Source: Haliotis cracherodii
Lineage: Eukaryota
Length of the DNA stretch: 64,000 bases
Assembly: GCF_022045235.1 (NCBI RefSeq)
Contig: NW_027266270.1
Coordinates: forward strand, 21,390,001-21,454,000
Direction: 5' to 3'
In this document: in pieces, positions 1 to 64,000 of the stretch
How positions within the stretch are numbered: the stretch's first letter is position 1
Layout: each line of letters opens with the position of its first letter
The notes under the pieces: model-generated
The model's database searches: none
What the model was told of the DNA's origin: nothing
What the model saw: the letters and a program-made list of their open reading frames with translations, nothing else
Made by a program: the position numbers and the translations under genes

Positions 1-1499
1 TAATCAGTTACCGCAAGGCATATACAATGTGACCATACTGTTGTCGGTGAATATTTCTATCTGGATTTATACACTTGGAGTCAGTGTTAAATGTTTCTGT
101 AATTACTTATATTTGGTTGGTTGCTTGCGCTGCATTTAGAAATAATAAATCCTTAACAAGGCCGCCTATACATCTACATGGCTGGGTCACATTCATCTAC
201 AAAGACGCCGAGTCTGAGCACCCGATCTAATTTAGTCGCCTCTTACGAGACACAATAGATTGGTGGACCTAATATATCCCAGTGATGTGTCATTGTTTGA
301 TTCTAATATGTTGAGTAGCCAACAATTAGTTAAGGCAAATAATCAAGTTTTGTCTGTGTAGTCAATGCATTGTCCTCAGAAATCTAACTTCCATGTTTCA
401 AGAAATAGATGTTTCAATTCAACAAAGACACGCCATTCTGTCAATAAAATCGACAAAACACTTTCATATTCATTAGAATATACGAGTGTCCCCTGGATTG
501 CTATATACGCTAAATAGCAGGAAAAGGTCTGCACTTGCTTGTCGTCATGCACAAGCAATACCGACAGTTTTAGAGAACGATCCCGTTACCTGTCTCTTAC
601 AACAAGTGTAGATTGCTGAAGGGCAATTTAATCTGGGTCTTCACGGGGGCTGTGGGAAAGTGGTGGAAACACTCTGTAAAATACTTCTGATATGTAAGTA
701 CTATAATTTGAAACTGATCATGACACATGTATATACCAGATAACCCTGGAAGCTGCTCCTCCAGGTACGAAAGCGGCAAAATGCAGGTAAGATGTATAAT
801 TGGTTTTGTGACAAATACTCTGTCTTGCAAAACTACGAGGAAATCTGCACAGGAAAATGAAAACGCATTTCGGCGTCCTAATTAGATAGGTGCCACAGAA
901 ACAATAATCTGTCTTTTCTGACCTCGACCTTTGTTAACACGTGTGTTCTGTTCACGGAAACTTTACTCACTATCTTCACCCTGCTGTATGAATGTATGTG
1001 CAACTAATAAAACTGAGTGGTCATGAGAACCGCGCAATCGTCAGTCTGTGCTACTGGCGAGCAGCTCTAGCTGCTACAGATTGCCCAGGAACGCATCTTC
1101 CATTTACAAGATACAAAACACGTGTTTAATTCAATGAAGAATAAGGATACTGTTGGCAAAACTGACAATTCTTTTAAAAGGTGCCATGCTAATATCTCAC
1201 TTAAGTAACACCACACATGTGTCTATATCTATGTAACGTCTTCACGATATACGTGTAAAGCGTTACCTTTATAGGAGAAACGTTCAGTCGTGAACACTCA
1301 AATGCGTACCTGAGTGGGTCATTATTATTTCACGTAAGAGTCAGTAACATTCCAACTATACCCTGGCATAATGTTAATAATAAACGAACAACGTCACCGG
1401 GGCATGATGACTGAATCTCTTTTTTTAATCGACACGTCATGCATAGGGTGGTTGGTGACAAAACCCTTTCAATATTCATCAGAAATATCTACCAAGAGA

Positions 1500-1850
1500 T
1501 GATTGAACAATTCCGAAAACGTGAACGTACGTGTATCCTGCCACACCGGTAGCTCCCGTCACAAACACATGCAAAGGCAAATAAAAAAATACGGGAACAT
1601 ATTGTAAAGTGAAAATAGGTAATGGCATCTGACATAAGTTTTGTCCCTGATGCATCAAATTTGGAAATGTCATCCACATCTCTACCATAGAGTGTTTTTT
1701 GAGGGCTTGAATGTTGTAACCTTGATCAAACAACTTCTGAGAAAGATTCGTATGTCGCTCCTTGAAATCTTGAAAGAAAGAGCATGCTCGATTTTACCTT
1801 TAACGTAGTGAGATGAAGACTTCAAGGGCTGGAGCTGCAAGAATATTGCT
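1500..1850 (-). mobile_element. Penelope-like retroelement 3' fragment (RT C-terminus and 3' region)
   Basis: The minus strand reads ...RACSFFQDFKERHTNLSQKLFDQGYN..., the RT C-terminal motif of molluscan Penelope-like elements. It is followed by the gtgacgggagctaccggtgtggcagga motif. A copy lies at about 55093-55443. Confidence 0.65.
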
Positions 1851-2329
1851 CTTGTCATACAGGTGGAGAGAAAACCATTAGCGCCGCGATATCGACCACG
1901 CAGGACACCACAAACAGAACGTTTAAGGTCGTTTCACAAACCACTTAGTTTACAAAGCGTTGTAAAATCTTACTGCCTTAAAGACAGACCAGCATATGTT
2001 TAAATAATCTTCGCTCTGAGGTGGCGACATTTGCCATCATTTCGGATGTAATCCATATAGGGAATGTCCAGTACATAATTCACATACTAAATGCTAAAGA
2101 CGATTTTGACTTTATTTCACTTATAAACGAGTTGATACTGCGATGGAGTTCCTGGCCTACACATGTTTAATTGATATGCATATGCGGATCTGTACGGAGG
2201 TTGAAGGGGTGCGCAAACATATAGTACCCAACATGTTTGAAGCACACTAAACATTTATGCTGTCAGAGGTTTTATAATAAGCACACAATGAGTAATAAGA
2301 GTAAGTAATCCTTACCATGTTTATATGAA

Positions 2330-3600
2330 ATCTGCTATAGCAGAGTCTATTGTATAATTCCGACTACGGATAGGGCTTGGGAAGGGAATTGAAATCGGAG
2401 AGGCAAATATTGCTGCTTTAGCTTATGCAGATGATATCGTTCTATTGGGAGAACATGTAGCAGACTTGCAAACTCTCTTATCAGCCCTGAACACATTGTG
2501 TATACATCTTATTATCTTCACACCATCAGAAAAATCCTAGATTGTCCACTTTAGAGGTCCTAGCATTCCAAGGACAGCAACAGTATTCTAGAGTGGTGAT
2601 ACCGTTTTAGGCGATGAACATTCGTATCATTATCTCGGTGTGCTTTTAACCGAACACCTAGACTATAACGCAATGGCTTATTGTGCGGCGAAATAAGCAA
2701 ACACATTTAAAGCAATTGATGGTATGCCTTTTAACGTTTATACCAAACTATACGACACTGTGGTATGGTCGGTTTTAAACTGTGCCGGCAATATGAGGAA
2801 CGACAGAGTATTCTGCAGTCAATGCTTTCCACCATCGGGCTATTTGATTTTTCCGAGGACTTGGAAAATATGCACCAAACATTGCAATAAATGGAGAAGT
2901 AAGTTGGATCGCACCATATATCAGATCATGGACAACAGTCTCAAGACACTTGGCCAGATTTATCAACATTCCAAACAGAAGAATAACCAAGAGGATATGT
3001 GTGTGATCAAGCAGCTGCAAGAGGAGCTGGAATGTTAGAGTGACGTCATGTCTAGAGAGAATCGACCTGGGACATTTGACAAGCATAAATACCCAAACTG
3101 AAACAAAGTTATTTGTTGCAACGGTGCAAGAACTCCTTATGTTGGAATATAAGTCTAAATGGAGGGACAAATGATTGTTGGAGAAAGGAAACCGTGAACG
3201 AAACAAACTAAGAAGCTACAGGTTGTTAAAGAAAGTCAATAGCACAGTAAAATACGTGGAATATCCTCTCAGTGTTGCTCACAGGAGCTCCCCAGCTAAA
3301 TCCAGCTGCGGAGTGGCCCCATTTAAGATAGAGACTGGACGTTACACTAACATACCACCAGAAGAGAATTTGCTAGATTTGAACATACCAGCTGGAAGAC
3401 GAGATCCATGTTTTACTTATCTTTATACGACGACGCGAGGGCTGATCTTCTGAATCACCGTAGTCTTAAGTTACGAATTTTAATAATTACTCTTATAGTG
3501 AAAGGTTTACACAGATTTTATCAAATGTTGATATGATTTCTTGCGTGGCCAAAACCCGCCATAACATTTTAGCAAATCGACGTTCCATTAATATCTACCC
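2330..3600 (+). mobile_element. Degenerate non-LTR retrotransposon (RTE-X-like), RT to C-terminus
   Basis: Contains IAALAYADDIVLL (RT YADD motif), YHYLGV and GVAPFKIETGRY, with many stops and frameshifts. A copy lies at about 55920-57180. Confidence 0.8.
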
Positions 3601-4558
3601 TCGATACAAAATTCCTGGTTGCACTTGTTGTTTCAATCTTAGCTAATTGATAGTTTTAGTAATACATCCCGTCATTTGTTCAAAAACCTTCATTTTTATC
3701 TTCTCAATATGAGGAAGGTCGGTATCATTTGAAAAACTAAGTATGTAGTAAATGAATATTAACTCATAGTAATTCTGTGTTTAAGCGTCGATCTCCATTA
3801 TAAAATGTGGTTGCCATAAGACGGAACACACATATATGTACATTCCCTGATTCAAATTATTCGAATTTCTGAAATGTCTAACACATGTTTCTACACATAA
3901 ACGGTGTGTGGTCATGACCATGGCGTTAACGTGATTGTTAATGTGTGAACGTTTCTCTAGTTTATCAGGCGCTGTAAAATTTGTAGCCATTCAATAATTC
4001 GTTTGATAATTGTAGATTTTGTACAAAACACGTACGTCAAACTAACATCAGGCAACAGTTATCCGATTTCTCCAAAGTCGGAAGCGTCCATGTTTAAACC
4101 CTCATGGTGTGACTGAATGACGTGTAGAGTTATCGCATGTAAAATTATGGTTGTTTAATAAAAGGCATATGCACTTTTTGTGTATCATGTACCTATGCAT
4201 AATTGATTATTGTATGGATTTTTATGGATTACCAACATACATTCATCAAAGGGTCAGTTCTGAATCGTAGCATAAACAAATTATTTATCTGAATTGACGT
4301 TTATTTAGCATTACTTGCTATCAGTCATGGAAATCGATCACCATAAGTATCAAAACCTTGCACTGCAAAGTTAAAGAATATTTGAAATGGGTAGACAAGG
4401 AGCAACTTGGTAAACAGACACATGGACAGATATGCCCGGATAGCCGAAAAAAGAAGAAAAAGAGTGATACTGAAACAAACAATTAGAAAACTAAAAAAGC
4501 ACTTTACAGACGGATGCGGATGTGATACAGACGGATGAGGATGTGATTTGAGACATTT

Positions 4559-4690
4559 TGAGTGAGTGAGTGAATATAATTTCACGCCACATTTTGCATT
4601 GTTCAAAATAGGGAGACACCAGAAATGACATTCGTGCATTGTAACACTTTTGGGATTTGAACCCAGCACTACGAGCCAACCACTTGTCTT
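4559..4690 (-). mobile_element. Degenerate tRNA-derived SINE (family A)
   Basis: (GTGA)n tail, gagacaccagaaatg core and a B-box remnant (gatttgaaccc). A copy lies at about 58146-58275. Confidence 0.7.
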
Positions 4691-5639
4691 ACTAACTGTC
4701 CCTGACATATTTTGATAATAAGAGCGACCGAGCAGTCTATATATTCGTTTTAGTTCGCCCTCGGGCTGTCATAAACACACATGATGTAATTGATGCGTGG
4801 AAATAGTACCATGCGTGAGTAATCCATATTTGTGACCATCTCTATTTCAATGGGAGACACCGCCCCAATTTGCTCGCTATGTGGCGCAAATGTACTAGTG
4901 GTTATATGTCACAACCGGAAGTCAGCTTTCAAAGTGGCTCGTATCGAAGATTCACTCGACCGTTATCAGCTATGCCAAGATACTGCTCTGTTCCGGGTTG
5001 TAAAAATAAGATTGGAGGACATAAATACCCTTCAGACCCCGACCTGCAACAAAAGTTGCGCGTGGCGGTAAGAAGAGTTGATGTTCCAACAAAGAATCTG
5101 TGGAAGCCAGGGACAGGCGACGTAGTCTGTAGGGCTCACTTCACTGATGATGATTTCGTGGATACACTATTAGGTTCGTAAAAACAGTATTATTTTGTCT
5201 GTTGAGAATGATAAATAATTATTAGTGCATGGTTTTCTTACTGTTTTTTTTTTGTATGTTGGCAAAGAAAAGCGCAAAAGCAGAATATATTAGCCTATAA
5301 CAAATATCGAATAGCCAATATCCTCATGATACTGGTAACTGGGCCCTGTTGATCAGCTGTTCATTCACAGACCCAAACATTAATGAATAGGCCTAAACAT
5401 TTGATTGTATATTTATTTATGTATGTTATTATGTAAACAATCTTTCTTTTATTAACTATAACAACGAAGTAAATTTATTCATAGACAAAAATATACATGT
5501 CAAAATGTGATTTATTAATATTGAATAGCCAATATCCTCATGCTTCTGTTCAGCAGCTGTTCATTCACAGACCCATTTTCCTTAGTAAATATGATTAAGT
5601 TTCTGCTTGCATAAAGCAATGTAAAGATATTTCTATAAT

Positions 5640-6056
5640 CAGAGCTCCAGATAACTTTTTTTGAGCAAATGAGTTTTTATTCTAGGGTTTCTATTTTAAA
5701 TGGGTTATAAGTATAACATTTTTCATAGGGTAACCAATATTATTTCAATCATCCATTCATGACTCTATTCGGATTTTCCCAAAATTAGTGAACATTTATC
5801 ATTAGATGTATATAACTGTACTTAATATATAGGCTTGACTCAGATAGTAAATTAGCTCATAATTGTGTTTCGGAAATTAGCCCTGTTTTACGATTGCTGA
5901 AAAAGCTTCATTGGGTATTAACGCATGCTGTTTTCATACATTTGAGTTTTTCCTTAAATGCATGCGTTTTTGCACACAAGATAATCAGTGTGTAATTGGG
6001 TTTTTAATATTTTTGGGGAGTATTTTACACAAATGTGCAGCTTATCTGTAGCTCTG
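5640..6056. mobile_element. MITE inside the transposase intron
   Basis: 15-bp terminal inverted repeats cagagctccagataa ... ttatctgtagctctg. A copy lies at 59224-59640. Confidence 0.65.
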
Positions 6057-7292
6057 TATAGCGTACACACACATTTTGATAATGAATATCATACAAAAAC
6101 AACCATGAATGTGTCTTCAACTTGTGTATTGTTGATTTATGCCATGTTTGCAAGTGAATTTAGATATTATTATTTTGGTTGATTCCTTGTTAAATGTTTG
6201 TTCTTGTTGCTTTGTGTTAAATTCCTGTTTTTAAGGAGCCATACAAACGATGACAAGCCTGAAGCTTCCGACAGAAGAATTACTCAATGAGGCCTGGGAA
6301 ACTCAGTTTTGTACAATTTTCTATTATTGGTAAACTCTATAAGTAAATCACTAGAGGAATTTGAGGTGGTTCGACATGTAACATTACTTCATTGTTGTTA
6401 AATTTTCACCTGCATTTTCATATAATTAATAAGACTTATAAAAAATTAAAAGCTACTTGCTTATTTTCTTAATTCTTAAGAGGAAAATCACCTCAATATG
6501 CATTTGTTTTCATTTCAATAAATTGAAACCTTTCATTTTTCTGTAACTTACGTTAAATGTATTTAACATAAGGTGAACAAGGTCGTCTCCGGGCAGCTGC
6601 GGTTCCCTCCATCTTCCCACATACATCATGCACCAGTACATCAGCACTACCAACTCGACCAAAGAGGGCACATCAACTCCGGGAAGAAGAACCCAACATA
6701 GCTATATTGAATGTGTCGTCGGAGGTGGAAATCGGTATCGGAGAGGATTGTGCTATCACAAGCCCAAGTAGCTTGAATGAGCCTCTTGAAACATGTAAAA
6801 GTGACTCTCAGTCTACTCAGTGCAGTTTGTTAGGAAGTTGTTCCATAGAAACCTACATAAAAAATCCCAAAGCTGTTTTGTACTTCGCTGGTTTCCAAGA
6901 TTATGACCATTTCATGTTTTTCTTTCACTCGCTTGGTCCAGCAGTTTTTGAACTGAACTATCAATGTGAACTCTTGCACCCAAAAGACCAACTGTTCTTA
7001 ACTCTAATGAAATTAAGACAGGCCAAGGATGACATTGAATTAAGTTTCTTGTTTGGCATATCATCATCCACTGTTTCCCAAATTGTAATAACATGGATCA
7101 ATTTCTTATATCTCCAACTGAAGGAACTACAGATATGGCCATCAAGAGCAACCGTTGATGATCACATGCCAACAGATTTCGGTAAGAAGTTTAAAAACAC
7201 TAGAGTCATTTTGGATGCAACAGAGATAACATTAAAGAAGCCATCTCATGTTGATGCTCAGAGCATGACATGGTCCAGCTGTAAACATCAAA

Positions 7293-7349
7293 GTGAGTGA
7301 GTATGGTTTTACGCCGCTTTTAGCAATAATCCAGCAATATCACGGTGGG
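7293..7349 (-). mobile_element. 5'-truncated SINE family A inserted in the transposase, 12-bp TSD
   Basis: TSD gtaaacatcaaa at 7281-7292 and 7350-7361. Copy 2 has the empty site at about 60844. Confidence 0.92.
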
Positions 7350-7856
7350 GTAAACATCAAAACACATTGAAAACCATGATCGGTTGCACACCCAGGGGAG
7401 CAGTCTCATTTATTAGTGAATCTTTTGGGAGTCTGCGAGTGACAGACAGATCATAGAACAGTCTCCTTTACTTAACCCATCACATGGTATGTTTGAAAAA
7501 CAAGATAGCATTATGGCTGACAAGGGCATTATGGTTCAAGACTTATTTGCAGCCCAAGATGTTCAAGTAAACACCCCAACTATGTTAAAAGGCAAGTCAC
7601 AGTTAGAACCAGAAGATGTTGTTAAGGATAGAAGAATTGCTTCTAAAAGAATCCATGTTGAACGTATAATTGGTCTGAGTAAAACTTTCAAAATTCTGAA
7701 AAAAACATCTCCCACCAAGTAAAGTGGATTGTTTATGTTTGTTTTGCTATTTCAAATTTCAGAAATTCCATTGAAAATGAATTTGCTTGAAGCATCTCTT
7801 CTTTGTGATATCTGTGACTGAAATTTGTAGTAGTAGTAGTAGAATTTTATTCAGTA

Positions 7857-8022
7857 GTGTGAGTTAATGAGAATTGTTTTACACCACTTTTAGCAATATT
7901 CCAGCAATATCATGGCGGAGGACACCAGAAATTAGCTTCACCCATGTTACCCAAGTCGGGAATTGAACCCGGGTCTTCGGCGTGAGGAGTAAACACTTTA
8001 GCCATAAGGCCACCCCACTGCC
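7857..8022 (-). mobile_element. tRNA-derived SINE family A
   Basis: Full head (ggcagtggggtggcc...gacccgggttcaattccc) and tail. A copy lies at about 61371-61535. Confidence 0.85.
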
Positions 8023-8282
8023 TTATACAGTAGTAATATAATCGGTATGGTCACATGGCCTATAGTACAGTTTTTCGTAATAATAAGTGGTCATGTGAGA
8101 GCTCGTAATTTGAAAACATGTTTCATATACAGAGCAACAGATTTAAGGAGATGTACAGTTCTTGTATTTAGCTTATTGACCATTGAATGAGTGTTGTTAA
8201 AGCTATGAAAAGGTAATTTTAATCACAGAGTACCTTGGGCATATAAACCTAATATGATACTCATCTTCAACAAAATCTAAAT

Positions 8283-8490
8283 GAGAATCGGTCTTCAGCA
8301 CCCCATGCTTGCCGTAAAAGGCGACTAACAGGCTCGCTGACTTGGTTGATGCATGTCATCTATCCCAATTGCGTGGATTGATGCTCATGATGTCAATCAC
8401 TGGATTGTCTGATCCAGACTCGATGATTTACAGACCGCTGTCATATAGCTGGAATATTGCGGCGTAAAACAACAAACAAATAAACCAACT
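8283..8490 (+). mobile_element. SINE family B (head partly deleted; intact in the copy at 61797-62040)
   Basis: Matches the family-B consensus: cttcagca..ccatgcttgccgtaaaaggcgactaa...gctggaatattgc...aaacaacaaac. Confidence 0.85.
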
Positions 8491-8745
8491 AAATGACAAT
8501 ATGTATATAAAGTATTAAAGTTACCTACATTTTCACATTTATGGAGCTGAACTGAATTCATTAAGGCTTTAAAATGTGACTGGTGGTGTTGAAAATTCAA
8601 TTTGTAAGGTAAAGTCTAACACGATCGTAAGATTCTAGCGTGACTGATGGTCGCAACTTCGCTCAACGAATCCCGACGACTTAGACAGGGCAGTCCCCAT
8701 GCTCTCATGATCTGTCATTAAAGGGAAGGGTTAAACGTATATATA

Positions 8746-10237
8746 TTCTCACACGCAAGAGAAACGCAAGTGGTTTTAAGCAAATAGGTAACAAACACGG
8801 AACCATAAATTGATGCGAGTTTTAGCATGTAGTGAAGCCTGATGGTGTTATCAATATTTTTTGTTGCATTTAGAAGCCCCGAATAAAAACGCAACGTTAA
8901 AAACGAATCGCCAAAACGCACCATTTCAATGAATATGTGGGTATCGCGAAATCGAAAATGCACGAACTGTCACGAACTGTAGTGGGTATAAAACTGTGGC
9001 CGATTCTGGGACCTACCACTAATTGGTCAACAATGCCACGCCTAACTCAAATGCAGAGAAACCAGGCTATCGGACGTTTTGAAGCTGTAGAGTCTGTCCA
9101 AGATGTTGCCCGTCATTTCAACGTTAACATAACCACAATTTACCGTCTCCTGCATCGGTACAATGCTACACAGACCACAGATGACCTTCCTCGGAGCGGT
9201 CGTCCTAGGGTCACCACACCCCAACAAGATCGGCAGATTACTGCACGTGAAAGTGCTCGACAGACCATAGGAACACATAATCGACATATTAGCCGGGACA
9301 CTGTGATCCGACGTCTTCGTTCCAACACCCTCAGATGTCGCCGACCAGCACGTCGTCCTGTTCTCCAACGACGTCATCGACAAGCACGACTTCAGTGGGC
9401 TCAGGGTCATCTCAATTGGCGTCATCGTGAGTGGAGGCGTGTCATCTTCTCTGATGAAAGTCGCGTTTGTGTCTCCCATGCAGACGGAAGAGTCAGACTT
9501 TGGCGGCGTCGAGGTGATCGTTTTGCTGACAGAAACGTTGTGGAAAGGGAACCATGGGGTGGACCTAGCGTCATGATATGGGCAGAGTTTGGACTTAATG
9601 CAAGACTTGGCCCCATGTGCTTTCTGAATGTTGGTCAAGGTCGGGGACACGGCGTCACTGCTCAGCGGTATATCGACCAAGTGATCAGACCCCACGTTGT
9701 TTTGAACAACAATAACAACACATTTTCCAGCAAGACAACGCTCGTCCCCATGTTGCCAGAGTTAACATAGCCTTTCTGCAACAACACAACATCCGTGTTC
9801 TACCGTGGCCAACCCTCAGCCCTAATCTGAACCCCAACTAACACTTGTGGGATGAGGTTCAAATGCGTCTGAACAATGTGCGCCAAGTCCCTACAACTGC
9901 CGATGAACTACGCACAGCTGCTCTGGATGTGTACAGGAGGATCCCTGGGGCCTTCACAAATCGTCTGATCCACTCAATGTACAGGAGATGTGTGGCAGTG
10001 ATCAATGCTAATGGTGGTCACACCAGGTATTGACTAACATTTTGGGTATTGACCCGAAACTGTGTAAGCCCTAAACATTTGAAAAAAAACAATTATGCCA
10101 TCCGCCTTTTAATCCATTAAACTGTCTTCAGTCAAATTTTTGTCAATTTTGCCCTTTTAATATTTCTTGCCTTTACTGTTGAAAATAAATAACATGTATA
10201 CTGCATACTCGACTTGCGTTTCTTTTGCGTGTGAGTA
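8746..10237 (+). mobile_element. Tc1/mariner DNA transposon, full length, defective transposase (9033-10033)
   Basis: About 26-bp TIRs (TACTCACACGCAAAAGAAACGCAAGT) flanked by TA. Transposase MPRLTQ...GRPRVTT...FSDESR...QQDNARPH...WPTLSPNLNP*HLWD...GGHTRY. Frameshift near 9710 and a stop at the catalytic E position. Confidence 0.93.
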
Positions 10238-11881
10238 TACATCAGGAGTTATTCTTTTCCATTAGGGCATATTAACATATAAAAAAACCCAGAAGTAATG
10301 AAATTAAACAATATCAATAATTCATTTATAATTTAAGATTAGATACAACTACACATAATCAGCTCCAGCAAGGGATCGTCACGTGCGTGCCTTGATAAGC
10401 CGATGCCGCGCAGCCATTGAGAACCGATTTGTCACATGTTTGTTCAAACAATGATTTCCTGTCTGCTTATATTTCAGGTCTGAAAGATTTAAGTTAGAGT
10501 GTAATCGTATTTGGTGCATATTATCTAGGACAGCTTTACCATGTACCTTTCGATAAGACCGGTAACTGTGACATAACGTTACTGTGGACACAACCCGATA
10601 CACTGTAAACAAATATGTAATTTGTTTAATGTTTTCGAAATACATATTCGAAATGCATATACACGTTTGTCACAAAGCTAATGTAATTTAAAGAATAAGC
10701 CCCTACAAGGGTAGCGAAACAATACTTCTATCTGTCATGATACGGATGACGGATGACGTTTGGCAAATAAAAAGCTACCACAACCAATCTCGTATTTGCA
10801 CGACGAGATCAATAAATCACGACCATGAGTCAATATTCGGACAATATTCTTTTTATAAATCAAAAAAAAAATTGAACTTTAGTTTTGTAATTGTATGTTT
10901 GACAATGCACATTTAATAGTAAATATATTTTCAAGCAACTGCTTAAACATTTAATACCCAAACCTTATTGCCACACCAATTAACACACACTAGACTGATA
11001 TAGCTGTCGGTATTTTGGAATATGTTTTAGACATATGTCTACGCCTGACTTATTAATATCAATATGAATTGTATGTGTTCATCACTAAAAACTGACGAAG
11101 AACTGTCAAGTTACATATAGGTTGTTAATGCGCCGGTATTATTTTCATTGTAGGGAAGATATACTTCTGTTGCAGTCTGCCTAATACTGGATTACTATTT
11201 TCCTTCTTTCTCTATCACACCACGCACACCATATATAATATGCTAATAGACCGAAATATCATGCAAGGCTGATTGTTTTTGCAACACAAGTGAACACTGT
11301 TGGCCCATTTGGTTAGGCGTCGAAACCCGTTGTGCAGAGAAATAGTCATGGTCGGATGTATCAGAGAAAATGTAAAATATTGACCTGTTTGAATTGATTC
11401 GCGAAAAATGCTGACGGATCTGACATATTAATCTGAATCAGCCTTTTCTGTGGAAATTTGACACGGTCAGACATATCTTCCTCTTACGCATAAGCGGGTA
11501 TAGGTCTTAACACACATCATACAGCTATACCTACTTTTCGTTACAACCTGACAGGGGAGCAATGTCGTTATTTGCAGATAAAATACCCCCTCGTTTCCAT
11601 AATTATACGAATTCTCTGCTAAAGCCAGTGTCCTTTGTTCCGTTCCGACTCCATCATGAGCATGCGTGTATGAATCAACGGTAATCACTTGGTTATTTGA
11701 TTTATTCCCTTTTATAATCACTATATTTAAAGACCATGGTAAATAGAAGATTATGTTTGAAGAATCATGATGATTGACAGGAGGAGTGGCTCTAACACAG
11801 ATGAGTTATGTCTAACATTGGCTTCCATGCAACATCGCCTCCGTGGTCTAGTTGGGGAGTGTCTGCCCGGTGAGCGGAAGG

Positions 11882-13604
11882 TATATATATAATTCATTGT
11901 CTTAATGATGTAAACCAAGATATACTATTCCATAACATGCACTGTGAGTAGGTATCAACAGAAATCAGTCACTGAAACATCTGTAGAAACGAATTTTCTG
12001 TGATACAACAAACGACAAGAAATGTTATACACACTGAACCAAAAATGAAAGGTCCGATTTATAAAATGACTACACTTTATATTCTGTCTGCAATTATCCG
12101 AACAGTTCATTGAACATTTTCAAACGTTAAAACCACAATCCTAAAAACATGCAAAACGCACGATAGTTGCACGAGTAACGTGTCGTACACGTGAATGTTA
12201 GGGTGACTGGTTATCATTGACTGCAATTGTTAGAACACACGAGAAAACACTTTCTTTTCCCCACGAATACCGTAAAACAAACGCAAAAAATCACCAATAA
12301 TGTTCTAGATAGAACCATCGGAATGTCACGCAGCCATGCGTACTGTAGACGTTGCAGTACAAGTTGGTGCGTCCGTGAGGTCAGTAAAACGTCCGAGGGA
12401 GCGTTTCAATGCACCTTGAGTAACTACTAGTCATCCGAGGAGTGGACGTCCACGTGTAACAACATTAGCTCAAGACCGCTATATTGTGACGACACATTTA
12501 CACAATCGTTTTCTCACAGCAACTGTTACTGTACAGACTACTGAAGGAACCCATAAAAACATAATCAGTGCTCAAACTGTGTTTTGCGACAATATGGTCT
12601 GAGAGCCAGGAGTCATACGTTGGGCCAGTTCATACCCAACGTCATCGACGTCAACGTCGAGTGTGGGCTCGTGCACATCTGCGTTGGACATGAATCACTC
12701 TTTTGTGATGAATCTCTAGAGGTGACGGTTGACATCGGGTGTACAGACGGAGGGATGAAGTTGTGTTTGTGTTTCGGAGAGAGATCGTCTTGGTTGGGGG
12801 CGGTCGGGTAACCTAGCGGTTAAAGTGTTCGCTCGTCACGCCGAAGAACAGGGTTCGATTCCCGACATGGGTACAATGATTGAAGCCCATATCTAGTGTC
12901 CCCCGTCGTGATATCGCCGGAATATCGCTAAAAGCAGCATTAAACCATACTCACTCACTCGTTTTGGAGGAGCTGGGTCTGTAATGGTTTGGGCGGGAAT
13001 TGCACACGGTCATCTCAAAGCTCTTGTTCATATTTGTAGAAATCTGAATGCGATGCGCAACATTCTTGCTCAGCATGTTGTCGCCTACTTCAACGCCAAC
13101 GCCAACGCCAACGCCAACGCCAACATGACGTTTCAGCGTGACCATGCCACAAGTCACACCGTACGCATCATACGATACATCCTGCAGGCTAACCACGTGG
13201 ATGTCATGCCTTGGCCAGCCAAAGGTCCGGACATGAATCTAATTGCAATTGAACATTTATGAAACTCTTTGGACAGACGTGTAAGACGACGTCAGAATCA
13301 GCCTCAGAACATCCGGGAGCTTGCAACTGCCTTGTTTGCAGAATTGAATAACATTCCACAACAATAAATCCTGACATTAGTGATGTCAACGAGACGACGA
13401 TGCAGAGATCTGATTGATGTTGACGGAGGCCCAAAACGGTTTTGATAATGTGACTTTCAGTTGTGATACCGTTTCCATAGTATCGTCAGCCACACCGTTC
13501 TACAGATGTTTCAGTGACTAATTTCTGTTGATACCTACTCACAGTGCATGTTATAAAATAGTATATCATAGTTTACATCATTATGACAATGAATTATATA
13601 TATA
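11882..13604 (+). mobile_element. Degenerate Tc1-like transposon enclosed by 107-bp inverted repeats (11882-11988 / 13498-13604)
   Basis: Near-perfect inverted repeats ending in (TA)n. Inside are GRPRVTT, FCDES, VMVWAGI, FQRDHA and WPAKGPDMNLIAIEHL motifs, and a Tc1-type left end at about 12027. Confidence 0.85.
12796..12960 (+). mobile_element. tRNA-derived SINE family A inserted in the Tc1 transposase
   Basis: A and B boxes (tagcggttaaag; ggttcgattccc), a GTC anticodon-like loop and a (ctca)n tail. It interrupts the codons for R-F-G-G. Confidence 0.9.
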
Positions 13605-16600
13605 TTACCCCTTGTTGATAATGGTTGAAAGGGACGGGACAGTGGACGAGCGCGCTTGTAAACGGGTAAGGGGCACATGAGCGCTCGTGCACTCAGCACA
13701 TCGCCGCCAGATGGCCGTCATACCAGGTTTCAAAATCAGTGCTGAAATATTCATTTCAGTGTGTGATCGTGACATATACACAAAGACGATACAAGTCTTG
13801 CTGTCAGATATCGACTAAACGCAGCAACATAAACAGGTTACTCTTCAATTATTTCAATAAAGAATTTCATGAAAAATAAAGAAAGCACATGTTTGTTTTC
13901 CTTCAGCTGTATACTTTCCATGTAGTTTTCATTAGAACGTTTGCTTCGAATCTGGTTTGTATGAACTTACTTCAACAATATATAACTTACTTACAGCAGG
14001 CTCCCCAACTGACGGTTTGACTATTTGGAAAACACATCAAACTACACCCTCTCCAAATTACCCATCTCCTTCATTTATGTCGTTGATTAAATCCACTATT
14101 TCCATGGATATTTTTCTGATCATATCGACAGTATTTCTAGTATTTATTTTACTTTTAGAAGAATAAAATAAGTCAATCGACCGGTTACGTCACTGGTTTT
14201 AACATTTGACAAATTCCTTTCCTTGTCATGAAATTATGGTTTCACAATTCTATCTTTGTCCCCGAGACGTACGTTAACGGCAGGAAATCCTTCAACAAAT
14301 TTTCGGATTCAGCGGATATTCCTTACTTATCATTTACTGTTTGATTTTGACTATTTGCACCTTCAAACCCCGACACAATCTATATATATTTCGGGAAAAA
14401 ATTATATAAGTTGGCTAATGGCGTTTCGTTTAAAACGATTCCTTCCTTCAGCGACAGCTGCAGGTTTTTTTTATTGTACTTCAACTTTGTGGATTCACTT
14501 TTTCGTTACCTTTGACATAATTCATATATTAATTGCCATCTGCCATGAGACGATAATGATGATGATTCCCTTATCTAGATAGGTTATTTTTGTCCGTAAT
14601 TTTTCATGTTGTAATGGTTTTGTTTTTACCATTTTGCGGACCAGTTATTTATGAGTGTTATAAACCCTTGTAAGTAGGGTACAGTGAGAAGATCAGACTA
14701 TAAAATGGTTACGAATTTGAAATATTTTATCATATTAATTCTCCTTCACAAATACCGAATTACAAGGAGCAAGTTCATTTCTACTTATTACATCTCATTC
14801 TTAGGACAATATTGAAATAATTACTTTTCTGTAGAGACAGGACCTGTGTTTAGAATTGGGTTCTCTCATATGATGGTCATATGATGGTCACTTGGTTACA
14901 TTACGTTACATTATTCTACTATTGTGTATCTTCTATATTACTTGCTGCGTTCAATTACTATCGGTGTTTTAATGTGTGCTCTCAGTCCATTCCACAATAA
15001 TTATATATGTTGTTCGTTTTGGTGTTATTAACAACAAAGGATTTGCAGAATGTTGTTAGTTTGAATTTTATAAAAGTTGAATAATGACTGTACTGTTGAA
15101 GCAGTCCATTGGTTTGTGCGATTTGTTCGTGCTCATAAATATCTTTTTTATTATTATATTGGTCCACGAAAGTGAACATGTAATGAGTAGTCCAGAAATT
15201 CGATTCCTGCCGTTATGATCCTTATATGCAGATATGCACATGCCAGAAGACTATTATTGTTTATATAGTCTTATTTTTACAGACAGAAGTCTGAGCTGCA
15301 GATGTCACATCTTTATATGTATTAATATTTCTATAGTTAGTATGGTATTATTCACTTGTTGATCGTGAATTACCAGTATTTTTAAGTGTTGTAGATGATG
15401 GCCGTCCCCATTCTATAGGGCGGAGAGTCAAGTACTTCCCACGCTGTTGTCTGGTCCACGCCAAATAATTAATCCGGTTTCTGGATACACGATTGCTGTT
15501 GATGGTGTACGCTGTCCTAGCACCTCTGCCGCTGAACACAGACCGCAAGCCACAGAGGGTTATCCATATCTGTCAGCACTCCCGACGTGTACATCTACAG
15601 GTGTTCACGACCCCCACATACAAGCTGTGACTCTATCGGCATACATCTTTAGAGAGCGACCAGTCAACACTCAAGCAGAGTTGCCATCCGGGGCCAGAAT
15701 GTGTGCTTAGACCGAGTGTTCAGACATTAAGTTTTCGGTTTAGGATTCAAAAACGTTGGCAAGCGTTTCGCCAATTGACTTTTCGAAACAAGAAAGGAGC
15801 CAGTGAATTCCATTGAGACCAGTGACAAATGAACTTTTGTGAATGGGGGTACCATATTGTGGCCACGTGCAGTGACATTTGGCATTTATGCGTCGCTATT
15901 AATCAATTCTACATTGTATTTGAATAATATTTCATGATGATTATGCTTTGTGGTTTATATGAAGTAACATAGGATCATTTCTCTTATTCTTTGGCATGTA
16001 AATACATTTTGACTGTTCGAGTATTCGCTGTTTTCCGATCTTTACAAAAAAATTGAAATTGGTTACAATTTAATATATGGAATGATCGATCCTGTTTTAC
16101 TTCTAATGTGTTTATTGTGATTGTATTTTACATCTCAGACCTGAACTCTTGCTTATGGCATCCGAGCTGTGGGCAGCTCTTGTCCACAGGCGGAGGATGT
16201 TATAAGGTTAAAAATGCATCTCCAAAACATAAGAAAATGGTAACAAATAAAACCATTAAAGCTGCAATGAGGAGTTGCATTAGATATAGTTTGTGACAGA
16301 GAACTTTTAGTTCGAAAGGAATCAATAGATAAAAGGCATTTCACATTTATCACAAGGTATTCTTGACATTTCATATTTATCTTTGGATCGGCTCAAAGTT
16401 ATCGTACATCAGTTAATGAAACGAACAGAGAGATTTAAAGTATATTTCATTTGGAGCATCTGGAGCGAGTCACAAAATCAATAGAGAGATGAACAATCTG
16501 GCACGTAAACTTCTGTATTTTTCCGATTACGACCCACATGTGTTGACGGTCAGATCTAACTTTTAACGAATCAAAATGAGGTATTATGACATGTGATAAA

Positions 16601-16984
16601 GACAGGTCAGGCCCGAACACTATAAAATGATACTTTAACATTAGGAGAGGAGAGCGCGGTTTGCAATTGATCGAGTCGAAACCCGATCGTTCTAAGTTTT
16701 CCCCATTTAGTTACGAGACTGGCCAGTCTGATCCTGACCTGTATTGATAGATGGGCTGAGAGTAAGTAAAACTATGTGAGTATAAAGCTGGTGTTGCGTT
16801 TCTTTATTATACCAGTATGAATGCTGATAGAGACAACTTTGATTAAGCCACGCTAGACCAATCACTCTTTGACGGAGCCGAGCCGCTGCGGACAAGGCGA
16901 GTGGCAAAGTCATGGCGTAATCGACCATGATGACCAGGAACGGCAATACATTTAGTTACCGTAGTAGGGTCGCACTTGACGCCC

Positions 16985-17160
16985 GAAAGCAGTTATGACA
17001 GTATCCTGTCCCACCAGTGGCAAACGTCACAAGCATATGCAAATGCAAGTCAATTGTTCACCTGGGAAAAAAACATGGGAACGAACATATTGTACAAGTC
17101 AAAATAGGGAATTGCATGGGACATCATTTTGTCACGGGTGCGTCAAATTAGGAAACTCAT
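16985..17160 (-). mobile_element. Penelope-like 3' fragment related to 1530-1680
   Basis: Aligns by eye with 1533-1675 (gtatcctg.c.cacc.gt..c...cgtcacaa.ca.atgcaaa.gcaa; gaacatattgta; aaaatagg). Confidence 0.6.
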
Positions 17161-18319
17161 AATGCAGTTTAGATTTTATGTTATGTGAAAAATGAACTTT
17201 TGGAAACTTTCATGTTGTGTTGTTCTTGAGCACCTGTCGCAAGTTGTAACAAGAACCATATGGTGAATGAAGATGACAGGTATTTTTTTTTAGAATCGAT
17301 TAGCGATACATTCCAATTGCAAGTAAGGTTGAAGATTGTTAAAGATCCGTCCGCTTCAGATAAGTTTTCCACCCACATGTACTATTACTTACTATTGCTT
17401 ACTAAATGGATCCTGCTGTTACCTAAAAAAGGAGTGTATGTGGGACTTTTCCTTTTCATTTCATCATTGTTACCACTTTACAATCCGCCGTGTTGTACGT
17501 GTATTTGATTACTTAGCATTGTATATAAAAACATTTTTGTCTATTATTGAGTGTTATATGGAATATGTATATATTTCTACTCTGTCAATCATTGTAATGA
17601 ATTGTATAGATCTTGTTCATAGTGTCTGTGTTCATAGAAACTGCTTTAGTAATGTATGGAACTCGTCTGTCATGTACTGCAATCATAGAATATCTATATG
17701 TTTGTTTTAAGAAAGATTTTCAGGTCTGACTGCTCTTTAATGCAAATAATATTTTGTTGCAATTTTCAATCATTGAAACGCTAATTTTACTTATTATACC
17801 AAATACAAACAAATGTAGGTGTTTTTGTTTCCTTTTCGTTGACACGCCGTGATATAACTGGAATACTGTTAAAGGGGGCGTTAAACCAAACTCACTTAAC
17901 CTTTTGGTTGATACAGTGCTTTTAAGTGTCAAAAAAATTGTGGTTTATATTGCTTGCACTGAACTGCAAAAAAGGAAGCAGTCGTCATATATACCTTCTA
18001 TCAATGTCACACGACCGCGAATGTAATTAGTGAAAAATAAATGTTGGTTGGGCAGTTATCAATAGATGTACATGTTTCCTTGCGCAAAGCATGTGCCACA
18101 AACCACTTACGACTTGCTAGAACCGCAATAATTCGGTTAACGCTAAATTCAAGCTCCATTTGAAATAATCTTTAACTGCAAAATTTTGATTTAATTATTG
18201 TTCTACATGGCTCGGGGCGAAAGGTGGCGAAATAATAGACAAGACTGCCCTACAAAATTGTTGGTCGTCAGAAAGGTTACTGCCATTCAGATATAAGCTG
18301 TAAGAATTATGATCTCCTT

Positions 18320-18480
18320 TGCTTTGCCAGGCGACAACCCTGTGACACCAGTCCCTCTCGGAAGGAGAATTGGATGGCCCACTGACAGTTGTGATCACAG
18401 ATCTAAACCCGCTGGACCACGACTGGGACATCCTTGACAACACGATACGGATGTGGGACACATGCAGGAGCTCCACCGAC
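18320..18480 (+). mobile_element. Tc1-like transposase C-terminal relic
   Basis: Reads ...GWP... and DLNPLDHDWDILD, matching the Tc1 motif WPxxSPDLNPIEHLWD. Confidence 0.5.
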
Positions 18481-18647
18481 CATTCAACAACATTTTAATA
18501 AAAAAACGTGTTTTATATGGTGCATTACGCCGCACTCACAAACAATCAAGTCTGGACCGAACAAACCAGTGATTGATACTATACACAATGATCCAGGTTG
18601 TCGGGATATGACGCCACTTAATCAACCAGTGGTTCTTTAAAGTAACT

Positions 18648-18806
18648 GCCACGGGTGGCCCAATCGTCTAAGGTGCCGCAATTCGCTGTGCAGTGTTGCG
18701 TCCCTTGGACACGCCAGACACTTCGGGCTTTCCTCCCACATTAAGCTGACACGCCATGATATAACAGGAATACTGTTAAAAGCGGCGTTATACCCAACTC
18801 ACTCAC
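18648..18806 (+). mobile_element. SINE family C (V-domain/RUDI-like), internally deleted
   Basis: Head gtggcccaatcgtctaaggtgccgc and tail ttcctcccacattaagctgacacgcc..gatataac are shared with 36803-37075. Confidence 0.75.
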
Positions 18807-19050
18807 AAAATTGGTAAACGTTTCGGTCCTGCATATGGGTTTCCGCTCATGTCAAACTGACACAGCATCATCAACTTTAAAACTGAGTGAAATCCTAGAG
18901 TTTACGCGAGCCTACACGTCGAATGTTGGCGTCTCGGCGACCCATTAGGCATTATTCAACTTAGCAAAACGTGTATACTTTGTAATTCTACCGGAATGCT
19001 GATAATAGACAAGTAATAGACATAACAAGTAGATTTCGTGAACAGTACCG

Positions 19051-19056
19051 TTTATT
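19051..19056 (-). promoter_or_regulatory. Candidate polyadenylation signal (AATAAA) of the six-exon gene
   Basis: First AATAAA I found on the minus strand, about 500 nt downstream of the stop codon at 19555. Confidence 0.5.
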
Positions 19057-19554
19057 TCAGCGGAACAACCACCAAGGATTAACTCAACACGTCATTAGGG
19101 TACGGAACACTTGGGTTGAGTCATGTGAGTATCCTACTGATTTACACGATCGGAACAACAGCATATAAGCCGTAGAGTTATCAAAACCGGAACCAAAGAT
19201 GCCCTTTCAGAAATTTCACAGGATTAGTATGACCACATGTTGTTCGTCAGTGGTTACATGAATTATGTATGGCCTACGTCATGCATGGCGGTCATACAAA
19301 CATTTCGTATTTTTTTCGGAAAGCCTTATTGAAAATAGCTTCATGTCGATAATCAAATAAGTCAACCCATTTTCATTGACAATTTAACCCGAATATAGGA
19401 AAACTATATTGTTCGTAATTAAAATCAAAAGTTGGTGACGACAAATAGAAAATTCAAATAAGACACAGATTGCCGTCATTCCACAATATGCCACATCTAC
19501 ATATAGAAAAGCTCAGAACAAACAAGAGTTTCAAAGTGCCAGCATTGAGGGCGG

Positions 19555-19622
19555 TTACAGGAACATGTTTACAAGAACTGAAACGATCAGTGACGTCATC
19601 GCAAAGGTCACAACTGCCCCAC
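19555..19622 (-). CDS. Exon 6: GPI-type signal (G)GAVVTFAMTSLIVSVLVNMFL*
   Basis: Acceptor tttttttgtcgttgcag. Small residues are followed by a hydrophobic tail ending at TAA. Confidence 0.85.
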
Positions 19623-22600
19623 CTGCAACGACAAAAAAACAAAACGTCATTACTTATAATTACTTAAAATAAAACATATAAAAACCGATGCTGACAATAT
19701 TTTGTTGTGTGATTGCAATGAACCCACATTTCGTGGCTGTTAATATTGCAGTAGAATATTCCCTATGTATTGTTTGCTTTTGCCCGTAACTAAGGTTTGC
19801 CTCAACAATGCGAGAGACGCGATGAGGCAATACAAAGTATGCAGTTAACAATACTATAATATACAGTTTATAAACGACAGTTTACCACAAGCTGGAGTAG
19901 TGAGTGCGTTCATCCTGGTCTCTACACCGGTAGCTAGGGTTGTTACATTGGAGGTGCCATCACAGGCCAGGGTTGTCTTCCCCTTTAAGCACGCGATGTA
20001 GGTCTGGGCGGCACTATGGACAACATAAAACGATGATAGCACGAATGACGCTGGAATAATATATACTACAATGTAACTAGTACGGCATTACATGAAGTTT
20101 TTTTTTGTATTTAGCAGTTCAGTGTTTTCATTCATGAGACATGATGTGTGTGGACGCAAATAGTGATTGAGTGAGTAAGGTTTTACGCTGCTTTTAGTAA
20201 TATTCCAGCAATATCACGCCGGGGGACACCAGAAATAGGCTTCACACATTGGTAGACGCAAATACGTTTCATAATCGAAAGAATGAAAATATATGATAGC
20301 ATTTTCGGACTAACAACATGTATATGTATATCATGCATATTTCTTCATGTACTTAATGGCTGCACGATTTGAGGTTATTTGTACTTATTTGGTTCACGAT
20401 AATACTTAATCGATAATTACATCAAAGAAAATGTTCAAAAAAACTTGTCGGGGGCGGTGCCGTGGCCAAGTGGTTAGCCAAGTTCGTCAGGCCGAAGACC
20501 CGGGTTCGATTCCCCACATAGGTACAATGTGTGAAGCTCATTTCTGGAGCTCCCCGTCGTGACATAGCAGGATTATTGCTTAAAGCGGCAATACACTATA
20601 CTCACTCACTCACTCACTCTAACGTGTCTTTTCCTTTCACACAGATACAAACCGTACATAATACAACATAATCCTACTCAAAAGGACCCACCATCTGCTA
20701 CTCTGATAAAAGGGATGTGGCTGATTTTATGTGTTAAAGATAATATATGTTTTCAGACACTGCTTCAAAACAAGCAATTTCGTACAGTTAACTTTCTTTT
20801 ACAGAATATCTGTTGTCATGCCATCAAGCAGTAAACGCTTTCATATATTCAAAGATATTACAGGTCCCCTACAAACATTCATATTTCAAATGATCGATTC
20901 ACTAGCTATATAGTATACTTTGTTTCACCCTTATCAAATGGCATTATGATATATTACCTGCAAACAGCTGCATCACCTGCGCTCTGGTCAGTCTTCCAGA
21001 ATTCTTTCTGACAAACACAGGTGTCCGTAAATGCTGGAAGTACACATACAAAGAAATTGCAGACAGACAAGAACATTAAAAGATGCCAAATGTATGTTGT
21101 ACCCTTCCATGCATCTCTTGTATAATCTTTTTCTTAGATATCTATTACATGTAGATTATATTAATGAGAACACCGTAGAGTATATATCTGATACATGCAT
21201 TTTGTAGAACACGTTAGATAACACCCACCAGTCTTATAGGTTATCACCTACCACACGATTTATTGTCAAATTATCTTTCCGCATATACCTTTTCCTATCA
21301 CCCTATGCAACATAAAATATTCCGTTTATCATCATTTTCACAGCCCAAACTCCACTCACATTTAGATCACATTGTTCATCAGGTAACTATTCATTTCAGC
21401 ATGTACACACTCCATTAACCACTCGGAATTAGAATAAAATCTGCAATATCAGCTTCGAATATTAAACTCCAAGATATAGCTCCTACTCAACTTTTCTCAT
21501 CTCCTCATTGGCAAATGGTAAAGCCAGAGGTAGACCTGACATTAACCAAACTTAAGAAATCCGATACTAACCAATTAATATACCAACAAGAATACCATCA
21601 ACTAAGAAGCAATTATGACACTTATAAATCTATATTTACAGATGGATCCAAGGATGGTGGTGCAGTTGCTAGTGCCACTGTCATTGGATCCAGAACAATC
21701 TCTTCACGTTTACCTGATAACAGTTCAATATTCACTGCAGAAGCAAACGCCATTTTTACAGCACTTAAATATATCGGTAATCAATCTAAACATAACCAAT
21801 TCATACTGTTTTCAGATTCTCTTTCATGCCTTCAGGCAATTAAAAATATGTCTTCAACACATCCACTTTTAATCCAAATTCTTGAGTTATTTAATGATCT
21901 TGCTACTGGCCAATATGACATCGTCTTTTGTTGGTTACCAAGCCATGTTGGTATCAAAGGTAACACAATGGCCGATGCTGCTGCTAAAGCAGCCCTCAAC
22001 AAATCTGTGACACCACTTCTGATCCCATACACTGATTTTAAACCCATGATTCGATCCTACATCCGAGATCTTATGCAACAGAAATGGGACGCCCAAGTAG
22101 GTATCAATAAATTACATGAAATTAAACCAAATATCGGATATACCTTCTTGGGGTGTCAGTCCAGATTTGAAGAGGTCATTATGCGACGATGTCGTATTGG
22201 CCACAGCAGATATACTCATGAATATTTACTAAAAGGTGAGGATCCTCCGTTTTGTATCCCTTGTGATGAGAGAATCACCGTCAAGCATGTCCTGCTTGAC
22301 TGTGTTGATTTTTCCATCACAAGGGATAAATATTTCAATGTAAAAACAATTAAGGACCTTTTTAATGATGTTAATTCTCGTTTAATATTATGTTTTTTTT
22401 AAAGAAATAGAACTTGTCCATAAATTTTGATGTGCTTAATGTATTATTCTATTAATTGGTAGTGCTAATTAATAACTTAGATTGTGAGTGGCTGTACCCT
22501 CGAGGGGGGTTGAAGTAGCGTAAAATTATTGTCCCCCTAGGAGGGTATGTAAGTCCCCAACCATTCGTAGTATTTTTATGCATACCAGACTTTTAAATCG

Positions 22601-25600
22601 TAGTATATTTGTTAGTTTTATTCAATGGCTAAACTTGCATATAATCGCCAGCGACTGAAGGGATGGTGTAAATCCTACCGGGATCCATGCAGGAAGCAAA
22701 GGCACTGTAAGTCCCCATGGTCCCTGGTGTGGTGATCTCCCTTTAGTTACTGACGATCTCTAGCCCATTTTTATATTGTGTTGTTCCTTACTACTTAATG
22801 CTTTTAACTGTTCTGCAACTAGTTTTAAATCTTATCTGTGATATTCTAGTTCTCATACTGTCCTTCGATGACAGATTTTTATAAAGTTTAAATATATGTA
22901 TATTTCATGTCTAATTTCTCGTCACGATATGGCCGAAATATTGCCGATGTGACGTAAAGCATTACCTCACTCACTCACTTACTCCATTAATCTTCTGTCT
23001 AATCATACTACCGCTCATACTTCACACTAGCTTACACGTATCTACATCTTTATTCAGCTCACGAAAGACGTTCCCATTTAAGCCTGTGGCCAGGCCCTTT
23101 AGCATCTTAAGTGCATTCCTTCTATGTTACGCTGACCGCTCAACACTTTATCCACGTTGCCACTTTAACCATATCATCATTCTAATTCTAAAACCGTCCA
23201 ATGATTTGTGTACATAAACGTCCATCAACACATCGTCATTGCTCATTCAACCAAGTATGTATAACTTGTAAACTGCAATGATCACTTCATGGTAATGCAA
23301 TCAAACTCATCAAACTATAACTCCTCCCGTCTGTCTGCCAGTTCCTTTGCCCAATACCTCAAATACACATCTTTGCTATCTATATGATCCATTTTTATCC
23401 GTCTACATTATACATTGTTTGGATGACAAGGCACCAGCAGTTGTCTGTGGTCTCGTCGGGGATCCCTCCTATTCCTCTGACCAATCTGTCATAGACTAAT
23501 TAAATCTACGCAGTTTATATTTTACTGCAGTATCAACACATACATAATACAACCTACATGCACTACAATTATCTCCGGTATAATCCGTCTCTATGGACCC
23601 GGCGTCAGCAGCAGGTAGAGGACAACCGGCGTTTCCCTTTGCAGAGGTCTCCAGACAGGTCAGGTACATCTTCAGATCACTGCGAAAAAGAAACAATTGA
23701 TTCGCCTGAACATTGTACTTGAGCAACCCGTAGATGCATATGTGTATAGTTATTCTTCTCGCTATATGGATGAAATACTGAATGTGAAATAAACAAAATA
23801 TTGACTAACTCACATGTTTCGCAAATGCAAGTTCCAGTTGTCTGTAGTAGAAAGCAGTGTGCATACAACCCTTACGCGACCTCATATCACAAACTGAAGG
23901 TACATTTTATACATCTATTGAGATCTGGTTTACTACTTTGTGAAGCTTTCCGGTGTTCATCAACCAAAGTTTCGTAATTCGAAGATTATCCCAAGATCAG
24001 GGATACCTTCAATAGTCACTACAATTGAAAATTGTGAAAAAATACGTGATATGATTACCGCACGTCAAATCGCCTATTTTGTCATTGATTCAATTAATGT
24101 GTACAGTTAATCGTCATCACTGTAATGGTAATACACTGCGTGAAGCCTGTGGTTGAGTATGCAGCATACTTTTACGGACTTCACGAGTTCATTTCATCTT
24201 TTAGTTTGTACTTATGGCTTGTATTCATTGCTATATACTAGTATCACGGAAACGTTATTAAATTCATTTGGTTGGTTGCTGTATCTGTTATAAATGTTGT
24301 TGTAGAAATATGAACTAAGCATGCACCTGTACATCATATTAGCTTTTCACTCATTTTACAAATGATAACTAAAGTATGATGTGCAAATAATATGTCTTGT
24401 AAAAGGACTTACTCGCATTTCGCACCGGCCGCGGGTGTGCCATATGTAGATTTACAAGAGTCACACGTGTCTGCCGACGTTGGCGAAAAGTAAACTGGAA
24501 AAGAATGTTACATGAGTTTTAGGCTGATAAAATGTGTATCAAATCACGAAATGCTCAGATCATGATTTTGTCAAAATGTTATGAATAATGTGGACACAAT
24601 TTATGGATAACAACTTCATGTAATAGCTCCGTTTCGGTACAGATCCTTTTCCGTTGCTTGATTGTGTCTACATTGTGGCAATCAACTTCTTTGAAATACC
24701 AATTGAACAATGTTATAAGTAGGTGGATTGAGATGTTTATTACCGAGGCTCACTGTATTCAGAACTAACATGCGCTTGTGCAGCATCATTAAACGCACAT
24801 AAAATGAACAGGATCACTGAACCGTTCACGCTTGTAGCCATAGTGGTAGTAAATGTACCTGATATCACTGATTGCATTTCCCTTCTTTCTTATTCAATAA
24901 CCAAACATTATAACACATCAAGGTATACACGACTTGGTTGATGCATGTCATCGATCCCAATTACCTGGATCGATGCTCATGATGTCAATCACTGGATTGT
25001 CTGGTCCGGACTCGATTATTTACAGACCGCTGTCATATATAGTTGGAATATTGCTGAGTGCGGCGTTAAACAACAAACCAACCAACCAATATGCCAAAGG
25101 CATATGTCTTGAGAACCATTATTATAAATTGTTACGATACGGTATCGAAACTGTTTTTTTAAATCAATGAGGTGTAGTATCCCAGGTTTTTGTTGAAGTT
25201 TCATTTCATACATAATGCCCTAACCTAAATACGTCACACTACGTATGAGAGCATCAAGTGTTCCTGTACAGTTTGATTTTCAGGTGCTTAGGATTTTGTA
25301 AAGAGCATTCAGCAAAGAAAATAGTCGTCATTTCTTTATTCTTCTATTTTTATTTGATTTGGTATACAAGGTATAATTCCTTTGTGCATTGTTGCAGTTA
25401 GCTCCTTGTTCTAATCTAATGTTTCAGTCTAATGTTTCAATGAAACTTATTACCTGTTTTTCTTACATTAAGCCAAAAGAATTTAAAGAATTCAATAGGG
25501 AAACCATCTTGTCCGGGACTGTTGTTGTTGTTTTTCATATATTTCACTGGGTTTATCCGATTTATCTACAAGGATATATCGCCTAAGTCAGACGTCTGAA

Positions 25601-28600
25601 CTTTGTTTGACAATAATTTGACGTCTTTGACAAGTTCTCCATTAGAGGAGCATAATTTCTGATGACAATTCTATTAGATATTGAAAGATCAGAAAACAAT
25701 GCCTCACTTATAGATTGAAAATCATCTCTCATTTTTCCGTCTAACTCTTCAAATTGATTTTTAAATCCTTTCATTTTTTAGGTAAGATGAAAATGATACA
25801 GACTTCCCTCATATTTTAATGAAGAATGCATTGTAACCCCCATTCACTTCTTCTTGTATTTTCCTCATCCTTTGAGTTATGTATATCTTGCACAGGAATG
25901 TTTTTACCCCATAAGTTCATGAACTCTTTTTTCGTTTATATTTCCCCACCAGCGCCCGACAGTTAGTCGAGATTATGTGAATTCTGTTATCCATTTTCCG
26001 CTAAAGGTTCATGGTAATAAGTTGGTTTTGTTTGGTCTTATGTGTTTGTGCAGAGCTTACTGAACTGGACATTTTCAAATACTTAAGAATTGACCTTCAC
26101 TTTGTGTGAGTTCATTGGAGTATGAACCTTCATAGAGTGAGGGCCAAACTGTATGAACGTCGGAGCTTGCGACGACGTTCATACAATGTTTGGCCCTCAC
26201 TCTATGAAGGTTCATACTCCAATGAACTCACACAAAGTGAAAGTCAATTCTTATAATTTTTATATCACAATTTCTTACCTCAAAGGATGTAGGCCAAGAT
26301 CTAAACACAATTTTATTTAATACGTGTGACTTCATGTTTACACTGACAGCCATACAACAACCAGCTATATCGCGGAGTAAAATAGTTCCTCAAAAAGAGA
26401 GGTGACATGGGCGTATGGATGCACAACTTGCTCTACAGAAACATCTTAAGCAGCACGTGTGTTCAAATCATATCCTCATTAGATGAGAAAGGTCTGTAAA
26501 GAACTACCTCAGTAAGTCAGTCACAATGACAGCGCGTCGTACAAGTACAAGACGTCAAAATGGCCGAAACGATAAACGTGACGGGAGAGATTTCAGAAGT
26601 TGTTAATGAACGTGTGGCGGTTACATGTGTTAGTCATCATTGATCAACTGGCCGATGATTGAAAGGTGAATAAAGATGCGTCAAACAGACACTAAGGTAA
26701 ATTCATAGATTGCTGGAGACGGTCAATGTCAGCCTAGGCACGGATCGGGTCGACACTACGATTGTTTAGATGTGCATTTCATCGGTTTTTAGGCCGCAGC
26801 GAGGATATTCGTGAACAATCATGCAGTCACCCTCTCTGATATTTCTCAATGTATACTGAAACGCTGAGACCAAGAATAAAGGTTCTAAATGATCAGAAAG
26901 AAACGCTTATTTGTGTTTTCGTGCTAGGGAATTCCCAGGGGTTTTCCCAGGAATGTGGAAGTAGTCCGTCAGTGTTTACGTCATTTCAAAAACACGGTCT
27001 CGTGAGAAACGTATGAACGTCAAATTGTGTCGTTCATACACTTATGAACGTCAATTTCGCGGTCATGTGACCGCTCTCTCGTCCAATGGAAAAGCCGTAT
27101 ATCGTGTAAACTTCAAATTAAAAAATTATATTGAAATAAATCAATTCAACATAGTGTTCAGAAGACAAAGAAAGGTAGCTTTGGTTGTGCATGAAGACTA
27201 TCCATATATCAGAACAATGTAGGCCCTAATGAACCCCAGTGGACCAGTGTCAAAATATATGACATGTGTCAATGGGATACAGTAGTAATAGTTTACGTAT
27301 TTTGGAATATAAGTACATCTACTACAAACAGTGAATTAGATGACACTAATACTGTGCTCGAGTAAGGCGTTAATTCATAGCGATCAGCATGTCCGACCGC
27401 CATCCGTTTTCGGAGCAGAACTCTTAAACCGTTGCGAATTTCTTGTTGAAACTTGCTATATATAGGGCCCTGTTCCTCAAGCCAACCTTAGGGCTAAGGT
27501 GATCGGAAGTTCTGAGATTTCAATCTTAAGCCTTAGTTAAGGGTAGCATACTGTTCTACGAAACAGCTAAGTTTAGCTGAAGTTACGATCAAAACCTCAG
27601 GTTGATCCTGCCCAACCTTAACTCACAATTCACAAGACCCGTGAAGATAAGGGATAGAGTCTGGACCAGACAATCCCGTGATTTACATCATGAGTATCGT
27701 TCCACGCAATTGGTGTGAGTGAACATTTAACATCGCATCAGCATTATTTCAGCCATAAAGCGACGAGACCAAGTTGATACATTCACAGATTGTTCATTAA
27801 TACAGAGTTATATTTAAACACAATTTATGAAACATACTTGAGCATACAATATTTAATACCAAGTCATGAAACAAGTTTGAGCATAAAAGTAACCAAAGCT
27901 AGGCCACCTCGCTGGAGATCATGGGGACTTACAGTACCTCTGGTTCCTGCATGATACCCAGCAGAATTAACGTCATCACTTCAGCTGCTGGTGGTTGTGC
28001 ACAATTGGGATACGATGACATGCATCAACCAACTCAGCGAACCTGACCATGCGATCCCGTTAGTCGCCTCTTACGACAAACAAAGTCGCCTTCTACGGCA
28101 AGCATGGGTTGCTGAAGACCTACCCCGGATCTTCACGGGTCAAACTGCAAATGTTTTACTTAGTGACGTAAATGGAATATGACCACAACCGACATTGATA
28201 CACATGTTTGAGAATTATCCCCCAATAATTCGACACTTTCAAGACATATGTGATGATCATACAAATTTATACAGTTGAGGCATGTTTCGTTTTCGTCTTG
28301 CTTTTCGTTCCGTTATTGGATTCATATCTTTGGAGAACTACTCCAATGTGTTGACGTCACATTATTTATTGTTTAGTGTGTTTTCCTTTAGGAGGAATTA
28401 AATCGAGCCCATAATCATATGTACACACAGATATCAAGCAACACATAGGCGTGCAAAGAAGGTTGTAAACAATGTGGTCGAAGTGCTCACCGTTTATGTT
28501 TAGAAATTATATTTGATGATTTTCATAAATCGGGACTCACAAATTATGTTAGAAATAGATAATAACGTCCCAAACTGTAATGCTTTTAACAAATGTCGAG

Positions 28601-30494
28601 TAATGGTTTCAGAAGACGATGTCGTACAACATTACGACTGCAACCTCAGCACTAGGTTTGGCACGCCTAGTTGAGATCGAGTTGAGGTTGCTTTGTGAAA
28701 CGGGCGTAACATCAGATTAAGCTTACCTTAATTCTAACCTCAGTGGTAAATGTTCGCCTTACCAATGGTTCTTTTAAGGAATGGGGCCAAGATCAGTCTT
28801 GTGCAGAGCTGGTGCCATTTCGATTTTTTAAAAAAAATTTAAACATATTTATGGAACAAGTTGGACCTATATCAAAATCAGGTTCCTGCTCGTTTCCGGA
28901 TCAGAATTTATACCTTTCAATGTTTCGATTTGAACACATTGCAACACAGATCAGTCTTGTGGTAAGCAAGTGCCTATTGATGATTTGGATTATTAATTAA
29001 ATTTTGGTATAATTTTAATATTGTTTTCATGACGACAAGACTGAAACTACAAATGGGGGTAGTGCTCGTTTCCGGAGCGGAACTCAAAAACTGTTGAATA
29101 TTTCCTGAATGATTGATTATTTGTTTGTTGTTTAACGCCGCACTCAGCAATATCCCAGATATATGACGGCGGTCTGTAAAAAATCGAGTCTGGACCAGAC
29201 AATCCCGTGGATGATATCACAAGTATCGATCCACGCAATTGGGATACGCAACTTTCTATACAGATCAGTCTTGTGGTAACATGGTACCTTTTGATAATTT
29301 TGGTTGGTTGGTTTGTTGTTTAACGCCGCACTCAGCAATATCCCAGCTATATGACGGCGGTTTGTAAATAATCGAATCTGGACCAGACAATCCAGTGATT
29401 AATGTCATGAGCATCGACCCACGCAATTGGGATCGATGACATGCATCAACCAAGTCAGCGAGCCTGACCAACCGATCCCGTAAGTCGCCTTTTACGACAT
29501 GCATAGTCACCTTTTACCGCAAGCATGGGTTGCTAAAGACCTATTCTACCCCGGAATCTTTACGAGGATGATAATTTTGGATTTGTGTTTATTTTGTATT
29601 GTTTTTCAGTTTCATAAAGATATTTTTGAGTTTTCTGAAAATGAGCGTAGTGTCACGTTGTCAGTTACTCAAACTTCTTCGTGCAACAATGCTGCTTTGT
29701 GATGGTTACCAATACAACGACAATGTGTCTGTTCATCTTTCATCTCTTTCATGCATTGAAGGTATATTAAGCAATTTCTAGATGATTGAGGTCCATTTTC
29801 TATCATTGTTCCTTGTTAAAAATGTTTTAAGAACCCACTGGGCACGTAGCGATCGCAATATATAAAGCAACCGACTTTCCAACATACTAACAGACTATTT
29901 GTAGTAAATAATGTACATTTACCTGAATTATATAACGTCTCCAAACATCTATGAATCAGACTTAATTTCTAGTATTCGTGATAGGCATAAATTATACTTC
30001 AATATCACGCCTAGCCACGACTGAGATTCAAGTATGAAGAAAACAACTGATAAATATTTTTGTTTAAAATTGGAACATCGAGTGTGCAAGATCATCGACA
30101 GTTCGTCATTAAACTGCCTAAAATTGCTGGGAACGGTAGAATTTGTCTTATTACTGTGACTTATATTATTCATAACTCCAGCTTGTCGTAAAAGGCGACT
30201 AACGGGATCAGGTGGTCAGGCTCGCTGACTTGGTTAATGCATGTCATCGATCCCAATTGCGTGGATCGATGCTCATGATATTAATCACGGGATTGTCTGG
30301 TCCAGACCCTATTATTTACAGACCGCCGTCATATAGCTGTAATATTGCCGAGTGCGGCGTTAAGCAACAAGCCAACCAACAACCAAATCATAACTCAAAA
30401 TGGATTACATGTTAAGTAACTGACGTAAATGTTAGATACCCAAGCAAATAAACAACTTACCCAGAAGAAGCACCATCACGCAAAATTTAAACAT
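19555..30494 (-). CDS. Six-exon gene for a 169-aa predicted GPI-anchored protein with two six-Cys (RGM-N/neuritin-like) domains; join(30461-30494, 24413-24494, 23558-23679, 20958-21033, 19886-20013, 19555-19622)
   Basis: Exons of 34+82+122+76+128+68 = 510 nt, all GT-AG, phases 1,2,1,2,1, no internal stops. Protein: MFKFCVMVLLLVYFSPTSADTCDSCKSTYGTPAAGAKCDDLKMYLTCLETSAKGNAGCPLPAADAGSIETDYTGDNCSASFTDTCVCQKEFWKTDQSAGDAAVCSAAQTYIACLKGKTTLACDGTSNVTTLATGVETRMNALTTPACGGAVVTFAMTSLIVSVLVNMFL*. Confidence 0.88.
19886..20013 (-). CDS. Exon 5: second half of domain 2
   Basis: ttgtccatag|T GCC GCC...TGT G|gtaaac; AAQTYIACLKGKTTLACDG...PAC. Confidence 0.88.
20163..20253 (-). mobile_element. 5'-truncated SINE family A with TSD gacgcaaata
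   Basis: Tail plus core, with gacgcaaata repeated on both sides. Confidence 0.8.
20449..20619 (+). mobile_element. tRNA-derived SINE family A
   Basis: ggggcggtgccgtggccaagtggtta...gacccgggttcgattcccc...(ctca)n. Confidence 0.88.
20958..21033 (-). CDS. Exon 4: first half of domain 2
   Basis: gtacttccag|CA TTT ACG GAC ACC TGT GTT TGT...TGC AG|gtaat; FTDTCVCQKEFWKTDQSAGDAAVC. Confidence 0.88.
21419..22980 (+). mobile_element. 5'-truncated I/Nimb-group LINE (RNase H + C-terminal Cys/His motif + 3' UTR) in intron 3, 10-bp TSD
   Basis: IFTDGSK, SIFTAE, FSDSLS and WLPSHVGIKGNTMAD (RNase H), then CIPC..TVKHVLLDC. (ctca)n tail. TSD actccattaa at 21409-21418 and 22981-22990. Confidence 0.93.
23558..23679 (-). 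CDS. Exon 3: second half of domain 1
   Basis: ttctttttcgcag|T GAT CTG AAG...GCA T|gtaggt; DLKMYLTCLETSAKGNAGC...DNCSA. Confidence 0.88.
24413..24494 (-). CDS. Exon 2: end of signal peptide and first half of domain 1
   Basis: ttcttttccag|TT TAC TTT...TGC GA|gtaagt; VYFSPTSADTCDSCKSTYGTPAAGAKC. Confidence 0.88.
26084..27130. mobile_element. Non-autonomous element beginning with a ~79-bp-arm hairpin (Crypton-like)
   Basis: Near-perfect palindrome at 26084-26253, then ttttatatcac. The hairpin core (tatgaacgtc) recurs at 27011-27052, followed by gtcatgtgac. The right boundary is approximate. Confidence 0.55.
27466..28788. mobile_element. Degenerate MITE (GGCCC termini) with nested SINE and LINE insertions
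   Basis: ggccctgttcctcaa ... taaggaatggggcc, with internal cttaac/gttaag short repeats near both ends. Confidence 0.45.
27713..28000 (-). mobile_element. Nimb LINE 3' UTR and tail inserted into a family-B SINE
   Basis: Matches 22650-22980 in reverse (ggggacttacagt, ttcctgcatg, tail). It splits a SINE at a duplicated caattgg. Confidence 0.7.
29119..30386. mobile_element. Three family-B SINEs in intron 1 (about 29119-29250 -, 29301-29567 -, 30178-30386 +); another at 24931-25088 +
   Basis: Each matches the family-B consensus and generates spurious 'MVRLADLVDACHRSQLRGS' ORFs. Confidence 0.88.
30461..30494 (-). CDS. Exon 1 (coding part): signal peptide start MFKFCVMVLLL
   Basis: ccagtcATGTTT...CTG G|gtaagt, preceded by a short 5' UTR and a TATA box. 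Confidence 0.82.
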
Positions 30495-30545
30495 GACTGG
30501 TAATGTGTGCCTGAGAACCGTTTCTTTGTCTGGACGGGGATACTC

Positions 30546-30578
30546 TGCGAATGACATCAGTGCGTCCCCGTATTTATA
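30546..30578 (-). promoter_or_regulatory. Core promoter: TATAAATA (30578-30571) with an Inr-like TCATTC about 26 nt downstream
   Basis: Canonical TATA box 84 nt upstream of the ATG at 30494. Confidence 0.7.
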
Positions 30579-31624
30579 ACGCCTGTCTCCATAGCACCGA
30601 AATGTTGTGTCACATGGCCTGAACATAATAGTAATATGATCTCGACAATTTCAATAATATACATTTAGACATGGGATGGAATTTGAGGAAGCTACAACTT
30701 CAAAATATTTGCTGATATCAATTGAGTGATAGAGTAAATGATTTTGACAATGTGTTAACGCCACAATGAATCTTAAAACCAAATTCAATAACATTAATCA
30801 TGAAGCAACATATACAACAATGTTTACAAATTATATTATGAAGAAACTGGGTGTTTCCAAAACAGTTGTTTGTGCAGGTCATATGCATACGTCGATCAGA
30901 TGACGGCATACCAACGTGGAGAACATGCAATACAACCAAGGGCAACAGTGTCAACTACGAGGGAGACAGATCATATGGAGATATGAGACAAAGACACGCA
31001 AGACGTCCACTGATAATAGTACCAGCAATGATTCCCAGCGGATCAGTGTCTCCATTAGTCCTTTGAATCATAACACCAAGTCATAGACGAGTGCACATGT
31101 GTCTGTCACACCCAAAGATCATCCATATATGTAACTCGTTACAGGCAGGACTTGGCATGACGCAACTTGCTGGTACATCTACAAAGAAGCCAACAACTCC
31201 ACGTTATTGTGTGCTCCTGCCCTGCAGTGCTTGGTATCTGGTGAATGATTGAAATATTGTCGTGATGTTAGTGATGTAACGAACCAAAAAAATAAAGTAT
31301 ACGGTGTCAAATAAGAAACGCAACATTGCTCACAAGTAACTGGTTTTAGTCTTGAATAGTTTTATGGTTAAAAAACCCATTCTGGTTTATAGTTGAACAG
31401 GGTTTTTAACGTTGTTATTCTTGTATTTTCGATAAGATTCGAATGTGGGTGGAGAATATCAGATCTTTTTCTAATGAAGTTATAAAAACATCAATTTATT
31501 ACCTTGGACTCGCTGGTAAAATGTTTTTCATTATTATAAGTCCAGTGTAAAGTAACAAAGTAAAACAATTTGAATTCATGCTGTTGATTTTCTCAGGATA
31601 ATGGTATTGTCTAAAGGAACTACA

Positions 31625-32540
31625 TAAGACTGAATCCTGCTGGGAACCGTGCAGGTAGCAGAAGTATTGTAAATCCCCATGGTACTTAGCATGGTGGCCT
31701 AACTTTGGTTGGTGGCGATGTATAGGCCTTTTTTATATTGTATTATTAAATCATAGTTTATTCGTTTACATGCAGTCAAACTAGTTCTAAATAACCTACT
31801 TATTTCTACTGTCATTAAATCGTAACTCACACACTCACACACTCATATTAGACTGAAATACACATAAAAAGCTTTGTTGTGTTGTCTATATAATCGTTTA
31901 CAGTCGGGTAGTCTTTTCCGGTGTGTGTCTGCATCTGCCTTGTGGGTACACGTTGGCCGACAGGATGCATATGACACTGCAGTTCCGAAATAACTAGCGA
32001 AAGACTGGGGAAGACAACAATACAATTTCTGTCCGAAATATCTGGTTGGAGACTGACTACAATACCTTTTCGTAGTGCATGTGCATGCGTAATTTGATGT
32101 CTGTTGTCGAAACTAAGCTACATATGTTAATTACAGTTTGACCCTTCAAACCAAATCGATAACATCAATCTAAATGATACACGCTTTGACTGAAACACGA
32201 CTTTAACATTGGTAGAACAAATTGGATAACTAAGATTGGTAGTGGCTGCACCCAGAAGGGGGTTGAAGAGGTGTAAAAGGATTGTCCCCCGGAGATGGTA
32301 CATAACTCCACGTCATTCACAGTATATTTATTACTACCAAGTTTTTAATCGCAGAATATATGTTCTTTTAATTCGGCGAAATTGACAATAATCGCCAAAA
32401 CCTGAAGAGGGGTTGCAAATCCTGCTGGGGCCCATGCAGGAAGCTAAAGAACTGTAAGTCCCAATGGTCCGTAGGATGGTGATCTACCTTCAGCGGCTGG
32501 CTATCTGTAGCTCTATTTTAAAAGGTATTGTTCTGTATAG
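31625..32540 (+). mobile_element. Two Nimb-LINE 3' UTR fragments (about 31625-31750 and 32212-32540)
   Basis: Similar to 22450-22780 (gtggctg.accc...ggggttgaag; aatcctgctggg..ccatgcagg.agc; gtaagtccc.atggt). Confidence 0.7.
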
Positions 32541-33456
32541 TGATGTATGTTTATGGTTGGTTGGTTGGTTGTTTTTTTGGTTTAACGCCGCACCCAGCAA
32601 TATTCCAGCTATATGACGGCGGTCTTTAAATAATCGAGTCTGGACTAGAAAATTCAGTGATTAATATCATGAGCATCGATCCACGCAATTGGGATCGATG
32701 ACATACATCGACCAAGTCAGCGAGCCTGACCAGTCGATCCCTTTTGTCGCCTTTTTCGAAGTATGGGTTGCTGAAGAGCTATTCTAATCCCGTTAGGTAA
32801 AACAACAGAGCCAACATCAGCAGGAAAATGTTGAACAATTCTTCATGAGCTGGTATGATACAAATCTGATGATACAGGTGGCTGAAGAATTTGGCTTTGA
32901 TGTTAAAGATCAGTTCAATTATTATCTAGATGTTTTGTAGATACTGATCGCGAGGAGTCAAAATAACCATCCGCCTTGTCTCAGTAGACAGGACTTCCTT
33001 ACCCTTTTCGTGAATACCTGGTGTCATCAGTGATCCATTGATATAATGTTCATCTCTATCTTGTCTTTTGCTCCCTGTGGCATTGCATAATCGAAACCGC
33101 CGCCACATAGCTGGAATATTGCTGAGTGCGGCGTCAAACAACGAACCAACCAACCAAGCATAATCGAAACTGTTTTTTTCTCTGGCGTTCACGTTCGATA
33201 TTTGTAATCATTTGTTTCGCTTGACGTTAGGAATTTGACGACACACGCTGTTGGTGTGCATCATATAACAGGTCGATACATTTCACGATTTCACCTTTGA
33301 TTTACGACCCATTCAACATTTAGACGCAAGCAACGAGGTTATCTGTTGATTCAGCGTCACTACTTTTTTCAGAGGGTGTGAGCTATTGGTCACTTAGCGT
33401 GATGCTAAAACAGAATTAGGCATGCAATAAAATTAAAATTGATATTACAGTTAATA

Positions 33457-34774
33457 TACTCATCAAAACAAGAAACGCAAAACGGATATTTGTGGCCATA
33501 AAAGCAAAATTAGCGGACCAAGATGCGCAAAATGAAGAGGTTTCATATGTTATAGTGTCAGTGACAAATTTCCCGGGTCAAAATGATCACAAGAACATGT
33601 AATACATTAGCCGGGAAACACCTACGATTCCGAAAAAAACACCCAGTGTATTAACACATTGGCCACGTAATGCACGTGCCGCAGCACTATGAACGGTAAT
33701 AAAAAGCAGGGTTTTTGATTGCCAGAGTTTTCAATGTAGCGCCCAGCACCATCACAAGGCTATGGGATCGATTTCAACAGCAACATGTGACCGGCCAAAG
33801 TCGGGACGACCAAGAGTAACCACCCCCGCCCAAGATCACTACATCCGACTGCGCCACCTACGCGAAAGGACGACCACAGCCACCTCAACCGCATCCCAAA
33901 TACCTAGTGTGCGCAGAATCTCAAACCAGACAAAACCGCTTAAGAGCAGCAGGTCTACGAGCAAGACGTCACGCTCGACGCGTCAAATTGAGCCGACAGC
34001 ATCGTCAACAACGACTGCATTGACGTCGTCAACACAGGGTATGGTCTCAGATGCGATGGAGAGATGTCTGGTTCAGTGACGAATCAAGATTTCTCCACCG
34101 TTGAGGGGATGGAAGATGACGGGTCTACAGACGTCGGGAAGAACGTTTAGCCGGAAACTGCGTACAGGAAGTGGACAGGTTTCGTGGAGGTGGTTATCTC
34201 CCATCATGGCAGGTTTGGTCCATATCCAGGGCAATCTTACGGCTCAAAGATACATCAACGAAATTCCCCAAACCACTCGTCCTCCCAATTGCAACCAACG
34301 TGTATTCCAGCAGGACAACGCTCGACCCCATACAGCAAGGGTCACAAGAGCCTGTCTACACAACAACAACGTTGATGTTCTCCCCTGGCCCTCCAAATCC
34401 CCGGTTTTGAGCCCGACAGAGCACCTGTAGGATGAAATGTATAGACGGCGTCAACCACAACCCAAGACGTTGCAGCAGTTGGCTTTTGCGTTGCAGGCCG
34501 AGTGGGCTACAATTCCCCAGGATGTGATTCGCATACTCGTCTCTTCCATGGGCAGGAGATGTCAGGCCGCCATCGATTCCAACGGGGGACATACGCGTTA
34601 TTGATGATACCTGACCTTCACTTTCGACTGTTCCTATATGCCGAGAACTGAGATGACTACAATCACCAAGTGTTCTCTCCACAATATTTTGGCTTAACAT
34701 TGTACAGTTCCTCGTTTAAATGTATTTTCCTACCTCACACTAATCTGGCTTTGCTTTTCTCTTTTTGAAAAGTA
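33457..34774 (+). mobile_element. Tc1/mariner transposon, degenerate
   Basis: TA-flanked TIRs tactcatcaaaacaagaaacgcaa / ttgcttttctctttttgaaaagta. Motifs GRPRVTT, FSDESRF, FQQDNARPH, WPSKSPVLSPTEHL and GGHTRY*. Frameshifts and a 5' deletion. Confidence 0.9.
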
Positions 34775-36494
34775 TATTATCTGAAAATGTCGTTTGGAAA
34801 ATCACAAACTTAATACCACGCTTGTTGTCAATGGCGTGGGCCAAATGAATACCAACACATTCGCAGATTAGGTGTTGTCCCCCTAAGACCTTTTCCCCCT
34901 ATTCAGAAAAAAAAGATTGTTGTTTGTTTAACGCCGCACTCAGCAATATTTCAGCTATACGACGGCGGTCTGGAAATAATCGATTCTGGACCAGACAATC
35001 CAAGTATTGATATCATGAGCATCGATCTACGCAATTGAGATAAGATGTCATGCATCAACCATGTCACCGAGTCTGATCACCCGATCCTGTTAGTCGCCTT
35101 TTGTGCTGTTACTGTGTCAAATTACACCATTCGGGTGATGTCAGGCACGCAGTCGTCCGTCCTGTCAGCTCGAGATCTATGTCCTGGACGATCGCTCGCC
35201 TTTCCAGATATTCCGGATGGTGTAACGTTACGACAGTTTCGAGAATTCCAACATACTGATATTTGGGATTCACCGCGCATAACACCTGACTACATACAAT
35301 ACTGAATAATGTGTACACCTAAGTTGTGCCAGGTCAACATTACAGTACAATTTCAAGATCACCCAACTTGGCAATAAATCATTGATGAAATCACAACATT
35401 AATATTTGAGACATTTTCTTTTAGAATACATTTTCATTGCGATATCAAACCCTTCATATAACGAGGTTGCTTCCAGACCAACGACCAACTGTACATACAC
35501 GCGACCAAAAAAATCCCTTATAAAACCAAAGGGATGACTGTTGTTAACTGTTTTGCATGCGTTTTTTGTGTGGTTAGGTTTTGATTTTTTCCATTTTAGG
35601 TATATAGTAAGAGCCACAAACTTCCTAACCTTCACATGATTTACTGAAGCAACAGTGTATTTGAAAGTTGAAATAGTTAATACATAAGTTGTACAATGAA
35701 TATTACACCCATGTACCAAGTTGCAAATATACGAATAAAAAAATGACCAGATGACATACATTGAACGCCTCTGACTGACAGAGAACATACGATCACAAAT
35801 ATAATGATGTTGCAAAATACAATAAAAGCAACCAAAAACATTTATTTTCCATAATCATAAGGAATCATTCCTAAAAGAAGAGTCCATTGTATAATTCCGA
35901 CAATAACATGACCAGATAAGTATTCATCAAGGGTGTTCTCAGATAATAGAAAACACCTGTAAAAAGCACAATATATTTCTTAATTGACGATAACGTCGGT
36001 TCAAAATATCATGCTAACAATTGGAATCATAATTTTGAAACGATGGAAATTGTCTGTCACAGTAATACATTGGTGCAAGCTGTCTTAAAAACAAAATATT
36101 TAGAGACATAAGTTTAATGAAGAAAATCTGTTTTTTTTGCAACTGTACCTTAAAAAAAATATCTGGTCTCCATACAAGATATGATAATGAAATCCTCTCG
36201 GCTGAGGGGGCCTGAGTAGTATTGGATGCATATCGATCCGTTGTTGTTTAACAGTGTCATGACCTTTCGTATGACCTTATGATTGTTTACAAACCACCGT
36301 CGTACAGCAGTTCCTCGTGGAGTACTTCTGCGCGGCGTCAGCCACCATACAAACTGTAAATGTAATGCAAATTGTGTGAGAGGTGGGTGCAAGCAGTATG
36401 GCTGGACATGTTTTATATTTTTGCAACGTCGGTGTCATCGATTTCAGTAATCCATTCATATAATGACTACCACTATATGCCTTTTACGCTCTCT

Positions 36495-36660
36495 GGCCGT
36501 AGGGCGGAAGGTCGGCAGTGCGATCTCCGACCTCGTCATACCTAAAGACGTTACAGGAACGTACTTGTTGTTACACTGCCTGGCGCTCGGCATTAAGGGG
36601 TTAAAACGATGATTGGTCACAGCTCAGAATCAGTATACTGTGTTTGTGTCAGGCATTCAT
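36495..36660 (+). mobile_element. Old tRNA-derived SINE with a Meta-like central domain
   Basis: gtcatacctaaagac...cctggcgctcggcattaaggg...gaatcagtatactgtgt resembles metazoan Meta-SINE cores as I recall them. Confidence 0.5.
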
Positions 36661-36802
36661 ATTAAATTGTAAAACTAGTTTTCAAAGACAGCATACATCA
36701 TCACTGAAAGGCAAAAGAAACATCATCATGAGAGTATCCACACATCACGCTCATGTGGGTTAAGCTATAAATAATAACGTAGCTGTCCGCCTTGCCCTGA
36801 AG

Positions 36803-37075
36803 TGTGAATGAGTGAGTTGGGTTTAACCCCACTTTTAACAGTATTCCAGTTATATCGCGGCGTGTCAGCTTAATGTGGGAGGAAAGCCCGAAGTGATGCA
36901 GGTCTCAGACGTTTACCACTTTGGTGAAACCCACGAGCACGGGTATGGTGCTGACAAACCTAGAAACATAATCGGGGCGAACCAGGATTCAAACCTAGGT
37001 TTCTTGCGTGCCCAAGGGACGCAGCTCTGCACAGAGAATCGCGGCGCCTTAGAAGACTGGGCCACGCGTGCACCC
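36803..37075 (-). mobile_element. SINE family C (tRNA head + V-domain, RUDI-like)
   Basis: Head gtggcccagtcttctaaggcg...ggtttgaatcc, V-like gtttgtcagcacc...gggctttcctcccac, and a Nimb-type tail. Another degenerate copy lies at about 52205-52470. Confidence 0.78.
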
Positions 37076-37689
37076 TGGCCTGAAAATGTTCAGCGACATA
37101 CATATTGTTCTGGTGATTACTCACAGTTATCTTCGTCAGTAAGATGCCGATAAGGCACATGAATCACGGCAATTTGCTGTTCCACTCTTGACACTTGCCA
37201 AGCATGACACAATTACAACGTATTAATTTCACGTGTTAATATTCAGGCTGTTTGTAATTACCATGACAACGTCATACCTTTAAATGTGACTGTTATTTTT
37301 AAACAAATTAGATTTGTCACATTATTAATATAATTATGAATATGGTTATTTGCATTTTACATGTTGTTCAAGTGCCACACTGCTACTATGGATTGTAGAT
37401 ATTTTGCCGTTGCAATGCTACCAAACGTGACAACCTTTGTCAATGAGTGGACAAAAGTTGTAACACACTAACACATAATCTTTCTTGAACAAAAAGATGT
37501 AAATGTATATTTAAAACGCAAATGAATGCATAAACTGTACTGTACACGTGGTAAGCTTGGCACATTGCTTTCTACGGAGATTTCAAAGAACGTGATGCGA
37601 CCCTTTCTCAACAGTTGTTTCATCAAGCTTTGAGCATTCACGCCTTTGTATATATTATCAATTCTATTATATTCAGATCAAAATAACTT

Positions 37690-38625
37690 TTGAAGCAAAG
37701 AAGGTTAGGGTAAGCCTGGCACAGTCAGGCTAGTTGGGCTCACCATCACCTCATCGCAGCCCAGACAGTGAATTGAACTTCTCCCAGGAAGCGCTGCCTG
37801 GTCAAACCCACACAGAACAATTTCGGAAAATGTGAAGACTCCCAAAGACTGCAGCCTTCTGCATTACCGCATGTTTTCCTGAATCTTGTCAATCATATTA
37901 GTGTCAAATGGGACAGAAAATGAAATGATAAAATGATTTCATTGGATTTATCAAATAGGACAATATCAGGTTTGTTGGCCTGGATACGTCTGAGGCTGTT
38001 AACGGACCTATACCAAAGAATGTTGTATTTATCATTTACCATGACGCCCTCTTCATAATCTGGGTTGTACCATGGATGGACCTCTGTGTCGAAGCCACAA
38101 GCATGGCGAAGACGGTAATAAAGGGAATCAAGCCACACCTTCATGTCGCTTAAGAGTCGTGTTTGTGCCAAAGTTAGGCTTCCACTGACAGTCTCATTAA
38201 ATAAATCTACTTTTTTTATTTTCATATTGATGCAAAATCACATACTTGCGGTTTTGGTTTGGTTTGGTTTGTTTGTTGTTTTACGCCACACTCAGCAATA
38301 TTCCAGCTATATGACGGCGGTTTGTAAATAATCGAATCTGGACCAGACAATCCAGTGATTAATATCATGAGCATCGATCCACGCAGTTGGGATCGTTGAC
38401 ATGCATCAACCAAGTCAGCGAGCCTGACCAACCGATCCCATTAGTAGCCTTTTACGACAAGCATAGTCGCCATTTACGGCAAGCATGGGTTGCTGAACCG
38501 CTATTCTACCCGGGATCTTCACGGGTCTCTGGTTGGAGGTGACGGGTTATGAGCAGGAAACAGAAAGCCTTCTGTTTCACGTTTAAGGCCAGCCTACCTC
38601 ATCGATATGAAGGACTCTGCAGGGT
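37690..38625 (-). mobile_element. R4/Dong-like non-LTR retrotransposon 3' fragment (RLE endonuclease), split by a family-B SINE (38250-38527)
   Basis: GLKRETEGFLF, WY...ILW...IQANKPDIVLFDK and MQKAAVFGSLHIFR motifs in the expected order. Confidence 0.75.
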
Positions 38626-38947
38626 TGCTGTTCCTCTTATTTGTCTTCTTCTTCTAATTATTATTAACATCATTTATCATATCAACTAATATAATGTACC
38701 ATGTCGTTAAAAGATAAATGCAAGTGAATATTGTCAGCAACACTTACTTATTTTGTTGCAGGTAAAACATAACATGAACTCCTACCTCTCTCCTCACAAT
38801 TAGGTAAATGTGACCGAGAAACATTGATTTCGTTTGTGCGGCCTCATCTAATTTGTACAGTACCTGCAGACATGAGCAGGCATTAACCATACCGGGACAC
38901 GATCACACACACTAAGATCACAGTCTCCAAACACCGAATAATTCTAG

Positions 38948-39486
38948 TTGCCGCTTACGTTTGTTTGTTGTTTAACGCCGCACTCTGCAATATTAAAGCA
39001 AAATGGCGGTGGTCTGTAAATAATCGAATCTGGACCAGACAATCCAGTGATTAACATCACGGGCATCGATCCACGCAATTGGGATACGATGACATGCATC
39101 AACCAAGTCAGCGAGTCTGACCACCCGATGCCGTTCGTCGCCTCTTCCCGCAAGTATGGGTTGCTGAAGACCTATTCTATCCCGGAGCTGCACGGGTCAG
39201 TTGCCGCTTACGATTGGTTTGTTGTTTAACGCCGCACTCAGCAATATTCCAGCTATATGACGGCGGTCTGTAAATAATCGAGTCTGGACCAGACAATCCA
39301 GTGATTGATATGATGAGCATCGATCCACGCAATTGGGATCGATGACATGCATCAACCAAGTCAGCGAGCCTGACCACCCAATCCCGTTAGTCGCCTTTTA
39401 CGACAAGCATAGTCACCTTTTACGGCAAGCATGGGTTGCTGAAGACCTATTCTACCTCGGAATCTTAACGGGTCTTGCCGCTTACG
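38948..39486 (-). mobile_element. Two head-to-tail family-B SINEs separated and flanked by the same 12-mer ttgccgcttacg
   Basis: The 12-mer occurs at 38948-38959, 39201-39212 and 39475-39486. Confidence 0.9.
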
Positions 39487-42400
39487 ACCAGCAATGGATG
39501 CTGGATACGCCATGCTAATCATCAGTAGACAGAAATTCAGTTGTTGTTGGCATACGGTTAATATTCATGGATGGATACCACAGAAACCACATACTTCAAG
39601 ATTACATGGTATAACGATCGTAAAATGCATGGATACGGAAAATCAATTTATGGCCCATTCATTTACACTGCATGGTCTTAATCTGTTTGACACAGCCATG
39701 CACCACACCATTCAAATGTTAGACTTCTATTCTGCACGATCAATGTACAGATTGGCAGCACTCGCGTCACACGTAACTGATAGGATCTCGGTTACAAAAT
39801 GGCCCAGTCGAAACGAGATAAATGCATTTTACACGTAATGTTACAATGCCACATTGGAGGCAGGTACTTCATGTGTATGTGTTTCTTTTTATGTCTTCTG
39901 TAGGGTATTTTTGTTATAATGTTTTGCTGTATGAACAACAATGATAGTTTTCCAATACAGTTGCTTAAGATTTTGTATATAGTCACATTTGAATTCACAA
40001 AACAACATCAAGGTATACTGTAGAAAATTGGTGGACATACATGTTTCTCTTATACAATTGATCAAGATGTGAATTAGTTTCTTGAGTGGTGCTGACGGTA
40101 GGATGTTATTTTCGGGTTATTAAAAATATAATGACCCACTGCATTGACATTGATATTATGTATACAATAGTAACACTGTTTCAATTTTATTACTGTTAGT
40201 CCCTTGGTAGATCATTCAAGTTTTCAAATAAGAGAAAGTAGGTTAATAGCTGAATGCAAATTAAATCTTAGCCCCTTACGTCCAAGTTGGAGTCGATTGT
40301 TTTAGACATATTATGTTTGTATATTTCTTGATTCACGTCGCACTCAACTATTTTTCAGTTATGTGAGGGCTGACTTAATAATCGAGTCTGATATTTTTAG
40401 TAAGCATTATAAGCATGGATTTACGCAATTGGGATACGATGACATGTATCAACAAAGTCAGCGAGCCTGACTACACGATCTTGTTATTCGCCTCCTACAA
40501 GCAAGGCTTGCTGAAGATCAATTCAAACCCAGATCTTCAAGGAGTCTGTGAGTTCTTCAATGAGTCTGTGTGTGTATCAGCAGGATTATGATTGTCCCCT
40601 TTCCTTTAACGCGCTGTCTTTCACTATTTGTCCCCCCACGATGTATTATACGCTTAATACGATAATATTACCTCAGAAGTATGCATTTTATATAGTTCGT
40701 AATGTGACAATGTCCGAGAAAAATATATCTGTTCGTGTCTTTCTGTGTGTAATCGTGGTTACGTGTGGCTATTTAGTAAGAAGATAAAAAATCAAAAAAT
40801 GGAAAAAAATCAATTACTGGCTTAGTCTTGTACACAGTCATCCTAAACGGTACACGGTGTTTCCTGTACACTCAGACTCCGGTATATTGATTGCAAGGTA
40901 TAACTGATCTGTTGCTGCACAACGAATGTAAAGAGTTGGAGGCCAACACGGCACAGCAGCGATATTGATAAAAAGCTAAATTCGGGGGGTTGTGCTTGGA
41001 GTTTGTCTGGAGAATGTATATGTTTTTAGCAACAGCTGCAAAACCAGATATTTGTTTCATCTTTTCACGATAACCACCTTGCCACCCCTCTCCCCTTGAA
41101 TATCAGATGGTCAATTCCTTATGGACATTATTCAGTTGACCCGGGTTAGAATAGGTCTTCAGCAACCCATGCTTGCCGTAAAAGGCGACTATGCTTGTCG
41201 TAAAAGGCGACTAACGGGATCGGGTGGTGAGGCTCGCTGACTTGGTTGATGCATGTCATCGATCCCAATTGCGCGGAACGATGCTCATGATGTCAATCAC
41301 TGGATTGTCCGGATTAGAACAAGCAGACTTGCAGCGAACATGTTTTGTTTTTGTTTGTTGTTTAAAGACGTAAACCTATTCTACCCCGGATGCACCTCGA
41401 TGGATATGTGCAATATCTTAGACGCTACGTTTATCCCCCTTTTACTACACCGTCACCTCTCGTTATAATGACATACTCATTTGTCAGTCAGTAGCTTTAG
41501 TTTTAGTTTTTAGTGTTCAATATTTATATAGAAAATATATATGAACAGCATACCTAATGGTAAGTGGCTGTCTTCTTTGGCATTTCTTATTGTTGAATAC
41601 ATATTCAGATCAGCCACAATGCCGTGGTACTATTTATGTTATAATTCACTGGCTTTGGTTTGTTGTTTTACGCCGCACTCAGCAACATTCCAGCTATATG
41701 ACGGCGGTCTGTAAATAGTCGTGTCTGGACCAGACAATCCAGCGATTTACATCATGAACATCGATCCATGCAATTGGGATCGATGACATACATCAACCAA
41801 GTAAGCGAGCCTGACAACCCGATCCCGTTAGTCGCCTCTTACGACAAGCATAGTCGCCTTTACGGCAAGCATGTGTTGCTGAAGACCTATTCTATCCCGG
41901 ATCTTCACGGGGCTAATTTACTGGCATATATGAGGAGCACTGAAGCGTAAAGTACAGCTAATTTGTGAGCCAACGGCACTCCTAGTATACTTCCTCAACA
42001 TTCTCTTTCAATTTAAAAGACAACTTCAAAACCAAATAAATAATCCATAAACATACTGTACATTTAGGAGTCAAACAGTACTTATCATTCTTTCGCAAAG
42101 TGAATTCCTAAAGGTGACTTGACATTATTGTTGTTGATCCGTTAGTGTTCTTTGAATAATTAAAAGTACTAACTGCGTAGACGCATGTATTTTTACATTA
42201 TCTGCATACGTTAACCCTAAGATGATAGTCACAATAATTACATAAAAATAAAACAATAATTACATACACAATTTTATTTTTGTTGGCAAATTCGAATGCA
42301 ACAAAAATATTTTGCAAATTCCTGAGGCGTGTGTCATTGTGTCGGTGAAAGAAGTGATATATCAATTTAAAGCACAGTCATATTGGGTTCAGCAAACACA

Positions 42401-43224
42401 GTACGATCAGATTATAGTTTTCACAATTGCCTATGGACCCCACTTTGCATTGACGCGGCGCGTAAATTACGCATCAGAAAAAAATGTAAAAAAACACATT
42501 TCCATTATCATCAAGGAACGCACGTCTTTGTATTTTCACACACCCTCGATGTTAACTGTAACTTAAGATGTTACTCAAAGCTATTCAGCATTGAATGCAT
42601 GTCATTTCATGACCTGCCATGTGTTGGTTCAAGTCAATATTCTCCCCGTCTATAACAAAACATGTTTGTTATTCTGATATTGTTATGGATGTCGATTGTA
42701 ATTTTAACCAAGAGGCTCTTTATTTATGGAGGCGCCACGTTGTTCAATCGAGTGAGCATTTTCAGAGGCAGAAACAAGCATAGACAATTGTGCACACTTG
42801 TGAAGATCGGTAATGAGAGGAGAGGATATGTCTCGAATGACGTGCCAAGGCGAGCACATAATAGTAATTGAAGGGGGTAAGGTTGATGCAGATGACGAGG
42901 CTGATGTCATAAACTTAAAAGTCTTGTTTGCAGACCTGGGTGACTCGGACTCGCTTATCATTTCAACCAGATTTATATGGTTATTACGAACAACATGTAG
43001 GGAATTTATTCAATTCATATAACACATTTGGCTGTCAACGAAGGACACGAACATATTTAACAATGCTTTACTATTGACACTCACACCTTATCAGTTTAGT
43101 ACTTAAAACATTTAACAGATGAAATAATTTACAATATGAAGAAAAAACATTGATGAGCTCTATTGTTTCAAAAACGATGTGCTGTTTGTTTTGTTTTATG
43201 GTGCATGACAAATTTCCCCTGTAG

Positions 43225-43392
43225 GTGTGAGTGAATGAGTATGGGTTTACGCCGCTGTTAGCAATATTCCTGCAATATCACGGCGGGAGACACCTGAAAT
43301 GAACTTCACACATTGTACCCATGTTGGGAATCGAACCCGGGTCTTCGGCGTGACGAGCGAACGCTTTACCCACTTGGCTACCCGACCGCCCC
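43225..43392 (-). mobile_element. tRNA-derived SINE family A with TSD tcccctgta
   Basis: Full head and tail, with flanking direct repeats. Confidence 0.9.
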
Positions 43393-44269
43393 TCCCCTGT
43401 ATGAGTAGCACAACAAAAAACGTTTTACAAGTTGTTCCCAAACAACACACATGTACAGGAACATATTTTCAATCATTCAATTTTTAATCTAGTCTAACAT
43501 ATATTATTATCTCCACGTGACGTTAGATACAGAATCCCCATTAGATACCAAGCACGTAAAACGTAGAGCTAAATGTACCAGCTTGTATGAAGACCAGCAC
43601 AAAGTTATTGACTCATCAACACACGTGTTCGAACCCAATAGGGTATACTGTTTCTCATTGTAGTCTTTGCTGCATGATTTATGTTCACAGTTAGACATGT
43701 AAACAATATCCATTCGTCTAAATACACCAGTCCTAAAATATTCCTCCCAGTGGGTGAAGGACCCTTTGCATTAATAGCAGACTGAAATCTGACCTGTCGA
43801 ACACATTTTTTTCGGTTTCAATTACAACCGTCCTCAGTCTGCCTACACAGATAGGATCATTGTCAGGGTATAGCTAAATTATGTGTTATCCCTGACAACA
43901 TACTTGGTTGTAATCAGTTTGGCTTCGTCGATTTAGACATTACCCAAGCATCGGGCGCAGTGCATTTGCCACATGAAACGTTAACTAAATGCTTCCTTTA
44001 CACACTCAGGCTGTATTTAGTAAATGCTGTCAGATTGTTCATAGTATGGTAACCAACTATCACACATACATATTTACTAGACCGCCTAAGTGGTGTAGGG
44101 GATGCTCTCCGAGCGTCTGCGACATGCATCAACCAAATCAGCGAGCTTGACCACCCGATCCCGTTAGTCGCCTCTTCCGGCAAGCATGGGTTGCTGAAGA
44201 CCTATTCTATCCCGGTTCTTTACGGGTCCAAATGCAAATAAAAAGTAAGTAAACACGAAGGTGTAAATT

Positions 44270-45160
44270 GCAAATGGATATAGTTTTGTACACACAAATA
44301 TGGTGCGGAGATATGGTGTACAAAAGTAAGAAAAAGCATTGCAATTATACACACTAAATATTGTAATTATACTTTGAAAATAGGATAAAAATGTTTAAAT
44401 ACTGCTGTTTTAGGTGAACCTGGAAGAAAGAGAATGTATGAACTTAAGACTGCCTTTGGGTAGCTATCAAAAGCATTGCTATTTCATGCTATGTAAACAT
44501 GATGAATTAGGTTATTAAATTTGGGTTATTTGTTAGATATATATTGGTTAGTTATGGCTTTGGTTATGTATGGTTGATGTCGGACACTGTGATGCTTTTA
44601 TTTATACATTTGAGGAAAGAACAAGGAGAAGCATTAATATAGGCCTTTTTGACCTGTTTGCTAATCCTTTTTCCAGTTTGTAATGCTATGTAATGTACAA
44701 TCTGAACAGTAATGGAAATTAAATACTGTTTAAAATCAAGAACAAGAGATTTGCTTATGCAGGAATGGTCAGATTGTATGTCCAACTCACCAAGGATATA
44801 TTTACATTGCACCTACAAATACCTACTATAACCTGAAAAATATATATCATCGATTAAGACTGTAAATTTAAGAAGAGCTTTTACAAAAATGTGATGTTGT
44901 TCATATGATTTTAAAGTACATAAACATAGAATGTCTAGTGATAATGACTTTGCTGACAGTCTATGCAATTTCTGTAAAGAAGACTTAGGTAATGGATACC
45001 ATGCACTATTTATATGTCCAGTTTATACTAACTTAAGGTCAAGATATTTGCCCTTGTAATATTATAATAAATATTCTACCATGCACAAGTTTTATCGTTA
45101 CTCAGAACAAATGACGACAGCAGTTCTCTAGCTCTCTATCTTGAAAAAATGTTTAAAAAC
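44270..45160 (+). mobile_element. Degenerate RTE-X-like LINE 3' fragment
   Basis: NTAVLGEPGR and the C-terminal motif LCNFCKEDLGNGYHALFICPVYTNLRSRYLP. Confidence 0.65.
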
Positions 45161-45696
45161 TAGGAAATTCCAAAGCCAATATAAATTGAAGCGCTCTGTC
45201 ACAATGGAACACATGGAAGTTTAAATATATATATTTAAACAATTAACATGCTGTGGGCTAAGTGAGTAATGGCTCAGGCAAATTGGCAGTCCAAACAAAC
45301 TTGAATCAAATCGTTAAAGACCCTTTTTTGTTTGTCATCTAACGTGTTATGACTCCATTTTGCACTACATTCAGTTGAAGGTGTTTTCTTATGCATCATC
45401 ACCCGTTGTGTCAACTCTTTGGCTCTAAATGTTTGAAGTAGCTGAATTCCTACAATTGGATCCCTATTGTTCTTCTGATCCTATTATTCATGGGTGACCT
45501 TAACCTGTGTAAGCTGCACACCCACTACGCGTGTTATCACATGTCAAAACTGTTTTGATTTTCATACAGGAATTACCCAATCTCTCCTCGAAACGAACCT
45601 TAATCTTTGCGACTACGTCAGTTAGCAAGCTATCACCCGCTGTTTAGGAGCATAACATACATTCTTACTTCAATGAAGCAATTATAAATACCTACA

Positions 45697-48600
45697 GGTC
45701 CGGGGTAGAACCCATGCTTGCCGTAAAAGGCGACTATGCTTGGCGTAAGAGGCGACTAACGGGATTCGGTGGTCAGGCTCGCTGACATTGTTTGAAGCAT
45801 GTCATCGTATTGCATCAATTGCGTGGATCGATGCTTATGATATTAATCCCTGGATCGTCTGGTCCAGACTCGATTATTTACATACCGCCGTCGTATAGCT
45901 GGAATATTGCTGACAAACAAACCAAATACCTACAGCTTATGCTACAATACACTTAACAGTAAATTCTGATATCACATCGATTTGCCTCATGAATAAATAC
46001 GATACAGACCATAATGTTTGTTTGTTTAAAGCCGCACTCAGCAGTATTCCAGCAACATGACGGCGGTCTGTAAAACATCGAGTCTGGACCAGACAATCCT
46101 GTGATTGATATCATGAACATCGATCCACGCAATTAGGATCGATAACTAACATGCATCAACCAAGTCAGCGAGCCTGACCACCCGATCCAGTTTGTCGCCT
46201 CTTGCGACAAGCATAGTCGCCTTTTACGGCAAGCATGGGTTGCTGAAGAACTATTCTATCCCGGATCTCCACGGGTCCCAGACCACACAATAGCTCCAAT
46301 TAACGTTAAGTGTATAATTCCAGTGAAAGTATTCAGATTTTGCCACCAGGTTTGCAAGGAAAATTTCTTTCCATCTTCTTCCGAAATTTCTGTAGACTTA
46401 CAATTTGTATGGGTTGACATGTATATGCACATGTATAGCAGAGTTCAAGTCAGTTATTTAGTGTACACATTTCACAGCCACTTCAAACACGTTAACACTT
46501 CAATATAAGATAGCTTCGCAAGAAATCGCAAAGTGCAATGAAGCGTAGGTTTATTTCACAATATAACATTGTTCTATCATGACTTCAATTCTTGAGATTC
46601 GAACAAGCGCTCGAAACTTGATGACGTCGTAAATTAGACGATGTTATTTTAGAGAGGGAAGAGTCGAGTGAGTTGTTCCCCATAGATGTAGCTGGCCAAC
46701 GTAGATAAACGAAATGGCCGAACGATCGCGTCCAACTGTGGGAGAGAAAAGCGAGAGATAATTGACGTAAAAGTTGGTTGGTTGGTTTGGTTTTTAACGC
46801 CGCGCTCTGCGGTCTGTAAATAATCGAGTCTGGACCAGATAATCCAGAGAATGATATCATGAACATCTATCCACGCAATTGGGATTGATGTGTAAATATT
46901 CGAGTCTGAACAAGACAATCCAGTGATTTAACATCACGGGCATCGATCAAGGCAATTGGGGTAAGATGAGTGACATGTATCAACCAAGTCAGCGAGCCTG
47001 ACCACCCGATCCCGTCAGTCGCCTCTTACTACAAGCATAGTTGCCTTTTACGGCAAGCATGGGGTGCTGAAGACCTATTCTACGTTGCTGAAAACCAAAT
47101 ATAACAACGTCATTCATAAAATGGACTTTCTGACATTGCCTAGTTCGGATTCTAATCAGGCAGTCATTTAAATATAGTTAATATTGTTAAAACTTACATT
47201 TTATTAACATCATTGAAGAGGCTGTTCATAATATTGATATCCCACATAAGAAAAATACGACTTGTTGTTTTAAAGTACATTAAAACCCTGCAGAGAGAAT
47301 AAACAATTTATTCCTTTTAAACAATGTTTATTCTCTCTGCAGAGTCTTTTTCGTAAGATGAGCAACTACTCGTCATTTATTTCTTAATGATCCACGCAAT
47401 TGGGATCGATGACATGCATCAACAACGTCAGCGAACCTGACCACTAAATCCCGTTAGTCGCCTTTCACGACAAGCATGGGTTGCTGATCATGAAGACCTA
47501 TTCTACCCGGATCTTCACAGGTCTCCACGCAATTGGGATCGATGACATGTATCAACCAAGTCAGCGAGCCTGACCACCCGATCCCGTCAGTCGCCTTTTA
47601 CGACAAGCATAGTCAGTCGGTTGGGTATGGGTTGCTGAAAACCTATTCTACCCGATATCTTCATCTCTGTGATAAAGCTTTAATACTGCTGACTGGCATA
47701 AAACATTAGTACACGCACACTCAATCAATCGTTCCTTTCATGGATATTTTGGAGAGATTATATGTCCACTGCAAGCTATGCCAATTTTGGAAAGATTATA
47801 GGTCCACTGCAAGCTATGCCTGTCGTAAGTGGACCCGTGAAGATCCGGGGAAGAATAGGTCTTCAGCAACCCATGCTTGCCATAAAAGGCGAGGATGCTT
47901 GTCGTAAAGGCGATAAACGGGATCGGGTGGTCAGTCGGGTGGTCAGGCTCGCTGACTTGGTTGATGCATGTCATCGATCCCAATTGCGTGGATCGATGCT
48001 CATGATGTCAATCACTGGATTGTCTGGTCCAGACTCGATTATTTACACAGACCGCTTGAATATTGCTGAGTGCGGCGTTAAACAACAAACCAACCAAATC
48101 GTAAGAGGCGATTAAATAGATCGGATGTATACAGTCGCGTCGATCGAGGCTCATGATGTCAATCACTGGAGTATCTGGTCTAGACTTTCAGGTCAAATTA
48201 ATGAAGCTATGATATTCTTGAGTATAATTTATGCAAGAAACAAACATGAGTGCAGAATCACTCTACTGTTATGGTTATTGTACGTCGCTTCAATCAGTTA
48301 TACACAAATGACGCCCTCAAAAAAACTCTGCGCACTGTAAGAGACAGCAATAATCGTAAAATCGTTTCAAGACCTGGGATTCCCTTTTCCATAATAACTA
48401 AATACCCGTGAAGATTCGGGGAGGAAGAGGTCTTCAGCAACCCATGCTTGCCGAAACAGGCGACTATGCTTATCGTAAGGGGCAACTTGCGGGATCGGGT
48501 GGTCAGGCTCGCTGACTTGGTTGATGCATGTCATCGATCCTAATTGCATGGACCGATGCTCATGATATCAATCATTGTATCGTCTGGTTCAGACTCGATT

Positions 48601-49980
48601 ATTTACAGACCGCCGTCATATTGAATATTTCTGAGTGCGGCGTTAAACAAGAAACACTCAAAATGAGTTGTAAGAGTCACTCATGCGCCATTGCGTTTAT
48701 GAAAATAAGACCAGAATAAGCACCTATTTGATCCTAAAATGAAGCGATGTTAGTGTGTGTAAAACACACATTACTGCACTCTTCCCTCTTATACTCTTTT
48801 TATCGTATGAATCGTTGTAAGATAAATGGTATCCGATAGCCACTCGTGTAATAATCGATGCGTGATGATCCGGAATAGAATAGGTCTTCAGCAACCAATG
48901 CGTACCGTAAGAGGCGACTAACGAGATCGGGTGGTCAGGCTCGCTCACTTGGTTGATGCATGTCATCGTATCCCAATGTGGGGATGGATGCTTATGATGT
49001 CGATCACTGGATTATCTGATCCAGACTCGATTATTTACAGACCGACGTTATATAGCTGGTTATATAGCTGGAGTATTGCGTGTCCATTCACGTCGCTACA
49101 TAAGTGCAATAATCTTGGACGCGACGTTAAACCCCAATTCACCTTATCCATTAATACATCTTAGTTTTACTTTTGGATGATGACTAGGATCTTGCCTTCG
49201 TGTCATTATATTTTAAATATAGCAACATGAGTTCAGATAACGTTTCAGAACAGATCCTTTCGCACATATGTAAACAGGCGACTTAATGGTTCGGGTGGTC
49301 AGGCTCTGTCATGACCTGGATGATTGCATGCCACTGTGTACCACCACGTTGCTCTGATTGCAGGCCACCATCAAAAGGCTGGAGTGTTGCGTCCGATTTC
49401 TCGCAAAATACTGAATTCTACAGTACTGTCATGGTTATTTTACGTCCCTTCAATATGACACACACTTCGTCACCAAAGAAATTCGCATATTGTTTTACAG
49501 ATCTAGTAGTAGTACTACAGAAGTAATGCTAAATATTATTTGACATGGCTCCATTGTCTTTGTACCGTCATATAATTTCGCTGGACATATATTTCTGTCC
49601 AGCCATGTCGTATAGCGTAGTGCCTAATAATTTACGAGATGTAACGTATCCACGTTTATCAACAAACATGCTCAGAATTAAGTAACAAAGCGTAAACCAC
49701 CACTCCGAAAAAATCGACCCGTGAAGATCCGTGATAGAATGGTCTTCAGCAACCCAAGCTTACCTTAAAATGCGTCTATGCTTGTCATAAGAGGCGACTA
49801 TCGGGATCGGGTGGTCAGGCTCGCTGACTTGGTTATTGCTTGTCATCGTATTCCAATTGCGTAGAACGTTGCTCATGCCGTCAATCACTGGATTGTCTTG
49901 CCCAGACTCAATTATTTACAGACCGCCCGCCATATAGCTTGAATGTTGCTGAGTGTGGCGTTAAACAACAAACAAACAAA
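45697..49980. mobile_element. Dense cluster of about 10 family-B SINE copies or fragments in both orientations
   Basis: Copies at about 45697, 46016, 46773, 47388, 47525, 47831, 48404, 48860, 49275 and 49716. Further copies at about 32554, 34917, 40330, 41138, 41655, 44120 and 51616. Confidence 0.88.
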
Positions 49981-50697
49981 CACAAAACAATCCTCACTGT
50001 TACAATGTGAAAGAGTAACATCACCATCAACGAAGGACCACGTGGTTACATTTAAGGTTCACGAACAATCCAATTCAATGATGGTCGTGTGAGTTATTGA
50101 CGACGTCATGAAAAACGCCATCGGCAGGGTGTTTTTGGGTGGGAAGGAATCTCCGCATATGCCAGTCTTTTGTTCCTACACCGACAACGTCATAGCCTCC
50201 TTCGACGTCACCATTTGCTCAAGGTCAAGGTCACAGCGATGATTTTGTGATGATAATAACAATCGATTTCATCTTAAGCTCATCATTCTGGACAACCTGC
50301 TGAGGATCCGCATTCAAACCCAGTTGAGTCCCCTTACTTTCGTGCCTTGGATGTGCTTAGCAGACATGTACACCACCAAGAGAACTTTTGGGACTGGGAA
50401 TGGTTCTCCAAAATGCATGGCAGTAGATCCGCCAGTTGATTATCGACCGTCTTTTACTGAGTATGCGATGTCCAGGATAAACAACCTTCCAGAGGCTTGA
50501 GGCGCCCGATTCGATATTGATCACATTTAATTTTAACCCCTTTAATCGTTTGATAAAATATGACAACATTCCCAACGCCTCAAAGCGAGAAAACCTTTTT
50601 CTGTCTCGATGATCTGCCGAAACAGTGTATAAGCAAAATAGTGGTTACAGTCATGAATGGATCACAGAAAATCAGTGATGACACAAAGTGAAACTTA

Positions 50698-51417
50698 ATG
50701 CCCCTTTACACAGGGCTGCGACCTTTCTGCCACCTTTGAGTGATCAAAAACCGGTCAGGACGCTCAATGGTCGCCTAAACCCAGAAAATCATGTTTCTAT
50801 GTAACTACTCCAGCAGTTGTTCAGCAGTAAGTGCTCGAGTTTTTCAGCGTCTGCAACCACAATGAAACACTGCAGGTACACGCCCTATATTTCTAGGCAA
50901 GCTGAGGAGGCACTACAGGTAGCTCAAAGGAGGCAGAAAAGAGGCAGAAGGATTGCCATGGTGTCTCAAGGGGTGCCGTGGTCGCCGAATGAGGCATGGC
51001 GGTCAATGCACGCTGCTGATCGCCCAAAGGAGGCAAAAGGGAGGCAGATGCGTCGCCCATGATTGACGGGAAAATATTTCAGCAGAACGCATCTGTTACC
51101 TGGCGACCACTGGGCGACCACTGGGCGACCACTGGGCCTTCATTCTGCAAAGGCGGCAATGCTTGTGCCTCCCTGCTGCCTCCTTTGAGCCACCTTTGAG
51201 CAGCCAGCCTCCTCGGCGACCTTTGTGCGACTGTTTTTAACATGTTCAAAAATTGACGGCGACCATGGCGTTCATGGCGATGCCTGAACCTTCTGTGTAC
51301 CACCTTGGAACGACCTAGGCAACAATTCTGCCTCCTTTGAGCCTCCAACGACGACCTGGTAAATTTTATTGTCGCACACGGGAGGCACAAAGGTCGCCAT
51401 CCTGTGTAAAGGCCCCA
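50698..51417. mobile_element. PIF/Harbinger-like MITE
   Basis: About 45-bp imperfect TIRs (cctttacacagg..gcgaccttt.tgcc), flanked by TTA/TAA, with a GC-rich interior containing ggcgacc repeats. Confidence 0.75.
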
Positions 51418-51744
51418 TTAGCAAGTTTGTTTGTATACACTCTTACCATTAGGATTTTGTTTCATATTCTCCCACATCAAAGCCCTTGATCCCCACATGC
51501 TAACTTGGGGTTAATGTGTTAATGTGCATACGCCTTGTATGTTGTGATCCATAAATCAAATACCAAATACATTAGTGATATTGTGTTCTGTTTTGTGTTT
51601 CCGCTGGGTACCTTTTCATGATATCAATCACTGGATTGTCTTGTCCAGACGCAATTTTTCTACAGACCGCCGTCACATAGCTGGAATATTGCTGAGTGTT
51701 CAACATAAAACAAACCAACTAACAAACAACTAACTATCATCCAG

Positions 51745-51866
51745 GTGATTCGACGTCCTATTTACTGAAGATGCGGACTGTCTGAACTCTGGGACATGTG
51801 ACACAAGCAGCTCTCCCTATACCTGTATTTGCACCGGTGGCTACGGTGGAACAACTTGTGCTGATG
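51745..51866 (+). pseudogene. EGF-like domain exon (frameshifted, first Cys lost)
   Basis: cag|...TEDADCLNSGTCDTSSSPYTCICTGGYGGTTCAD G|gtag. Confidence 0.75.
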
Positions 51867-51942
51867 GTAGATCAACAGACTCACTGACAGCCATTATCAC
51901 AGGTACCATACAAATTCGTACTTATAGTCATTTTTGACGTAG

Positions 51943-52130
51943 GTTTGCACAACCTGGAATGTTATCTGTCTGAACTGAAGAAATACATGCCAGAAATAAA
52001 ACAGCCTGTGTTACAAGTTGCTTCGCAAGCCAGTAATGTGCCAGTATTAGCAGCCAGTAATGTGCTGATCAGAACAGGCATCAGGATGCATGTGATCAAT
52101 GTAATGGCGCGCAATCTGTTTGTGTTAATT
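51943..52130 (+). pseudogene. PAN/apple-like exon relic with in-frame stops
   Basis: One frame reads EEIHARNKTACVTSCFASQ*CASIS..., a PAN-like CxxxC-x5-C spacing. Confidence 0.35.
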
Positions 52131-52704
52131 TCTGGCATATTCGTGTGCGTTATATTTAACATAACGGTATAAAGCCCGTATATGCTTCTTAAAGCAGTTG
52201 TTACCGACGCCATTTGGGTACCCCGGCGACAAAGTAAAGTGTTGAGACCAATAGGGTTGCCAGAAACCAAAGTTCGTTGGTTTAAATCCCAGTTTTGCTC
52301 TGAATATGTTCCTTGATTTGTCAGCACCATAATCATGCTAATTGGTTTCAGTTTAGGTGGAAAACGTTAAAACCCATCATGATGACGGGCTTTCTTCCCA
52401 AGTTAAGCTGACGCATCGTGTCATAACTGAAATGTTGTTCAAATCGGCGTGAAACCAAAGTCCCCTATTCACACCAAGGAAACATAGAAGAATATTACAC
52501 AAAGAGAGAACAGCTCAGCCAGTCTTTTGATGAAAGACGACACACAAAACATTCAATTGTTCTTCAATTTCTTGCGACAATCCGCATGTTTGGGTCGCTT
52601 TCAGACAATCAGAACAATACACCTATTACAGTCAACGAGCAAATCATGGCGAAATTTCACCAAATGCAATACATTTACAATATGATATTGCTATATATTT
52701 ACAG

Positions 52705-52812
52705 TCCCGATATGTACTACTGACGATGCCTGCAAGAATGGTGGGGTTTGCAACAAGGCAGTCTCGCCATACGCTTGTGCATGTGTTACTGGTTACACCG
52801 GCAAGGTTTGTG
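52705..52812 (+). CDS. Intact phase 1-1 EGF-like exon (108 bp)
   Basis: tttacag|TC CCG...TGT G|gtatgt; PICTTDDACKNGGVCNKAVSPYACACVTGYTGKVC, with six Cys. Confidence 0.82.
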
Positions 52813-53109
52813 GTATGTATTCATCTGCATCAGTACAGTCGACACTCTTCAGAATTGAGGTGTTTATCGCATATTCGTCCACAGTAGAGTCTTATTGTTG
52901 GTTCCTTTTGACGGACTTAACTTAAGATGATTATTTGAATAAATTACACATTAACTTGTACCTTTGAATTGACACAATATTAATCAAACGAGGATCAGGT
53001 GTCAAGGAGGGAAATCAGCATCATTTCGAATATGGTGTTTTGTATTCTCAATTGCCAAACGAGTGATGAGGATCGGAATTAAGTCATTACATTCACGGAT
53101 AACTGATAT

Positions 53110-53400
53110 TTCAAAGCTTTGAATAGTGTAACCTTGATCAAACAACATTAGAGCATGAGTTTTATGACGCGTACGTTCTTTGAAATCTTCGTTGAAAGAG
53201 CATGCGCGATTGTACCTCATCAGTTGTGAAATGTAGATCCCAAAGGCTGGAATATTGCTCAGCATTAAGGATAAGTTGACAATTTAATGAATTGAAGTCA
53301 TTCCTCTCTGAATCTGAGATATTCGCAGTTCAACTTGTCACCTCGAAGGTGATAATCTCAGATATGCATACAAAATGTTCTGTGCCATAATGACACGTCA
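53110..53400 (-). mobile_element. Penelope-like RT C-terminal fragment
   Basis: SNIPAFGIYISQLMRYNRACSFNEDFKER...LFDQGY. Confidence 0.75.
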
Positions 53401-53589
53401 AGCTCTAACGAAAGTTGATGTTCCGTCGAAATACATTGTGCAGTTCAAGAACTAGTGTGAACATGAACATATATGGAGAATGGACCAAGAAACCATTGGT
53501 CATCACGCGTTGTAATGCAACAACTTGAACTGACCCACACATGAAGGGTTAGCAATAAATAGCATCATTATCTTCAGACGGTTTAATTG

Positions 53590-56500
53590 TAATCAGTTAC
53601 CGCAAGGCATCTACAATGTGACCATACTGTTGTCGGTGAATATTTCTATCTGGATTTATACACTTGGAGTCAGTGTTAAATGTTTCTGTAATTACTTTTA
53701 TTTGGTTGGTTGCTTGCGCTGCATTTAGAAATAAGAAATCCTTAACAAGGCCGCCTATACATCTACATGGCTGGGTCACATTCATCTACAAAGACGCTGA
53801 GTCTGAGCACCCGATCTAATTTAGTCGCCTCTTACGAGACACAATAGATTGGTGGACCTAATATATCCGAGTGATGTGTCATTGTTTGATTCTGTGTCAT
53901 ATGTTGAGTAGCCAACAATTAGTTAAGGCAAATAATCAAGATTTGTCTGTGTAGTCAATGCATTGTCCTCAGAAATGTAACTTCCATGTTTCAAGAAATA
54001 GATGTTTCAATTCAACAAAGACACGCCATTCTGTCAATAAAATCGACAAAACACTTTCATATTCATTAGAATATACGAGTGTCCCGTGGATTGCTAAATA
54101 CGCTAAATAGCAGGAAAAGGTCTGCACTTGCTTGTCTTCATGCACAAGCAATACCGACAGTTTTAGAGAACGATCCCGTTACCTGTCTCTTACAACAAGT
54201 GTAGATTGCTGAAGGGCAATTTAATCTGGGTCTTCACAGGGGCTGTGGGAAAGTGGTGGAAACACTCTGTAAAATACTTCTGATATGTAGGTACTATAAT
54301 TTGAAACTGATCATGACACATGTATATACCAGATAACCCTGGAAGCTGCTCCTCCAGGTACGAAAGCGGCAAAATGCAGGTAAGATGTATAATTGGTTTT
54401 GTGACAAATACTCTGTCTTGCAAAACTACGAGGAAATCTGCACAGGGAAATGAAAACGCATTTCGGTGTCCTAATTAGATAGGTGCCACAGAAACAATAA
54501 TCTGTCTTTTCTGACCTCGACCTTTGTTAACACGTGTGTTCTGTTCACGGAGACTTTACTCACTATCTTCACCCTGCTGTATGAATGTATGTGCAACTAA
54601 TAAAACTGAGTGGTCATGAGAACCGCGCAATCGTCAGTCTGTGCTACTGGCGAGCAGCTCTAGCTGCTACAGATTGCCCAGGAATGCATCTTCCATTTAC
54701 AAGATACAAAACACGTGTTTAATTCAATGAAGAATAAGGATACTGTTGACAAAACTGACAATTCTTTTAAAAGGTGCCATGCTAAAATCTCACTCAAGTA
54801 ACACCACACATGTGTCTATATCTATGTTAAGTCTTCACGATATACGTGTAAAGCGTTACCTTAATAGGAGAAACGTTCAGTCGTGAACACTCAAATGCGT
54901 ACCTGAGTGGGTCATTATTATTTCACGTAAAAGTCAGTAACATTCCAACTATACCCTGGCATAATGTTAATAATAAACGAACAACGTCACCGGGGCATGA
55001 TGACTGAATCTTTTTTTTTAATCGACACGTCATGCATAGGGTGGTTGGTGACAAAACCCTTTCAATATTCATCAGAAATATCTACCAAGAGCTGATTGTA
55101 CAATTCCGAAAACGTGAACGTACGTGTATCCTGCCACACCGGTAGTTCCCGTCACAAACACATGCAAAGGCAAATAAAAAAATACGTGAACATATTGTAA
55201 AGTGAAAATAGGTAATGGCATCTGACATAAGTTTTGTCCCTGATGCGTCAAATTTGGAAATGTCATCCACATTTCTACCATAGAGTGTTTTTTGAGGGAT
55301 TGAATGTTGTAACCTTGATCAAACAACTTCTGAGAAAGATTCGTATGTCGCTGCTTGAAATCTTGAAAGAAAGAGCATGCTCGATTTTACCTTTAACGTA
55401 GTGAGATGAAGACTTCAAGGGCTGGAGCTGCAAGAATATTGCTCTTGTCATACAGGTGGAGAGAAAACCATTAGCGCCGCGATATCGACCACGCAGGACA
55501 CCACAAACAGAACGTTTAAGGTCGTTTCACAAACCACTTAGTTTACAAAGCGTTATAAAATCTTACTGACTGAAAGACAGACCAGCATATGTTTAAATAA
55601 TCTTCGCTCTGAGGTGGCGACATTTGCCATCATTTCGGATGTAATCCATATAGGGAATGTCCAGTACATAATTCACATACTAAATGCTAAAGACGATTTT
55701 GACTTTATTTCACTTATAAACGAGTTGATACTGCGATGGAGTTCCTGGCATACACATGTTTAATTGATATGCATATGCGGATCTGTACGGAGGTTGAAGG
55801 GGGGCGCAAACATATAGTATCCAACATGTTTGAAGCACACTAAACATTTATGCTGTCAGAAGTTTTATAATAAGCACACAATGAGTAATAAGAGTAAGTA
55901 ATCCTTACCATGTTTATATGAAATCTGCTATAGCAGAGTCTATTGTATAATTCCGACTACGGATAGGGCTTGGGAAGGGAATTGAAATCGGAGAGGAAAA
56001 TATTGCTGCTTTAGCTCATGCAGATGATATTGCTCTATTGGGAGAACATGTAGCAGACTTGCAAACTCTCTTATCAGCCCTGAACACATGGTGTGAAGAT
56101 AATAAGATGTATACACAATCAGAAAAATCCTAGATTGTCCACTTTAGAGGTCCTAGCATTCCAAGGACAGCAACAGTATTCTAGAGTTGTGATACCGTTT
56201 TAGGCGATGAACATTCGTATCATTATCTCGGTGTGCTTTTAACCGAACACCTAGACTATAACGCAATTGCTTATTGTGCGGCGAAATAAGCAAACACATT
56301 TAAAGCAATTGATGGTATGCCTTTTAACGTTTATACCAAACTATACGACACTGTGGTATGGTCGGTTTTAAACTATACCGGCAATATGAGGAACGACAGA
56401 GTATTCTGTTGTCAATGCTTTCCACCATCGGGCTATTTGATTTTTCCGAGGACTTGGAAAATATGCACCAAACATTGCAATAAATGGAGAAGTAAGTTGG

Positions 56501-59500
56501 ATCGCACCATATATCAGATCATGGACAAGAGTCTCAAGACACTTGGCCAGATTTATCAACATTCCAAACAGAAGAATAACCAAGAGGATATGTGTGTGAT
56601 CAAGCAGCTGCAAGAGGAGCTGGAATGTTAGAGTGACGTCATGTCTAGAGAGAATCGACCTGGGACATTTGACAAGCATAAATACCCAAACTGAAACAAA
56701 GTTATTTGTTGCAACGATGCAAGAACTCCTTATGTTGGAATATAAGTCTAAATGGAGGGACAAATGATTGTTGGAGAAAGGAAACCGTGAAAGAAACTAA
56801 CTAAGAAGCTACAGGTTGTTAAAGAAAGTCAATAGCACAGTAAAATACGTGGAATATCCTCTCAGTGTTGCTCACAGGAGCTCCCCAGCTAAATCCAGCT
56901 GCGGAGTGGCCCCATTTAAGATAGAGACTGGACGTTACACTAACATACCACCAGAAGAGATTTTGCTAGATTTGAACATACCAGCTGGAAGACGAGATCC
57001 ATGTTTTACTTATCTTTATACGACGACGCGAGGGCTGATCTTCTGAATCACCGTAAGTTACGAATTTTAATAATTACTCTTATAGTGAAAGGTTTACACA
57101 GATTTTATCAAATGTTGATATGATTTCTTGCGTGGCCAAAACCCGCCATAACATTTTAGCAAATCGACGTTCCATTAATATCTACCCTCGATACAAAATT
57201 CCTGGTTGCACTTGTTGTTTCAATCTTAGCTAATTGATAGTTTTAGTAATACATCCCGTCATTTGTTCAAAAACCTTCATTTTTATCTTCTCAATATGAG
57301 GAAGGTCGGTATCATTTGAAAAACTAAGTATGTAGTAAATGAATATTAACTCATAGTAATTCTGTGTTAAGCGTCGATCTCCATTATAAAATGTGGTTGC
57401 CATAAGACGGAATACACATATATGTACATTCCCTGATTCAAATTATTCGAATTTCTGAAATGTCTAACACATGTTTCTACACATAAACGGTGTGTGGTCA
57501 TGACCATGGCGTTAGCGTGATTGTTAATGTGTCAACGTTTCTCTAGTTTATCAGGCGCTGTAAAATTTGTAGCCATTCAATAATTCGTTTGATGATTGTA
57601 GATTTTGTACAAAACACGTACGTCAAACTAGCATCAGGCAACAGTTATCTTTTTTCTCCGATGTCGGAAGCGTCCATGTTTAAACCCTTATGGTGTGACT
57701 GAATGACGTGTAGAGTTATCGCATGTAAAATTATGGTTGTTTAATAAAAGGCATATGCACTTTTTGTGTATCGTGTACCTATGCATAATTGATTATTGTA
57801 TGGATTTTTATGGATTACCAACATACATTGATCAAAGGGTCAGTTCTGAATCGTAGCATAAACAAATTATTTATCTGAATTGACGTTTATTTAGCATTAC
57901 TTGCTATCAGTCATGGAAATCGATCACCATAAGTATCAAAACCTTGCATTGCAAAGTTAAAGAATATTTGAAATGGGTAGACAAGGAGCAACTTGGTAAA
58001 CAGACACATGGACAGATATGCCCGGATAGCCGAAAAAAGAAGAAAAAGAGTGATACTGAAACAAACAATTAGAAAACTAAAAAAGCACTTTACAGACGGA
58101 TGCGGATGTGATACAGACGGATGCGGAAGTGATTTGAGACATTTTGAGTGAGTGAGTGAATATAATTTCACGCCACATTTTGCATTGTTCAAAATAGGGA
58201 GACACCAGAAATGGCATTCGTGCATTGTAACACTTTTGGGATTTGAACCCAGCACAACGAGCCCACCACTTGTCTTACTAACTGTCCCTGACATATTTTG
58301 ATAATAAGAGCGACCGAGCAGTCTATATATTCGTTTTAGTTCGCCCTCGGGCTGTCATAAACACACATGATGTAATTGATGCGTGGAAATAGTACCATGC
58401 GTGAGTAATCCATATTTGTGACCATCTCTATTTCAATGGGAGACACCGCCCCAATTTGCTCGCTAGGTGGCGCAAATGTACTAGTGGTTATATGTCACAA
58501 CCGGAAGTCAGCTTTCAAAGTGGCTCGTATGGAAGATTCACTCGACCGTTATCAGCTATGCCAAGATACTGCTCTGTTCCGGGTTCTAAAAATAAGATTG
58601 GAGGACATAAATACCCTTCAGACCCCGACCTGCAACAAAAGTGGCACGTGGCGGTAAGAAGATTTGATGTTCCAGCAAAGAATCTGTGGAAGCCAAGGAC
58701 AGGCGACGTAGTCTGTAGGGCTCACTTCACTGATGATGATTTCGTGGATACACGATTAGGTTCGTAAAAAAAGTATTATTTTGTCTGTTGAGAATGATAA
58801 ATAATTATTTGTGCATGGTTTTCTTACTGTTTTTTTTGTATATTGGCAAAGAAAAGCGCAAAAGCAGAACATATTAGCCTATAACAAATATCGAATAGCC
58901 AATATCCTCATGATACTGGTAACTGGGCCCTGTTTATCAGCTGTTCATTCACAGACCCAAACATTAATGAATAGGCCTAAACATTTGATTGTATATTTAT
59001 TTATGTATGTTATTATGTAAACAATCTCTCTTTTATTAACTATAACAACGAAGTAAATTTATTCATAGACAAAAATATACATGTCAAAATGTGATTTATT
59101 AATATTGAATAGCCAATATCCTCATGCTACTGTTCAGCAGCTGTTCATTCACAGACCCATTTTCCTAAGTAAATATGATTAAGTTTCTGCTTGCATAAAG
59201 CAATGTAAAGATATTTCTATAATCAGAGCTCCAGATAGCTTATTTTGTGCAAATGAGTTTTTATTCTAGGGTTTCTATTTTAAATGGGTTATAAGTATAA
59301 CATTTTTCATAGGGTAACCAATATCATTTCAATCATCCATTCATGACTCTATTCGGATTTTCCCAAAATTAGTGAACATTTATCATGAGATATATATAAC
59401 TGTACTTAATATATAGTCTTGACTCAGATAGTAAATTAGCTCATAATTGTGTTTCGGAAATTAGCCCTGTTTTACGATTGCTGAAAAAGCTTCATTGGGT

Positions 59501-62170
59501 ATTAACGCATGCTGTTTTCATACATTTGAGTTTTTCCATAAATGCATGCGTTTTTGTACACAAGATAATCAGTGTGTAATTGGGTTTTTAATATTTTTGG
59601 GGAGTATTTTACACAAATGTGCAGCTTATCTGTAGCTCTGTATAGCGTACACACACATTTTGATAATGAATATCATACAAAAACAACCATGAATGTGTCT
59701 TCAACTTGTGTATTGTTGATTTATGCCATGTTTGCAAGTGAATTTAGATAATATTATTTTGGTTGATTCCTTGTTAAATGTTTGTTCTTGTTGCTTTGTG
59801 TTAAATTCCTGTTTTTAAGGAGCCATACAAACGATGACAAGCCTGAAGCTTCCGACAGAAGAATTACTCAATAAGGCCTGGGAAACTCAGTTTTGTACAA
59901 TTTTCTATTATTGGTAAACTCTATAAGTAAATCACTAGAGGAATTTGAGGTCGTTCGACATGTAACATTACTTCATTGTTGTTAAATTTTCACCTGCATT
60001 TTCATATAATTAATAAGACCTGCTTATTTTCTTAATTCTTAAGAGGAAAATCACCTCAATATGCATTTGTTTTCTTTTCAATAAATTGAAACCTTTCATT
60101 TTTCTGTAACTTACGTTAAATGTATTTAACATAAGGTGAACGAAGTCGTCTCCGGGCAGCTGCGGTTCCCTCCATCTTCCCACATACATCATGCACCAGT
60201 ACATCAGCACTACCAACTCGACCAAAGAGGGCACATCAACTCCGTGAAGAAGAAGCCAACATAGCTATATTGAATGTGTCGTCGGAGGTGGAAATCGGTA
60301 TTGGAGAGGATTGTGCTATCACAAGCCCAAGTAGCTTGAATGAGCCTCTTGAAACATGTAAAAGTGACTCTCAGTCTACTCAGTGCAGTTTGTTAGGAAG
60401 TTGTTCCATAGAAACCTACATAAAAAATCCCAAAGCTGTTTTGTACTTTGCTGGTTTCCAAGATTATGACCATTTCATGTTTTTCTTTCACTCGCTTGGT
60501 CCAGCAGTTTATGAACTGAACTATCAATGTGAACTCTTGCACCCAAAAGACCAACTGTTCTTAACTCTAATGAAATTAAGACAGGCCAAGGATGACATTG
60601 AATTAAGTTTCTTGTTTGGCATACCATCATCCACTGTTTCCCAAATTGTAATAACATGGATCAATTTCTTATATCTCCAACTGAAGAAACTACAGATATG
60701 GCCATCAAGAGCAACTGTTGATGATCACATGCCAACAGATTTCGGTAAGAAGTTTAAAAATACTAGAGTCATTTTGGATGCAACAGAGATACCAATAAAG
60801 AAGCCATCTCATGTTGATGCTCAGAGCATGACATGGTCCAGCTGTAAACATCAAAACACATTGAAAACCATGATCGGTTGCACACCCAGGGGGGGCAGTC
60901 TCATTTATTAGTGAATCTTTTGGGGGGTCTGCGAGTGACAGACAGATCATAGAACAGTCTCCTTTACTTAACCCATCACATGGTATGTTTGAAAAACAAG
61001 ATAGCATTATGGCTGACAAGGGCATTATGGTTCAAGACTTATTTGCAGCCCAAGATGTTCAAGTAAACACCCCAACTATGTTAAAAGGCAAGTCACAGTT
61101 AGAACCAGAAGATGTTGTTAAGGATAGAAGAATTGCTTCTAAAAGAATCCATGTTGAACGTATAATTGGTCTGAGTAAAACTTTCAAAATTCTGAAAAAA
61201 ACATCTCCCACCAAGTAAAGTAGTACTTGGATCGCGGAATGTTTATGTTTGTTTTGCTATTTCAAATTTCAGAAATTCCATTGTAAATGAATTTGCTTGA
61301 AACATCTCTTCTTTGTGATATCTGTGACTGAAATTTGTAGTAGTAGTAGTAGTAGAATTTTATTCAGTAGTGTGAGTTATTGAGAATTGTTAAACACCAC
61401 TTTTAGCAATATTCCAGCAATATCATGGCGGAGGACACCAGAAATGAGCTTCACCCATGTTACCCAAGTCGGGAATTGAACCCGGGTCTTCGGCGTGACG
61501 AGTATACACTTTAGACATAAGGCCACCCCACTGCCTTATACAGTAGTAATATAATCGGTATGGTCACATGGCCTATAGTACAGTTTTTCGTAATAATAAG
61601 TGGTCATGTGAGAGCTCGTAATTTGAAAACATGTTTCATATACAGAGCAACAGATTTAAGGATATGTACAGTTCTTGTATTTAGCTTATTGACCATTGAA
61701 TGCGTGTTGTTAAAGCTATGAAAAGGTAATTTTAATTACAGAGTAAGCATATAAACCTAATATGATACTCATCTTCAACAAAATCTAAATGACAGTAGAC
61801 CCGGGAAGATTCCGGGGTAGAATCGGTCTTCAGCAACCCATGCTTGCCGTAAAAGGCAACTAACGGGATCGGGTGCTCAGGCTCGCTCACTTGGTTGATG
61901 CATGTCATCTATCCCAATTGCGTGGATTGATGCTCATGATGTCAATCACTGGATTGTCTGATCCAGACTCGATGGTTTACAGACCGCTGTCATTTAGCTG
62001 GAACATTGCGGCGTAAAACAACAAACAATCAAACCAACTAAATGACAATATGTATATAAAGTATTAAAGTTACCTACATTTTCACATTTATGGAGCTGAA
62101 CTGAATTCATTAAAGCTTTAAAATGTGACTGGTGGTGTTGAAAATTCAATTTGTAAGGTAAAGTCTAACA
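53590..62170 (+). repeat. Segmental duplication, copy 2 (homologous to 1-8621)
   Basis: Colinear near-identity with 1-8621. Confidence 0.97.
58558..61300 (+). pseudogene. Spliced THAP-HTH-DDE transposase (exon 1 58558-58759, exon 2 60136-61300) with two homopolymer frameshifts
   Basis: Same structure as copy 1. The THAP second Cys is mutated to Ser, with +1 G near 60895 and +1 A near 61200. The ILDATE/MADKG/IHVER triad is intact. Confidence 0.88.
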
Positions 62171-63532
62171 ATACCTAATATGATGTACATAATGAATACT
62201 ATTGACAATCACTTGTGTGATATATATAGTCCTACATTGTCTGAAAATTACTTCATTATTTGCACCAACATTTTTCAAAGGTTGAAACATTTCAATCAAA
62301 CATATGTCATTTTTAGTCAAAGAGACAGTTTTTAACAGCAATGGGCTCACAATATTTCAGTTATTTGAGGCTTATCCCACTGAAAACATATTCATACAAG
62401 GCTAACCTTACATTTGTACTGGCTTCTGGCTTTCAACTGAGTGTGAAAATCTCCTCACGACCCAAAAAGTGTATGGAGTGTAACTTGTGACACACGCATG
62501 TCATATCAAAATGTGAATCTCTCATGTGTCAAAGAAATTGCTTCTTTTCATTAGTTACTTATGCATATGGTAAGCTTTGAAATGAAAGATAAAGGTGACA
62601 TGCTGTCATTTTGTTTGGTGGTATTACCATATATAGTCAAACAATTGATTGGCAAACCAAAACCACAATATTTTAACTTTGCCAATTACCTGTAATCGTC
62701 TCAAACCACAGCAGATTATTATTTCTAACTCTGTGTACTGTAGTTACACCTGAGCTCAATGTACCGCTCCACTGATGCTCTTACAATGTGTATGTACATC
62801 GTGGTAACAGGTTGTAAACCTGTTCAGTGAAATCTGGAGGAAACCCAAAATCTTTCTCTTGAGTGTCTGAATAAACATGTGTATATATGGAACATTAGTT
62901 GAGTACTGTGTATATTCTTCAAATGGAATCTTCATGAATCTTCAACTTCACACTAAACTGTCTCAATGGTAGCTAAATCATTTTGGACATGTGTATGATT
63001 TACAATTGAAATTGCTTATTCATTGCAAATATAGATCAAGGCACAGAATATGCATGATGTATGCACAATATAATAATTTGTATTAATATAACATTTGATG
63101 TTGACATGAGCATGTGAAACAAATTGATATTTGGAAAATATGTGAACTTATTTGGATATTTTTTTTCTTAAGTGATACAGAGTTTACTACACCCAAGCAT
63201 AAAATGATACTTTAGTTATAAAGACTGACAAACAGTCACCATTTGTCACAATAACTTTCCAAAATGTTGATTTGATGCTAGAGACCAATTACCGAATAAG
63301 AGAAAAGACCATCATCAACAAAAAGTCCAAGGAATATTCCTATTAGATCTGGATATAACTGTATGACATTTTTAGATTTTGAGTTAATTTCAGGAATAAG
63401 ACAACCTGATTGTGCTTATTACACAAACACAACTCCCAATGGGAATCAAACATACGGTTATTACCACTGGTACATACACAAGCTCGGACTCATAAATGCC
63501 TTAATGATGTATCCAAGGGAAAAAAACATGAT

Positions 63533-64000
63533 TTACAATGTAGAAGCAATGTATGGTCTTAGATGTTTGGTATAGAACAGTTCAAGTTTTGGAATTAATG
63601 AGTACTGACAGAAATCTTTATCAACACTGACCTTTTCTACAATCATGTCACAGAATGTGTAAACAACAAAATAGCAAAATTGACGCTTTGCTAAGTACAT
63701 CTGTCCCTGTACCTGACAGTAGTAGTGGCTACTGGGATTTAAACAAATCTGATTGTTAACATTGTAATGAAGATATGGAAAATGTTTACAAGGTTTAATG
63801 TGATCATTTCTTCCAGCATATGGACATTTCACCTCAACCAAAATATCAGCATCAATAATGGCATCTTGCGTAGCACCGAGATAGGGTTCGGAACAGGAAA
63901 CAAATAGACCTGCCTTCTTTGTTTTGATATTGTACATGGATTCAAATTTTGAAAGTGCTCTTTTTTCATACTGCTTTCCATGAATTACAGGCTTACATGA
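63533..64000 (-). CDS. YqaJ-like (lambda-exonuclease family, PD-(D/E)xK) nuclease, C-terminal part; open to the window edge
   Basis: HGKQYE, GLFVS..PYLGATQD, VEVKCPY and YYCQVQGQM motifs; no stop between 64000 and 63533. Confidence 0.9.
   Translation of the reverse strand, partial: SCKPVIHGKQYEKRALSKFESMYNIKTKKAGLFVSCSEPYLGATQDAIIDADILVEVKCPYAGRNDHIKPCKHFPYLHYNVNNQICLNPSSHYYCQVQGQMYLAKRQFCYFVVYTFCDMIVEKVSVDKDFCQYSLIPKLELFYTKHLRPYIASTL

What the first reader, a model, noticed from the sequence alone, without database searches (positions are those of the whole stretch)
19555..30494. Hidden six-exon gene: predicted GPI-anchored protein with two RGM-N-like domains and no vWD domain (possible BMP co-receptor or decoy)
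Seen: TATA box, signal peptide (likely cleaved after PTSA), two six-Cys repeats (C-x2-C-x12-C-x8-C-x10-C-x18-C and C-x1-C-x16-C-x8-C-x8-C-x24-C), two N-glycosylation sequons, a C-G-G-A plus hydrophobic tail, and a polyA signal. There are no stops, although the introns are full of transposons. Established: the N-terminal domain of RGM/hemojuvelin is a disulfide-bonded three-helix bundle that binds BMP ligands, and RGMs also carry a vWD domain and a GPI anchor. By eye, against RGMA as recalled from memory: CQKEFWKT ~ CNSEFWSA; CSAAQTYIAC ~ CAALRSYALC; TTLACDG ~ TARTCRG; GVETRM and SIETDYTGDNCS ~ GIEDLMSQHNCS. Inference: a minimal bivalent RGM-N (or neuritin-like) surface protein that could bind dimeric BMP/TGF-beta ligands. 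I do not know this architecture as a described family.
Basis: partly seen in the sequence, partly recalled or inferred. Interest (0 to 1): 0.85.

Follow-up and report, generated by a model that had tools for sequence, protein, structure and literature searches.

The report
Truncated abalone RGM-N-like repeat gene
An apparently unannotated six-exon gene in what is inferred to be the black abalone genome encodes a small secreted, probably lipid-anchored protein made of two disulfide-locked three-helix modules that distantly resemble the BMP-binding head of repulsive guidance molecules; it is a shortened copy from a large abalone-only gene family, and nothing yet shows that it binds BMPs.

Summary
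On the minus strand, six GT-AG exons (ATG 30494, stop 19555-19557) give a 169-aa reading frame. It has a signal peptide, two six-Cys modules with exactly the reported spacings, two sequons and a hydrophobic C-terminal tail. The exons map in order onto RefSeq proteins of four Haliotis species.

The genome is inferred to be Haliotis cracherodii. The gene belongs to a tandemly expanded family seen only in Haliotis, with at least 102 module exons in this genome and proteins of 2 to 55 modules. RefSeq names them only "mucin-like", "uncharacterized" and the like.

The window copy is a recent duplicate, 6% diverged from a paralog 200 kb away. It lost 3.35 kb holding the later modules, and stayed in frame.

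Three independent tests support an RGM_N-like module:
- Pfam RGM_N is the commonest hit in the family, though always below its cut-off.
- A family HMM scores the abalone's genuine RGM at 24.8 bits; 0 of 20,000 shuffles reach that.
- RGMB's N-domain ranks first of 48,161 PDB chains against an AlphaFold model (Z 7.6).

The BMP co-receptor reading is unsupported. The ligand-contact Arg, Leu and His are not conserved, and the family diversifies fast (dN/dS about 1.8).

No RNA evidence could be obtained. The scan noted similar readings elsewhere in this genome.

The parts
30573..30578 (-). TATAAA box, 84 nt upstream of the ATG
   Evidence: Pattern scan and sequence read. Promoter function is inferred.
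30461..30494 (-). Exon 1 coding part: ATG plus the first 11 codons of the signal peptide; GTAAGT donor; phase-1 intron
   Evidence: Maps to residues 1-11 of XP_067655477.1.
24413..24494 (-). Exon 2: end of the signal peptide (…SPTSA, then DTC) and the first half of module 1 (C-x2-C-x12-C)
   Evidence: Paralog exons. Maps to residues 12-37 of XP_067655477.1.
23558..23679 (-). Exon 3: second half of module 1 (C-x10-C-x18-C) with the NCS sequon
   Evidence: 35 paralogous exons. Maps to residues 40-77.
20958..21033 (-). Exon 4: first half of module 2 (C-x-C-QKEFWKTD…C)
   Evidence: Maps to residues 78-99. Falls within the RGM_N match of relatives.
19886..20013 (-). Exon 5: second half of module 2 (C-x8-C-x24-C) with the NVT sequon; the part most similar to RGM_N
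   Evidence: hhalign probability 72% and blastp E 3e-6 against the abalone RGM_N. 0 of 5000 Cys-preserving shuffles reach its score.
19555..19622 (-). Exon 6: G-G-A plus the hydrophobic C-terminal tail (candidate GPI-attachment signal) and the stop codon at 19555-19557
   Evidence: It differs from the paralog's exon by an in-frame 3-bp gap. GPI anchoring is inferred, not computed.
19690..19698 (-). Breakpoint of a 3.35-kb deletion in intron 5, relative to the paralog at C7:21.21 Mb; the deletion removed the later modules
   Evidence: The blastn blocks window 21402-19694 = L025 5465-3726 and window 19694-19308 = L025 379-2.
19051..19056 (-).
   Evidence: Its use is untested.
21515..22402 (+). 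Retrotransposon fragment in intron 3 (not part of the gene product)
   Evidence: Pfam RNase_H E 3.6e-11 and RVT_3 E 1.7e-5.

Best explanation
The locus is an intact-looking six-exon gene in what is inferred to be the black abalone (Haliotis cracherodii) genome. It encodes a 169-aa precursor with four parts: a cleavable signal peptide, two ~60-residue six-cysteine modules, and a C-terminal hydrophobic signal of the GPI-attachment type.

Each module is predicted to be a three-helix bundle, presumably locked by three disulfides, and is a distant relative of the N-terminal domain of repulsive guidance molecules (RGM_N).

The gene belongs to a tandemly expanded family found only in Haliotis, whose members carry 2 to 55 such modules. 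This copy is a recent duplicate that lost the later modules through a 3.35-kb deletion inside an intron. It stayed in frame because the flanking introns share phase 1.

The most likely mode of action is a membrane-tethered or shed extracellular protein that presents helical-bundle binding modules on the cell surface. The helix surfaces diversify between paralogs while the cysteine scaffold is kept. This points to recognition of variable partners, or a coat or adhesion role, rather than to conserved BMP co-reception.

Shown: exon structure, family membership, the RGM_N-like sequence signal, the predicted helical fold, the deletion, and the divergence pattern.

Inferred: secretion, GPI anchoring, disulfide pairing, surface-binding role, and expression.
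For: Gene model:
- All splice sites and phases are consistent, with no internal stop.
- The exons are colinear with RefSeq XP_067655477.1 and with other Haliotis models.

Family:
- 67 and 35 paralogous exon hits for exons 5 and 3.
- At least 102 half-module exons at E<=0.01, almost all on contig C7 and C28.
- 14 representatives among 1.84 billion proteins; the nine whose source was looked up are all Haliotis.
- 41 proteins among 5.8 billion, all Haliotis.
- Species: the contig lengths 36,859,700 and 3,354,372 equal those recorded for H. cracherodii proteins.

RGM_N relationship:
- In Pfam-wide scans RGM_N is the commonest hit, in 10 of 44 members. The best E is 0.0011, covering profile positions 6-64 of 70.
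- An HMM of 138 family modules scores the genuine abalone RGM_N at 24.8 bits (E 1.2e-9 for one target). 0 of 20,000 Cys-preserving shuffles reach it; their maximum is 18.0.
- hhalign probability 72%. Exon 5 beats all 5000 shuffles.

Fold:
- The AF2 model of XP_067655477.1 has pLDDT 73.9 and three helices per module.
- An unbiased VIA search puts RGMB N-domain chain 6z3m_C at rank 1 of 48,161 (Z 7.6, rmsd 2.9 A, 64 of 74 residues).
- RGM_ND is a three-helix bundle with three disulfides (PMC7354924).

Deletion and evolution:
- Searches show the deletion and the exon-6 gap.
- dN/dS is 1.78 (27 non-synonymous, 5 synonymous changes) with all 12 module Cys kept.
- Exons carry no frameshift, against 6.2 gaps per kb in introns.
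Against:
- Its protein is not in the public protein collections searched, so it may be unexpressed.
- Exon and intron divergence from the paralog are equal (0.061 each), and dN/dS is not below 1. Apart from the kept frame and cysteines, there is no sign of purifying selection.
- All RGM_N matches are below Pfam's cut-off (14-17 bits against 24.2).
- Family profiles do not hit vertebrate RGM chains in PDB by sequence.
- Z 7.6 is within the range that helical bundles reach by chance, according to the tool's own note.
- The models are of relatives, not of the window protein.
- The window's tail lost the polar Asp-His spacer present in the paralog, which could weaken GPI processing.
Confidence: 0.7

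Rival explanations
1. One reading: a minimal bivalent RGM-N surface protein that binds dimeric BMP/TGF-beta ligands as a co-receptor or decoy.
For: - The modules are RGM_N-like, and RGM_ND alone is what binds BMP2/GDF5 (PMC7354924).
- The tail is of the GPI type, as in RGMs.
- The Gly of the RGD-loop is kept in about half of the family modules and in the window's module 2.
- The genome also holds an unusual tandem array of at least 18 BMP/Nodal-like ligand genes.
Against: - The Arg, the pivot Leu and the stacking His of the RGM-ligand interface are replaced by Asp, Thr/Ser and Thr/Ala/Ser in the family consensus. They are absent from both window modules. The abalone's genuine RGM keeps a hydrophobic and an aromatic residue at the Leu and His positions.
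- A conserved ligand would not be expected to drive a family of more than 100 modules with dN/dS of about 1.8.
- The bivalent form arose by deletion, not by design.
Confidence: 0.1
2. The window copy is a dead or dying gene: a recently duplicated, internally deleted relic that keeps an open frame only because too little time has passed.
For: - Its protein is absent from the searched protein collections, although other H. cracherodii family members are present.
- Exon divergence equals intron divergence at 0.061.
- dN/dS is 1.78 and not significantly different from 1.
- Two or more modules were lost.
- The Asp-His spacer of the tail was lost.
- No polyA signal lies within 499 nt of the stop.
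Against: - All ten splice sites, the ATG, the frame and all 12 module cysteines are intact.
- The only exonic gap is 3 bp and in frame. From the intron gap rate, about three gaps, mostly frameshifting, would be expected.
- The deletion joins two phase-1 introns cleanly.
- My rough estimate is that these features would coincide by chance about 1% of the time. This is an inference, not a tool result.
Confidence: 0.3
3. The resemblance to RGM_N is convergence. Any small six-Cys helical bundle would look like this, and the family has an independent origin.
For: - All Pfam scores are below the cut-off.
- There are no sequence hits to vertebrate RGM chains.
- The first halves of the modules are not individually significant against the abalone RGM_N.
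- Z 7.6 is ordinary for helical bundles.
- The family's module is split by a phase-2 intron, while the abalone RGM_N lies in one exon.
Against: - Three independent, unbiased searches converge on the same family out of 24,736 Pfam models and 48,161 chains.
- Shuffles that keep the cysteines in place never reach the observed score (0 of 20,000), so the signal lies in non-Cys residues (A-x-x-T-Y-x-x-C-[IL]-K-x-x-T-x-x-C-x-G).
- The Pfam alignment spans the whole module in order (profile 6-64 of 70).
Confidence: 0.15

Closest known systems
Repulsive guidance molecules (RGMA, RGMB, RGMC/hemojuvelin, DRAG-1); Pfam RGM_N PF06535 plus RGM_C
   Same: - A signal peptide.
- A ~65-residue six-Cys module predicted as a three-helix bundle.
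- The conserved core A-x-x-T-Y-x-x-C-x-K-x-x-T-x-x-C-x-G.
- A C-terminal tail of the GPI type.
- RGMB N-domain is the best structural match, and RGM_N is the best Pfam match.
   Different: - No RGM_C / partial vWD domain and no GDPH autocleavage site.
- Modules are repeated 2 to 55 times instead of occurring once.
- A phase-2 intron lies inside each module.
- The ligand-contact Arg, Leu and His are not conserved.
- It is a lineage-specific tandem expansion, alongside a canonical RGM gene in the same genome.
Haliotis RefSeq proteins named 'mucin-22-like', 'serine-rich adhesin for platelets-like', 'G surface protein allelic form 156-like' or 'uncharacterized' (e.g. XP_067655477.1, XP_071099197.1, XP_071100328.1, XP_048242054.1)
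   Same: The same family: colinear exons, the same signal peptide, the same modules and the same tail.
   Different: - The window copy has only two modules, because a 3.35-kb deletion removed the rest.
- It was not found among the deposited proteins.
- The RefSeq names are automatic and say nothing about function. No Pfam domain is recorded for any member.
Neuritin (NRN1/CPG15), Pfam PF15056
   Same: A small, six-Cys, GPI-anchored extracellular protein. From my own recollection, it shares the C-x8-C-x7-C spacing.
   Different: The NRN1 model matched no family exon in a six-frame search of the whole genome (best E 5.2, at unrelated sites). It also does not appear in the Pfam scans of 44 family proteins.
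GFR-alpha / GAS1 (GDNF receptor-type domains)
   Same: The architecture in concept: tandem all-alpha, disulfide-rich modules on a GPI anchor that, in GFR-alpha, bind TGF-beta-superfamily-related ligands (established knowledge).
   Different: Those domains have about ten Cys and are larger. No Pfam match to the GDNF/GAS1 domain appeared in any scan.

Membership tests
RGM family (Pfam RGM_N + RGM_C) | RGM_N domain scoring above the Pfam gathering cut-off (24.2 bits) | tested here: not met
   Single window exons give no hit. Full-length relatives score 14-17 bits (E 0.001-0.05). RGM_N is the commonest hit in the family, in 10 of 44 members.
RGM family (Pfam RGM_N + RGM_C) | Three-helix bundle with six Cys (three disulfides) | tested here: met
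   There are six Cys per module. The AF2 model of a relative shows three helices per module. RGMB_ND is rank 1 in the structural search. The disulfide pairing itself was not checked.
RGM family (Pfam RGM_N + RGM_C) | C-terminal RGM_C / partial vWD domain with the GDPH autocleavage site | tested here: not met
   The 169-aa product ends 22 residues after module 2. No family protein has such a domain. The genuine abalone RGM does have GDPH.
RGM family (Pfam RGM_N + RGM_C) | BMP/GDF-contact residues of the alpha2-alpha3 loop and helix alpha3 (RGMB Arg100, Gly101, Leu103, His106) | tested here: not met
   The family reads D-G-T-T-T-V-T after Cys5. The window modules read PLPAADA and DGTSNVT. Only the Gly is shared (residues from PMC7354924).
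RGM family (Pfam RGM_N + RGM_C) | GPI anchor | tested here: inconclusive
   The C-terminus is C-G-G-A plus a 20-residue hydrophobic end with no cytoplasmic tail. No GPI predictor was available, and the polar spacer is weaker than in the paralog.
Haliotis RGM_N-like repeat family (undescribed; RefSeq 'mucin-22-like' etc.) | Colinear signal peptide, six-Cys modules each split by a phase-2 intron, and the conserved hydrophobic tail | tested here: met
   Exon-by-exon matches to paralogs at E 1e-16 to 1e-20, and colinear mapping on XP_067655477.1.
Neuritin (PF15056) | Match to the NRN1 profile | tested here: not met
   No family locus is among the genome-wide hits, and NRN1 is absent from the Pfam scans.
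GDNF/GAS1 domain and DUF19 | Match to the Pfam profile | tested here: not met
   Neither appears among the Pfam hits at E<=1 to 10.

The most novel reading that the evidence does not exclude
Abalone turned the ligand-binding head of RGM into a free-standing, repeatable module and expanded it into a family of over a hundred modules on GPI-anchored proteins. These proteins would trap or present TGF-beta-superfamily ligands. One possible partner is the unusual tandem array of at least 18 BMP/Nodal-like ligand genes on contig C12 of the same genome, which would make this a co-expanded ligand and decoy system. The two-module window gene would then be a minimal bivalent trap matched to a dimeric ligand.
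Probability: 0.1. Interest if true: 0.8.

Novelty: new variant of a known kind. Interest (0 to 1): 0.5.

Why it matters
RGM_N is known essentially as the single N-terminal head of RGM co-receptors. Here the same kind of module appears to have been freed from its vWD partner and repeated up to 55 times. It has been amplified into a chromosome-scale tandem family in one gastropod genus, under names in RefSeq that hide this.

If the homology holds, it gives three things:
- A natural library of diversified RGM_N scaffolds.
- A case study of domain release and expansion.
- A testable question: did ligand binding to TGF-beta-family proteins survive, or was it replaced?

For genome annotation, it shows a probably unannotated gene and a family that deserves a profile of its own.

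If the window copy is merely a decaying duplicate, the family-level point still stands.

Tried and rejected
- **Joined model.** The spliced 169-aa model was not sent to any search, fold or complex tool. Searches were done exon by exon by reference, and RefSeq relatives stood in for the whole protein. Local scripts joined the exons only to count length, Cys spacing, hydropathy and substitutions.
- **Pfam on single exons.** Nothing relevant.
- **The search for homologous proteins with the exon-3 open frame.** No candidate.
- **PDB sequence searches with family profiles.** Only chance CDGSH and beta-helix hits; no RGM chain.
- **Foldseek with the whole five-module model.** Only generic helical repeats, E > 0.1.
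- **ESM Atlas.** No usable hit.
- **Second AF2 job.** The 136-aa relative gave pLDDT 54. It was too poor to search with, though it again showed three helices in the module.
- **Complex prediction.** Abalone BMP2/4 dimer with module 2 of XP_067655477.1 gave no verdict, which is neither support nor evidence against.
- **Neuritin profile.** No match.
- **Long open frames around paralog exons.** These are chance read-through into introns, not fused exons.
- **Literature.** Searches for the family, its LOC identifiers, or abalone plus RGM found nothing relevant.
- **Earlier scan note s1-826364.** The locus at C7, about 34.35 Mb, does not match this family's HMMs; the best score is 10 bits.
Full report
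**1. The observation**

I read the minus strand at each proposed exon and rebuilt the model in a script. The exons are:
- 30494-30461
- 24494-24413
- 23679-23558
- 21033-20958
- 20013-19886
- 19622-19555

Every intron starts with GT and ends with a pyrimidine tract plus AG. The phases are 1,2,1,2,1. The CDS is 510 nt, giving 169 residues and one terminal stop.

TATAAA lies 84 nt upstream of the ATG. The N-terminus has one Lys, an 11-residue hydrophobic core, then S-P-T-S-A before D-T-C. The C-terminus is C-G-G-A followed by a hydrophobic end.

The introns hold an RNase H / RT-like ORF and several SINE-like copies.

One item fails. There is no canonical polyA signal near the stop; the first AATAAA is 499 nt downstream, at 19056.

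**2. It is a gene of a large family, not a chance frame**

Searching the window's own assembly with exons 5 and 3 gave 67 and 35 exon-sized hits. Nearly all have open frames. They cluster on contig C7 (5.6, 16.7, 20.9-21.4, 24.5-25.0 and 28.9-29.5 Mb) and on C28. A 28-sequence profile of the exon-5 type (A1) finds at least 102 such exons at E<=0.01, of which only a handful have stops.

The same profile, run against 1.84 billion representative proteins, found just 14. The nine whose source I looked up are all Haliotis RefSeq proteins. A word-based search of 5.8 billion proteins found 41, all from H. asinina, H. rufescens, H. cracherodii or H. rubra. None has a recorded Pfam domain. Their automatic names include 'mucin-22-like', 'serine-rich adhesin for platelets-like', 'G surface protein allelic form 156-like' and 'antifreeze protein Maxi-like'. 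They carry 2 to 55 modules.

Contigs C7 and C28 are 36,859,700 and 3,354,372 bases long. These equal the contig lengths recorded for H. cracherodii proteins, so the window is inferred to be black abalone.

Taken one by one, the window's six exons map in order onto XP_067655477.1:
- e1 to 1-11
- e2 to 12-37
- e3 to 40-77
- e4 to 78-99
- e5 to 104-145
- e6 to 351-367

Independent gene models therefore support four of the five junctions directly. The fifth junction joins module 2 straight to the tail exon.

**3. Why this copy has only two modules**

The nearest paralog lies 200 kb away (locus L025). It aligns with the window through exons and introns alike at 88-92% identity. The alignment jumps from L025 3726 to L025 379 at window position ~19694. 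The skipped 3.35 kb holds further module exons in the paralog, and annotated relatives have four or five modules.

The two-module form is therefore a recent internal deletion. It stays in frame because both flanking introns are phase 1.

Against the paralog:
- Exon mismatch is 0.061, the same as intron mismatch.
- dN/dS is 1.78, from 27 non-synonymous and 5 synonymous changes. It is not significantly above 1.
- All 12 module cysteines are kept.
- The only exonic gap is 3 bp and in frame, against 6.2 gaps per kb in introns.

This pattern fits a young gene under diversifying or relaxed selection with the scaffold kept. It does not exclude a very young pseudogene.

The protein was not found in the public collections, and no RNA data could be obtained.

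**4. What the module is**

Single exons gave no Pfam hit. Full-length relatives did. RGM_N (PF06535) is the only hit, or the top hit, for XP_067655477.1 (E 0.0054, residues 84-138 on profile 6-64 of 70) and for two others. Across 44 family proteins it is the commonest family, in 10 members with a best E of 0.0011. All of these scores are below the 24.2-bit cut-off.

The genome has a genuine RGM, which gives a clean target:
- RGM_N scores 64.9 bits at C1:79994281-79994481.
- A GDPH site follows the domain.
- Its best PDB match is RGMB chain 6z3m_C.

Against that domain I obtained the following:
- The exon-5 profile gives hhalign probability 72%.
- Exon 5 alone gives blastp E 3e-6.
- Exon 5 beats all 5000 shuffles that keep the cysteines fixed. 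Exon 3 is matched or beaten by only 8 of 5000. The two first-half exons are not significant alone.
- An HMM built from 138 distinct modules cut from the database proteins scores the abalone RGM_N at 24.8 bits (E 1.2e-9 for one target). The best of 20,000 Cys-preserving shuffles reaches 18.0.

AlphaFold2 on XP_067655477.1 with four relatives gave pLDDT 73.9 and three helices per module. Foldseek on the whole five-module model was uninformative. The exhaustive VIA search of 48,161 chains put RGMB's N-domain (6z3m_C) first, with Z 7.6, rmsd 2.9 A and 64 of 74 residues aligned. Z 7.6 alone is ordinary for a helical bundle.

RGM_ND is described as a bundle of three helices held by three disulfides (PMC7354924).

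Three unbiased searches landing on the same family is the real argument. I put the RGM_N-like reading at about 85%.

The neuritin profile found nothing.

**5. Does it work like RGM?**

In RGMB-GDF5 and RGM-BMP2 complexes, the ligand is held by the alpha2-alpha3 'RGD loop' and helix alpha3. The residues involved are Arg100, Gly101, the pivot Leu103 and His106 (PMC7354924). These sit at positions +1, +2, +4 and +7 after the fifth Cys.
- The genuine abalone RGM keeps Gly, has Ile at the Leu position and Tyr at the His position.
- The family consensus there is D-G-T-T-T-V-T.
- The window's modules read PLPAADA and DGTSNVT.

Only the Gly survives. Add a canonical RGM elsewhere in the genome, the fast diversification, and the accidental origin of the two-module form, and the co-receptor or decoy reading drops to about 10%. 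A predicted-complex job with the abalone BMP2/4 dimer gave no verdict, and I do not count it either way.

My best mechanistic statement is a GPI-tethered or shed surface protein that displays diversified helical-bundle binding modules. The partners are unknown.

**6. Limits**

Whole-protein inferences rest on relatives that are 58-77% identical to the window's exons 2-5. Secretion and GPI anchoring are rule-of-thumb readings. Expression is untested.

**7. Earlier scan notes**

The scan's first readers noted RGM-N/neuritin-like readings elsewhere in this genome (s1-834465, s1-826364). The second locus does not match this family's HMMs. I did not test the first.

**8. Verdict**

I class it as a new variant of a known kind, of moderate interest.

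Noticed in passing
G000 C12:80168931-80246829 (loci L046-L051): At least 18 tandem copies, about 4.19 kb apart, of a gene whose last exon encodes a TGF-beta-family mature domain (about 115 bits each to PF00019, with 313-aa open frames). The best PDB sequence match is a Nodal/BMP2 chimera. This is an unusual ligand-gene array.
   Followed up: partly
G000 C1:79994281-79994481 (L037:1351-1731, minus strand): The canonical RGM gene of this genome. RGM_N scores 64.9 bits in a single exon, followed by the GDPH autocleavage motif. The best PDB match is RGMB chain 6z3m_C.
   Followed up: yes
G000 C45:28724406-28724711 (L044:1501-1830, minus strand): BMP2/4 orthologue mature domain, 209.6 bits to human BMP2.
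   Followed up: partly
window 21515-22402 (+): A 295-aa ORF with RNase H (E 3.6e-11) and RVT_3 matches, inside intron 3. It is a retrotransposon fragment.
   Followed up: partly
window 24931-25039, 28013-28122, 29110-29543, 30181-30385: Several copies, direct and inverted and 85-92% alike, of a 110-200 nt SINE-like element in introns 1 and 2.
   Followed up: no
G000 C28:233587-233706 (L040) and C5:10787193-10787315 / 10823934-10824056 (L038, L039): Exon-sized, sub-threshold RGM_N matches (about 20 bits, profile positions 28-69) outside the family's clusters. L040 reads like the second half of a six-Cys helical module. They might be further RGM_N-like genes.
   Followed up: no
G000 C7:21206000-21215999 (L025): The nearest paralog, also not found among deposited proteins. 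It has the same exon order, plus further module exons in the 3.35 kb that the window copy lacks.
   Followed up: partly
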